A stretch of DNA of 64,000 nucleotides from Octopus sinensis (lineage: Eukaryota), in NCBI RefSeq assembly GCF_006345805.1, contig NC_043011.1, positions 36,158,464 to 36,222,463 of the forward strand. The letters are read 5' to 3'. The position numbers and the translations under genes were made by a program. Positions 1-64,000 of the stretch are shown here, piece after piece; positions within the stretch are counted from its first letter, which is position 1, and each line of letters begins with the position of its first letter. The notes under the pieces are model-generated. The model saw nothing but the letters and a program-made list of their open reading frames with translations. It was not told the origin of the DNA and ran no database searches.

Positions 1-13
1 TATGGTAAGGATA

Positions 14-427
14 GGCATAGAGTGGCTGTGTGGTAAGTAGGTTGCTAACCAAACACATGGTTCCAGGTTCAGTCCCACTGTGTGTCACCTTGGGCAAGTG
101 TCTTCTACTATAGACTCGGGCAGACCAAAGCCTTGTGAGTGGATTTGGTAGACAGAAACTGAAAGAAGCCCGTCGCATATATGTATATATATATATATGT
201 GTGTGTGTGGTGTGTGTGTGTATGTTTGTAAGTCTGTGTTTGTACCCCCAACATCACTTGACAACTGATGCTGGTGTGCTTATGTCCCTGTAACTTAGCA
301 GTTCAGCAAAAGAGGCCGATAGAATAAGTACTAGGCTTACAAAGAATAAGTCCTGGGGTCGATTTGATCGACTAAAGGCGGTGCTCCAGCATGGCCACAG
401 TCAAATGAGTGAAACAAGTAAAAAAGT
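14..427 (+). mobile_element. tRNA-derived SINE, family A (~410 bp, internal (TA)n/(TG)n tract)
   Basis: Head with A-box-like TGGCTGTGTGG and B-box-like GGTTCAGTCCC; tail ...CAAATGACTGAAACAAGTAAAAGAG; about 20 homologous copies in the window. Confidence 0.9.
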
Positions 428-774
428 AAATTATATTCTTATATACATTCCTGCATACATACATACATACATACATACAAACATACATATGTACATGATG
501 GCCGTCCACTCATGACCAAGGAAAACCATTAATGACATTTATGAATATTATGAACTCAAGACTACCATATACTTTACACTTGCAGCTCTGTCGGTGACTT
601 CTGAGCCCTGCTTTTGACAAACATACATGACTGCAAACGCCACAGATAAAGCTTTCCCTATTCATTACATTGGCAGTGCATTTTCAAGCAGGTTCTTCAA
701 AGGTATTGACTCCTTCCTTTACCTATTTCGCCCACATCTCTCAGTTAGCCTCCCGCATTTCACAGGCCTTGAAA

Positions 775-817
<43 letters not shown>

Positions 818-838
818 TTTATATCTATATATGTATGC

Positions 839-877
<39 letters not shown>

Positions 878-1150
878 AAGGTGCAATGGCCCAGAGGTTA
901 GGGCAGTTTCGATTCCCAGACTGGGCGTTGTGTGTGTTTATTGAGCGAAAACATCTAAAAGCTCCACAAAGCTCTGGCAGGGATGGTGGCGACCCCTATG
1001 ATACTGTTTCGCCCAACTTTCTCTCACTCTTTCTTCCTGTTTCTTGTGTAACGCTGCGATGGACTATCGTCCCGTCCAGCTGGGGGGAACACATACGCCA
1101 CAGAAACCAGGAAACTGGGCCCATGAGCCTGGTTAGTCTTGAAAAGGGTG
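878..1150 (+). mobile_element. tRNA-derived SINE, family D (internally deleted head)
   Basis: Homologous to 40547-41152 (ATGGCCCAG.GGTTAG...TTTCGATTCCCAGAC...TTTATTGAGCGAAAACAC). Confidence 0.8.
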
Positions 1151-1159
1151 CATATATAT

Positions 1160-1195
<36 letters not shown>

Positions 1196-1199
1196 GTAT

Positions 1200-1337
1200 A
1201 TGGCGTTAGGAAGGGCATCCAGCTGTAGAAACACTGCCAGATCAGACAGGAGCCTGGTACAGCCTTCTGGCTTCCCAGACCCCAGTCAACCTGTCCAACC
1301 CATGATAGCATGGAAAACGGACGTTCAACGACGATGA

Positions 1338-1340
<3 letters not shown>
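1200..1340 (+). mobile_element. Family C retroposon 3' end (LINE-like tail ending in (GAT)n)
   Basis: GGCGTTAGGAAGGGCATCCAGCTGTAGAAAC...CATGGAAAACGGACGTT followed by (GAT)n; more than 10 copies in the window. Confidence 0.8.
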
Positions 1341-1390
<50 letters not shown>

Positions 1391-1907
1391 TATAGGTAGT
1401 CAGACACACACACAACCAGACAGCCAGACAGATACATACACACAGAGAGACAGACACACGCATATACAAACAGAAAGCAACCCATTTCAAGTATCAAGTA
1501 TCAAAATAATCAATAAAAGTGCCTGTCTACTATGAGGAATTTCTGCTAAATCAAAGCATAAATGTGATTCGTTGTCTTTGCCACAAACAGAAAAAGAAAA
1601 ATAGATGAGATTTATTTCATTTCAAAATCGTGAGTAAAGGAAGAATGTATCTATAAAATTACTATTTTATTCTATATATTATATGACTCGCTCATTATCT
1701 CTCCTGATTGCTAATTCCTTATCAACAAGGTGACTTGAGGAAATTTTAGCGTAAGAGTAACTGTGTGTGTATAGATAAGTAAGTGTGTGAACAGCTATAA
1801 TTTGTATATTTTGTTTAATTACAACAGACAAGCTAAATAGATTTACTAATGGCGGGAAGGAATCAAGAAAAGTAAGTAAAAGTCTAAATATGTTTCCATG
1901 GTAGATG

Positions 1908-1944
<37 letters not shown>

Positions 1945-1962
1945 GTGATAATAATAATAGTG

Positions 1963-2031
<69 letters not shown>

Positions 2032-2054
2032 GGAATAATAGGAATAATAAGAAT

Positions 2055-2224
2055 AGTTCATGGAACAAATAGGGGCTCCAATAAGGGTGGAACACTTGCA
2101 GAAAACAGCACTGCTTGGAACCGCTCGAATACACTGGAAGGTTCTCAAAAAATAAGGGGTGTTACCTTAGTTCACTGGTAGTGAATGGTAGTAGATCTCC
2201 AGCATTAGAAGCTGTGCAAAAGCA
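2055..2224 (+). mobile_element. Extreme 3' end of R4/Dong-type LINE inside a (TAA)n tract
   Basis: Encodes MEQIGAPIRVEHLQKTALLGTARI, which overlaps the end of the 2575-3622 copy; TAA repeats on both sides. Confidence 0.75.
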
Positions 2225-2256
2225 ATGATAATAATAATAAGAAGAATAATAATAAT

Positions 2257-2452
2257 GGTTTCAAATTTTGGCACAAGGTTAGCAATTTCATAGGAGAGGT
2301 TAAGTCGATTACATCGATCCCAGTACTCAACTGGTACTTATTTTATCAACCTCAAAAGGTTAAACGCAGAGTCAACCTTGGGGGAATTTGAACTCAGGAC
2401 ATAAAGATGGACAAAATGCTTCTAAGCCGGTGAGCTTACAGTTCTGCCAGCT
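2257..2452 (-). mobile_element. SINE family B
   Basis: Reverse complement of GAGCTGGCAGAA...GAGTTCAAATTCC...GACTTTGCCTTTCATCCTTTCGGGGTCGATAAA..AAGTACCAGTT-type body. Confidence 0.8.
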
Positions 2453-2574
2453 CAATGAGTTGTTACAGGATTTGAACATCGAATTTAAAATGCCAAAACT
2501 AAATAATAATAATAATAATAATAATAATATAATAATAATAATAATAATAATAATGATAATAATAATAATAATAA

Positions 2575-3622
2575 GATCGAAGCTATCAACACCTGGGCAG
2601 TTTCATTCCTTAGATATGGAGCAGGGGGTAATCGCATGGACAGTAGATAAACTAAACAGCTTAGACAGAAAGGCAAGGAAGTTGCTAACTAGATATGAGT
2701 CACTCCACCCAAAAAGTGACAGAGACAGACTATATGTACCAAGAAAAAGAGGGGGAAGAGGACTTATTGGATGTGAACACAGCATTAGAGCAGAAGGAAA
2801 AAAATGTCACAGAACCGCTATTATTAGAAGTAGGATGATCAGGCTTGTGTAGAATGAAAGATTGCAAAGATAAAGCACTATACAAGAAATTGAAAATGAA
2901 TGAAACTGAAAATAGGTGGGTAAAGAAAAGAATGCAAGGTCAATTTTATAGGGATGTTGAAGGTAAGACAGGCAGAGAAAAAAGACGGCTGTGGATGTCT
3001 AAAAGTGATTTAAAACCAGAAATGGAGGCTCTAATCTGTGTTGCCCAAGAGCAAGCACTAAGAACAAACTACATATAAATACAGAATAGACAACACAGCA
3101 AAAAGTGATAAGTGCAGAAGCTGTAGACAAAAATTGTGAAGCCATATGGCATATTACCAACCAATGTATTTCACTAGCCCAAAAGGAATATAAGAGATGC
3201 CACAACAATATAGCCAGGCTTATTCATTGGACACTTTGCAACAAGTATGGACTTGACAGAGCAAAAATTGGTACGACTGCTAACTTGACGGCATCGTTGA
3301 AAATAAAAATGCAAAGATCCTATGATATTTTATGATTAAGTGCGACCATGAGATAGAAAATAGGAAGCCAGACAGTCCTGATTGAGAAAGTAAACAAACT
3401 ATGCTAGATAATAGATACAGCATGCCCAGCTGACAACAAGGTATGTGATAAGGAAGAAAGAAAAGTTGAGAGATATGACAGGTTAGCTTGGGAAGTTAAG
3501 CAGTTATGATCGATGAAAAAGGTAGCAGTAGTACCAATAATTGTTGGAACCCTGGGAACAGTGAGCAAAAGTCTCAAGAAGTACATGGAACAAATAGGGG
3601 ATGCAATAAGGGTGGAGAACTT
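2575..3622 (+). pseudogene. 5'-truncated R4/Dong-clade non-LTR retrotransposon ORF (RT C-terminus, Zn knuckle, REL endonuclease), frameshifted
   Basis: RLYVPRKRGGRGL; LKPEMEALICVAQEQALRTNY; CR.C...EAIWHITNQC knuckle; RKPD...IIDTACP and VAVVPIIVGTLG REL motifs; starts directly after (TAA)n. Confidence 0.9.
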
Positions 3623-3912
3623 ACAGCTGGATGCCCTTCCTAATGCCAACCACTCCGAGAGTGTAGTGGGTGCTTTTTACATGCTATCGGCATGGGAGCC
3701 AGTGAGGCGGTATTGGCAATGACCTCACTTGAATCTTTTTACACATGCCACCGGCACAGGTGCCAGTAAGGTGACACTGGTAACGATCATGCTCGAATGG
3801 TACCTTTTACATACCACCGGCACAGAAGCCAGTTAGCCACTCTGGCAGTGATCATGCTCGGATGGTGCTCTTAGCACCCTACTAGCACGGGCACAGGTGC
3901 CAGTAAGGCGAT
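3620..3912 (-). mobile_element. Family C retroposon with internal repeats (TTTTAC.TGCCACCGGCAC)
   Basis: ACAGCTGGATGCCCTTCCTAATGCCAACCACTCCGAGAG shared with 17015-17525 and 26907-27155. Confidence 0.8.
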
Positions 3913-4503
3913 TTTTATATTTAGATATTATTGAGAATTGTGTAATAAATTGTTAAAAATATTTTGTGTATAACCAATTTATTGTACATGAATTTTAACA
4001 GCAAAATCTGATATGGACCCGGGCTGAGGACTGCTGATCTAGAACATAGATACGAAATTCTGTGTAAATATATATTCACATACATTTGCTATCTTGAAGA
4101 CACAACTGTGTTTAAGTTTACTGTTTTTTTTTTTATTAAATGCAATATTTCTTTCAAATGTAATGGATTTTCAAAGATATTATTCTAAAGGACCAATATG
4201 GAATTAAGACTCAAACATATAAATACATCTCTAATACAGAATGTACGAAAGAAAAGCTGTTTATCTTAAAATATTTTTTTGTTCCCCGTCTGTTTTTGCA
4301 TGTTAGCACAGGTTGGATGAATATATATAAACTTATGCCAATAAAACACAAACATTCACCAAGAACACACATTAACACACATCCAAGCACATATTCTTTA
4401 TGTATTCATATATAAACATGTAAAGATATACTCTAAAAAAATCTGTCACCATATATATGTTTAAATTCTTCAACATATTAAGTTTGTCTATAAAAGCATC
4501 TAA

Positions 4504-6010
<1,507 letters not shown>

Positions 6011-6273
6011 AAACACACTAGAAATGAATAACATTACCTGAAATTACAAGAAGAATGGTTTATATACACTCTTACATAACTCAATACAGATAGAAGCAAA
6101 AAAAATTTACCAATGAAATTAGAAGAAGCTTAGAAAACAGAAACGTAAACCAAAAGGAAAGCATTTATCACATACAGAAATCAGAAAGATTTTAACAGTA
6201 ACCACAAATGTAGACTTACAAACCTAAATAAAGAAGTGTATGTAATCAGTAAGAAAAAAATTAACAAAATAAG

Positions 6274-6436
6274 TGCAGGAGTGGCTGTGTGGTAAGTAAC
6301 TTGCTTACCAACCACGTGGTTCCGTGTTTAGTCCCATGGTTTGGCACCTTGGGTAAGTGTCTTCTACTATAGCCTTGGGTCGACCAATGCCTTGTGAGAG
6401 GATTTGGTAGACGGGATATGAAAGAAGCTCATTGTA

Positions 6437-6481
<45 letters not shown>

Positions 6482-6608
6482 ATGTATGTGTGTTTGTGTG
6501 TCTGTGTTTGTCTCCCCAACAATGCTTGACAACAGATGGTGATGTGTTTACATCCCCGTAACTTAGTAGTTTAGCAAAAGAGACCAATAGAATAAGTACT
6601 AGGCTTCC
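6274..6608 (+). mobile_element. SINE family A, 3'-truncated
   Basis: Homology to 14-427. Confidence 0.85.
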
Positions 6609-6612
6609 AAAA

Positions 6613-6845
6613 AGGTTGGCAAGCTGGCAGAAACGTTAGCATGCCGGGTGAAATGCTTAGCAGTATTTCGTCTGCTGTTACGTTCTGAGTTCAAATTCCG
6701 CTGAGGTCAACTTTGTCGTTCATTTTTTTGGGATCGATTAAATAAGTATCAGTTATGCCATGGTGTCAATATAATCGACTTAATTCGTTTGTCTGACCTT
6801 GTTTGCCCCCTCCGTGTGTAGCCCCTTGTGGGTAGTAAAGAAATA
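6613..6845 (+). mobile_element. SINE family B
   Basis: AAGGTTGGCAAGCTGGCAGAAACGTTAGC head through CCCCTTGTGGGTAGTAAAGAAATA tail. Confidence 0.85.
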
Positions 6846-6899
6846 AGAATTATGTGCTGTTGTAAGGTATATAATTAATAAACTAATAAAGAATTCATA

Positions 6900-7235
6900 A
6901 ATATAGGCTCTTGGTTATACAGAAATGATGGACTATCAATATCTAAAGACAAAAATGGGTAGATTCAAAGACCTAATACAGATGTTGAATAGCTTTAAAT
7001 TAAAAGTAACTATCATGATCAATGTTACCCGAATAAGTTACTGGAACATCATCCCAAACTTAGAAGCTAATGTTTATAAACCTTTTAGAAAGCCCAATGA
7101 AAAGTTAAGTTACATATACAAATGCTTTTGCCCCCTGCCAATGGTGCTTCAAAAACCTATAAATTCACTCTCTCTGTTGTTAAGGAAATATTTGATAAAG
7201 TTTCATATTACCGAACAAATGTAAAAGCCTGCTCT
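6900..7235 (+). pseudogene. Decayed Penelope-like element reverse transcriptase fragment (Naiad/Chlamys-like)
   Basis: LYRNDGL at 6915-6935 (degenerate LYRDDGL); after a frameshift FKDLIQMLNSFKLKVTIMIN...NLEANVYKPFRKPNEKLSYI; then LSVVKEIFDK..YY, matching PLE palm/thumb motifs. Confidence 0.7.
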
Positions 7236-8059
7236 TTAACATTAAAATACAAACACTTCCCCTTAAACCACAGATACAGAAAATTATTTAGATACAAACC
7301 CCAAAACCATTTAGAGTGCAACAACCAGCTTTTAAGCCACATGCAATTGAAGATGTCCAAAAGCATTCGCATTAAATATGTCAAGAAATGTGCCAGCCTT
7401 TTTATACATAGATATGTCCCCTACTGAGGTGCCAAATGGTTGTTTAGCGAGCTTTTTGCCCACTAATTTAATATAATGTCCAGTCATCGTTCGATAGCTG
7501 TAGGAATTAATTCAGTGAGAAACAACAACAATTCGTATGCATTTTTAAAGCTTCCATGTACATGGTATACTTATTCCAATTCAGGAGGAGAGCATTCATA
7601 CACAGCTTGTATATTTAACATTTAACAGAACAGAATGGAAGTTGAATAAGAAGAGGTTTTCGTCTTGCCGCCTTCCATGACTGGTATAGTGGATTCAACT
7701 CAATTCATATCAACGTGGGGTAGTCCAGTAGCAGAGAGGGAGGTGATGCAGTTAGCAGTAGGCTAATTTGATCAGCAAAGGAAACCGTTCTTGGATCTGC
7801 GCGTTTTTTTGTGCCTATCTCCCGAGCGCCACCTCGTTGTTAACGATGTGACCTAGGGAGATAAATCCAGATGACCCACGTTCAGACATGGATTCAACTA
7901 TGTTTGCCTACAGTTGAAACCATTGTTTTCATGGATCATCAATGAACAAACTTAACTCAAGACAACTGTTTTTTTTCTTTATTTCTCCCTTTCTACAATT
8001 GCTAGGTTATCCTCAAACTTGACTGACAAACGACACACATACACATGCACACACATACT

Positions 8060-8119
<60 letters not shown>

Positions 8120-8962
8120 GAGGAGGAGGAAAGAAAGATAGATATTTTGTCTGAATTTGAGATGAAGAATTATTATGTACACACATATATATTGTCTTCA
8201 CTTGATTGCAATAGTCACTTCCTCAGTGATGGCGAATATACTCATCAAATACATTAAGAACTTGTGTGTATGTTCATGCACTCGTGCATATGAGAGTGCG
8301 TGTGTGTTTGTGATATTCTTGAGAAAATATACCCCCCACCCCACCTTCCAGCATCTGACAATAGGATAATTGAAGTCTTACAAATGGAAAACATTAATAT
8401 GAAGATACAGTTTGACTAATAGAACTAGTTTTACATGATTCTCCTCCACCATGGTTTTAGGCAAATGGTAGACGATATACTGAATATATCACTAAATTGT
8501 AAAGATTTTTACATCCCCTTGTATACAATGAAGCATCATTCATGGCAACTCCATAATGGTTTCTTTACACTATATACTCTTTCTTTCTTGAGCCACTCTA
8601 TATTTGCATCAAATACCCCCAGCACTTAATATGTTATCCAACTAATAGATGATACATATTTTCAGTAAGATCTCTGAGCAGTTGGTTTTGAAGTTCATAG
8701 ATGTTGTTACGAACATTTTATTGCTTCTGTTTCCTCAAATAACCCTGGGCCACTCTATCCTGTTTATATGGATTCAATTATAAACAGTATTTATTCCAAG
8801 AATATCAGTTTGTACATGTCATGTATAATTGATGGCTGGCAAAGACAATAAGAGCCTCTATGCGGTTATTAACTTACAAGAAATAGCAACCAATTCTTCA
8901 AATTCACACTGCTAATTTAAGAAAAGTACAAATAAAAATAAAACATGTATATATATATATAT

Positions 8963-9159
8963 AGGCATAGGAGTGACTGTGTGGTAAGTAGCTTGCTTAC
9001 CAACCACATGGTTCCAGGTCCAGTCCCACTGTGTGGCACCTTGGGCAAATGTCTTCTACTATAGCCTCGGGCTGACCAAAGCCTTGAGAGTGGATTTGGT
9101 AGACGGAAACTGAAAGAATCCCGTCATATATATGTATATATATATATGTGTGCGTGTGT

Positions 9160-9208
<49 letters not shown>

Positions 9209-9597
9209 CGTCTGTGTATCTGTGTTTGTCCGCCCAACATTGCTTGACAGTTCTGCCTGCTCACCACCTATAAGTGTCTTCTACTATAGCCTTGGGTCGA
9301 ACAATGCCTTGTGAGTGGATTTAGTAGATGGAAACTGAAAGAAACCCATTGTATATATGTATATATGTATGTGTGTATGTATGTGTGTTTGTGTGTCTGT
9401 GTTTGTACCCCCAACATCGCTTGACAACTGATGCTGGTGTGTTACATCCCTGTAACCTAGCAGTTCGGCAAAAGAGACCAATAGAAAAGTACTAGGCTTA
9501 CAAAGAATAAGTTCTGGGGTCGATTTGCTTGACTAAAGGCAGTGCTCCAGCATGGCTACAGTCAAATGACTGAAACAAGTAAAAGAGCAAAAGAGAA
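8963..9597 (+). mobile_element. Two adjacent partial SINE family A copies (8963-9250, 9273-9597)
   Basis: Homology to family A. Confidence 0.85.
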
Positions 9598-9644
9598 TAT
9601 ATATATATAAGCTAGATATATACTGATTGATTTAGTTCAGCATT

Positions 9645-9872
9645 GAGCTTTTAGCATTTAAAATGTCTATATCTGGCCAAGACCTTCTTGTTGTTTTATG
9701 TTCAGCCCAGCTATATCTGGACTCTCACACCTACCCTACAATGTCATTTTAAAAATAAACAATCACATCATCAAAATCTCAAAGTTAAGGATTAATACAT
9801 AATTAACTCAAAACAAGGTAAATAAATAAGCATTACATTTGATCTAATAATCTGAATGCTTAAATGTGATAA
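9645..9872. mobile_element. Decayed MITE with TTTAGCATT terminal inverted motif
   Basis: Reverse-complement homolog of the element split across 16759-17645. Confidence 0.5.
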
Positions 9873-9956
9873 ACATACCTACAAGTAGATCAACACCCAC
9901 AATATGGTTAGTGCTATTTTCTTATGTTGGTACACCTGCCCCAGTGTTTTGCTTAA

Positions 9957-10212
9957 GAAGGTATGTGGTTTAGTGGTTAGGGTGTTGGACTCAGGATTGT
10001 AAGATTGTGGTTTTGATTCCTGGACCAGGCGATGCAATGTGATCTTCAGCAAAACACTTCATTTCACGCTGCTTCAGTCTGCTCGGCGGGCAAAAATGAG
10101 AAATCTTGAAATGGACTGGTGTCCTGTCCAGGTGGAGAATATATACGCCATGAAACTGAGAAACCGGCCCCTATGTGTCAGCATGACTCGAGAAGTTAAC
10201 TTTACCTTTTTC
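9957..10212 (+). mobile_element. tRNA-derived SINE related to family D, with CORE-like segment
   Basis: TGGTTTAGTGGTTAG head; TGTGATCTTCAGCAAAACACTTCATTTCAC; tail shared with 60330-60634. Confidence 0.65.
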
Positions 10213-10326
10213 TTTACTTGTGTGTGTTTGTGTGTGTACATACATACATACATACATACATACATACATACACACACACATACATACATACATACATATA
10301 TACACATATATATGTATATATATATG

Positions 10327-10595
10327 CAATTCAAAGAAGGTCAGAGGTTGTGAACCCAATCAACTAAGGGATAGTATCTATCCAATATACTGCTGGTAGA
10401 ATACCTAATTAATACACAAGTGTTGGTTATTGCATGGCAATTACACTACTGAATATAATGATTAGGCGAGGGTAATAAGTGGTTTTTACCCTTAATTTAT
10501 ATGGCAAGAAAAAAATGGAGGGAATCCAGAGGTAGTATTCATCAGCTGTTACACATTATATTACCCTTGGATTCCCTCCATTTTCTTCTTGCCAT
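10327..10595. mobile_element. (TA)n-embedded dispersed element with short inverted terminal copy
   Basis: Homologous in reverse to 58050-58288; 10499-10528 is inverted at 10567-10597. Confidence 0.7.
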
Positions 10596-10685
10596 ATATA
10601 TAGATATAGATATATATATAGATATATATATATATACATACATATATATATTTATATGTATATATATATATATGTATATGTATAT

Positions 10686-11056
10686 TCTTTTATTTGTTTC
10701 AGTCATTTGACCACGACCATACTGGAGCACCACCTTTAGTCAAACAAATCGACCCCAGAACATATTCTTTGTAAGCCTAGTACTTATTCTTTTGGTTTTT
10801 TTTTTGCTGAACCACTAGGTTACGGGGGAGTAAACACACCAGCATTGGTTGTCAAGCGATGGTGGGGGGACAAATACAGATACACAAACACACACACACA
10901 CACACATATATACGACAGGCTTCTTTCAGTTTCCATGCACCAAATCTAATCACAAGGCTTTGTCCGGCCCGAGGCTATAGTAGAAGACACTTGCCCAAGG
11001 TGTCATACAGTGGAGACTATAACTGGAACCATGTTGTTGGTAAGCAAGCTACTTAC
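10686..11056 (-). mobile_element. SINE family A
   Basis: Reverse complement of family A. Confidence 0.85.
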
Positions 11057-11957
11057 ATATACATATATATACATATAAGTATACATACACACATATACAT
11101 ACGTACATATACATACACACACATACACATATATGTGTGTGCCTTTTTATACAAACATGGACAATAGGACTCAATGCAAAAAAGTGAGTACGTTTTATTA
11201 TGTTGTAGCACTTATGCTTCTGATGTAGCTATAACAAAATTACATACAAGTTCATGTGGATGCATCAAAACTTATAATCAAACAATGGCTCCCTCTGCAA
11301 GAATAGCACAAGGATAGTTCCAATAGTTTTAGATAGTAATTATCATTTTAAGAAGATCTACTTATGTTCATCTGTTAAAGTGAGCAAACAGCTTACAGCT
11401 TTCTTATAAACAAGGCAGAAAGTTGCAACAATTTTTCTCATTTGTGTCTCATTATATAGACATATTAATTAAAAATCAAAATATTAAAGCAGCAGCTGAT
11501 GGATAAATTGTGAATCAGTTCATATATCTCTTCCTCCTTCAATGTAAATAACTGGGATGCGGATAGCTGGCAGAAACGTTAGCATGCCAAAGAAACTCTA
11601 AAATGATGCATGGGCACTCTGTAGCAGAAACAGTTGTATGCTAAAGAAGGTGATGATGTAATTCTCATTCTCTTGTCAGTCTTTTAATTTCATATATATA
11701 TACAGTTGCAGCCAAAATGTCAGAATGGCATTGTTTTCGTCAGAAAAGTAGGTACAATTTATTATCAAAGTTGTTTTATATTCTATAATTTTCACAGACA
11801 ATAAATACAATATTATTTGTTATTGTCTGAGATTCTGGTGTAATTTGAGAGGATAATACAAAAGTTATGGATGATTTAGTGATTTACTGCAAAACCCTTG
11901 GCAGCCAAAATGATCAGAACGGTTGAAAAAATAACAAAATAATCAAAAATGACAGAG

Positions 11958-12405
11958 AATTTTGCTACAAGGTCAGCAATTTTGGGGGAGGGGGTTGAGT
12001 CGATTATATCAACCCCAGTGCATAACTGGTACTTATTTTATCAACCCTGAAAGGATGAAAGGTAAAGTCAACCTTGGTAGAATTTGAACTCAGAATGTAG
12101 TGACAGGTGAAATACCATTAAGCATTTTGTCTGGTGTGCTAACAATTCTGCCAGCTCACCGTCTTAGCAACAATGATGACAAATAATCTCTTGTACTAAG
12201 GGCACAAGGCCTGAAACTTTGGGGGAGGGGACTAGCTGATGACATCAACCCCCAGCGTTTTACTGGTACTTAATTTATCTACCCTGAAAGGATGCAAAGC
12301 AAAGTCGACCTCAGCGGAATTTGAACTCAGGACATAGCGACAGATGAAATACCACTTAGCGTTTTTTGTCCAGTGCACTAACAATTCTGCCAGTTTACTG
12401 CCTTA
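11958..12405 (-). mobile_element. Two tandem SINE family B copies
   Basis: 11958-12166 and 12195-12405 each match the family B reverse complement. Confidence 0.85.
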
Positions 12406-13682
12406 GCAACGATGTCTTCTTTCAGTCTTCACAGACCAGTTCCAGTCATAAGATATTGGCTAGCCCAGAATTACAGAAGAAAATACTTGTCAGTGGTGCA
12501 GCAGAATGGAACTGAACCTAAGACTACATGCTTGAGAAATGAAATTTTTAACCACACAACCAGACCTCATGCCAGTAATTTTCTAACTTCACCATTATGC
12601 TTGTTCTGCAAGTGTTTTTTTTGGGGGGGTTTTTTTTGTTATTTTTCAATTTACTTCATAAGCATTAGCAAGAATTACTGTTTCACTGATATCCATTTGT
12701 TATTTCATGTTAGCATTTAATTAATTACTAAGTACTATCTTGTATAATGACTACACATTGCAATTAGACAGAGATTGATTAACTAACTTCACACACACAC
12801 ACACACACACACACATGTGCCTGTTCATACACACACACATATAGGAAAACATATAAACACACACACACACACACACAAACATGACAATTAACCACTAATT
12901 GAGCTAATGAGAGAGCATCTCTTCAGTCACCTGATTTGCTAGAAATAACAGTGAAATTTCCCTTAAATTTACAACTTCAAAATGAAAGAATACCAAACAA
13001 TCTAATTCTAGATATAGAAAGCCGGAATATTTGCTTACAGGTCTACTGGTTTAGATACTGACCTGTGGCTAAACAATACCTCCAAGAAAAATGTCAGATT
13101 TTATCCACTATATCTGACAAAAAAAAAGGATGGTCATGTATAGAGCCTTTAACAATTAGTCTTGCTTAATCAGAGCTGACCTGAGTTTAGCAACATTTAC
13201 AAAGAATGTTAGGTTTTATACATTATATCTTAAAAAGAAAATAGGATGATCAAAGCCAGAGACTTTGATCTTAGGTCTTATAGAATTTGAACTGATCTTT
13301 GGCTGAGCCACAACATTTACATTCCTAAACGATTTTTCATCTTTTGTTGTACAAAATTACATCCATTTATGTGACATTTTTACGTCCCTACATATTGATC
13401 TATAAAATGTCATATGTTTAACTCTTCTATGATTCTTATGGACATTAATTGATTAGTTTAAGAGTGATGTACCTCTGCCTGTACAATATTTTGTCATTAA
13501 TCACTGATATTATATAAGAAATTTATATACCTATATATATAGGTGTGCGTGTGTGTGTGTATGTGTGTTTGTGGTGCACAAGTTTATCATTATCAATTAA
13601 GATAATACAATTTCTTAATGAGTATTATAAAAGTTGTAAAAGTGAATTTGACAAGTTTCTCATTAATAGCTAAATTGCAACA

Positions 13683-14816
13683 ATTTAATGGCATTTTTCT
13701 AGAGTTAATAGCACACACACAATTTTGCGTTAATCACATACAATCACACAAAGTCTATTGTATTAACTACATGTGTAGTTTATTGTATTAACTGTACACT
13801 ATGTCTAAGGTTAATCGCTCTGATTTTTAGTTTAACCATTTTCTAGTAATAATACATTGCTAGTATGCTTCAATTAATTTGAAAAATAATTCAGAATTTG
13901 AAGGGATTTTGGACAAATGGTTATTATTATTTTTGCTATAAAGTTGGTGCTTGTAATATAACAAAATGTTCTCATGCAACATAGGCACAGACGTGCCTGT
14001 GTGACAAGAAGTTTCTTTCCTAACCTCCTCGTTCTAGGTTCAATCCCCCTATATGGCACCTCAGGAAAGAAACTTCTTATATCTTTATTGCCCACAAGGG
14101 GCTAAACATAGAGGGGACAAACAAGGATAGACAAACAGGGTCAGACAAACGGATTAAGTCAATTACATCGACCCCAGTGAGTAAATGGTACTTATTTAAT
14201 TGACCCCGAAAGGATGAAAGGCAAAGTCGATCTCAGCAGAATTTGAATTCAGAACATAGTCATAGACGAAATACCTATTTCTTTACTACCCACAAGGGGC
14301 TAAACACAGAGAGGACAAACAAGGACAGACAAACGGATTAAGTCGATTATATCGCCCCCAGTGCGTAACTGGTCCTAAATTTATCGACCCCGAAAGGATG
14401 AATGGCAAAGTCGACCTTGGCGAAATTTGAACTCAGAATGTAACGGCAGACGAAATACGGCTACGCATTTTGCCTGGCATGCTAACATTTCTGCCAGCTA
14501 GCTGCCTTCAGAAAGAAACTTCTTGTCACACAGGCACATCTGTGCCTATTTTGTATAAGAACATTTAGTTATATTACAAGCACCAATTTTATAGCAAAAA
14601 CATTAGTTAATTGTGCAAAATCCCTTCAAATTCTGAATTATTTTTCAAATTAATTGAAGCATACTAGCAATATATTATTACTAGAAAATGGTTAAATTAA
14701 AAATCAGAGTGATTAACCTTAGACATAGTGCAGAGTTAATACAATAAACTACACATAGTTAATACAATAGAGTTTGCATGATTGTATGTGATTAACTCTA
14801 GAAAAATTCCAATAAA
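13683..14816. repeat. ~300-bp inverted duplication (13683-14021 vs 14511-14816)
   Basis: Arms align as reverse complements, e.g. CTAGTATGCTTCAATTAATTTGAAAAATAATTCAGAATTTGAAGGGATTTTG and its complement. Confidence 0.9.
14079..14510 (-). mobile_element. Dimeric SINE family B with 14-bp TSD GAAAGAAACTTCTT
   Basis: TSD at 14065-14078 and 14511-14524; two tandem bodies. Confidence 0.9.
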
Positions 14817-15627
14817 TAGTCCTTCATTATTGCCCTGGGCTGACCAAAATCTTGTGAGTGGATTTGGTGGATAGAAACTGAGAGAAGCTGATCATATATA
14901 TATGCATTGTGTGTGTGTGTGTGTGTTTGTCACCTACCACCACTTGACAACTGGTTGGTTTGTTTATGTCCTTTCACTCAGAAGTTTGACAAAAAATAGA
15001 CTGATAGAGTAAGTACCAAACTTAGGAAACAAAAATACTTGAGTTGATTTGTCAAGGCAAAACCTTTGATGTAAGCTTTAAATTTACATCAAAACACTTT
15101 CAAAAGGAATTTTTGAATCACAGCACCAGTGGAATTTTGTAGCAGATTAATATTGGGTTCAAATTTTGGCACAAGGCCAGCAATTTCGGGGTAGGGGATA
15201 AGTCAATTAAATTAACCCCACTGTTTAACTGGTGCTTATTTTATCGACCCCCGAAAGTATGAAAGGCAAAGTCAACCACGATGGAATCTAGAAGATTAAT
15301 TTTAAAAGATTTTAATCACACAGATTAAGATTAAACAAAATATTTTCCTTGCTGTGGTTTTAGGGGTAATATTGTTGTGTCAATGATTAACCATATAATG
15401 CAGAGAATAACAGAACTGCGAGAGGGTTCCACAAAACAAGTTGTTGCATTCCTTTGCATAAGGAATTCAAATCCCATCCATGTTGACTTTGTCGTTAGCT
15501 TTCCTGAGTCAAGTAATTAGAAATCAGTGAAGCACTGGAATTAATATAATCAAATTATATAATCACGCAAAATTCAGGAATATTAGAAATTATTAAAGCA
15601 TTAGTTAATTATTAAAAGGTTTGTGAG

Positions 15628-15779
15628 GTCTAGGAGTCGATGAGTGGTAAGGAGCTTGTTTACCAACCACATGGTTCCAGGTTCAGTCCCACTGGGCAAG
15701 TGTCTTTTACTATGGCCTCAGGTTGACCAAAGCCTTGTGAATGGATTTGGTAGATGGAAACTGAAAGAAGCCCATTGTG

Positions 15780-15839
<60 letters not shown>

Positions 15840-16037
15840 TGTCTGTGTGTCTGTGCTTGTCCCCCCAACATCGCTTGACAACCAATGCTGGTATGGTTAC
15901 ATCACCATAACTTAGCGGTTCGGCAAAATAGAATAAGTACTAAGCTTACAAAGAATAATTGCTGGAGTTGATTTGCTCAACTAAAGGCGGTGCTCCAGCA
16001 TGGTCACAGTCAAATGACTGAAACAAGTAAAAGAGTA
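15628..16037 (+). mobile_element. SINE family A
   Basis: Homology to family A. Confidence 0.85.
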
Positions 16038-16811
16038 CTAAGCATGATCACAACTCAATGACTGGATCCAGTTAAAGAGAGTTAGTAATCTTTACATTAT
16101 TAAACTTATCATATAGGAGTTCATTACTAATGAAAACTAGTGGCCTACTGGCTAAAGTACAAAGCTCATCTTCATGATGTTGCAGGTTCAAATTCCTGGA
16201 CCGTGCAACACATTGTGTCTTTGAGCAAAGCACTTCACTTCACAGTGTTCCAGTCTTTTCAGCTGAAGTCGAGAAGATATCTTTGTCTGCATAGATATAT
16301 AAAACTATAAGTGAAAGCATGGTACGTATCACCATGCAGAGAGATGGAACACAAAACCCACATGGTATGATAGCGAACTCCATCGCCAAGCAACCACACC
16401 AGCATCTATATCTTAAAATATCGAATTTTCAGAATAATCTAGTAATATCTGAGTAACGTGTTTATGGTCAACATTTCATATTTTTATGGACAGCCATAAA
16501 ACAGTTCATATAAAACATTTCATAATGTAATTAATGTTTACAAATGGAATGAATTTCAAATAATAGCATTACAGAGTAATTATTTCCTCTTGCTATATAA
16601 CAAAACACGACCAAATTTACAGTTTATAGATAAATATAGAACATCATGCCTACCCCAAAGATTGACATCTGTTCGTAAGAGCTAGTTAGCTGATGATAAA
16701 TCTTTTACTGCCGACCCACCTGGGACTGCCCTTGGTTCTGTGAAAGTAGTTTCCATTTTTAACACTTTAGCATTCATATTACGTTGTCAAATATAATATG
16801 TGTTTATTCAC

Positions 16812-16940
16812 CCGCCGAGGTTGACTTTGCCTTTCATCCTTTCGGGGTCGATAAATTCAGTACCAGTTGTGTACTGGAGTTGATGCAATCGACTGGCCTC
16901 CTCCATAAAAGTTTTGGGCCTTGTGCCTAGATTTGAAAAG
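16812..16940 (+). mobile_element. 5'-truncated SINE family B with 17-bp TSD AATATGTGTTTATTCAC
   Basis: TSD at 16795-16811 and 16941-16957. Confidence 0.9.
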
Positions 16941-17014
16941 AATATGTGTTTATTCACTTAGTTTTGAATTAACTGTGTATTAATTTGTAGCTTTGAGATT
17001 TCGATGATGATGCT

Positions 17015-17525
17015 GATCATCATCATCGTTTAACATCTGTTTTCCATGCTAGCATGGGTTCGACAAGAGTCTGAGAATCCAAGAGGCTGCATCAGGCTCC
17101 AGTCTGATCTGGCAGTGTTTCTACAGCTGGATGCCCTTCCTAATGTCAACCACTCTGTGAGTGTAGTGAGTGCTTTTTACATGCCACCAGCACAGGTGCC
17201 AAGGGAGGCTGGCAACAGCCATAATCAGTTGGTGCTTTTTACGTGCCCCCGACACAGAAGCCAGTCAAGGCGGTGCTGACATCGGCCACATTTGGATGGT
17301 GCTTTTTACATGCCACCGGCACAGATATCACAATTACAATTTCCATTTGATTTTTATTTTGATGCTGATGTACTTCACTCAATAGGTCTCCTCAAGCACA
17401 GCAGTGCACCCTATGATCCAAGGTAAGCACAGCAGGCCATCCTGCAATCCAAGATACTTTGGATGGGCTGGGGCTTCTATGTGAAGCTGGGGCAGGAAAC
17501 AGCCATAAACTCACGTTATTTGTCG
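17015..17525 (-). mobile_element. Family C retroposon (long copy)
   Basis: (CAT)n-CGTTTAAC...TTTCCATGCTAGCATGGGTT...GGATGCCCTTCCTAA plus internal repeats. Confidence 0.8.
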
Positions 17526-18090
17526 GGTGCGACTGTTTAATTTTAGAAGGACATTGTGGGGTTGGTGTAAAATGCTGAATTGGCTCATCTAATCAGAGAA
17601 CAAGTAGAATATTTGGGCCAAATATAGCCATTTTAAATGCTAAAGTTTTCAAGTAACATTTGCGAACACCTTCTGCCAAATTTTCATTTGGATGATGTCT
17701 CAAACACCAGATTAATGACAAAGTTTTATTAAATTCTTTATTAGTTTCAAAATTAATTTTAACAAAGGCACAATATCTTTAAATGAAATATGGTAATGAA
17801 AGAGTTAATATTTAAACATCCTCACAATTTCAATGAGGCAGTCACAATGTGGTTACTGGGCTATCTTGTAAAAAGCGAAATCTCTCCCTCAAAATCACAT
17901 TCTGCCAATTTTTTTTAAAAAGAGAACACATTAGAAGATTAGAAAAGTCTTGGATACCTACAGAGAAGTCATGCTTTATATGCATTTAATTAAAGATCTG
18001 CTCAATCAGAGTTAACCTTCGACTGGACAACAACAAAAGTGATTCCTCAAATTTGTGTCTTACATGAATATTAAAAAAATATATATATAT

Positions 18091-18933
18091 AGGCGTAGGA
18101 GTGGCTGTGTGGTAAGTAGCTTGCTTACCAACCACATGGTTCCGGTTTCAGTCCCACTGCGTGGCACCTTGGGCTAGTGTCTTCTACTATAGCCTCGAGC
18201 CAACCAAAGCCTTGTGAGTGGATTTGGTAGATGGAAACTGAAAGAAGCCCGTCGTATATATGTATATATATATGTGTGTATGTGTGTGTGTATATGTTAG
18301 TGTGTCTGTGTTTGTTCTCCCAACATCACTTGACAACAGATACTGGTGTGTTCACGGACCCGTAACTTAGCAGTTCGGCAAAAGAGACCGATAGAATAAG
18401 TACTGGGCTTACAAAGAATAAGTCCCGGGGTCGATTTGCTCGACTAAAGGCGGTGCTCCAGCATGGCCGCAGTCAAATGACTGAAACAAGTAAAAGAGTA
18501 AAAGAGTAAAGAGTATAGGTGTAGAAATGGCTGTGTGGTAAGTAGCTTGCTTAACAACCACATGATTCTGGTTTCAGTCCCACTATGTGGAACCTTGGGC
18601 GAGTGTCTTCTACTATAGCCTTGGGCTGACCAAAGCCTTGTGAGTGGATTTGGTAGATAGAAACTGAAAGAAGCCCGTCATATATATGTATATATATATG
18701 TGTGTATGTGTGTGTATATGTTAGCGTGTCTGTGTTTGTCCTCCCAACATCACTTGACAACAGATACTGGTGTGTTTACGGACCCGTAACTTAGCGGTTC
18801 GGCAAAAGTGACCAATAGAATAAGTACTAGGCTTACAAAGAATAAGTGCTGGGGTCGATTTGCTTGACTAAAGGCGGTGCTCCAGCATGTCCAGCATGTC
18901 AAATGACTGAAACAAGTAAAAGAGTAAAAGAGT
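18091..18933 (+). mobile_element. Two head-to-tail full-length SINE family A copies
   Basis: 18091-18514 and 18517-18933; share diagnostic variants (GGACCCGTAAC, TATGTTAG), suggesting local tandem duplication. Confidence 0.9.
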
Positions 18934-19036
18934 ATATTTATAAAGAAAAGCAAATGATTGATAGACACTATCATCTTAATGTTTAAATGGAAGAATTAGT
19001 TGTGTGCATTATGCAAAATACCTTGTGGTATTTATT

Positions 19037-19390
19037 GGCATGGCTGTGTGGTAAAATACTTGCTTCCCAGCCGCATAGCTCAGGGTTTAGTCCCACTGTG
19101 TGGTACCTTGTGCAGGATCTTTCTATCATAGCCTTGGGCCAACCAAATTGTATCCTATATATATGTGTGTGTGTGTGTTTGTCCCTCACCCTCATCACTA
19201 CCTGACAACCAGTACTGGTGTGTTTATGTCCCTATAACTTAGCAATTTAGCCAAAGAGACCAGGCTTAGCATAAAATATAAATAAATAAATACTGGTGTT
19301 GATTCACTTGACAAAAAATTCTTCAAGGATGTGCCCCAGCATGGCCACAGTCTAATGACTGAATCAAGGAACAGATAAAGGGTAAAAGAT
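19037..19390 (+). mobile_element. Older SINE family A copy
   Basis: Diverged homology to family A. Confidence 0.75.
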
Positions 19391-20584
19391 GTCCCTGAAT
19401 TCAAGTCCTGCCAGGTCTTTTAATAAATGTGGGTTATTTTTGAGAAAGTAGTGCACCCTGCATGGCCATGGTCCACTGACTGAAGCCAGTAAAAGAATAA
19501 TACAATTATATATTACTTTGATGTTAATTAATCATGAGCTAAGGCTCATTAGTCAAACTATGTAATGAACTTCAGTCATTAAATCCAAAATTTGACTCAC
19601 TTCATGACTATAAAATAATTTAAGATCTTATAATGGAAGGAAGGTTTTTATGATATTTTGGGGGTATCTTCTTCTTCCATTATAATTATTCCGTTGATTC
19701 AAGGAGCTGGAAATACAAAGAACAAAGTTCTCAGGCAGAGTAAATTCAATAACCGTTTGTTCACAGGTGCTTCATACAAGGGGCTTGCTTTCAGTAGCCA
19801 TATTCACAGCAGTGCGTAGTTAGCCTTCTCACCCATACACATGAGGTTCAATAACCTCTGGAGACAATGCATGTTGTATCACAGCAGGGCAAAAGTGCGC
19901 TGTGAGCTCCTGATTTTGAAGTCTTGCTTGGTGTTAGCATGAGAAGAAAGAGAGAGTAAATGTTTTTGTCTTTTCCTTAAATAAAGGTTGTAGGCGAAAT
20001 CTTGTTTTCGTCTTGCGTATGGTGATGGTTGCAGGCGAGATCTCATTTTTGTCTTGCAAATTCAGATTGGAGCCTGATGCAGCCATCTGGTTCACCAGTC
20101 CTCAGTCAAATCGTCCAACTCATGCTAGCATGGAAAGCAGACTTTAAACAATGATGATGATGTATGGCAATGGTTGCAGGCGAGATCTTGTTTTTGTCTC
20201 ACATATGGCAATAGTGAGATCTCGCTGTTTCAAAATGGTGCTGGCTTCTTTGTGCCTCCATACAATTCTCATCCATCAATGACCCTAAACAAAGACCCAT
20301 AATAGAAAACTGCTCCCATATTATGAACAGTGCTTAACAACAGACACAAGAAAACCCTAGATTGATTCCCTACAAAATACTAATTTTTATTAGGCTACTC
20401 ACCATCACATTTTAAAATCTGATCAACAAGTACGGTGATGCCTTGATGTATGTGTTGATTTATTCCAGGAGTCTGCTCATAAAGCAAAAACTTGTAAGGC
20501 AGAACAATAATTTCCTAAAGTAGCAATGTTATAAGTCATAATTTGCCCCCAGAAAAATATTTTACCTATAAAATTTATAATCTA

Positions 20585-21108
20585 TCTGTCTTAATCCTTT
20601 ATGCCCCTTGTGGAGCATAGGGTCTCAACAGTTGTTTTCCACTTTTTGCAGTCATTGGCATGTTTCTTGGCTGCTTCCCATGTCAGGCTAGTGGTCCTGA
20701 GCTCGTCCAGAATTCTCCGTTTCCATGTCTGCTTCGGGTGTCCTTGCTTCCTTTTCCCCTGCAGGTTCCAGTCAAGTGCTTGTCGTGTCACATTTGAGGG
20801 CTCTTTCCGCAGTATGTGTCCAATCCATCTCCATTTCCTTCATCTAATCTGAACATGCATGGGCTCCTAGTTGGCCCTTTCCCACAGGTCAGTGTTTGGC
20901 ACTCTGTCGAACCACTTCAGATGGAGGATCTGCCAGAGACATTTATTGATGAAGGTCTAGATCTTCTTGTAGCTGCTGCAGGTGGCTTTCCACGTTTCAG
21001 AGCCATACAAAAGCACAGATTTTACATTTGAACTAAATAAGAGGAGTTTAGTTCGAGTTGAGATGGCAGTGGACTTCCATACCAGCTGAAAAATAGCGAA
21101 GGCTTGCC
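20585..21108 (-). pseudogene. RTE-clade LINE 3' end (RT C-terminus), 5'-truncated
   Basis: VKSVLLYGSETW, RKWRWIGHILRK, ALDWNLQGKRKQGHPKQTWKR; ends LCSTRGIKD* with a short tail. Confidence 0.9.
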
Positions 21109-21708
21109 AAATTTATAATACTTGTAAATAAATGACAATAAAACAGAAATAGAATGTAAAGAGTATTTTATGTAAAATAAAAAGAATGTCAAGATCATTT
21201 ATAATTAAAAAAATGCTACTATTATAATCACTTTCTGAACCATTTTCTCTCATACTAGACTCATGCAGACCCTTACTTGTAGACATGATTACCGATTCAC
21301 AAGCACTCATAGACAGACTTGTAGATTTATTTTTAGAAAACAAGCCTACAGTTGTTTGCTTAGAAGAAGCTTTTTTCTGCTCTCTATAAATTTCTTGGTA
21401 ACATGCAGAAGCATTTGTTATATTACTGGAAAGTTTTGAATTTTGTTCAAAATTTGAATCTTATGCTTAAAAAATTTCAGCTCACCACACAAAAGTGAGC
21501 TGAAAAGCAAAACTCGTATAGTGGTTCCTCATAAATTGAGGTATTACTATATGGTGTTACCTTAATTTTTATCATTTACTGCAGCAGTATTTGTTCTTCA
21601 GTGCAAGCTGGTTTCATGCTGACTTCTACTCCAGCTTTTCTGTCTCATATCTTTTGACATCTTGTCCTCCGTATTGTGTCTCCTTCTGGCTTCATAGACA
21701 CTACTCTT

Positions 21709-22026
21709 CCCAGCCATTCCTTAGCTCTCTGGAATCTGTCCAGCCATAATCTTAGCTCTCTGAAATCTGCCCATCCATAATCTTAGCTCTCTGAAATCTG
21801 CCCATCCATAATCTTAGCTCTCTGAAATTTGCCCATCCATAATCTTAGCTCTCTGGAATCTGCCCATCCATAACCTTACCTCTCTGGAATCTGACCAGCC
21901 ATAATCTTATTTCTTTTGAATCTGCCCATCCATAATCTTAGCTCTTTGGACTCTGCCCATCCATAATCTTAGCTCTTTGAAATCTAGGCATCCATAATCT
22001 TACCTATCTGGAATCTGGCCAGCCAT
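21709..22026. repeat. 31-bp minisatellite, ~10 copies (CCATCCATAATCTTAGCTCTCTGAAATCTGC)
   Basis: Direct tandem periodicity. Confidence 0.95.
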
Positions 22027-23859
22027 GTTTTACCTGCTTCTCACTAATTGTCCATGTTTGTCCTGCAGATGTTCAAATGGAACATCAACTATGTCGATCT
22101 TACCCAGTCTGAAACGAACTGCAAGAACCAGGATATGAAGCAGCACCTTCTACCAGGACAAACCATTACAAAAGAGGTAAAAAAAGAACACATTTCTCTC
22201 TCTCTCTCGATATATATATATACTGCAGTTATTAACTGACAATCACTAACAAATAGAACATTTGTGACACCATTCAGCTGAAATTTATCCACTGATCAAG
22301 TTGGTTCATATTTATTCATTACAATAACAACATCAATAGCAACAAGTTAGAAACGAAATCTATTGTTTAAATCAAACTTACAGTAAAAATCAAATTTAAT
22401 ATGAAAATATCAGAGAAAATGAAACTCTTTAATGTTTGGTCCTAATCAAATGAATCATAAAACTGTTTGAACTGTTTTATCTAGCAATGGTAAAAATTTG
22501 TTTGAATTGGTTTATCCAGGAACGGTAAAAGAAAAATGTATGAAAAAACATTTTTTCCTAACATTTCTATTGAAGAAAACAAAACTAATAATAATTCAAC
22601 AATAATGTCCCAGATCAAAGGAATTACAAATTCTACTAAACAGTGCAAAATTTCACATTATGTTAAAATACGAACTGTATTCTTCAATTGGTGCGGCATT
22701 TAAAATTTTATCATTGAGGAAGTTTTTGTTCAGATTTGTGTTTAAGAAAAACAAACAAAACAATAACAAAATAAAATTCAAATTCAATTTTTATCTTATT
22801 TCTGTTTCTATTCTCTACCTTATCATCATCATCATCATCATCATCACCATCGTTATTAGTATTATTATCATCAATGTGAGAAGTGTGAAGGATTTTAAGG
22901 AAAATATGTGCTCTAATTGATTAGCAATTATGCTGCAAGGAATACTTCAGAAAATTGAGGAGACAGTAACAAAATACTTGACAAACTGAACAAAAAAGTT
23001 TACAAAGAAAAATAAAAGCATTAGCTAAAATTGCATTCATTACTATCACTGCAAAAAATGCCAAAAAAATACACACAAGAAAGTTCTAGTTTTATGACAA
23101 GTGGTTCACTGAAAGTAAGGATTTTAAATTAAAACTAATCATAAAGTAAAATAATGAATTTTTATTTTTCAAATAAAACCACTTTAGCAGTATTTGAATA
23201 GCTAACAGCAGAGATTTTGGACATTTGTATATTTTCCATTGCATTAGCTAATATTTAAATTTTTTAGAATTTATTTATTTATTTGTATTAGAAACAATTG
23301 AAAACAACTCTAATATTTGATTTTAGGAGACAGAATTGTCTGGTAACTTTGTGAAATGTAATAAACAAGCTCTACAGAAAATTGAGTCATATGCTAATAA
23401 TTCTTTGAAATGCTTCAAGCTCGCATTCATTTCTAACTTACAAGGTTTTGAGTGTATGAAAAAAAAATTTTGAATGATAAACTGGTACCGAAATTCTGTT
23501 ATTAAAAAAAAATTAGGAAACTTAGTTATGAATTATGAAACAGATTATGTGCAAAGATTATTTAAATAATGGAATCATAGAGAAAAGGTTTCAAAGAGAA
23601 AAAGTTTCTTTTTATTCTGCTTTTTCAGCAACCATTTTGTATTCTCACAAGATTGAATTTATTGGTAGCGTTAGTGGATAATTTGTAATGCAAAAAAGTG
23701 GGGCTTGAAAATGCAAAGTACAGGGTGCATTACAGAAGCTTTCAGACTTTTTGAGAAGAGATATTTATTAATTATAAAGTAGGATCCTCTGATTTCAATG
23801 CAATTGCTATAACACTCCAGCCACTTGGTGAAGGTCCCATAGAAGTACTTACTTGTACT

Positions 23860-24220
23860 TGTGGTGACATTCACCCTGGGCGGGTTGAGTCGGCTTCTTC
23901 CACCACCCTTGAGGCATTGTATTTACCATTGAGAATTCATGGAAGAAGTTTCGTGGTAATATGTCGATTTGACAAGCAGTCCCCATCAATCCCACTTGTA
24001 GAGATATCCTGTTTACTGCAGATTCTCCACAGACGTAGGGGCAGAACGACTGAGGAGCTGCCAGTTGCCGAAACAGACACTCCGAGGATGACCCTAATAC
24101 CACTCAGTGTCAGACCAATCCGCCTTAGGTGGCCCTACCAGGAACCGAAGTTCCCGACGGCATAGCTCTGACACTACCCATTGCCAGCGTCCCCACCACG
24201 GTGAGGAGGGGATGGACTTT
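23860..24220 (-). mobile_element. RTE/BovB-like LINE 5' UTR fragment
   Basis: GC-richer block with CGTGGTGGGG...GAGCTATGCC...GGTAGGGCCACCTAAGGCGGA..GGTC, resembling the conserved 5' UTR motif of RTE elements (recalled, not searched). Confidence 0.6.
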
Positions 24221-24224
24221 GAGG

Positions 24225-24423
24225 ATTTCCCATAGAAGTTCCGCAAAATGGTGTCCAAGGCCCTGTCATAGGCTTCTACATCTTCAAAATTACTGTTTTT
24301 GAGGTTCTCCTTCAGCTTGTAGAACAACCAGAAGTCACAGGGAGCAAGGTCTGGACTGTAGGAAGGGTGAAAGACAGTTTTGATCCACATCTCTGTCAAA
24401 TACTTGGTTTCCAGGATGCTCAC
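24225..24423 (-). pseudogene. mariner transposase C-terminal fragment
   Basis: HPSYSPDLAPCDFWLF. Confidence 0.85.
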
Positions 24424-24535
24424 TGAGTACCCTGGGAAGCTGCATGCTTAATGTCTTTACAGATAATTTCTTTACAGGTCTTTACTGGTCTTCATCCAGA
24501 AAATTGCAACTTTTCTCAACCATTCTATATATAAA

Positions 24536-24694
24536 ATATCCACAATGAGAATGACAAATATCAAACCACAGAAAGAGTTTGTATGAGATGCACATAATCT
24601 GATGCCTCTCCTAAAAAATTCTCAAAACTTCTGGAAGGCATCTCATATAAACTCTTTCCGTGGCTTGATATTCATCATTCTCATTATGGATGTT
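24536..24694. repeat. Fold-back with ~55-bp arms (MITE-like)
   Basis: 24536-24592 is the reverse complement of 24639-24694 with a few mismatches. Confidence 0.8.
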
Positions 24695-24986
24695 TTTGAT
24701 TATATTCACATCCAGTGAAGAAAAATAATGTCTCAAATCTTTGAATGAATTTTAATGTAGCTTTAAAGTTTATCTAAAAATATTTTATCATAGAACAAAG
24801 AGGAAACTTGCTAGCTCAAGGTTTCTAAGCCTTTTAACAAATATATCTTGTATTTCAAATATCTAAACAAAGCTATTTAATACAAAGAATAAAAAAAAGG
24901 TCTCCCCCTCTCCACCAATTTTATTAGCATACGAAATGATATTTTATGACATTTTTATTTGCTAATCAGTTTTACACAATATTAAA

Positions 24987-25374
24987 TCTTTATATATAAA
25001 AGTCAAGTTGTGTGTCTGTCTCCTACGATTTAGATTCCTAACTACTCCCACATTTTGCGGTGTAGTGTAACCAAAAGCGGGTATCTTATAGTCGTGATTC
25101 ATATCGAGCCCTTCTGAGTATTAGCGCGTGTCTACGATGAGCCTATGATTTTAAAAATAATTTACCATCATTTTTTCCATTTTAATGCATTTTTTCGCTA
25201 AGGGAAGTAACTCTCTAAAAATGTCTACGATGAGTCAACGATTTAAAAAAAATTTACCATAATCTTTTTTCCATTTTTAATGCATTTTTTTTGCTATTTT
25301 TTGGCTATAACTCTAAAAATGCTTATATAGTTATTTCCCTTACAAACTCGAGCAACGCCGGGCGATACTGCTAG
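24987..25374 (+). mobile_element. Non-autonomous Helitron (388 bp)
   Basis: A|TC 5' end, subterminal hairpin CTCGAGCAACGCCGGG, CTAG|T 3' end, no TSD, internal ~65-bp duplication. Confidence 0.8.
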
Positions 25375-25890
25375 TTGTATATAAAAAGAGATTGCACTAT
25401 TTGATGATGATGATGATGATTAACTCCGTTTCAACTTTGATCAAGCAAACCATATACCAAAAGCATTGCCCTTGTGATCATTCCACTTCTTTTTCTTTTT
25501 GCTTTGTTTCTTTTTCATGTGTACGTATATAATCCATCATCATCAGCACCAGCATCATTTAATTGCCATTTTTTATGCAGTGATGGGTTGGATGATTTAA
25601 CAGAAACAAATGAGCCACAGGACTGTGCCAAGCTACAGTGACTTCTTCAATATGGTTTCTATGGATGGATACTCCACCTAATGACAACCATTTCACAGAA
25701 TGTGGATGCATTTTATCTCAGGACACTGGCACTGGTGAGGTTGCCAAGAAACTTCCAAGACAAAGAAAAAGAATAAGAAACCTCTGCAACAAAGTGAAGT
25801 TGTAGTGTAGACCCCAGTCGAACCATACAACCCATGCTAGCATGGAAAATGGACGTTAAACGATGATGATGATATATATATATATATATA

Positions 25891-26706
25891 TTTCAACAAT
25901 TGAGGGTAAAATTAATTAATTTATTATTAATCAATTTCACCAAGTGTTCAGTATGTAAAGGGACCATTTAAGGCGAATTCAAAATATTACATTTTATAAA
26001 GGGCTTAGTAAAAAAATTACTTTGCCACATACTGAACTCATTAGAAATAGCAGCCAAAAAAAATTTTTTTAGCCATTTCTAATACTTAAAGAAAATTTCT
26101 CTCAGATAGTGTTTACTCAAAAAATAACCCACGAAGGTATGCGGGTAAAAACATTAAAAAATCACAAGTGCAAAGATTATTTGAGAACGTACGTTTCTAG
26201 ATCAGCCAAAATACAATTCGACATTTCTTTCGTCAGCTCAAAATTTCTTAATTCGGATTTGTAAACACTGAAAGTAGGAGCATACCCTTTTGGCGACTTT
26301 TCACCTCCGAAGATCCGTTCAAACTAACAGTGCCAACAAATTCAAAATATGCAAGCGAAGAATTTCTGCCTTCCCCTTCCACCCATGTGGGCTAAACTAG
26401 CAAACACCATGTTTTATCAGTGAAAACCGAAGCATTAAACAGAGAGAAATGAATTATAATTTCAACAATTGAGGGTAAAATTAATTAATTTATTATTAAT
26501 CAATTTCACCAAGTGTTCAGTATGTAAAGGGACCATTTAAGGCGAATTCAAAATATTACATTTTATAAAGGGCTTAGTAAAAAAATTACTTTGCCACATT
26601 GTTGAAATTATAATTCATTTCTCTCTGTTTAATGCTTCGGTTTTCACCGATAAAACATGGTGTTTGCTAGTTTAGCCCACGTGGGTGGAAGGGGAAGGCA
26701 AAAATT
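25891..26706 (-). mobile_element. Non-coding Penelope-like/retrozyme-like element: 569-bp monomer, 140-bp tandem repeat and 109-bp inverted copy, in (TA)n
   Basis: 25891-26030 = 26460-26599; 26598-26706 = reverse complement of 26361-26469; contains a hammerhead motif. Confidence 0.8.
26180..26242 (-). ncRNA. Type I hammerhead ribozyme motif
   Basis: UUUGAG-CUGACGA-[32-nt stem II]-GAAA-CGUACG-UU-CUCAAA; 6-bp stem I, palindromic stem III, GUU site. Confidence 0.75.
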
Positions 26707-26906
26707 ATATATATATATATATATAAGTTAAAGGTGTTTAAACCCTCTAAGGGAGAGATGTTTACTTCAGCATGGTACACAGAAACAGCTGTAAACTTGC
26801 TCTTACTCTCACCTTGCTTAACCAATTAAATAATGGATTTTTAACACCATAGACACTCTTGTCATTGTTGTTTTTCCTCCATTTTCTTATCGTATATATA
26901 TATATA

Positions 26907-27155
26907 TCATCATCATCATCATCATCATCATCGTTTAACGTCTGCTTTCCATGCTAGCATGGGTTGGACGATTTGACTGCAGACTGGGAAACAGATGGCT
27001 GCACCAGGCTCCAATCTGATTTGGCAGAGTTTCTACAGCTTGATGCCCTTCCTAACGCCAACCACTCCAAGAGTATAGTGGGTGCTTTTATGTGCCGCTG
27101 GCACGAGGGCTAGTCAGGCGGTACAGGCAACGGATATGCTCAAATGGTGTTTTTT
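26907..27155 (-). mobile_element. Family C retroposon
   Basis: (CAT)n-CGTTTAACGTCTGCTTTCCATGCTAGCATGGG... Confidence 0.8.
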
Positions 27156-27157
27156 AA

Positions 27158-27201
<44 letters not shown>

Positions 27202-27208
<7 letters not shown>

Positions 27209-27477
27209 ATATTTTGGAATGGTCATTTTGCCAGTTTAGCCAATAAAAACACACGCACTATATATTTGGTGTTATTTTGCTTCAGTGTTATTCATTTTTT
27301 ACATTAATCTTAATCGGCCGAAATAAGATTAAGATTAATGTAAAAAATAAAAACACTGAAGCAAAGTAACACCAAATATATAGTGCATGTGTTTTTATTG
27401 GCTAAACTGGCAAAATAACCATTCCGAAATACAACAATATCTGTTTCAACACACGACTTCACATAAAAAAATCTTGC

Positions 27478-27483
<6 letters not shown>
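27202..27483. mobile_element. (TA)n-embedded fold-back element (~115-bp arms)
   Basis: 27202-27315 inverted at 27326-27440; same family as 54868-55388. Confidence 0.8.
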
Positions 27484-27515
<32 letters not shown>

Positions 27516-27516
<1 letters not shown>

Positions 27517-27915
27517 TTATCCGTAATAATGAAGGGTGAAATTAATTAATTTGGAATAATTATCAATTACACCAAGTAGTCTTCGGCATGTAAAAGCCTC
27601 ATTCGAGGAAAATTTAAGTAATACTAAGCAATAAAGGGTTTAGCAACGAATTGCCTTACCACATACCGAATTTAGAAATAGCAGTCAAAGAGTTATAGCT
27701 ATTTCTTCTACTAAAAAGGGAGATCTCAGTAAAAACAGCAATTGGAAGGCAGACACAAACAGGTAAGAGAGAATGAATTGACGGCAATCTATCATACAAT
27801 TTTAAGTTATCTACGGACGTACGTTTCGAAATCAAGTTTTTAGGAAAGCATAAGAATTAAATATTAAATAATTCTATCTTACCAAAAACTTCTTTTCTCT
27901 TCAGCGTAGAATACT
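27516..27915 (-). mobile_element. Non-coding Penelope-like element related to 25891-26706, in (TA)n
   Basis: Shared blocks GGGT.AAATTAATTAATTT, TCAATT.CACCAAGT, ATAAAGGG.TTAG, CCACATAC.GAA, TTAGAAATAGCAG. Confidence 0.75.
27810..27910 (-). ncRNA. Type I hammerhead ribozyme motif with extended stem II
   Basis: UCUACG-CUGAAGA-GAAA...UUUC-GAAA-CGUACG-UC-CGUAGA; complete core, G-C closure, GUC site. Confidence 0.85.
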
Positions 27916-27951
27916 ATATATATATATATATATAATATATATATATAGATA

Positions 27952-28779
27952 CACGAGATCTGATCAATTAGTATCTGGACTGTTGGCATAGTAACGAACT
28001 TACACTGTGCAGATTGAATCCACTTGGCATAAATTGACCTTGATCTCTGTTGTGCATGTGCATTAAGTTTTAACATTCTAGTTCACTTCTGCTGTCTACA
28101 AAATGCTTGGAAGGAAGATGTGTAACATGTGATCGTCGGATTGACCATGACAGAGAAAGTTGTCATAGCGATACCTGCTCAGAGGCCTATGCAAAGTTAC
28201 AGAAAGTGTATGGAGAGAAGTGTATGAGCTGCATACAATTGAATGAGTGGTTCAGACATTTCCAAGATGGTTGAAAAAATGTCAATATTGACCAACATTC
28301 TGGGAGACCTGCAACCAGCAGAACTGAGAAAAACAAAAACATCATGGATGTGCAAACAGCTGTGAGAGGAAATCAGTGAATTACCATCTGTGTGTTATTA
28401 GAAGTTCAGTCCATTATTACTGAAGATTTTGGTATGAGATGCTTGTCTGCCAAGTTTGTGTTGGAACTGTTTTCAGCTGACCAAAACGACACTGGAGTTT
28501 CATTTGCACAAGACACCTTGATTGTGTCAAGAACGATGTAAACTTTTTGGAAACTTTGTGTAGGCCTCGACTTTCTCTGTCATGGTCAATGCGATGATCA
28601 CATGCTACACACCTTCCTTCCAAGCACTGCTGTAAACAGCAGAAGTAAGCTAGAATGTTAAAACTCAGTTTGCATGCACAGCAGAGGTTGTGGTCCATCT
28701 GTGTCAAGTGGCCTCACTCTGTGTGCTTTAGCTTCGTTACTATAGCAACAGTTTGGATACTTATTGACCAGACCATATG
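27952..28779 (+). mobile_element. mariner-derived non-autonomous element with ~210-bp inverted arms
   Basis: TA-flanked; 27952-28163 inverted at 28567-28779; internal DTCSEAYAKLQKVYGEKCMS..EWFRHFQDG..HSGRP (transposase HTH). Confidence 0.85.
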
Positions 28780-29851
28780 TATACATGCACACACACATAT
28801 ACACACACATACACGCATATATATATATATATGTACGACAGGCTTCTTTCAGTTTCTATCTTCCATATAAACTTGAAAAACTTTGGTAAGCCCAGCACCA
28901 TGGAAGAAGACACATACCTAAGGTTCCATGCAGTGGGACTGAATCCAGAACCATATGGCTGTGAAGCAATTGTCTAGCTACATAGCATAATAACTTTTAA
29001 TAAATTGTATTCATCTTGGCATTTGGAAACATCCATATCTCAAACAATGAGATTGGCTATATATAAGGATAAAGGGAAATTTTCTGAGACATCTTGCATA
29101 ATAACCTTTGATTATTCAGATTTACATATCATCAAACAATGTTAAGATTCACAAGAAAATACACTGCATTTTTTATCACTTATAAAAACAAAACTGACAA
29201 AAATTCAGAATAAAATATAAACAGAAAGACAAGAATTTACCAAAGCACATCAATAGAATGCTGCATGGCACTGATTATAACCATGTTCCGTAAGAATGAG
29301 ACATGGCTTTGATGTAGAATGTAGAAGTGGCTTCTTGGAATTGGACAAAATGTTAACAATGATGTAGACAAGGAATAAAGTGAAGATCAGTTGCAACTTT
29401 CATTCCATTGCCAAACTAATTTAATTAATATGACTAAAACTATCTTCTGTGACAAAGTTCAGAGGAAAAACAAAGTCTAATTAGATTTTGTCAGGTATCT
29501 TGCAGTAAATTTAAGAAGCACCTCAATGGATATGTATACATGACATGCAATCAGTATTCTGGTTTGGCATTTAGCTATGTGAAAGCTTTGTTCAATATTA
29601 ACAGATTCCTGGAGAGAATGGCAAGACAAAAGGCAGAGTGAAAAGATTTCTTGTCAACAGATGAGCAGTAAAAGCTATTAGCATTGAAAACAAAGAGTAA
29701 AATTATCGTCATTTTAATGTGTACTTTTCCATGCTTGTAAGGGTCAAATTAGAGCACGTTGGAACAAAGTTTTCTTTGACCAGTTGACTTCTTGTCACCG
29801 CATCCCCTTGTCTCAATATACGGCAATAATTTCTTTGTTTCATCATTGTCG

Positions 29852-29887
<36 letters not shown>

Positions 29888-30024
29888 ACATTTTACGCCT
29901 GTTTTCCATGCTGGCAATGGGTTGGGTAGTTTGGCTGAAAAATGGTAAGCTGGGGAGCTACACCAGGTTCCAGTTTGATTCGGCATGGAAACAGTTCAGA
30001 CAGATATTGCATAGCCTCGTATAT

Positions 30025-30896
30025 TTGGTCGGCCCGAGGCTATAGTAGAAGACACTTGCCCAAGGTGCCACGCAGTGGGACTGAACCCAGGAGCATGTGG
30101 TTTGTAAGCAAGCCACTTACCACACAGCCACTCCTACACCTATATATATATATATATATATATAATAACAATAATGGACTCTCCTGTCATTAGACAATGT
30201 ATGAGGGTTTGGAAATTTCTTACTGAACAACCACACAGATGATTTGTCTATAGTAACCAAATGTTTGTCTAGACATAAGCTCACTCCTTCCATCAAATCG
30301 ACATTACCTGTACAGGTGCAATTGGGTGTCACATGTCAGATGCAAGCAAATAACACCATGAGGAAGCAGTTGTTTACAACCCAGCAAATCCTAAGGAAAT
30401 ATGAACTCACTCACACAGACACAGATACATAAGCATGCATACATACATACATACATACATACATACATACATACATACATACATACATACACACATACAT
30501 ATATGTGTTTGAAATTCTTCTAGCTTCTGTCTACGAAATCCACTCGCGAGGCTTTGGTCAGCCTGAGGCTATAGTAGAAGACACTTGCCAATGGTGCCAC
30601 AGAGTGGGACTGAACTCAGAACCTTGTGGTTAGTAAGCAATCTACTTGCAACACAGCCACTCCTGCGCTTCTTTTATTCTTTTACTCTTTTACTTATTTC
30701 AGTCTTTTGACTGTGACCATGCTGGAGCACTGTTTTTAGTCGAACAAATCAATCCCAGGACTTATTCTTTGTAAGCCTAGTACATATTCTATTGGTCTCT
30801 ATTGCCGAACCGCTAAGTTATGGGGATGAAAACACACCAGCATCGGTTGTCAAGCAATGGTGGGGGACAAACATAGACACACTAACATATATGTAC

Positions 30897-30936
<40 letters not shown>

Positions 30937-31092
30937 GGCGGGATTCTCTCAGTTTCCGGCAATGAAATCCACTCACAAGGCTTTGGTCGGCCTGAAGTTA
31001 TAGTAGAAGACACTTTCCCAAGGTGCCATGTAGTGGGACTGAATCCGGAACTATGTGGTTGTGAAGCAAGCTTCTTACCACACACCCATGCC

Positions 31093-31093
<1 letters not shown>
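30025..31093 (-). mobile_element. Cluster of SINE family A pieces (30025-30141, 30510-30668, 30670-31093)
   Basis: Reverse-complement homology to family A. Confidence 0.8.
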
Positions 31094-31190
<97 letters not shown>

Positions 31191-31538
31191 GTATGTATGT
31201 ATGTATGTATATATATGTAAATGTCAAATGATGAAACTGAGTGCTCAACACCACATTGATGAATATAATTTCTTTATTTGTGAAATCAAGGTTACAATTG
31301 ATTTCATGTTAAGGAAAGTAGGAAAATATCCTAGTATCTTAACAATTTTTCAAGCCAATCACACAGAGAAATGTGCTTGCCTCCATTTTGGAAAATCTTG
31401 CCTCATATATTTCACAGAGAATCTCTGCAAACTAATGGATGTGAACTCCTTTATCCATGTGATCGACTTGAAAAATTGTTAACATACTAGGATATTTTAC
31501 TACTTTTCTTAACATGAAACCAAGAGTAGCCTTAATTC

Positions 31539-31571
<33 letters not shown>

Positions 31572-31573
<2 letters not shown>

Positions 31574-31745
31574 TTTGAAAAAATAAGGGTGGAAAATTGA
31601 ATATTAATTTGATTAATATTAATTTAAAACCACTGGTCTAGAATATAGAAAAATCTGAAGATTCAGAAAAGTCATATTACATATATATAGGAGGGATAAC
31701 CACTAAGTGGACATCCATATGCTTGGAGTTGCCCCCCTATGGTCT
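31572..31745 (-). mobile_element. Terminal fragment of a (TA)n-abutting element with the same end motif as the hammerhead elements
   Basis: (TA)n-AGTTTGAAAAAATAAGGGTGGAAAATTGAATATTAATTT resembles the ends at 25891 and 27516. Confidence 0.4.
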
Positions 31746-32384
31746 TACCACTAAGAAAGGAATGTTCTCAAGAAAATTTAGCAAACACCAGGACTGTAAT
31801 AGATTTCTGTCTTCATTGAGCCTATGGGATGATTTGAACTCAGAACTACAATTTAGTAAAGCACTCATCGATTACATAGTACCCCAGTTACCAATAGCAA
31901 TGAAATGTAGAACTCTGCATGTTAATTCAATGCCTTCTCTTTAAACTGAGTACAAATACATTTGTGTGTATATTATGCCTGTGCCTATATCGTTATTTCT
32001 TCCAGGAACACACAGACACAAACACACACACATACACACACACACACACACACATACACACACACACATGCATGCACATACACACACAAATGCATATATG
32101 TAAAACACCCAAGCAGTAAGGTTGTGGAAAGGTGTGGATCTATACATACATGCATCCAAAGAATCACAGACATAAATACCTTTTTACCTGATGCTAATTT
32201 GAAGGTGAATATTGCAGGTAAAAAGTTTCAGAGTCATACATATTTAATTGGACTTTTATAAACGAACAAATTCACGAAAAAATTTTGCTTGGAATAAGAT
32301 TGTTTTGAATCTCTTTTGTGACTGTTACTTTCAAATGTAAAGTAAATTATTTGTGGCAAACATACATATTTATGAAAAGATCAG

Positions 32385-32699
32385 GAGAGAGAAGGAAAGA
32401 GAGATATAAAATAAAGAGAGAGAGAGGGGGAAAGAGAGGGAGAGAGAGACAGAGGGTGGGTGCAGATGAGTGAAGTGAGAGAAAGCCTAAGTGGGAGAGA
32501 TGTAAAAAGAAATCAAATGAGGCAAAGTAGAATAAAGAAGAAATATGAAAGAGAAAGAGAGAGAGACAGTGAGAGAGAGAGATACAGTGAGAGAGAGAGA
32601 AACAGTGAGAGAGAGAGAGAGACAGAGAGAGGGAAAGAGAGACTGAATAAAAACTTTTATATTTCTATCTATGTGTCTATCTATCCATCTGTCTGCCTG

Positions 32700-32755
<56 letters not shown>

Positions 32756-32940
32756 CCTATCTACCTATCGATCTATCTATCTATCCATCTGTCTGTCGGT
32801 TTGTCTATCTGTCTGTCTGTCTATCTGTCAGTCTGTCTATCTATCTATCTATCAATCAATCTATCTGTCTGTCTGTCTGTCTATCTACCTATCTATCTGT
32901 CTGTCCGGCTGTCTGTCTGTCTATCTATCTATCTCTCTAT
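32385..32940. repeat. (GA)n-rich block followed by (TCTA)n/(TCTG)n
   Basis: Simple repeats. Confidence 0.95.
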
Positions 32941-32950
32941 CACCCGTTAA

Positions 32951-33405
32951 CCCTTTTGTTTCCATATTTCTGTTGAGATGCTCTGTGTTTCAAAGAAGTT
33001 AGTAAAACAAAGAATTTAGGAAAATAAATTAGTTATCATTTAGTGTTAGGAACATAAATTGTGATTAAGGTTTGGTAGAAGATTTTAATTCAGAACATTG
33101 GAAAACAAGACATTTGTACTACAGAGCCAGAGGTGTTTTCAATCAGGTTGGTATCAAAAGGGTTAAAAATATCATGGTGACTTTAACCCTTTCGTTACCA
33201 TATTTCTGTTGAGATGCTCCGTGTTTCTTTCAATTAATTTTAAATATAACAAAGAATTTAGTAAAATAACTTAGTTATCAAGCTAGTGTTAGGAACATAA
33301 TTTGTGACTATGGTTTGGTGGAAGATTTTAATTCAAAACTCATGATAACGAGACATTTGTATTACAGAGCTAGAGGCAGTTTCAAGCAGGTTGGTATCAG
33401 AACGG
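32951..33405. mobile_element. Two tandem piggyBac-type MITEs (32951-33162, 33187-33405)
   Basis: TTAA-CCCTTT...AAAGGG-TTAA termini, ~14-bp imperfect TIRs, homologous interiors. Confidence 0.8.
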
Positions 33406-33626
33406 TTAAACTCTGTAAAGCAGTTGTATTTAGGAACAGTATATCAGCTTGGGGGATTCAGAGGAGCTTGCACGGGACCACCAGTGATGGAGATCACTGG
33501 TGGACCTGGCCAGCTCTACACATGATGATGTCTTTGGGACCATTAACCTGGGATTACCCCAGCCCAGTGATGTCCCGCCTGGGTAGGCAAGGTAGGCAGT
33601 GCCTACCCTGAATAAAATATTTCAAT

Positions 33627-34305
33627 AGGCACAGGAGTGGCTGTGTGGTAAGTAGCTTGTTTATGAACCACAGGTTCAGTCCCACAGCATGGAACGTTGG
33701 ACATGTGTCTTTTACTATAACCTCGGACCAATAAAAGTCTTGTGAGTGGATTTGGTAGATGGAAACTGAAAAAAGCCCATCGTATATATGTATATATGTG
33801 TATATATATGTTTTTGTGCCTGTGTTTGTCCTCCCAACATTACTTGACAACGAATGCTGGTGTGTGTACATCCCCGTAACTTAGCAGTTGGGCAAAAGAG
33901 ACTGATAGAATAAGTACTAGACTTACAAAGAATAAGTCCTGGGGTCGATTTGCTCGACTAAAGGTGGTGCTCCGGCATGGCCACAGTCAAAATGGCCGAA
34001 ACAAGTAAAAAGAGAGTAACATTTTCCTATCATGGCAAAATATGCACCTACTTCAATATAATTATGAAGGTTACTCTGATTACTAGGCATAAAATGCAAT
34101 ATCTTATTTTTTGTAGCTATGTGCATAAATAAGGAATCAGGTGCAGGCATGGCTGTGTAGTAAGCAGTTTGCTTCCTAACCACGTGGTTCCAGGTTCAGT
34201 CCCACTGTGTGGTACATTGGGTAAGTGTTTTCTGCTATAGCCTCGGGCTGACCAAAGCCTTGTGAGTGGATTTGGTAGACGGAAACTGAAAGAAGCCCGT
34301 TGTAT

Positions 34306-34338
<33 letters not shown>

Positions 34339-34572
34339 GACATATATGTTTGTGTGTGTCTGTATGTCACCCCCACTATCATTTGACAACTGATGTTGGT
34401 GTTTTTATGTACCCGTTCCCTGTAACTTAGCAGTTCAGCAAAAGGAACCAATAGAATAAGTACTAGGCTTACGAAGAATAAGTCCTGGGGTTAATTTGTT
34501 CAACTAAAGGCAGTGCTCCTGCATGGCCACATTCAAATGACTGAAACAAGTAAAAGAATAAAAGTATAAAAG
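33627..34572 (+). mobile_element. Two SINE family A copies (33627-34018, 34140-34572)
   Basis: Homology to family A. Confidence 0.85.
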
Positions 34573-34716
34573 AATTTGGGTTTAGATTGGCAGAAGTACC
34601 ATTACAGTGTTGGACAGAGTAATTTATAGTGTTTGTTTTGGTTCTTTATTATTCTGGAAACCAACTTTGCCTTTCATCACTCCAAGTACTAAGGGGTTGG
34701 TTTAATTGATAAACCA

Positions 34717-34834
34717 GAATATTTGCTGTAGCCCATCTTTTATACCAAGACAAAACAATGTACATGATAATACTTCCAATCAGTTAAGATCAGAAGCCAT
34801 GAGAGCCACTACCTAGTACTGCATCAGGGCATTT
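34717..34834 (-). mobile_element. Fragment of TAA-associated family E
   Basis: Reverse complement of 51698-51817; abuts (TTA)n. Confidence 0.8.
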
Positions 34835-34876
34835 ACTTTTATTATTATTATTATTATTGTTAACATCATTATTATT

Positions 34877-34909
<33 letters not shown>

Positions 34910-34924
34910 ATTATTATTATTATT

Positions 34925-35225
34925 AATGTAGTGGACTACACTCATGGAGTGGTTGGTGTTAGGAAGGGCATCCAGCTGTAGAAACATTGCCAGATAAGAC
35001 TGGAGCCTGGTGCAGCCTTCTGGCTTTCCAGATCCCCGGTCGAACCATCCAACCCATGCTAGCATGGAGAACGGACGTTAAACGATGATGATGATGATGA
35101 TGATGATTATTATTATCTAAAGTAGAAAGTTGGCAGAATCGTAGTGTGCTGGACAAAATACTTAGCGGTATTTCATCCATTGCTGTGTTCCAAGTTCAAA
35201 TTCCGTCGAGGCCAACTTTGCCTTG
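34925..35225 (+). mobile_element. Family C 3' end followed by a partial SINE family B
   Basis: GGTTGGTGTTAGGAAGGGCATCC...GGACGTTAAACGATGATG, then TGGCAGAATCGTAG...GTTCAAATTCCG. Confidence 0.75.
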
Positions 35226-35463
35226 TGCCTCCAGGAGAAAGGATTTTTATCATTCAGTCCCACTGTGTGTCACCTTGCCCAGGTGTCTTTTCCTATAGCT
35301 TCAGGCTGACCATAGCCTTGTGAGTGGATTTGGCAGACGGAAACTTCATATATGTGTGTGTGTGCATGTGCGTATGTGTGTGTGTGTTTGTGTGTGTGTT
35401 TGTGTCTGTCTATACCCCCACCATCACTTGCCTCCAGTAGAATGGATTATTATTATATTATTA

Positions 35464-35496
<33 letters not shown>

Positions 35497-36332
35497 CATT
35501 ATTATTTTTATTTGATATCTGTATCAGTCCTTCCTATTGTTTCTCAAATCATCCAAAGAACCAGGATAGAAATAATTTTTGAAAAATTAATAAAATAATG
35601 TCACGATTCACAGAAACTTTCCAGCAAGAATTTTGATGAGAACACTTATTCTTCGACTCTATTCATGTAAGAATTTACCCTTTATATCAATATGTTTCAA
35701 TCATTGCTCATGAGTAGACTTCCCGCAGAGGTCAGCAGTGATGTGAGAGATAACACATTTATGCAACTCTTTATTTATTTAATTAAAGTGAACAAAATAT
35801 AACAATAATTCTACAAGAAGAGAAAATAAAATTCACTGTATTATTCTATTTCATCTTTTTTTTTTTACTTTTTCCTTTTATATGCTTCAACATTTCATTA
35901 CATAGAATAAAAAAATATATATATAAATATACATATATGTAAATGGAAAAGATAAAATAGCTGAAAACCCAGAAGGGAATTGAAGGAGAAATTGAATGGT
36001 TTACAAAATAATTAATTTTACAAAACCTGAAACGGAATCAAAAAAGAACAAAATTGCATTGAAATTGCCATCATTTTTCATTGCATGAGTAAACTAGTTC
36101 AATAATGATAATGTAAATATTGATAATGGTTTTTTGTTTCTCTCTCTTTAATCTTCCATCGGAAACATCTGTGTACCATTGTAGAAAACTTAGAAAAATG
36201 ATTATTATGTAACGCATTTTCACTACAATATCATGACACCCTCCATAGTTACAGTAAGACTGATGATTATATAAAACAGATGTAAAAAAAAAAATTATAC
36301 AGATATGTTGATCTAAATTATGGAATCAAACA

Positions 36333-39300
36333 GTGACACCAGCACCAGTGCTTTTATGTGACACCAGCACCAAGTACATTTTACATGGTACCAGCACCAG
36401 TGCTTTTTATGTGACATCAGCTCCAAGTACATTTTACATGGTACCAGCGAGAGTGCTTTTTATGTGACACCAGCACCAAGTACATTTTACATGGCACCAG
36501 CACCAGTGCTTTTTATGTGACACCAGCACCAAATACATTTTACATGACCCCAGCACCAGTGCTTTTTATGTGACACCAGCACCAAGTACATTTTGCATGG
36601 CCCCAGCAACAGTGCTTTTTATGTGACACCAGCACCAAGTACATTTTACATGGCACCAGCACCAGTGCTTTTTATGTGACATCAGCACCAAATACATTTT
36701 ACATGACCCCAGCACCAGTGCTTTTTATGTGACATCAGCTCCAAGTGCATTTTACATGGTACCAGCAAGAGTGCTTTTTATGTGACACCAGCACCAAGTA
36801 CATTTTACATGTCACCAGCACCAGTGCTTTTTATGTAACACCAGCACCAAGTACATTTTGCATGGCCCCAGCAACAGTGCTTTTTATGTGACACCAGCAC
36901 CAAGTACATTTTACATTATACCAGCACCAGTGCTTTTTATGTGACACCAGCACCAAATACATTTTACATGACCCCAGCACCAGTGCTTTTTATGTGACAC
37001 CAGCACCAAGTACATTTTGCATGGCCCCAGCAACGTGCTTTTTTATGTGACACCAGCACCAAGTACATTTTACATTATACCAGCCCAGTGCTTTTTATGT
37101 GACACCAGCACCAAGTACATTTTGCATGGCCCCAGCAACAGTGCTTTTTATGTGACACCAGCACACCAGTACATTTTACATTATACCAGCACCAGTGCTT
37201 TTTATGTGACACCAGCACCAAATACATTTTACATGACCCCAGCACCAGTGCTTTTTATGTGACACCACCACCAAGTACATTTCATGGCCCCCAGCAACAG
37301 TGCTTTTTATGTGACACCAGCACCAAGTACATTTTACATGGCACCAGCACCAGTGCTTTTTATGTGACATCAGCACCAAATACATTTTACATGACCCCAG
37401 CACCAGTGCTTTTTGTGACATCAACTCCAAGTGCATTTTACATGGTACCAGCAAGAGTGCTTTTTATGTGACACCAGCACCAAGTACATTTTACATGTCA
37501 CCAGCACCAGTGCTTTTTATGTAACACCAGCACCAAGTACATTTTGCATGGCCCCAGCAACAGTGCTTTTTATGTGACACCAGCACCAAGTACATTTTAC
37601 ATTATACCAGCACCAGTGCTTTTTATGTGACACCAGCACCAAATACATTTTACATGACCCCAGCACCAGTGCTTTTTATGTGACACCAGCACCAAGTACA
37701 TTTTGCATGGCCCCAGCAACAGTGCTTTTTATGTGACACCAGCACCAAGTACATTTTACATGGCACCAGCACCAGTGCTTTTTATGTGACATCAGCACCA
37801 AATACATTTTACATGACCCCAGCACCAGTGCTTTTTATGTGACATCAGCTCCATTGCATTTTACATGGTACCCCAGCAAGAGTGCTTTTTATGTGACACC
37901 AGCACCAAGTACATTTTACATGTCACCAGCACCAGTGCTTTTTATGTAACACCACAGCACAAGTACATTTTGCATGCCCCAGCAACAGTGCTTTTATGTG
38001 ACACCAGCACCAAGTACATTTTACATTATACCAGCACCAGTGCTTTTTATGTGACACCAGCACCAAATACATTTTACATGACCCCAGCACCAGTGCTTTT
38101 TATGTGACACCAGCACCAAGTACATTTTGCATGGCCCCAGCAACAGTGCTTTTTATGTGACACCAGCACCAAGTACATTTTACATTATACCAGCACCAGT
38201 GCTTTTTATGTGACACCAGCACCAAGTACATTTTGCATGGCCCCAGCAACAGTGCTTTTTATGTGACACCAGCACCAAGTACATTTTACATTATACCAGC
38301 ACCAGTGCTTTTTATGTGACACCAGCACCAAATACATTTTACATGTCACCAGCACCAGTGCTTTTTATGTGACACCAGCACCAAGTACATTTTGCATGGC
38401 CCCAGCAACAGTGCTTTTTATGTGACACCAGCACCAAGTACATTTTACATTATACCAGCACCAGTGCTTTTTATGTGACACCAGCACCAAATACATTTTA
38501 CATGACCCCAGCACCAGTGCTTTTTATGTGACACCAGCACCAAGTACATTTTGCATGGCCCCAGCAACAGTGCTTTTTATGTGACACCAGCACCAAGTAC
38601 ATTTTACATGGCACCAGCACCAGTGCTTTTTATGTGACATCAGCACCAAATACATTTTACATGACCCCAGCACCAGTGCTTTTTATGTGACACCAGCACC
38701 AAGTACATTTTACATGGCACCAGCACCAGTGCTTTTTATGTGACATCAGCTCCAAGTGCATTTTACATGGTACCAGCACCAGTGCTTTTTATGTGACACC
38801 AGCACCAAGTACATTTTACATGGCACCAGCACCAGTGCTTTTTATGTGACATCAGCACCAAATACATTTTACATGACCCCAGCACCAGTGCTTTTTATGT
38901 GACACCAGCACCAAGTACATTTTACATGGCACCAGCACCAGTGCTTTTTATGTGACATCAGCTCCAAGTGCATTTTACATGGTACCAGCACAGTGCTTTT
39001 TATGTGACACCAGCACCAAGTACATTTTACATGGCACCAGCACCAGTGCTTTTTATGTGACATCAGCACCAAATACATTTTACATGACCCCAGCAACAGT
39101 GCTTTTTATGTGACACCAGCACCAAGTACATTTTACATGGCACCAGCACCAGTGCTTTTTATGTGACATCAGCTCCAAGTGCATTTTACATGACCCCAGC
39201 ACCAGTGCTTTTTATGTGACATCAGCTCCAAGTGCATTTTACATGGCACCAGCACCAGTGCTTTTTATGTGACACCAGCACCAAATACATTTTACATGAC

Positions 39301-39532
39301 CCCAGCACCAGTGCTTTTTATGTGACATCAGCTCCAAGTGCATTTTACATGGTACCAGCAAGAGTGCTTTTTATGTGACACCAGCACCAAGTACATTTTA
39401 CATGTCACCAGCACCAGTGCTTTTTATGTAACACCAGCACCAAGTACATTTTGCATGGCCCCAGCAACAGTGCTTTTTATGTGACACCAGCACCAAGTAC
39501 ATTTTACATTATACCAGCACCAGTGCTTTTTA
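36333..39532. repeat. 53-bp satellite, ~60 units, dimeric subunits, with higher-order repeat
   Basis: Unit GTGACACCAGCACCAAGTACATTTTACATGGCACCAGCACCAGTGCTTTTTAT; variant units recur in a fixed order. Confidence 0.97.
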
Positions 39533-40546
39533 CCAGGCTTACTTAATATACCTTTCTTTTTACTTAGGATAATAGTGATATGAAGGAAATTTGGCTGCTG
39601 TTTCTAGCATGTTGAGCAACGATGTGTAAACTCCCTCTATAAGTATTGTTTATCCTGGGTCTACCTGATTGAGAGTTGTGAAAATAGATTTTCCTGTCAT
39701 TGCTATCTTTTATCATTGTATAGTGTATTTTCCTGTGTCGTTCTTTTGTCAAGATGGTAGAATTTGAAAAGAGTGAATCTGCTTACTATTTTTAGCAGCT
39801 CAAGCAACCACAAAGATGCTCTCTCATTAGCTCACATCTCTCTTATCAAGCTTGGTACATCACATTACCTTTCACTTAGTTTGAATCTTTTTTGACTTGA
39901 CTTTGATCTTACCTTTCATTTTTCTCATCTTTTCTTTGTTCTTTTGTATTCTTCACGACAAGATAAATTCAAATGATTTCTACTAAAATTAGTCTTGAGC
40001 CAAATAAAAATCAAATCACTCAAAATAAATGAATTGAAAATAGCCTTTTGGTTTGGTGATGTACTTCAAACATGAAATAACGCTAAATCATTTTAAATTT
40101 AGTGTTAAGCTTAATGAATTCATTCTTTTCTTTCACCTTTACCAAAATATAAATCTATCTATATACCAAATATATATGCAAATGTAAATTCTATAAACAG
40201 AGAGAGAGAGAGAGAGAGAGAGGAAGGCAAACATCTAATGTTAATGTTTTCCTTATATCTTTCAAGTATAGAATCATATCTTGGAAAAATCATAAATTAA
40301 ATAATAAAATCACAGTTAAAGAAATAAGTATTTCCTTTCTTTCTGGCACCAAACCTCTTATTTTACCAAAATAGATATCCAAACTAAATCATTATTTTTC
40401 TTAGTGTCTATGCTGTATTAATCTACTTTATCATGGCTACGGTGGAGTATCTCAGAGAAAATCATGGATTTGCATTGATTCTGGAATAGTTGGACAAAAG
40501 TGCTGATTGAATCTAAATTAAGTAAGGATGTAACAATTCCAATGCA

Positions 40547-41152
40547 GGAGGCACAATGGCCCAGTGGTTAGAGCAGTGGACTCGCGGTCGTAGGATCGCG
40601 GTTTCGATTCCCAGACCGGGCGTTGTGAGTGTTTATTGAGCGAAAACACCTAAAAGCTCCATGAGGCTTCGGCAGGGATGGTGGTGATCCCTGCTGTACT
40701 CTTTCACCACAAGTTTCTCTCACTCTTACTTCCTGTTTCTGTTGTACCTGTATTTCAAGGGGCCGGCCTTGTCACTCTCTGTGTCACGCTGAATATCCCC
40801 GAGAACTACGTTAAGGGTGCACGTGTCTGTGGAGTGCTCAGCCACTTATATGTTAATTTCACGAGCAGGCTGTTCCGTTGATCGGATCAACCGGAACCCT
40901 CGTCGTCGTAACCGACGGAGTGCTTCCAGTTGTGTGTGTTTATTGAGCGAAAACACCTAAAGCTCCATGAGGTTCTGGCAGGGGGTGGTGGTGACCCCTG
41001 TTGTACTCTTTCGCCCCAACTTTCTCTCACTCTTTCTTCATGTTTCTTATGTAATGCCACGATGGACTGGCATCCTGTTCAGCTGGAGGGAACACACACC
41101 ATAGAAACTGGGAAACCGGGCCCATGAGCCTGGCTAGGCTTGAAAAAGGGCG
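40547..41152 (+). mobile_element. SINE family D: full copy (40547-40928) plus adjacent partial copy with a different tail
   Basis: tRNA-like head GGCCCAGTGGTTAGAGCAGTGGACTCGCGGTCGTAGGATCGCGGTTTCGATTCCC; body repeated at 40929-41152. Confidence 0.85.
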
Positions 41153-41511
41153 CATAAATATATTGTACAAGAGTGGATGATCTATGTTTCTTTACTAAAT
41201 GTCATTGTAATAACACAGCTTTCATATATTTTTCAAAGACGAGTCTTATCCAAAATGCTGTAACTTGTATTCCTTCACTGGAAGAAGCATATTTTAGGAC
41301 ATACTTTCATGGTACTAAGCTACTGAGATATATCAACTGGGAAAAACAGTTTTAATATATAGGAAAGTTTCAGTGCTGAAAACCAATGAAAACTCATCAG
41401 TTTTGCAATACTTTCTCTGAGGGATTTCTATGTGATTGTTTGACCTGTCAGAAATAGCAGCAAATCTCCTTTGAATTTCATACTAGTGTTATAAAATTTG
41501 GGGAGACATAT

Positions 41512-42295
41512 CCTTTTCTACTGTAGGCACAAGGCCGAAATTTTGGGGGAGGGGGGCCCAGTCAATTAGATCAACTCCAGTATACAACTGGTACTTAATT
41601 TATCGACCCCGAAAGGACGGAGGGCAAAATTGACCTTGGCGGAATTTGAACTCAGAATGTAAAGACAGACGAAATGCTAAGCATTTTGCCCTGCGTGATA
41701 ATGTTTCTGCCAGCTCACCACCTAATTGTGGAGACATATCAGTCTTGGATATTGTAGTTCTAGAGAAAGTATGCTTTAAACCACACATTGAATATCGTTG
41801 GAATGCTGATGATCTAAGATCATAGTTCCACTCAATTAAGGCTGACCTAGAGCTAATATACAATAGTACCATAAGGTACCTATTTATTTCTTTATTGCCC
41901 ACAAGGGGCTAAACATAGAGGGGACAAACAAGGACAGACAAAGGGATTAAGTCGATTACATCGACCTCAGTGCATAACTGATACTTAATTTATTGACCCT
42001 GAAAGGATGAAAGGCAAAGTCGACCTCGGCAGAATTTGAACTCAGAACGTAACAGCAGATGATATACCTATTTCTTTACTACCCACAAGGGGCTAAACAC
42101 AGAGAGGACAAACAAGGACAGACAAACGGATTAAGTCGATTACATCGGCCCCAGTGCATAACTGGTACTTAATTTATTGACCCCGAAAGGATGAAAAGCA
42201 AAGTCGACCATGACAGAATTTGAATTCAGAATGTAACAGCAGGCGAAATACTACTAAGCATTTCGCCCAGCATACTAACGTTTCTACCAGCTCCC
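41512..42295 (-). mobile_element. SINE family B monomer (41512-41722) and dimer (41880-42295)
   Basis: Monomer flanked by GGAGACATATC direct repeat; dimer junction matches 14079-14510. Confidence 0.85.
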
Positions 42296-42599
42296 TGTAT
42301 GAATTGGATTGTTTCTCTGTATCTTTTGGCATTATCTTTTTTTACTTTAAGAAAATTCCTCGAATGAATAGAATTTATAAGTTTTCAAATCAGGAAAATA
42401 AAACGATTTTATTGATGTAAAGAAGAAAATATATGAAAAATTAAAAATTGTTAAAATCTATTCAACTTAATAACATGTCAATCATTTGTTCTTTTTCTCA
42501 ATAAGCATTCTTCTTCTATATTCCAATTATTTGATATTTTGATTGTTAATGTACCATGCCCAGTGGTATAAGCAAACACTGATCTCCACTCTCTCTGAT

Positions 42600-42923
42600 C
42601 CCTCTTTCAGCTAAGTTATTCGAGCAGTCTTTCTGAAGTTAGCTGATGGCTTCACTGTCTCTATAGCAGACTTCCCAAGTTTAACACAATATTTCATGTT
42701 GGTTCTTTGTTCCAATTTCCTGTCCATGACACACTTGTAGCATACAGCATACGCATGATCACAAAAACACAAATTTCACAACCTGCGAAAGTAAACACAT
42801 CAGTGTCACTCAACAAACTTGTTTCATGAAGCTCACTGCCAGCTCTCCCTGTGCATGCAACCATGTCTTGCTTTCTGTTGAAGCAATACAGAATTAGTCT
42901 TAAAACATTTTAATACTGCCTTG
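42600..42923 (-). mobile_element. mariner 5' end with decayed transposase start
   Basis: TA-CAAGGCAGTATTAAAATGTTTT terminus; MDRKLEQRTNMKYCVKLGKSAIETV. Confidence 0.7.
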
Positions 42924-42973
42924 TATATATATATATATATTTCATAATCTGTATGTTGTGTTTCATGTAAATA

Positions 42974-43224
42974 TAGAGTGTTCAAAAAGTCACTCCACAG
43001 TGAATCTTTTTCATCCTGTGCATTTTTCTTTTTGAAGACACCATCAACACTGAAAGATATTGCTTAAATATTTCCTATCCATTTGTAGGCCAACTCACTG
43101 TAAATGAAATTAATAATGCATACATTCAGCAAGATGGGGCTACAGCACATACTTCAGGCATCATCTGATTAATATTTATTTTGCAATAAAATACTTACTG
43201 CGGAGAGACATTTTGAACACCCTA
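42974..43224 (+). mobile_element. Tc1/mariner deletion derivative (MITE)
   Basis: TA-flanked ~28-bp TIRs (TAGRGTGTTCAAAA.GTC.CTCCRCAGT); internal FQQDGATAHT. Confidence 0.8.
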
Positions 43225-43463
43225 TATATGTCTCAAGTGTTGCGTGTGTTTGCGTGCGAATGTGTGTGTGCTTGTGTGTATGTGTATTATACTTAATGTT
43301 TATACACTATTGACAAGCAATTTATTTGTTTCAGTTGCATGCCCTGAATTATTCATTCAACTCGGCAGTGATTTGTAGAAGCAGGAAATGTATTGTTCCT
43401 TTCTTATACTGGAAGTAATAAATCTCTTAACCTCATACAGGCATGTGTCCAATTGCTAGTACA

Positions 43464-43504
43464 TATCATTGATGAGGCCTAAGAAGGCTGAAATGTGTCT
43501 GGCA
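43464..43504 (+). ncRNA. Decayed minimal hammerhead motif
   Basis: tTGATGA-GGCC-taagaa-GGCt-GAAA-tGtG-TC; reverts to CTGATGAGGCC..GGCCGAAACGCGTC by C>T changes only. Confidence 0.45.
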
Positions 43505-43564
43505 TTCTCATTAGCAGCTGCTGGGTCACTTTTTCAGCTCCCTTTGAAAATCTTTTTTTTTCTT

Positions 43565-43973
43565 TCTTTTTTACTTTTTACCTACTTCAGTCATTAGATT
43601 GTGGCCATGCTGGGGCACCACCTTGAAGAATGTTTCATTGAATGTATCGATTCCAAGATTTATTTTTTTAAAAGCCTGGTACTTATTTAATCAGTCTCTT
43701 TGGCTGAACCACTAAGTTACAGGGATATAAACACACTGGCACCAGCTGTCAAGTGGTGTTGAGGGACAAACACAGACACAGACACATACACACTCACAGA
43801 TATATATATATATACAACAGCTTCTTTCAGTTTCCATCTACTAAATCCACTCACAAGACTTAGGTTGACCCAGGGCTATGGTAGAAAACACTTGCCCAAG
43901 TTGCCACACAGTGAAACTGAACCCAGAACCATGTGGTTGGGAAGCAAGTTTCTTACCACACAGCTATGCCTGT
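43565..43973 (-). mobile_element. SINE family A
   Basis: Reverse complement of family A. Confidence 0.85.
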
Positions 43974-44049
43974 GTCTAATATATATTGCATTTTAAAATC
44001 CTGCATATCTACAAGAGCTCTATTCCAAGTGAAAACTGCAGTAACTTGC

Positions 44050-44289
44050 CTGTTAACAGTGTACATGTATGAAATATGATTCATAAAAGGCTGTGATGTG
44101 TCTTGTATGAAGGTCAAGTAATCAAATAGAGGCTCTGGCATTGGCTTGGCTTGTGTCTTAGAGCAATAATACAGTAGGTCAGCCTTGTTTTCACAGAAAA
44201 GTCTGTTTTCCTTGATGACATAAATTAGACGTATCTCCAACTGACCATCTTTCAATGCATTTTGATCCTGTATCCTTTCATCCAGGGAT
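44050..44289 (-). CDS. Candidate internal coding exon of an unidentified host gene (240 bp, phase 2-2, GC donor)
   Basis: Acceptor GTATTTCAG, open non-repetitive frame SLDERIQDQNALKDGQLEIRLIYVIKENRLFCENKADLLYYCSKTQAKPMPEPLFDYLTFIQDTSQPFMNHISYMYTVN, donor AG/GCAAGT. Confidence 0.55.
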
Positions 44290-44977
44290 CTGAAATACTC
44301 AACAGAAAATATCCTTTAACCATTAACAATACCTTATTCAGTGTATATCATTAGTTTGCTTTAACAATTCCATACAAACGAAGCCATCTATCTCAATAGG
44401 ATAAATTACCCAGATGAACTGGATCGTCCACAATATATTCAATGCCTAATCCCTTTCTGAACTCATATACATCTCATTTACCTTAATGTTTCAGTACATT
44501 TCACTTACGACAAATTCCACATTTTCATTCAGAAGTAGTGGTTCTGAAAACATTTATTCCCTTCCTTTTAATTATAACCATTTTTGAGAAATTCCAAAAA
44601 CAATAAAAGAACATAATTAGAATGTACTGGACATGCAATGTGAAATTTGAAGAATATACTTAATTTGGAACGACTAAATATGTGAACAAGCATTGCAATC
44701 TGTCGGATATTTCTCGTGGCAGGTAATTCTCAAGTGATATGGAGACATGATGAAAATGGATATTAAGAACTGAATGGAATGTCAGGAAACCATACTAAAG
44801 TGTAGCCGCAGCACATTCACTTTGTACATGGGCAGATTTAGAATAAAGTAATCAGTATTAATCTCATAAGGGTTAAGAGTTAGATTATGCAAATCCAGAG
44901 GAAACGGAAAGTAAACAGAGATAACATATGATAAATAAATACTTGGTGCTTAATACACTCCTACTCAACATAAATCA

Positions 44978-45410
<433 letters not shown>

Positions 45411-46204
45411 CATTTGATTCTTTTCAAAGAGAAATCCTTCAGCTTTGAAACACAGCTGTTCATAAATTTTTCTCTTTCGTGTTGGCCTTCTTACCAAAGA
45501 ACACACATGGCTCAAGAACAGTGGGCTTATGCTGGCTTAGTCATATTCATCAGATGCAATTTACCAAAATCCCCAAAAGACATCCAAGGTAACTAATCAT
45601 TTTACTAAGTACAATGACCTTTGAATAGGTTCCCAACAGCACTAGCAAAATATTACCAAATACGAAGTGAGAATACTAAAACATCTCCTGACAACTGGGA
45701 GAACATTGCCAATGACTGCAGCAGATAGAAAACCATTTTTTCTCAAGGAATGAAAAATAGCAGTTTCAAAAACCTTCTTAACTATACTAATAGCATTTCT
45801 GAACTGTTCATTCTCTTTACAATTCTATTTGCGATTTACCAATCAGTCTGCAGTTTTGTGGTATCGATTCTCTCATCTCTGTTTGTTTAGTCACTGTTTA
45901 ATGGTTCCCTCGTCACTATTTCGTGATGAGGTCTATACTTTTCTGATTAAGTTATAACAAGTTGACTCCCATACATGCTGAAATAATTCAAATGGCATTA
46001 AGTCATTGAATGATATTCGATGAACATATTTATTTCTAGTTCTTGTATTGTGTTTATTAACCCTAATTTCATTATCAGAAGGTGACTGGCTATTCAAACA
46101 CAACACAATGTCTAGAAACACCTGTGAATGCAGAAGAGACTACCATTCTAGCATTAGACACTTATCCCTTTTCCCTATACCCAAATACACTGACATATAT
46201 GCAC

Positions 46205-46237
<33 letters not shown>

Positions 46238-46319
46238 AACACACACACACCCTAAAATTTGTGTTAGCTGGAACTGAGTTCTACTTGCCAATTTGTTCAA
46301 CCAATAAATTTGACTCTGC

Positions 46320-46534
46320 AAGGCAGCAAGCTGGCAGAAATGTTAGCATGCTGAGCGAAATGCTTAGTGGTATTTCGTCTGTCTTTACATTCTGAGTTCA
46401 AAATCCCACTGAAGTCAACTTTGGCTTTCATCCTCACGGGGTCAATAAATTACGTACCAGTTGCATACTGGGGTCGATCTAATTGACTGGCCGCCTCCCC
46501 AAAAATTTTGGGCCTTGTGCCTAGAGTAGAAAAT
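46320..46534 (+). mobile_element. SINE family B with 17-bp TSD AATAAATTTGACTCTGC
   Basis: TSD at 46303-46319 and 46535-46551. Confidence 0.9.
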
Positions 46535-46690
46535 AATAAATTTGACTCTGCTCTTTTTTACTAAGTTCCTCTATAAGCAAATGATCTACTGTTATTTTTA
46601 AACTCATTTCCAAAGAATGACCACAATTTGACATAACATACATACATACATACATACAGACATACAGACAGACAGACATATTACTGTCAC

Positions 46691-46793
46691 CTTTTTCTGT
46701 CTTTAATATTCTTGTCAAAAATTTTGCAGTCAGATGTCCTTTCTGGTGCTAAACCTTTAATCACCTTTAACGACATACAAGGATAAGATACAC
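46691..46793 (-). CDS. Candidate coding exon upstream of 44050-44289 (103 bp, phase 1-2)
   Basis: Acceptor TGTTTTATAG, frame VSYPCMSLKVIKGLAPERTSDCKIFDKNIKDRK, donor AAG/GTGACA; phase joins the next exon in frame. Confidence 0.4.
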
Positions 46794-47228
46794 CTATAAA
46801 ACAGGATATACACAGGTTATTCTTACAGTGAGTACAAAAAGAAAAATCTGAATGTATCTGTGTTTCAGCAATAAGTATGCTATTTGTTTTTACCACTGAA
46901 GCACTGAACGTATTGAATGTTACTGAGATTTCCAGAGGCATCTTTTACCCTTAACGCAATTTGAATAGAATCGGTGATCCTTTGAATTTCAGGTACAATC
47001 TATTTGGCAAGCTTCTATAGTTACCATCTACCTAATTTCATTCAAAATGCTAAGGTTGAATCATGGCTCAGGTAAAAGACATATCTTCAAGATGCCACAC
47101 TGGGACCAAACACACAACCTCGTGACTTTAGAGGAAGCATTTTTAACCATTCATCCACACCTGTACTCCAACTCTCTTGCTTTCTCTTTTATACATAACT
47201 CTCTCTCTCACACATACATGCACACACA

Positions 47229-47269
<41 letters not shown>

Positions 47270-47671
47270 TTGTGTGTGTGTGTCTCTCTCTCTCTCTCTT
47301 TCTCTCTCTCATAGTTTGTCCACTGAATGACCATCACCTTCAGCTGAGGATTCTTTAGTGAATGTACACTACAATCTTTAATGCACAGCTTAAGTGACAT
47401 GTGTGACATGTGAAGGCATGGTTGGAGAGAGAGATCAAGGTTCTATATTCATGCCCTTTTCTCTCTCCTCTTCTAATAATAACAACGAATAATTTCTCCT
47501 CCTATGAAGGTATTCTAGCATATGCTAAAAGAGAAATGGTGACACTTGCTGAGATAGACAGGATGACTTGTGTTGAAATGGTCACAATGCCAGGAGCTAA
47601 AGCAAACAATGACACATGCTAAAACTGATATGATGACACATGACACATATTGAAATAGATATAACAGTACC

Positions 47672-47707
47672 CATCATCATCATCATCATCATCACCATCA
47701 CCATCGC

Positions 47708-47738
<31 letters not shown>

Positions 47739-47970
47739 TTCATCACCACCACCACCTCCACAACCACCACCATCATCATCATCATCTCATCATCATCACC
47801 TCCACCGCCACCACCACCACCACCACCACCACCTCCACCATCATCATCATCACTATCATCACCATCACCATCATCATCATCACCATCACCACCACCATCA
47901 TCATCATTAGCAGCAGCAGCAGCAGCAGCATTATCATTATCACCATCACCATCATCATCATCATCATCAT
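47672..47970. repeat. (CAT)n/(CAC)n/(CAG)n trinucleotide array, expanded tail of a family C copy
   Basis: Runs directly into TTTAACATCCACTTTCCATGCTGGCATGGG. Confidence 0.9.
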
Positions 47971-48310
47971 TTAACATCCACTTTCCATGCTGGCATGGGT
48001 TGGAGGGATCAACAGAAGCTGGCAAGACCAGGGCCCACATCTGGTTCCATAGTCTGTTTAGCTTTGGCTTCTACAGCTGAATGTCCATCCTAATGCCAGC
48101 TACTTTACAGAGTGCACTGGGTGCTTTTTACATAATACCAGCACCAGTATTTTTTATGTGACCCCTGCACCAATACCAATGCATTTTTTACATGGCCCCT
48201 CTGATTTTAAGATATCAATTCTATTGTAATGGGCAGGTCTTCTTGAGTTCAGCAGTGTGCCACATATCTCAGTCCTGTGTTATCTCCTTTATAAGGCTCA
48301 GCATTCTGAG
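47965..48310 (-). mobile_element. Older family C copy containing satellite-like units
   Basis: 48120-48200 matches the 53-bp satellite unit. Confidence 0.75.
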
Positions 48311-48371
48311 ATCAACTTTCAATACTAAAACATATATGACAGCACATTCTGAAAAAAATAAGACAATATAC

Positions 48372-48530
48372 GTGCAGGAGTGGCTATGTGGTAAGTAGCC
48401 TCATGGTTCCGGGTTCAGTCCCATTGCATGGCACCGTGGGCAAGTGTATTCTACTATAGCCTTGGGCTGACCAAAGCCTTGTAAGTGGATTTGGTAGATG
48501 GAAACTGAAAGAAGCCCCTCATATATATGT

Positions 48531-48588
<58 letters not shown>

Positions 48589-49288
48589 TATGTATGTGTG
48601 TGTATATGTTTGTGTGTCTGTGTTTGTCTCCCCAACATCGCTTGACAACTGATACTGGTGTGTTTACACCCCTGTAACTAGAATAAGTACTAGGCTTACA
48701 AAGAATAAGTCCTGGGGTTGATTTGCTCGACTAAAGGCGGTGCTCCAGCATGGCCACAGTGAAATGACTGAAATAAGTAAAAGAGTAAAGAGTAAAGAGA
48801 AGGCATGATGAAACAAATATGATAGCTCATGCTGAAACAGACTAAGCAATACACACCTACAAAGATATTAGAATACTCATTTACTCTTCTACTTGTTTCA
48901 GTTATTTGACTGTGGCCATGCTGGAGCACCGCCTTTAGTCGAGCAAATTGACCCCAGGACATATTCTTTGTAAGCCTAGTATTTTTTCTATTGGTTTCTT
49001 TTGCTGAACCGCTAAGTTACGGGGACGTAAACACACCAGCATTGGTTGTCAAGCGATGTTGGGCGGGGGGAGGACAAACATAGACACACAATCACATACA
49101 CACATATATGTATATACATATATACGACGGGCTTCTTTTGAGTTTCCATCTACCAAATCCACTCACAAAGCTTTGGTTGGCCCGAGGCTATAGTAGAAGA
49201 CACTCGCCCAAGGTGCTACACAGTGGGACTGAACCTGGAACCATGTGGTTGGTAAGCAAGCTGCTTACCACACAGCCACTCCTGCACC
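48372..49288. mobile_element. Tail-to-tail inverted pair of SINE family A (48372-48797 +, 48877-49288 -)
   Basis: Both near full length, about 80 bp apart. Confidence 0.9.
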
Positions 49289-50554
49289 TAGATGACAAAA
49301 ACAAATGATGCCAAGTGCCATAAGAGATGAGGATAATATACACCACTTTATCACAATTTTTTGAAAAGATTTGACTACAGAAAAAAAAAACAGACTGCCA
49401 GTTGAGTAAATATAACTAGTATAACTATAATGGTAACAAACTTGACTGTGTATGTTTCCATAGAGAAGAAGCATAATGTAGATACAAATATTTATATTTT
49501 TTGTTTTATCTTTAAAGATGAAGGCAATAGCCTGCAAAAGGTTAATCTTAAAAAGAACAATGTCGCTTTTAATATGGACACGGACAACGAGAATGACAAA
49601 TCAACGAGTAGAAGAAGAAGAAGAAGAAGAAGAACAAGAACAAGAACAACAACTTCAACAAAGAATTTAAGAAAAGTACTTGTTATCAATACCGAGCTAT
49701 TGATGTGTTAAGGTAAGCTAGAATAATCTGCAATGCGAAAGGAGATAAAGAATGTTTTTAGTAAATCAAAATGCTGGGGAATTCTCTTGACGCTTATTGC
49801 AACAGTTGAAGTTTGGTTGTTATCTTTTCACAGTTGTTAACTCTGTGAATCGATCTGCTGCTCACAATGAACTTATTCCTAAATATTTATTTATACAGCC
49901 CCATTTCATTCCAACCCATTCCGTCATTCCTTACCGAAACCAAAAATTACAGACTTTTGTGTTGGTATTGATGTCAAGAAAGATCAATAAATGGTTTATG
50001 CCGGAGCATGTCAAGCTTTTTATTCCCCGCCGCCGATATATCAGCAATACAACAACTAAAATAATGTAACCATCACAACAATTACAACCACAACAACAAT
50101 AAACACCACCAGCTCTCAATAAGCAGTTACTTATTGAATGAGGAAGTTAATAACACGAGATACAATTTCAAGATTGTAACGGATGATGATTAACAATTTA
50201 ATTCTTCACTTCCAGTTTTTGTATGGAATGATGAGAATCTTGAATAATACCGTTTTCTATCTCATAATCTGGGATTATGCCATTTTATACCATAATAATC
50301 TTGGATCACAATATGAGAAGCTATATAGTGTTCCAACAAAGAAGTTAGATGATTTATTTGGTGCTAATATATCATACAGTCATGCTGGCAGGACATGTTT
50401 TTACTATGATGTCCAATCTATCTGGGATATTTACTCGACATGATAAAAAAAAAATATGCTATAGAATTTATTAATGATCATCATGTAAACAAAACATAAA
50501 TCATCATCATCATCATCATCATTGTCATCGTTGTCGACGTCGTCGTTGTCATCA

Positions 50555-51275
50555 CCATCATCATCAACATTTAATGTATGTCTGTTTTTCCACGCTGGAT
50601 TGGATGGTTTGACTGGAAAACAGACAATGAAACCTGGGGTGGCCTCTGGCAAGGCCAGGGGCTGCACCTGGTTCCATTCTCAGTTTTGGCTTGGTTTCAA
50701 CTGCTGGATACCCTTCCTAACACCAACCACTCTACAGAGTGTACCAGGAGCTTTTTACATGGCACCAGAACCCATACCAATGCTTTCTTGTTTCTTTATT
50801 GCCCACAAGGGGCTAAACATAGAGGGGAAAAACAAGGACAGACAAAGGGATTAAGTCAATTACATCGACCCCAGTGCATAACTGGTACTTATTTAATTAA
50901 CCCCGAAAGGATGAAAGGCTAAGTCAACCTCGGTGGAATTTGAACTCAGAATGTAGCGGCAGATGAAATACCACTAAGTATTTTACCCGGCGTGCTAAGG
51001 TTTCTGCCAGCTTGTGGACTCTATAATACTAATGCTTTCTGCATGGCACACCATGATAAACATTTCAAATTTTGGTACAAGACCAGCAATTTTAGAGGGA
51101 CAAGGTCAGTCAATTATATTGACCCTAGGGTTCAAATGGTACTTATTTATGACCCCCAAAAGAATGCAAAGTAAATTTGGCCTCAGTAAAATATGAACTC
51201 GGATTAAGAAAGAGCTGGAAAAAATGCCACTAAGCATTTTATGGCAGGCTAACATTTCTGTCAGCATGCTGCCTT
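50555..51275 (-). mobile_element. Family C copy (50555-50785) followed by two SINE family B copies (50790-51013, 51060-51275)
   Basis: Family homologies. Confidence 0.8.
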
Positions 51276-51300
51276 GAATGAATAGCATAATAATAATAAT

Positions 51301-51679
51301 AACAAGAGAACTTAGAGAGGGCAAACTTCTGCCAAGGCAACACGAACGTTCTCTCAATTATTAGGCAGAGATGATTTTTAAAATGAAAATATCTGAAATA
51401 AACTCGACTGCTCTCACAAATGAGAATACTAAAAATGAACCCGCCCACTCTAAAAAATTAAGTAATAAAACAGGAAAAATAATCCATAATCCTTGTCCGG
51501 TACTGGATCGATGCCAAAATCTAATCAGTTTGTGCCAGTCACAAGGCCAAATATCCCTGAAAGATTCATCAGAATCCCTTGAGTGGTTCTTGAGATATCT
51601 TGTCAATGGACAAACAAACAAACAAACAAAAAACATGACTGAAAACTATACCTCCGCTTTTGCTAAGGCAGAGGTAATA
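51301..51679 (-). mobile_element. Helentron/DINE-1-like non-autonomous element
   Basis: Minus strand starts TTATTACCTCTGCC..AGCGGAGGT (subTIR plus IR), has (TTTG)n, ends GGCAGAAGT subTIR plus short palindrome and TT. Confidence 0.6.
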
Positions 51680-51697
51680 ATGATAACAATACTAATA

Positions 51698-52255
51698 AAA
51701 TACCCTGATTCAGTACCAGGCAGTGACACTCATGGCTTTTGATATTAACTGATTGGAAGTGTTATCATGTATATTGTTTTGTCTTGGTATAAAAGATGGT
51801 CTACGGCAAATATTCTGCTCAATACCACAGATTTGCTTATCAGTTGTTTGACCTTTACAAGTTGAGCATGTTCCTTAGTGTCTGCAGTTATGAGCATCTC
51901 TGATCACAAGCAGAAGTAGTGGGGAGCATCATAGTCATGTGTTGAAAGGGATTCTTTGGGGTTTGGATAATTCACCTCTGGAAACATGCCTGTTTGGTTC
52001 AACATCCTTATACAACTCTTATTCAGGGACCTTTTGAGCAGGATGTTCTACTGAACTTGAAGAAAATTCTAACTGGGCCCCCACCTGCAAGGTCATGCGC
52101 TGTTTATCTTTATATGATATCGCCATGTCACACACATATGGTTGTGATGCATGTGCCTGGTGTACCCTTATCAGGTGGGTAGTCAGGATGAATATAATGG
52201 GTTTTGTATATTTTACCACAGTGTCACTTTGATGGCATGCACTGCTCTCTCACTC
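51698..52255 (+). mobile_element. TAA-associated non-coding family E (~560 bp)
   Basis: Direct homolog at 53915-54406; both end GCACTGCTCTCTCACTC-(AAT)n. Confidence 0.85.
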
Positions 52256-52276
52256 AATAATAATAATAATAATAAC

Positions 52277-52352
<76 letters not shown>

Positions 52353-52353
<1 letters not shown>

Positions 52354-53352
52354 TTGGGTAGGTACATCAAACAGCAGAATGAATCCTTGCTTGCTGCTGT
52401 TAGAATTAACAATATAATACCTACCGAAAATGTGATACACCCACAAGCATTTAAGCATGAAGAAGAAAGAATAAAGAACTGGAAAATGAAACCACTCCAC
52501 TGCATGGGCAATACCTCAGAGAAATTGAAGGAAAAGACAAGATCAACACTTGGAGATGGCTAAGAAAAAGTGATCTGAAAGGATGCACTGAGGCATTGAT
52601 ATGCAGCACCCAGGAACAAGAACTGAGAGCTAATTACACCAAGTTCCAAATAGATAAGAATAGCAAACTGCCTCTTTGTAGGATGTGTGGCAGCAGAAAC
52701 GAAACGATCTCACATATTGTAAATGAGTGTAGCAAGCTGGCTAAGTTCATCCATTGGAAGCTATGTGAAAAGTACAGCCTGATCAGAGTGCGGAAATGGT
52801 ATGAATAGGAACTAGAAGGAGTCACTGAGAGCAAGGGACACAAGATACTGTAGGATTTTGCAATCCAATGTGACTCCCTAATCAAGGCTTGGAGACCAGA
52901 TATTGTTGTAGATAAAGGAAAAAAGGAAACCAAGGTCATAGTTATTGCAATACCTGGAGATGCATGCATAAATGACAAAGAACTAGAAAAGATTGAAAAG
53001 TGCAGACTATTAAAAGACGAAATTGCAAGAATGTGAACTATGAGGAGAATGTCTGTCATTCCAGTAGTCATAATAGCACTTGGAACATTAACAACCAAGT
53101 TTGAGAAATATGTTAAAGAAATTGGAATCGACATGGGAGCAGAGCAAGCCCCCAAAAACTGCTCTGCTGTGGACAGTTAGGATTTTGAGAGTGGTACTTG
53201 GATGTTGAATGTCTCCCGTGTTAATTAACAACCGAGTATCAAAGCTTATAATATGCGGAAAGAGACCCTGTGAAACATCTGATAGCAGGCTGCTTTTCGC
53301 TCTCACAAAATCTACCAGAACAAACAAGACCAGATGTTCTGAGAAGTAAAAC
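52353..53352 (+). pseudogene. Second R4/Dong-clade LINE 3' fragment, flanked on both sides by (TAA)n
   Basis: WLRKSDLKGCTEALICSTQEQELRANY; CRMCGSRNETISHIVNEC; RPDIVV; VIPVVIIALG; 3' UTR then (TAA)n. Confidence 0.9.
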
Positions 53353-53409
53353 ATAATAATAATAATGATGATGATAATAATAATGAAGATGATAATAATA
53401 ATTATGATG

Positions 53410-53443
<34 letters not shown>

Positions 53444-53493
53444 TAATAATAATAATAATAATAATGATGATAATAATGATAATAATAATAATA

Positions 53494-53539
<46 letters not shown>

Positions 53540-53542
<3 letters not shown>

Positions 53543-53785
53543 TTCTAATATAGGCATAAGGTCTGTAATTTGTGGGGTGAGGGATAGTCGATCACATCGA
53601 CCCCAGTACTTGATTGGTACTTAATTTATTGGCCCCAAAAGTATGAAAGGCAAAGCTGACCTCAGCAGAATTTGAACTAAGAATGTAGCCACAAATGCTA
53701 CATTTGCTAACAAATGTAGTATTTCGTAGTATGCTGGATGAAATTGCAAAACATTTTGTTAGCATGCTAACAATTCTGGCAGCTA
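53540..53785 (-). mobile_element. SINE family B within (TAA)n
   Basis: Family homology. Confidence 0.75.
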
Positions 53786-53835
<50 letters not shown>

Positions 53836-53877
53836 TAATAATAATAATAATATTAATAATAATGATAATAATGATGG

Positions 53878-53913
<36 letters not shown>

Positions 53914-53914
53914 C

Positions 53915-54406
53915 ATCATGTACATTGTTTTGTCTTGGTATGGAAGAAGGGCTACAGCAAATATTCTGCTCAATACCACAAATTTGCTTGTCAGTTGTTT
54001 GACCATAACCAGTTGAGCATGTTCCTTAGTGGCTGATGATATGTGCATTTCTGATGATGAGCAGAAGTAGTGGGGGAGTATCATAGCCATGTGTTGAAAG
54101 GAATTCTTGGAGGTTTGGATAATTCACCTCTGGAAACATGGGTGTTTCATTCAACATCCTTAAACAACCTTTATTCAGGGACCTTTTGAGCAGGAAGGGT
54201 TATTTGACCAAAAGAAAATTCTAACTGGGCCCCACCTGCAAGGTCATGTGCTGTTTTTCTTGATATGAGATCACCATGTTGCACACATATGGTTGTGATG
54301 TATGTGCCTGGTGTACCCTTATCAGACTGGTAGTCATGATAGGTATGCTGGGATTTGTATACTTTACCCCAGTGTTACTTTGACAGCATGCACTGCTCTC
54401 TCACTC
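53915..54406 (+). mobile_element. TAA-associated family E, second copy
   Basis: Aligns to 51765-52255. Confidence 0.85.
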
Positions 54407-54458
<52 letters not shown>

Positions 54459-54867
54459 GCGCTTGCATCCATTCTAGTGGATTTGATGATATATGATTTC
54501 TGTAGAAATCATTTATCATCAAATCTGAAGAATCCACTAGAGTGGATGCAAGCACTAATATATGATTTATAAAAACATGTGACATATTAATAAATAGCTG
54601 TAAATATAAAACCATTCAGATTTCTGCGTACCTTATTTCTTCTAATATATAATACCTGTATGTCACCTCCAAACCTTCACCACCTGTCTTCATCTTTTGT
54701 TTTTTTCAGTTATTTGGTTTTCGTCACACATGAGGAATACCTAAGACTACCGGCTATTTGGGAATTCTAAGGGTGAACAAGCTCTATTTGTGCTCTTATA
54801 CATTCTCAAAAGAACACACCTCAACTATATATATTTATATAAATATATATTTATATATGTTTATATA

Positions 54868-55388
54868 TTTGTTGTGCAAGATTTTTTATGTGAAGTCGTG
54901 TGTTGAAACAGACATTGTTGTATTTCGGAATGGTCATTTTGCCAGTTTAGCCAATAAAAACACACGCACTATATATTTGGTTTTACTTTGCTTCAGTGTC
55001 ATTTATTTTTTATATTAATCTTAATCTTATTTATACACGGACGTATATAAACAGAAGATACAAATATTACAGGCATCCCCCCACCCACACATACACACTA
55101 ACTAAACATAGATGCACATAGAGATATACGCATGCACAAATGAAGACACATACAATAGAAATACAAAATGGCTGACGGTTAGTAAGGAGAGACACACAAA
55201 TAAGAAAGAAGAAAGCAAAGGACCACTGATGTGGTCACAGGAGTGTGAGGAAAGAACTCTGGCCGAAATAAGATTAAGATTAATGTAATAAATAAATAAC
55301 ACTGAAGCAAAGTAACACCAAAAATATAGTGTGTGTGTTTTTATTGGCTAAACTGGTAAAATGACCATTCCGAAATACAACAATATAT
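54868..55388. mobile_element. (TA)n-embedded fold-back element, same family as 27202-27483
   Basis: 54913-55032 inverted at 55266-55387 around a ~235-bp spacer. Confidence 0.8.
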
Positions 55389-55406
55389 TTATATATATAT
55401 ATATAT

Positions 55407-55735
55407 AATAATAAATATTAGGGAATAAATCCAAATTTACAGGGAAAAAATCAGATTTAGGATTAAATCCAATTTTATAGTAAAATATTATAAAATATTA
55501 TTAGAGACAAAACCACTATTTTGCAAAACAAACAAGGAAAGACTTAATCAATACATAAAATTTTAATAAATAGTCAAAAAAACCGCCACTACAATTGTTT
55601 CTTGTCTTGATCGACAATCTTCAGGTGGACTTCCAATAAGTCAGTTTCAAATAAATTTGACTATTTATTAAAATTTTATGTATTGATTAAGTCTTTCCTT
55701 GTTTGTTTTGCAAAATAGTGGTTTTGTCTCTAATA

Positions 55736-55745
<10 letters not shown>
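55407..55745 (-). mobile_element. (TA)n-embedded fold-back element carrying a hammerhead
   Basis: 55489-55578 inverted at 55657-55745; left end homologous to 57459-57545. Confidence 0.8.
55586..55628 (-). ncRNA. Minimal type I hammerhead ribozyme motif
   Basis: CCAC-CUGAAGA-UUGUC-gaucaa-GACAA-GAAA-CAAUUG-UA-GUGG; all three helices pair, GUA site. Confidence 0.8.
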
Positions 55746-55786
<41 letters not shown>

Positions 55787-55836
55787 TATATATATATATA
55801 TTATATATATATAAATATATATACATATATATTATA

Positions 55837-55878
<42 letters not shown>

Positions 55879-56148
55879 AATATATATACATTTTATAAAT
55901 GAGGGCAAAGGAAAACATTTCTAATGCCAAATATGCCGAAAAATTGGACATATTGTCCATTAACCATATAATATCTATTTCCCTCCCTGTCCACTTGTCT
56001 CCTCATCTTTTTTCACAGATAATTCTACATTTCTGTTACCCCCTACCCACCCACCACTCTTCATATTAGTTATTCTTTATTCTTTTCTTTGTAATTCCAT
56101 CTAACATTTCTTTTGCTCTCCTTCTTTTTCTCTTTACCTTGTGCCTCT

Positions 56149-56179
<31 letters not shown>

Positions 56180-56390
56180 ATTTTATTCACCTCTTCTTAC
56201 CTGGTGCTCTTATATATTTACCAGCCTTCAAGACCTGGCCGTGACCACTCATTTTGTTATTTCAACTGACCTCAGTCTTGCTTCTAACACCCTTCCTCTG
56301 CCCACTGCCCCCACTCTTTACTTCCTTTCACACCATTTACCTCACACACCACTCACACCTTCTCTTCCTGACTTTTCCGTCTTCTTCTTC

Positions 56391-56426
<36 letters not shown>

Positions 56427-57395
56427 CCTATCATTTATTTTAGCTTTCACTTGCAATTTTATGACCAAAGTAATAATACATCTATGTAATTCCCCGCCAC
56501 CACCTCTGTCTCTTCCGAAGAACAAATGGCCGAATTATTAGGTACCTTCCCGTCTTTGTCAAATCAACTCAGTGAACTTTTCTAAAAGCACTCCTACAAG
56601 TAGCACATTAATTAGTAGAACTCCACCAAGTTATTCTTGGCTTCTTCTATAGAAAGATGTAAAAAGGCCATCGGCACTAAAGCACCTTTACTAAAATGTC
56701 TGGCAAAAGAGCATGGATTTTAGAATAATTGCATCTTTAAGTGAGGGAAGGAATGGATACTGTCACCTAGTCAGATAGAAAATGATAATTCTTTTCATTT
56801 TATCTTTTGAGATAAAATAGTTACTTTAAAGTGAAGTATCTTCAGTCCTGAAAACTAGAAAGTGTTTATTATCCTATTTATTATGTATTTTTCACATTTT
56901 AAAGAAGAACGCATTGAAATCTAGGAAAATATGACTTCTTTATTTACTTTTTATATCAACTTTCATAAAGGTTGAGGCACAAATGAGTCGAGAGAGTGGC
57001 TAAACGTTAAAACAAACAACAGATGTGTGTAGGAGGAATGACCACTGTGTTGGAACATGGATATGTGGTATGAATGGACAATTAGCGTTGGGTCATGATG
57101 ATAATGACAGAAAAACACTCCAAACACATGGAAAGAAATGATAGAACTAAGTTCAGTTGAGAGGACACAAAACTGAGGTTATAGATAATCTATGAATACA
57201 GCAAAGCTGTCCAAAGCCTACAAACATGGAAAACTGGATGTTAAAATAATGTTGATGATGACAATGATGATGATGACATCTTTATTAAAGAAATACAATT
57301 TACCAAATTCAAAGAATGTGGTGGTATGTTGGACTAGCTTTACTCATACCTGTATAACAATTCTATATTGTATTATAATGTGCTTATAGTATGTA

Positions 57396-57458
<63 letters not shown>

Positions 57459-57464
<6 letters not shown>

Positions 57465-57812
57465 AAATATTAGGGAATAAATCCAAACTTACAGGGAAAA
57501 ATCAGATTTAGGATTGAATCCAATTTATAGTAAAATATTATATTATATTAAATTAGAAATAAAACTACTATTAGGCAAATCATGCAATGAAAAACTTAAG
57601 CCAATACATAAGATTAATTAATTTATATTATTTAAATATATATCAAAATTATTAAAAAAGATAATTAATATAACACATTATATTAGTTATCTTTTTTAAT
57701 AATTTTGATATATATTTAAATAATATAAATTAATTAATCTTATGTATTGGCTTAAGCTTTTAATTGTATGATTTTCCTAATAGTGGCTTTATCTCTAATT
57801 TAATATAATATA
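57459..57812. mobile_element. (TA)n-embedded fold-back element (~135-bp arms), relative of 55407-55745
   Basis: 57539-57672 inverted at 57677-57812. Confidence 0.8.
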
Positions 57813-57829
57813 TATATATATATATATAT

Positions 57830-57984
57830 AGCAAGAAGAAAATGGAGGGAATCCAGATGTAGTATTCATCAGCTGTTAGACATTATATTATGTCTATTTA
57901 TTTATTTATTGCAAACAGTTCTGATAATATATATATACATGTTTAAAGTACTAGTAATTTGTAGAATAGAAATTACTGGTACTT

Positions 57985-58018
<34 letters not shown>

Positions 58019-58288
58019 CCGAACTGTTTTAAATAAATAAATAAATAAATAGACATAATATAATGTCTAACACCCAATGAATTCTACCTCTGGATTCCCC
58101 AATTTTCTTCTTGGCATATAAATTAAGGGTAAAACCACTTATTACCCTCACTTGGTTATTATACTCAGTAGTGTAGTTGCCACACAATAGCCAACACTTG
58201 TGTATTAATTAAGTATTCTACCAGCAGTATATTGGATAGATACTATCCCTTAGTTGGTTGGATTCACAATCTCTAACTCACTTTGAAA
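57830..58288. mobile_element. (TA)n-embedded element with inverted partial copy, same family as 10327-10595
   Basis: 57831-57925 inverted at 58020-58114. Confidence 0.75.
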
Positions 58289-58304
58289 TATATATATATA
58301 TATG

Positions 58305-59034
58305 CAAGGTGATTGAAAAGTAACTCCCTATTTTAAAATACTTGTAATTTATTTATTAACTATAATTTTTAGGAAAAAACGAATATGTGAAGAAAGTGTA
58401 TAGCATGGAATTTTATTTAAAATTTGATATAGGCACCAGCATTCACCACCAGCTCCTGAAGCAGCCTAGGAACCACATCAACTGATTTCATCAGGAAGTC
58501 TTGTGGAATGAAAGACATAACTTCTCGTATTCACCCTTCAAGTTCTTCCAAAGTTATTGGTTTGGTAGATAAGACTTCCTCCTTTAACCAACCCCAAAGA
58601 AAACAGTTGCAGGGTGTTAAATCAGGGCTTCCGGCCAGCCGGTCATGTGGATCTTGATGAATTGGAAGGACGACCACTTCAAGTATCAGCTACAAATCCT
58701 GTAGTCATGAATTTTGCATGGCAATTCTTGATTATCTTTGCATCAACTTGAGCATATCTTCCTCTAATGGTCCTCCACCATCTTTGCACTTGAATGACTG
58801 ACCTCCAAACTTCGTAATGTGCAGCTGGCTGGGTACACTCCTGCACAGCAAGACATCCAGCCATGTTTGTAGGGTTTCTAAATTTTAAACAAAATAATCA
58901 TTCTGAAAAAAATAACAGCATGGAATCAATTCCCATACATTAAAGAACATACACAACAAATTTGAGAAAAAAATTATAGTTAATAAATAAATTATAAGTA
59001 TTATAAAATAGGGAGTTACTTTCCAATCACCCTG
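58305..59034 (-). mobile_element. Internally deleted Tc1/mariner element with ~65-bp TIRs
   Basis: TIR CARGGTGATTGRAAAGTAACTCCCTATTTTA; N-terminal SVIQVQRWWR..FMTTGFVAD fused to GSPDLTPCNCFLWGWLKEEV. Confidence 0.85.
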
Positions 59035-59565
59035 TATATATATATGCATTGTTTTCCGTTGTTTGGGGTTTTGACTTCCCTTTTTAGCATGTAAGTAGAT
59101 CACTTAGTTTTCTTCTCGCAGTGTATAAATTTTTATACATTCATATATATTATATAAAAATATTTATGTCTGCAGACTTTTTTTACGCATGCTAACCACT
59201 GGTATAAATTATTATTTTAATAATTGTTCCCCTTATTCTGTTGTGTCTGGGGAGGGTCATTTTCTTTTTGTACCTTATAATTTAATACACTCACCTGTAA
59301 AATTTCCAATCATTTCTTATTTTTATTTTCCTAAAATTTTCGTTGCATCTTGCAACCTTTTCAATAGTCTTGACTATTCCCTTTATGTTTATATATATAT
59401 ATATATATATACATATATGTATATATATGAGTGTATGTATGTGTGTGTGTGTGTGCCACTGTGTCAAATGACTATTTGGGCGCCTAAAACAATTAGTAAA
59501 AGCATGTTACAAAATTATCCACATTCATAGATGACACCTTTCGCTCTCCCTCTCTCTTGATAAAC

Positions 59566-59599
<34 letters not shown>

Positions 59600-59617
59600 G
59601 TAGATAGATAGATAAAT

Positions 59618-59838
59618 ATATTTCTTTACTACCCACGAGGGGCTAAACATAGAGGGGACAAGGACAGACGAAGGGATTGAGTCGATTATATCACCCCCAG
59701 TGCGAAATTGGTACTTTATTTATCGACCCCGAAAGGATGAAAGGCAAAGTTGACCTTGGCGGAATTTGAACTCAGAACGTAACGACAGACAAAATACCGC
59801 TAAGCATTTCGCCCGGTGAGCTAATGTGTCTGCCAGCT
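59618..59838 (-). mobile_element. SINE family B inserted in (GATA)n
   Basis: Family homology; GATA repeats on both sides. Confidence 0.85.
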
Positions 59839-59849
59839 CAGATAGATAA

Positions 59850-59990
<141 letters not shown>

Positions 59991-60329
59991 CAGATAGACA
60001 GATACATAGATAGATAAATATAAAGAGCCAGCTATCACACACAAAACTGTATGACCTGCTAACATGTAACATATTTTTACTAATTGTTTTTGAAGCCTAT
60101 GTAGTCATGAGCAGACATAGATTCTCTCATGATTCTCCCAGTGAGTGGCAGGTATAGGATATGACAATGAGAGTGAGAGAGAGAGAGAGAGAGAGTGAGA
60201 GCTACAGCAAAACTCAGCAGATTTTAATTTCCAGCTAATGGCTTGGAGGAATGTGAGTCAAACCCATGACATTATGAGTGTCAGTCAAACTTCTTGACCA
60301 CAAGGATACAAAACTTTACATTAACATAT

Positions 60330-60634
60330 AATTTTGTTGCTGTTTGTTCCTTCTCAAGCCATGCCTGGCTCATAAGGGCCAGTTTCCCGGTTTCATTGGC
60401 GTGTAGGTTCCCCACCTGGACGGGATGCCGGCCCGTTGCAGCTGAGCAGTCAAATGCAGGAAGAAAGAGTGAGAGAAAGTGATGGCGAAAGACTCAGCAG
60501 AAGTCCACCATTACCTTCTGTTGGAGCCACATAGAGCTTAGGTGTTTTGCCCATAAATACCTGGTCTGAGATTCGAACCCACGGTCCCTTGACTGCAAGT
60601 ACACTGCTCTAACCACTAGGCCATGTACCTCCAC
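60330..60634 (-). mobile_element. tRNA-derived SINE, family D variant
   Basis: TGGCCTAGTGGTTAGAGCAG...GGTTCGAATCTC head on the minus strand. Confidence 0.8.
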
Positions 60635-61245
60635 ATCAACATATAATACTTATAATAATTGTCATTGTATTGTTATGGTAATTCTCTCTCCGCTCTGAAC
60701 TTTTTACTCCATACAATTGTTATTTAAGCTGATTAAGCTAATTGTTCCCCCTAGAGACTCTTCATTGAATAAATCTTATATCCATGCCTAAATCTATGTA
60801 TAAATTATTTGTACTATAATACTTATGTTTGTTGTCATGTTCACTGAAACCAGCATTCAATAATTGCTTGCATTAATTAACCTCTTAGTGTTGTAGGTGT
60901 TAACACTGCAGATTATTCCATGGTTCAATTAAAATTTTGATTCAATGTGATTCTAAACCTCCAACTTAAATAGCTGTCTAACAGCAGTTTTATTGTATAT
61001 TAATAATATCATTATTGTTTGTATTGCTTCAAATGTAAATCTAATTATTTAAATTTTACTGATCATAAGATTTAGGATTCGATATTTACATAAAATTCTT
61101 TTTAAAGCAGCCTTTTAAAGTATTTCCATAAAATGAAGTGATGTACACATTTTTTTTTTAAAACTACCTTAAAACCAAATTAATATATTGGGTTGTCCGG
61201 AAAGTTAGTACTGATAATCAAAGGAAAGAGAAAGATCAATAAATA

Positions 61246-61457
61246 CTTGGGGGCACAAACACAGACACTCAAACATACACACACACATACATATATACGA
61301 CGGGCTTCTTTCAGTTTCCGTCTACCAAATCCACTCACAAGGCTTTGGTTGGGCTGAGGCTATAGTAGGAGACACTTGCCCAAGGTGCCATGCAGTAGGA
61401 CTGAACTCGGAACCATGTGGTTGGTAAGCAAGCTACTTACCACACAGCCACTCCTGC
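61246..61457 (-). mobile_element. SINE family A, 5' half
   Basis: Family homology. Confidence 0.85.
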
Positions 61458-61580
61458 TGTGTAACATATTTAAAATTATTAATGATACAAAGATTAATCA
61501 TGATGTACTTTAAGTACAAGTAATATATTTATAATTTCAGAAATTTTCCCCTTTTTTACTGTTGCATTAATATATTAATT

Positions 61581-61585
<5 letters not shown>

Positions 61586-61615
<30 letters not shown>

Positions 61616-61691
61616 GTTTAACGTCCGCTTTCCATGCTAGCATGGGTTGGACGGTTCAACTGGGGTCTGGGAAGCCTGAAGGCTGCACCAG
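61586..61691 (-). mobile_element. Family C 3' end
   Basis: (CAT)n-CGTTTAACGTCCGCTTTCCATGCTAGCATGGG. Confidence 0.8.
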
Positions 61692-61729
61692 TTAATAATT
61701 TGCTGAGCAACAATATGGAAGCATTAAAT

Positions 61730-62240
61730 TATAAAAGAAAAGACAAATTAAAATAATAAACAAAAAGAGAACAAATAAGCACCATAAACAGATGAGGAAG
61801 AAGACAAAAGCAAGACAAAGGAAAAGATGAGGAAAAGATATAAAGTAGTAAAGAAAATAGATAAATACAAGAGGAAGAAGATGCAGACGATGAAAAATAG
61901 TATGGAGTGATGAAGAAAATGAGGGGTAAAAAGTTAAAGTAGAAAGATAAAGAAGATGAGAAACAAAAAGAAAAAGAAGACAAAGATGAGGAAAAATACA
62001 AGAATAATCAAAATAAGTTAAAGATAAAGATGTAGACAATAATGAAGATGAGTATAATGAAGAAAAGGAGGAAAAGAATCAGAAGAGGAGAAATGTAAAG
62101 AGAATAGAAAGAAAGAGAATAGAAGAAGAAGGTAAAAGAAAAGGGAAAAGAAAAATATAGAGAAGAAGGAAAGTGCAGAAAGTAAAAGGTTTGAAAGAAA
62201 AAAAAGAAAGGGAAAAGAAGAAAGAGAATTTGAAGAAATT
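61730..62240. repeat. Purine-rich (A/G) low-complexity tract
   Basis: Composition visible directly. Confidence 0.85.
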
Positions 62241-64000
62241 GAATACTTTATATTTCTGTAGGTGGTTGCTTAAGAAGTGAAGTAATAAAATCTGTTTCTT
62301 CTTTGGGATATTGTAGCTTTGCTTGAATTCCAAGTAGTTGAATTGCAGGTTTGCAATCAACATGTTGGTGGATTGATATGGTGAATGACTTAATTAAACA
62401 TTACACTCTACACCGAGAAGAAAAGATATGGAAGAGAAGAATCAGAAGTGTCAAATGAATGAGCAGGCGGATGTTAGAAGAGACCTTTGTTAACAGAATA
62501 TAACTTAAAGAGAATTCTTATATAAATGAAGATTGTAGTGATCTACAAAAGTGTGATGGACAGAGCTTCTCTGGGGAGCAGAGTACTTCTTGGTGAGAAT
62601 TGTGTTGATAAGATGATTCACAACAAATGTACACAAACAAGCAGGGAAGTAAAGTACATTTCAGAATGCAGAAAAGACTACTGGGAAGTATTTGCTGAAA
62701 AATGTTTACATAGACCAAATTTATCTTGGATGATATGAAGATTTATGGTAAGTAGTAGGGAAACTTGACATTTGCCAGAGGCTGGCCATTTTCAGGTAAC
62801 TAATTTAATCTGATATGAAGAATTTGTGTAGCAAGATAAAGATCATGGGAATAAAAAAAAAAATAAAAATAATAATAATAATAAATAAATAAAGATAATA
62901 CTGATCGAGAGAACAACCAGAAAAATACAAATGATCAAAGTTATGGAATAAAATCTTATCAATAAGTGTAATTCCCTTATAGCAGATATCAGATTCTAAT
63001 AAGATATATCTTCAAAGGTTACACACATCAAGTGATCTTACAAAAAGATGGAAGCATAATTCAAGACAGACTCTACATATTATGGAGAACAACATATATC
63101 AAATAGAAAAGAAATATATTTATCCAAAGAATGCGAATGCATGTTAAAGAAGTTCTAATGAAACTTCTAAACAGCTTTTGTTGAGGTATTACAGAAATTG
63201 ATGTATTGTAAAGGAAAGTAGCCAATATTTCAAGTGTGTTTGTGTATATATGTGAAATATATATAATCAGATATATTCATATATATATACAAACTGATAA
63301 AAGTAGATACTAGGTTATTGCTTTACACAGGTCTCTGTGTCTTTTGAACATGGCCTCTACTTGTATTCATGTACTTAGAGAAAGCTCTAAAAAAAAAAAA
63401 ACTGATGTGCTACTTGTAAAAGCTTACCACTTCTTACTTGTTTGAGTGTGAAATAGAAGGTGTGAGAGAAAGAAGAAAAGGAAGTGGAACGAACTAGAAA
63501 GGGAAGAAGAGAAAGAGAAAGATTTTTGGGGAAAAGGTGAGCAGTTGAGAGAAAGAGAGATGTAATGGTGCTGGTGTGTGAGAGAAAGAGAAAGGGAAAC
63601 TTAGTGAGTGAGTGAAAGAGGGCAGTGGCTGAATGTACAACTGACAGATGTTTATGTATAATAGAGAAAGACAAGAATAATAAAGAGGAAGCAGAACTGC
63701 ACGAGTGTAATAAAATAATAGGAAGCAATCCTAAATACTGTAAAACCTTAAACCAAAAGACCTAATTGATCAACTTTGACTGGACTGATACAGGAACCAT
63801 CTTTGACCCCCTGCAGTATATAAGACACAATACATCTCTCAGCTGTAAATCAAAGTACTTCCTGCATTCTATATTCTTGAGGATAAGTCAGTAAATAAAA
63901 CCGGCAATCCAGAACATGAGAAGTCTAGGCTTTGGTCTGTGTCAGCGAAAGTAAAATTAGAAATAGGCAATATCATGAGAGGTTAAAAAAAAAAGAAAAA

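Follow-up and report, generated by a model that had tools for sequence, protein, structure and literature searches.

A (TA)n-inserted hammerhead repeat family of Octopus sinensis with two fixed start sites, probably mobilised by a Penelope-like enzyme

How does a non-coding, hammerhead-bearing tandem repeat come to lie in a genome as slightly more than one unit followed by an inverted piece of itself? The question arises from an insertion in the window, as we call the whole 64,000-nucleotide stretch of Octopus sinensis DNA analysed here. A preliminary description of the sequence had seen a recent insertion of a cDNA longer than one unit, copied from a tandem or circular RNA and followed by template switching. 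The whole insertion, a member of the family that we term R1, occupies 25891-26706 and consists of a long arm and a short inverted arm between two (TA)n runs. Unit coordinates (q) are counted from window position 25891 = q1, and the parts are as follows.

25872..25890, no strand: left (TA)n target repeat, read from the letters
25886..25895, plus strand: site A, the family's fixed outer end, with TA microhomology to the target repeat
25891..26599, plus strand: long arm of 709 bp in the inferred cDNA sense, starting at family site A and holding one full unit plus 140 bp
25891..26459, minus strand, taken as the RNA strand from the hammerhead strand and the folding z-score: R1 repeat unit
25984..25991, plus strand: site B, the family's second fixed outer end, internal in this copy and not an end there
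26180..26242, minus strand: type I hammerhead with a predicted cut at 26186/26185; stem III is palindromic, and an A-A opposition stands at the base of stem II
26460..26599, plus strand: 140-bp overrun into a second unit, identical to 25891-26030
26598..26706, minus strand: short inverted arm, unit positions 471-569 plus 1-10, with a 2-bp junction overlap and its outer end off site B
26707..26725, no strand: right (TA)n target repeat, read from the letters

The layout first described was reproduced throughout. The direct repeat of period 569 (25891-26030 against 26460-26599) agrees at 140/140 bases, or 141 with one flanking base; the fold-back arm (26361-26469 against 26598-26706) is 97% complementary over 109 nt, with 3 mismatches; and the two overlap by the 2 bp AT, the direct repeat ending at 26599 and the inverted arm starting at 26598. 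The absence of an ORF was also borne out, the longest stop-to-stop frame in the unit being 63 codons long and without a Pfam match. That the insertion is recent can be said with moderate confidence only: the direct repeats are identical, but the arms differ at 3/109 bases, two of the three differences being CpG-type changes in the long arm. Full-unit matches in the genome put the usual R1 unit at about 561-565 bp, and the 569-bp period of the window copy is due to longer homopolymer runs, one of them inside the hammerhead. What the preliminary description had passed over is that the insertion belongs to a family, that this family has a (TA)n target and two start sites at fixed positions, and that a sister element lies 800 bp downstream. 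A target-site duplication is unreadable inside (TA)n.

The surroundings are themselves rich in repeats. A very abundant repeat, with (GAT)n/(TA)n at its end, flanks the insertion in two inverted copies (25815-25873 and 26921-26979), and the left target repeat is the tail of one of these copies. Three more inverted-repeat elements, with arms of 59-152 nt, lie nearby (24533-24696, 27201-27440 and 27949-28782), and a weak DDE_3 match on the minus strand (24094-24447, E 0.0017, below the cut-off) is likely a decayed DNA transposase.

The hammerhead was recovered on the minus strand by reading the pattern, with a 6-bp stem I, the core CUGACGA plus GAAA, cleavage predicted after GUU, and the A-A opposition as first described; Rfam at gathering score returned 0 matches in the window, hammerhead included. 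The A facing A and the GUU cut triplet recur together in 103/103 pattern-matched R1 hammerheads, and the opposition is also found in two sister families. As read from these copies, the opposition is not decay. Among the extracted R1 hammerheads 41/56 are identical. In one diverged copy the two opposed bases are both U, as they are in a PLE (Penelope-like element) ribozyme of this genome; in an axolotl retrozyme, a U-U mismatch at the base of stem II goes with weak cleavage of the single ribozyme and good cleavage of the dimer (PMC7229834; here and below, papers are cited for the portions of their text available to us). Set against the minimal PLE hammerhead definition (PMC4209133), the ribozyme carries an extra base on both sides, and the pair after these bases is A-U in R1 and G-C in R3 and R5. 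The 50 hammerhead columns hold 0 diagnostic variants (p 0.024), with private changes at a near-normal level (0.63% versus 0.80%). From its core, stems and conservation, the R1 ribozyme is predicted to be self-cutting.

Searching the R1 unit against its own genome gave 2,434 first-look candidates; the 40 of these that were scored yielded 131 matches of 88-100% identity, many of them in head-to-tail arrays of about 563 bp. Two more searches and sequence retrieval provided 130 stretches, which came down to 69 distinct loci once duplicates had been dropped, together with arms below 85% identity and clusters lying less than 80 nt from the edge of their stretch. These loci lie on many contigs, as dispersed copies showing mobility, and represent 70 insertions, one locus being a duplicated pair that was counted twice. 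The sample was not drawn at random: it holds the best-scoring part of the family, and q1 (site A) was the starting point of two of the three queries. R1 is non-coding, low in GC and without LTR-type structure, and carries one type I hammerhead per tandem unit. Since the 26459/26460 junction recurs at many loci and no mapped R1 copy runs into a PLE ORF—nor does any arm continue into PLE coding sequence—the first reading escapes both of the refutations foreseen for it, and the recurrent junction, together with arrays that reach four or more units, supports its cDNA of more than unit length from a tandem or circular RNA. At one locus, L109 (G000 C7, about 111945950-111949440), a whole two-arm insertion is tandemly duplicated with a spacer of about 100 bp, and both copies carry the same internal deletion.

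Two facing arms, each reading in the plus sense from its outer end inwards, make up 45/70 R1 insertions. We classed the outer ends as A (q560-5), B (q85-103) or other. The 45 insertions then comprise 37 A+B, 4 A+other (the class of the window copy, whose short arm has its outer end at q471), 4 B+other, and 0 A+A or B+B, an absence of same-site pairs with a binomial p of 1.5e-11 against equal use of the sites. The sampling was less apt to pick up B+B insertions, most queries having started from site A; of the two absences, that of A+A is the firm one. The 25 single-arm copies start at A in 16 cases, at B in 8 and elsewhere in 1. Sites A and B lie about 93-100 nt apart in R1, and this interval is the tail found at one end only. 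On both flanks (TA)n is present at 42/44 two-arm R1 loci, and the template at the outer ends offers TATA or ATAT as microhomology to the target repeat.

Inverted ends with TA flanks are MITE-like, and the duplication at L109 embraces an entire two-arm insertion; both would suit an origin at the DNA level, as a satellite or fold-back (MITE-like) element produced by local duplication, slippage or a DNA transposase. We nevertheless regard such an origin as very improbable. The two ends of R1 are unlike (A versus B) and the inversion point is different at every locus, which sets R1 apart from MITE and fold-back elements; single-arm truncated copies are also common, and partial units end anywhere.

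The inner ends of the arms are scattered: 5/115 lie no more than 6 nt from the ribozyme cut, where 2.6 would be expected, and 59/90 arms traverse the cut site. Both arms exceed one unit in six A+B insertions, and the longer arm, which can be either one, reaches 2.3-2.4 kb. In four insertions each arm has at least 15 nt missing from the other, and these arms are therefore not self-copies. At the inversion junctions, 23/34 filler-free cases overlap by at least 2 nt, against 20% by chance, although these overlaps were taken from BLAST ends and may be inflated relative to the exact null; 11 more junctions contain filler.

These structures bear on the template switching first proposed for the inversion. 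For the family at large the proposal is less well supported: in most cases the inverted arm has its outer end at a fixed site of its own, and at times it holds sequence that the other arm lacks, which points to a second, separately primed cDNA. For the window copy it can be kept, because the long arm there contains the whole of the short one, whose outer end is off site, so that a fold-back is possible. Extended to all copies, the idea would be that a single cDNA folds back or switches template onto itself and that the fixed second end is made later by endonuclease resolution; 'EN-mediated resolution' has been put forward in PMC8557442 and self-priming in PMC3846280. Most arm pairs are indeed nested, 41/45 failing a test of mutual exclusivity, the two arms share a haplotype as a self-copy would, and a cut-based origin would likewise yield one tailed and one untailed end. 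Even so, we judge this explanation improbable for R1. It is at odds with the four non-nested insertions and with a longer arm that can be on either side; single-arm copies starting at both sites fit it poorly; the structure around the sites folds better on the RNA strand and keeps its G-U pairs there; and in vitro the PLE tail equals the interval between two RT starts (PMC11167929).

What kind of template was copied can be approached through variation among loci. Diagnostic columns were defined by a minor allele at no fewer than 4 loci, leaving out CpG and end columns. Discordance at these columns amounts to 3.2% within arms and 4.1% between arms, against 30% between loci; without homopolymer edges the values are 10/1031 (1.0%), 24/1026 (2.3%) and 30.6%. 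In multi-unit loci, 145 shared variants are fixed in all units against 13 that are mosaic, and 36 rare variants are fixed across all units of a locus, 20 of these in at least three units. The low discordance and the fixation of variants therefore indicate that the arms and units of one insertion represent one haplotype. Such a pattern would be expected from repeated copying of one monomer circle, and also from a young homogeneous array or from template jumps.

A linear template is the corresponding alternative: the same enzyme and the same twin priming would act on an uncut multimer of a young array or on monomers joined by template jumps, a scheme that departs only in its second step from the mechanism that we prefer below. 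We consider it unlikely, though it has a good deal to recommend it. No circle has been observed, a young source array would also have identical units, and the GUU triplet and the A-A opposition may weaken the R1 ribozyme. Moreover, hammerhead cleavage proved dispensable for insertion in vitro (PMC11167929), and 8/9 Xenopus retrozyme dimers are without cleavage (bioRxiv 10.64898/2026.07.22.740005). Against it, inherited variation specific to single units is as rare as the mosaic class above, which suggests a bottleneck of one unit in each round, and the hammerhead is conserved across subfamilies.

The region around the two start sites is predicted to be structured in the RNA.

25905..25941, minus strand: predicted hairpin, ending 14 nt before site A in the RNA sense; the alignment fold did not recover it
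25947..26036, minus strand: predicted three-way junction, its closing helix of 10 bp pairing 26027-26036 with 25947-25956; its parts are a hairpin (26002-26026), a small hairpin (25963-25973) and a linker that holds site B

The unit has a folding z-score of -6.0 on the minus strand and -2.5 on the plus strand. When 8 rows from the 5 families are aligned, the fold that emerges unprompted is a three-way junction with 22 pairs. Both sides are changed in 5 of these pairs, and site B again lies in a linker. When the hairpin before site A was added by hand, 91% of cells paired, against 34-45% in slid controls, and the covariation score for the 8 rows from 5 families, with this hairpin included, was reached by 1/500 shuffles; R5 has no alignment over the hairpin, and relatedness inflates covariation scores. 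There is moderate support for a conserved RNA domain that would hold both A and B. The opposite-strand alignment folds at -12.8 against -16.9 kcal/mol, but one of its 8 rows lies on the wrong strand; because this control is weak, the strand argument rests on the unit folding z-score. The structure around the sites keeps G-U pairs on the RNA strand. For 13/21 diagnostic variants in the predicted stems, 96% of units or more still pair, and a change from U-A to C-G is seen once; diagnostic variants are no rarer in the paired columns of the single-sequence fold (21/328) than in the unpaired ones (16/189, p 0.38). The circular and linear folding energies (-154.0 and -159.1) are uninformative.

Four sister families, R2-R5, extend these observations, and one of them is present in the window itself.

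27511..27918, minus strand: R2 single-arm copy of a 592-bp unit, in (TA)n, starting at R2 site A, with a canonical hammerhead at 27810-27910

R2 has 1,217 candidates, the best copies being about 99% identical to each other, and is probably the younger family because of this identity of about 99% to its best relatives, which makes it the better choice for studying activity and polymorphism. R3, R4 and R5 were found with a profile of the shared region and have 1,500-2,400 candidates each. Their periods are close to 560 bp, 565 bp (one locus) and 630-670 bp, respectively, and R3 and R5 were each assigned a hammerhead, R4 not securely. The distance from A to B is about 104, 95-103, 98-108 and 122 nt in R2 to R5, respectively. 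Across 105 loci of these four families, the two-arm insertions comprise 28 A+B, 0 same-site and 8 off-site cases, a count restricted to insertions with both ends on the TA repeat inside the stretch and possibly including a few duplicates. Elsewhere, weak paired fold-back matches of the RNA model at L218 (6952-7273) may belong to a sixth, more distant sister family. Unrelated hammerhead repeats with a long stem II, several of them fold-back, were seen at L163/L164 (about 6776-8218 in L164), L168 (oriented 1274-2216) and L134/L179, and likewise as region matches at L234-L255; the genome seems to hold many such families.

With five families in hand, an artefact of assembly or of chimeric reads is scarcely credible. 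Long inverted repeats and homopolymer differences do occur in long-read assemblies, and no public contig was seen to bridge the inversion junction of the window. Such an artefact would have to produce fixed ends in five families, haplotypes specific to each locus, and CpG-type differences between the arms of the window copy, and the family is present in DNA-like runs of several samples. Its sequence also occurs in assembled contigs of two runs that we guess to be RNA, an occurrence to which we give no weight as evidence.

We also examined the PLEs of this genome as potential partners. GIY-YIG matches were scored for 147 of 5,029 candidates, and intact open frames of 775-781 aa contain an RT and a C-terminal endonuclease; the cysteine motif before the endonuclease of these frames is ascribed to the Neptune and Nematis clades (PMC8557442). 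These PLEs terminate in (TA)n; some have tails, which measure about 35-38 nt as read by eye, and others have none. No partner PLE sharing the ends or the domain of R1 was found by BLAST and the RNA model in the sampled GIY-YIG-bearing stretches: in 68 and 30 endonuclease-bearing stretches (of 5,029 and 18,188 candidates), the model met only separate insertions of the small element, and PLE-like coding matches in 4/236 retrozyme-bearing sequences are separate insertions as well. A candidate chimera of an R1 arm and a PLE at L039 was rejected, as the two are separated by some 110 nt of another repeat, which has an inverted end of its own; a core-like motif at window position 11743 belongs to that intervening repeat and was not counted as a hammerhead. 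At L039 (2050-3130) there is also the GC-rich end of a PLE from a different clade, which carries a motif resembling a minimal hammerhead and likewise terminates in (TA)n. A young PLE family (L161-L175) has a separate upstream frame of 479 codons overlapping a 781-aa RT-endonuclease frame, and a pattern search found no clear hammerhead in its 3' repeat. By eye, the spacer before the short end of this PLE (L161-L180, L188, L202) resembles the spacer before R2 site A, and its 38-nt tail has a small palindrome 16 nt before the long end.

The best reading of these results is that R1 is a non-LTR retrozyme with a (TA)n target, probably inserted by a borrowed PLE RT-endonuclease that primes two cDNAs, one on each cut strand. 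A multi-unit copy would first be transcribed on the hammerhead strand. Neighbouring hammerheads, probably acting as dimers, would then cut the RNA to unit length, and ligation would close it to a circle; we hold it somewhat likely that a circular monomer is the template, the other forms being an uncut multimer or template jumps. In a third step, an enzyme dimer would bind the structured RNA domain with A and B, for which we have a predicted fold with some covariation. Both strands of (TA)n would next be nicked, each 3' end priming at one site through 2-5 nt of TA microhomology; the fixed ends, the target and the microhomology are observed, and the priming is deduced from them. Each cDNA would run a variable distance past the cut site, often for more than one round of the unit, and the cDNA 3' ends would finally be joined by 0-4 nt of microhomology or short filler to give the inversion, both steps being visible in their products. 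For the window copy, the second arm may have been primed at an off-site AT patch, or may have lost its outer part later.

Biochemical work on a related enzyme speaks for parts of this scheme: an anole PLE protein, purified and with a predicted dimeric form, nicks the two strands of its target and extends them, and the tail is the stretch between the two internal RNA sites at which it begins reverse transcription (PMC11167929). Other points weigh against it. In that in vitro system the starts are the same on both strands and not homologous to the target (PMC11167929), unlike the strict A/B pairing and TA microhomology of R1; the tails of about 35-38 nt on the PLEs of this genome contrast with the R1 tail of about 100 nt; and the short arm of the window copy is both nested and off site. 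A wider reading, which we offer tentatively and give a little less than an even chance, is that animal retrozyme circles are transposition templates, that a PLE dimer on one RNA domain primes both strands, one per site, and rolls round the circle, that the inverted repeats and one-sided tail of all PLEs are products of twin priming, and that the RNA fold sets the tail length.

How does R1 compare with known systems? It resembles metazoan non-LTR retrozymes (Cervera and de la Pena 2020, PMC7229834; Li et al. 2026, bioRxiv 10.64898/2026.07.22.740005) in its low-GC, non-coding tandem units with one type I hammerhead each, in its short palindromic stem III and lack of LTR features, and in a unit length inside their 51-972 bp range (bioRxiv 10.64898/2026.07.22.740005). 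Circles and cleavage have been demonstrated for those elements, whereas R1 is known from sequence alone. Retrozymes have been linked to PLEs by shared ribozymes, co-occurrence and pLTR similarity, with the mechanism of mobilisation left open in the accessible text of the same two papers; the inverted arms, fixed starts and microsatellite target of R1 are undescribed for retrozymes there, the words 'inverted' and 'microsatellite' having 0 occurrences in the available part of PMC7229834. With pLTR-bearing PLEs (PMC8557442, PMC3846280, PMC11167929), R1 shares partial tandems, an adjacent inverted truncated copy, an extension at one end, a (TA)n preference and a hammerhead upstream of the start sites. 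Unlike them, it has a unit that closes on itself, without an ORF for RT and GIY-YIG and hence outside the autonomous PLEs, and tails of about 93-122 nt in R1-R5 rather than 30-40 nt (PMC8557442, PMC3846280); strict A+B pairing, shared haplotypes and a conserved RNA junction are undescribed for PLEs in the portions of these three papers at hand. Non-autonomous Chlamys PLEs such as MRC1 are likewise non-coding, multicopy, head-to-tail and PLE-moved (PMC8557442), but Chlamys and Naiad have no canonical hammerhead, and their non-autonomous forms are similar to the 3' end of the autonomous ones, a kind of partner that was not found for R1 in the stretches sampled. By every feature tested, R1 belongs to the known retrozyme class; the long structured tail and the one-site-per-arm rule are new.

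A precedent for two arms is LINE-1 twin priming, in which two cDNAs from both target strands are joined by microhomology into an inversion. That process is occasional, with one primer at the poly(A) tail, the other variable, and arms without overlap. In R1 most insertions have twin arms, the arms overlap, and the two sites, both of them internal, are fixed. In the open-access literature we found no description of the R1-R5 families or of PLE twin priming, and as far as that literature goes, a PLE insertion signature on retrozymes, with a tail of about 100 nt, strict A+B pairing and an RNA junction, is unpublished.

Under the preferred reading of a PLE-inserted retrozyme, the insertion scars tie a tandem hammerhead repeat to PLE-type chemistry directly, beyond co-occurrence, and the strict one-site-per-arm rule leads one to expect an asymmetric dimer on one RNA molecule. 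With its starts mapped, an RNA of 563 nt makes it testable which enzyme moves animal retrozymes and by what priming, as well as how the inverted repeats and the one-sided tail of PLEs originate. For the octopus itself, five sister families with thousands of candidate copies, one of them about 99% identical, amount to an active source of palindromes in the genome.

Follow-up and report, generated by a model that had tools for sequence, protein, structure and literature searches.

The question raised by this locus

The stretch of Octopus sinensis DNA analysed here (64,000 nucleotides, hereafter the window) carries at 55407 to 55745 a fold-back whose loop holds a minimal hammerhead ribozyme motif on the minus strand. 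The question is whether this arrangement presents a working ribozyme within a host transcript or is a product of retrotransposition. We put at roughly 87% the probability that the 339-bp feature is an intron-less terminal-repeat copy of a Hydra-clade Penelope-like element (PLE) that was derived from spliced RNA and inserted head-to-head into (TA)n. This is the best explanation because of the identity to the parent element, the exact loss of an intron, the fixed 3′ ends, the (TA)n flanks and a wall in exon 1 at 23 nt. The copy is composed of the following features.

55385..55406, no strand: (TA)n target, left side, from the sequence
55407..55637, minus strand: 231 nt of exon 2, belonging to the terminal repeat / 5′ UTR of the parent, by identity to parents
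55407..55484, minus strand: one-sided 'tail' of 78 nt between two fixed 3′ ends
55489..55578, minus strand: left fold-back arm, within exon 2, by complementarity
55586..55628, minus strand: type I minimal hammerhead, with stem I CCAC/GUGG, core CUGAAGA...GAAA...UA and a 4-bp stem II
within 55586..55628, minus strand: hammerhead helix III, the palindromic ACAAUUGU
55638/55637, minus strand: splice junction, where the parent has a 1.2-1.8 kb GT-AG intron
55638..55652, minus strand: last 15 nt of parent exon 1, by comparison with parent loci
55653..55655, no strand: 3-nt filler at the head-to-head junction, matching neither partner (compared with parent exon 1)
55656..55745, plus strand: inverted partial copy, beginning 60 nt into exon 2, 3′ of the hammerhead
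55746..55891, no strand: (TA)n-rich target, right side, from the sequence

The fold-back and its hammerhead

The two arms are complementary at 90 of 90 positions and enclose a loop of 77 nt; the near-perfect arms of the original prediction (55489-55578 and 55657-55745) are real but prove to be perfect and one base longer. A 361-nt fold spanning the fold-back has a z score of -21. The inverted copy terminates at the fixed 'no-tail' end of the family and, because this arm ends 3′ of the hammerhead, a single motif is left in the loop. Both the inverted, 5′-truncated copy and the one-sided tail, within which a 13-bp hairpin is predicted at 55447-55476, are part of the insertion anatomy of EN+ PLEs, as described in Craig 2021 and Arkhipova 2013. 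Arms and loop give no support to a special setting of the ribozyme; they are the known anatomy of a Penelope-like insertion, and copies differ freely in where they turn back. At the turn of the window copy, a 5-nt microhomology was considered and rejected; the junction consists of 15 parent bases, 3 filler bases and the arm.

The minus strand from 55628 to 55586 reads CCAC CUGAAGA UUGUC GAUCAA GACAA GAAA CAAUUG UA GUGG, with a predicted cut site at 55590/55589, exactly as first proposed, and was the sole match of a hammerhead scan covering both strands of the window. The motif has the CUGANGA, GAAA and UH elements of a hammerhead core together with helices I and II; the Rfam hammerhead families gave no match at gathering score in the window. 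The G10.1-C11.1 pair is absent, a U-A standing instead. The outer U-A described as closing stem II is not paired in 5 of the 11 family and sister sequences compared, and we prefer a stem II of 4 bp (UGUC/GACA), flanked on either side by a single free base.

The isolated hammerhead has no stable fold (z -0.47). According to computed energies, helix III is unfavourable in the monomer (+2.4 kcal/mol), its 8-bp self-duplex is worth -6.4 kcal/mol, and a hammerhead dimer reaches -20.6 kcal/mol, compared with -9.4 kcal/mol for two monomers. The hammerhead of the window copy is inherited cargo, and the prediction is that it would cleave poorly alone and would need a dimer or the protein of the element.

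A young family with sister subfamilies

The 39-nt hammerhead core has 776 exact matches in the 2.7-Gb genome, with the arms of one locus counted separately, and the reversed control has none. A search for the helix III palindrome with a different N7 yielded 554 further matches (control, 1) that belong to sister subfamilies. A genome-wide count of the motif had been suggested as a check, and a lack of conservation in homologous copies as grounds for rejection; the motif proves to be retained in such copies. Of 30 matches picked in the order of the genome, nearly all stop at one or the other of two points that lie 78 nt from each other, with (TA)n following. The window locus is one young insertion among hundreds and has little importance alone.

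Across 11 aligned family and sister sequences the core is invariant except for N7 in all 11, in an alignment for which the search for sister sequences itself demanded the core; stems I and III are nearly invariant and loop II is variable. Nine of the 12 stem pairs never vary, and 161 of 500 shuffles score as high for covariation. The motifs at 26180 and 27810 carry a different palindrome and no similarity to them was found, which bears out the proposal of a separate family. At least five sister subfamilies (L106-L135) retain the core, the helix III palindrome and the tail, with variation in loop II and N7, and the same intron end recurs in several of the copies read.

A parent with the features of a Hydra-clade element

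The parent was traced via the sequence beyond the tail in a tandem copy (L058), which gave 40 scored matches, 28 of which were read. In each of the 28 loci, reading on past the tail reaches the start of an ORF, and part of the repeat lies within 1.5 kb in 27. In full copies this ORF begins 56 nt after the tail, that is, 56 nt beyond the position equivalent to 55407, and the two fixed 3′ ends sit 56 and 134 nt before the ATG. Full units run in the order hammerhead, ORF, long GT-rich UTR, exon 1 end, intron and hammerhead, and measure 5.6-6.3 kb; the distance from hammerhead to hammerhead is 5578 nt in L093 and ~6270 nt in L094. Exon 2 of the window copy is 96.5-99.6% identical to the matching stretch in seven long parent loci.

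The ORF codes for a reverse transcriptase (RT) followed by a C-terminal GIY-YIG; this single ORF is read in two frames in L091. Its motifs are RIKWK, SDKT and YRDD, then CTCRDKSNC, a GIY-YIG-type endonuclease and CYLC. RIKWK, found in place of RWK, aligns with RIRWK of a homolog; DKT replaces DKG, the linker is CxCX5C, CCHH is absent, a CxxC precedes the conserved E, and one C lies between the GIY- and YIG-equivalent motifs. The Hydra clade is defined by features such as DKT, the CxCX5C linker and the C-terminal GIY-YIG in the available text of Craig 2021 (PMC8557442). The family shares with this clade the insertion into (TA)n and the hammerhead in the repeat, and the parent unit is longer than the clade's norm of <3 kb. 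Judged by these clade-defining ORF motifs, the parent is most probably a young Hydra-clade Penelope-like retroelement. A placement in the Neptune clade was rejected, the ORF features fitting the Hydra definition.

Pfam returned no family in the RT frame of the parent; in the endonuclease frame its one match was unrelated and sub-threshold. Among 55 homologs, the few that are named with a species come from Argonauta and Octopus. None of the eight long loci read has an unbroken full-length ORF, and an active master copy was not seen among them; errors of assembly may account for the breaks. An asparagine-rich stretch (L091:4780-5110) that lies between the RT and endonuclease parts resembles the inserts described for rotifer Penelope elements in the accessible part of Arkhipova 2013.

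Four loci, L058 (G000:C2:66798500-66801800), L059, L060 and L076, hold tandem arrays (units of 409-456 nt) and tandem fold-backs of the family, with several hammerheads in the same direction, and are candidates for dimer cleavage and for the birth of retrozymes. Back-splicing was rejected as the origin of the L058 array, no GT donor being present at that point of the ORF in the 28 loci read; a template jump that left the ORF accounts for the array better.

Exact splicing and a likely transcription start

From the window copy the intron of the parent (1.2-1.8 kb, GTAAGT to TTTTAG) has been removed exactly, and 15 nt of exon 1 are kept. In the genome, 703 exact spliced junctions compare with 453 exact unspliced acceptors (controls 0), a ratio that is rough because the arms were counted separately and the search patterns differed. 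The intron ends 9 nt before stem I, and splicing therefore leaves the ribozyme core unchanged.

We examined 50 spliced loci, drawn from the first 52 spliced loci among the matches listed and required to have sequence upstream of the ribozyme cut. The exon 1 remnant is 11-24 nt long in 49 of them and exactly 23 nt in 11; the exception, L060, is a spliced locus with a long exon 1, from which it follows that read-through RNA is also spliced. Position 23 of exon 1 is the A of TCACTT, and an initiator-like TCACT has been noted in a rotifer Penelope repeat (Arkhipova 2013, available portion). The limit at ~23 nt likely marks the transcription start of the parent, and we infer from the DNA that the spliced copies arose by run-off at the 5′ end of the mRNA. 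None of the public runs listed as containing the sequence is from RNA. Four runs that we guessed to be RNA contain contigs of the family across the stretch, in which neither joints nor pile-ups of ends were found, such contigs lacking strand, ends and level.

The same evidence bears on the idea that the locus would be a MITE or fold-back DNA transposon whose hammerhead-like core arose by chance, or else an assembly chimera. The perfect inverted arms and the absence of an Rfam match would suit this idea. A MITE has symmetric terminal inverted repeats and involves no RNA step, whereas the arms here are asymmetric, the tail is one-sided, the intron is exactly removed and an RT ORF is linked to the repeat; loop-type junctions like this one were met at 6 further places. 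Two public runs, one of which may be the source sample, contain every sampled word of 55407-55660, and this too counts against the idea. The linkage to the RT and the spliced junction already largely refute both versions, which we regard as barely credible.

Turn points vary among spliced copies

Of the 50 spliced loci, 27 have an inverted arm that begins 5′ of the hammerhead, in 7 the arm begins 3′ of the motif and in 1 within it; the other 15 lack an adjacent arm. The window copy falls into the 3′-turn class (7/50), which has a single hammerhead in the loop, and this configuration is a common variant. A nearly identical turn was found at seven places, the window included, and 5 of 40 loci have an identical palindrome centre. 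In 14 of 15 two-armed loci one arm has a tail end and the other a no-tail end, single-armed copies use either end, and at some loci the arms are separated by unrelated DNA; together, these three observations lean towards two cDNAs meeting head to head.

The spread of turn points also weighs on the explanation that this is a selected intronic ribozyme, whose 90-bp stem would present an active hammerhead that cuts the host pre-mRNA. Folding the hammerhead costs only 2.2 kcal/mol over the best fold in the window copy, compared with 77 kcal/mol in a full-palindrome copy, which would leave the motif free on a transcript of the minus strand, and its core is intact. However, loop-type copies are a minority of the spliced loci and their turn points are scattered, and the identity of up to 99.6% to the parents means that the intact core reflects youth. 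The unfavourable helix III of the monomer speaks against activity as well, as does the lack of cleavage by a single minimal hammerhead reported in the consulted part of Cervera 2014 (PMC4209133). A search around the locus did not identify a host gene: four candidate ORFs had no Pfam match, and the best of them gave nothing in two further searches. Despite the free hammerhead of the 3′-turn class, nothing points to selection, and we consider an intronic ribozyme very improbable.

Somewhat less remote, yet still improbable, is a self-standing non-autonomous family, retrozyme- or SINE-like, that is copied from short or circular RNAs and not directly from the parent mRNA. The excess of spliced short copies over unspliced acceptors (703 and 453), the recurrent palindrome centre and a few tandem arrays (L058, L059) count in its favour. 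Against it, the window copy is a monomer, the junctions differ among most copies, and the L058 array is better explained by the template jump. Furthermore, 5′ ends stop at the likely start of the parent and not at the ribozyme cut, in a sample that required sequence upstream of the cut.

Proposed origin of the window copy

For the favoured retrocopy of spliced parent RNA, the following course may be proposed. Transcription of the parent would begin at an initiator-like start, 23 nt ahead of the splice donor, and the RNA would then be spliced. The RT-endonuclease would nick (TA)n, and reverse transcription would be primed internally, upstream of the ORF, so as to give one cDNA that begins at the tail end, crosses the uncut hammerhead and reaches close to the 5′ end of the RNA. 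The 90-nt inverted arm may represent a second cDNA, whose priming would have been at the no-tail start and on the other strand of the target, to which we give slightly better than even odds; that it is a snap-back copy of the first cDNA has odds a little short of even.

The available sections of Frangieh 2024 (PMC11167929) describe a related course for the Anolis element PAc, whose protein cuts AT-rich DNA on both strands and whose reverse transcription in vitro starts at two internal sites that define the tail, with uncut RNA as the template; the PAc hammerhead cuts only when the protein is present. By analogy, the anatomy of the window family fits the PAc mechanism.

For head-to-head repeats and intron retention, Arkhipova 2013, in the part accessible, proposed self-priming on an antisense template and left the matter open. 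In the window family many head-to-head copies are spliced, which argues for a sense RNA template; they also stop at one point, which fits a sense mRNA. If the short copies, or stubs, are run-offs of sense mRNA, neither the head-to-head repeats nor the retention of introns would call for an antisense template. The family maps a likely transcription start and two RT starts, and is a useful natural experiment on the polarity of the Penelope template and on the capture of host exons.

Host exons joined to the splice acceptor

Some copies of the family have foreign sequence joined at the splice acceptor. We inspected 30 matches in which the AG is preceded by A, C or G (L151-L180); in 26 of them (19 loci) the upstream sequence was unmatched in four parent copies. 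Sources were sought for two chimeras of this set and for one that had come up separately. In two of the three traced chimeras the junction is the exact end of a host exon, with GT next in the source.

L057 (G000:C2:76939500-76942500) and L138 (G000:C2:4871813-4874990) are processed copies of one piece of host mRNA, which has a weak match to a UEV domain and which we take to be 'VPS37A-like'. In the source (G000:C15:14078568-14090289) the exon ends before GTAAGT, and in the copies it is joined to the acceptor, with 2 nt of microhomology to the spliced element at the junction. A family acceptor was not found within 280 kb downstream of this source. A DUF4674 gene has a fold-back retrocopy at L162/L163 (G000:C7:84910537-84914941), in which at least three exons are spliced together; the last of these ends before GTAAGA in the source (G000:C5:44196991-44216091) and is joined to the acceptor in the copy. 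Within 300 kb downstream of the DUF4674 source a family acceptor was again not found, the stretch containing just two tail fragments of 75% and 94% identity. The third chimera, L154, carries a rhodanese-like ORF, and a search for its source gene found none.

The chimeras show a retrocopy route through the splice acceptor of the element, like exon capture by SVA in primates. The likelier origin is splicing in cis to an insertion that was polymorphic, lost or unassembled. It is unlikely, in our estimate, that the strong acceptor of the family is spliced in trans to host exons from RNAs made elsewhere and, by adding the hammerhead and the RT start sites, tags these for fold-back retrocopying, with stubs, the window copy among them, that would be sense run-offs independent of an antisense template. 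Should the chimeras arise in trans, they would represent a route of gene-fragment capture that we did not find described for PLEs; in the mainly open-access literature that was accessible, including PMC6431247 and PMC13282606, we found no description of exon capture or of spliced run-off stubs in these elements.

Relation to known elements

The comparisons in this section are with the available portions of the cited works. Members of the Hydra clade, including Hydra-1_Obim (PMC8557442), share with the parent the C-terminal GIY-YIG, DKT, CxCX5C and the lack of CCHH, and share with the family the (TA)n target, the inverted truncated copy and the one-sided tail. The Hydra-clade motifs in File S2 of Craig 2021 (PMC8557442) likewise have a free base on either side of a short stem II, and many of them also open stem II with U-A. 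In contrast to the clade's elements of <3 kb (PMC8557442), the parent unit has 5.6-6.3 kb, a long GT-rich UTR and an intron of 1.2-1.8 kb; the tail is 78 nt and not 30-40 nt, the hammerhead sequence differs from the one listed for Hydra-1_oBim (PMC8557442), and there are hundreds of spliced short copies.

The hammerheads of metazoan PLEs and of Drosophila virilis Penelope (Cervera and de la Pena 2014, PMC4209133) are also of type I with a 4-bp helix I and a palindromic helix III, follow a dimer design, come with an intron ending just 5′ of helix I, and occur as single motifs and as close opposite-strand pairs from truncated elements. The window motif differs from them by the U-A in place of G10.1-C11.1, and the intron of its family ends 9 nt before stem I. 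With PAc, a Poseidon element of Anolis (PMC11167929), the family has in common an AT-rich target, two internal RT starts, a tail, extension of both strands and an uncut RNA template, but PAc belongs to a different clade and has its starts and hammerhead inside the ORF, whereas the ends of the window family lie 56 and 134 nt before the ATG.

In SVA_F1 and pt_SVA_D6 (Damert 2018, PMC6139936), as in the chimeras, a host exon was spliced to the acceptor of a retroelement and retrotransposed. The chimeras differ in their Penelope-like carrier and fold-back products, in comprising several host sequences at one or two loci each, and in that no source copy was found downstream of the two traced genes. 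Animal non-LTR retrozymes (Li, Clavereau and Pollet, bioRxiv 10.64898/2026.07.22.740005) are likewise non-coding, bear a type I hammerhead and are akin to PLE repeats. They consist by definition of two or more tandem units, each with a hammerhead, whereas the window copy is a monomer with an inverted arm, near-identical to an ORF-bearing parent; arrays of the family occur rarely elsewhere in the genome.

Three further repeats lie in the window. A sister-family stub at 57460-57817 shares the tail and part of the arm (83-86%) and is a palindrome without a hammerhead. A neighbouring fold-back at 54839-55387, with arms of 119 nt, occupies the same (TA)n tract in the opposite orientation; it has a degenerate hammerhead-like core near 55221-55265 (plus strand) and is related to 27167-27514. 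A long tandem array with a period of ~53 nt spans 36334-39532.
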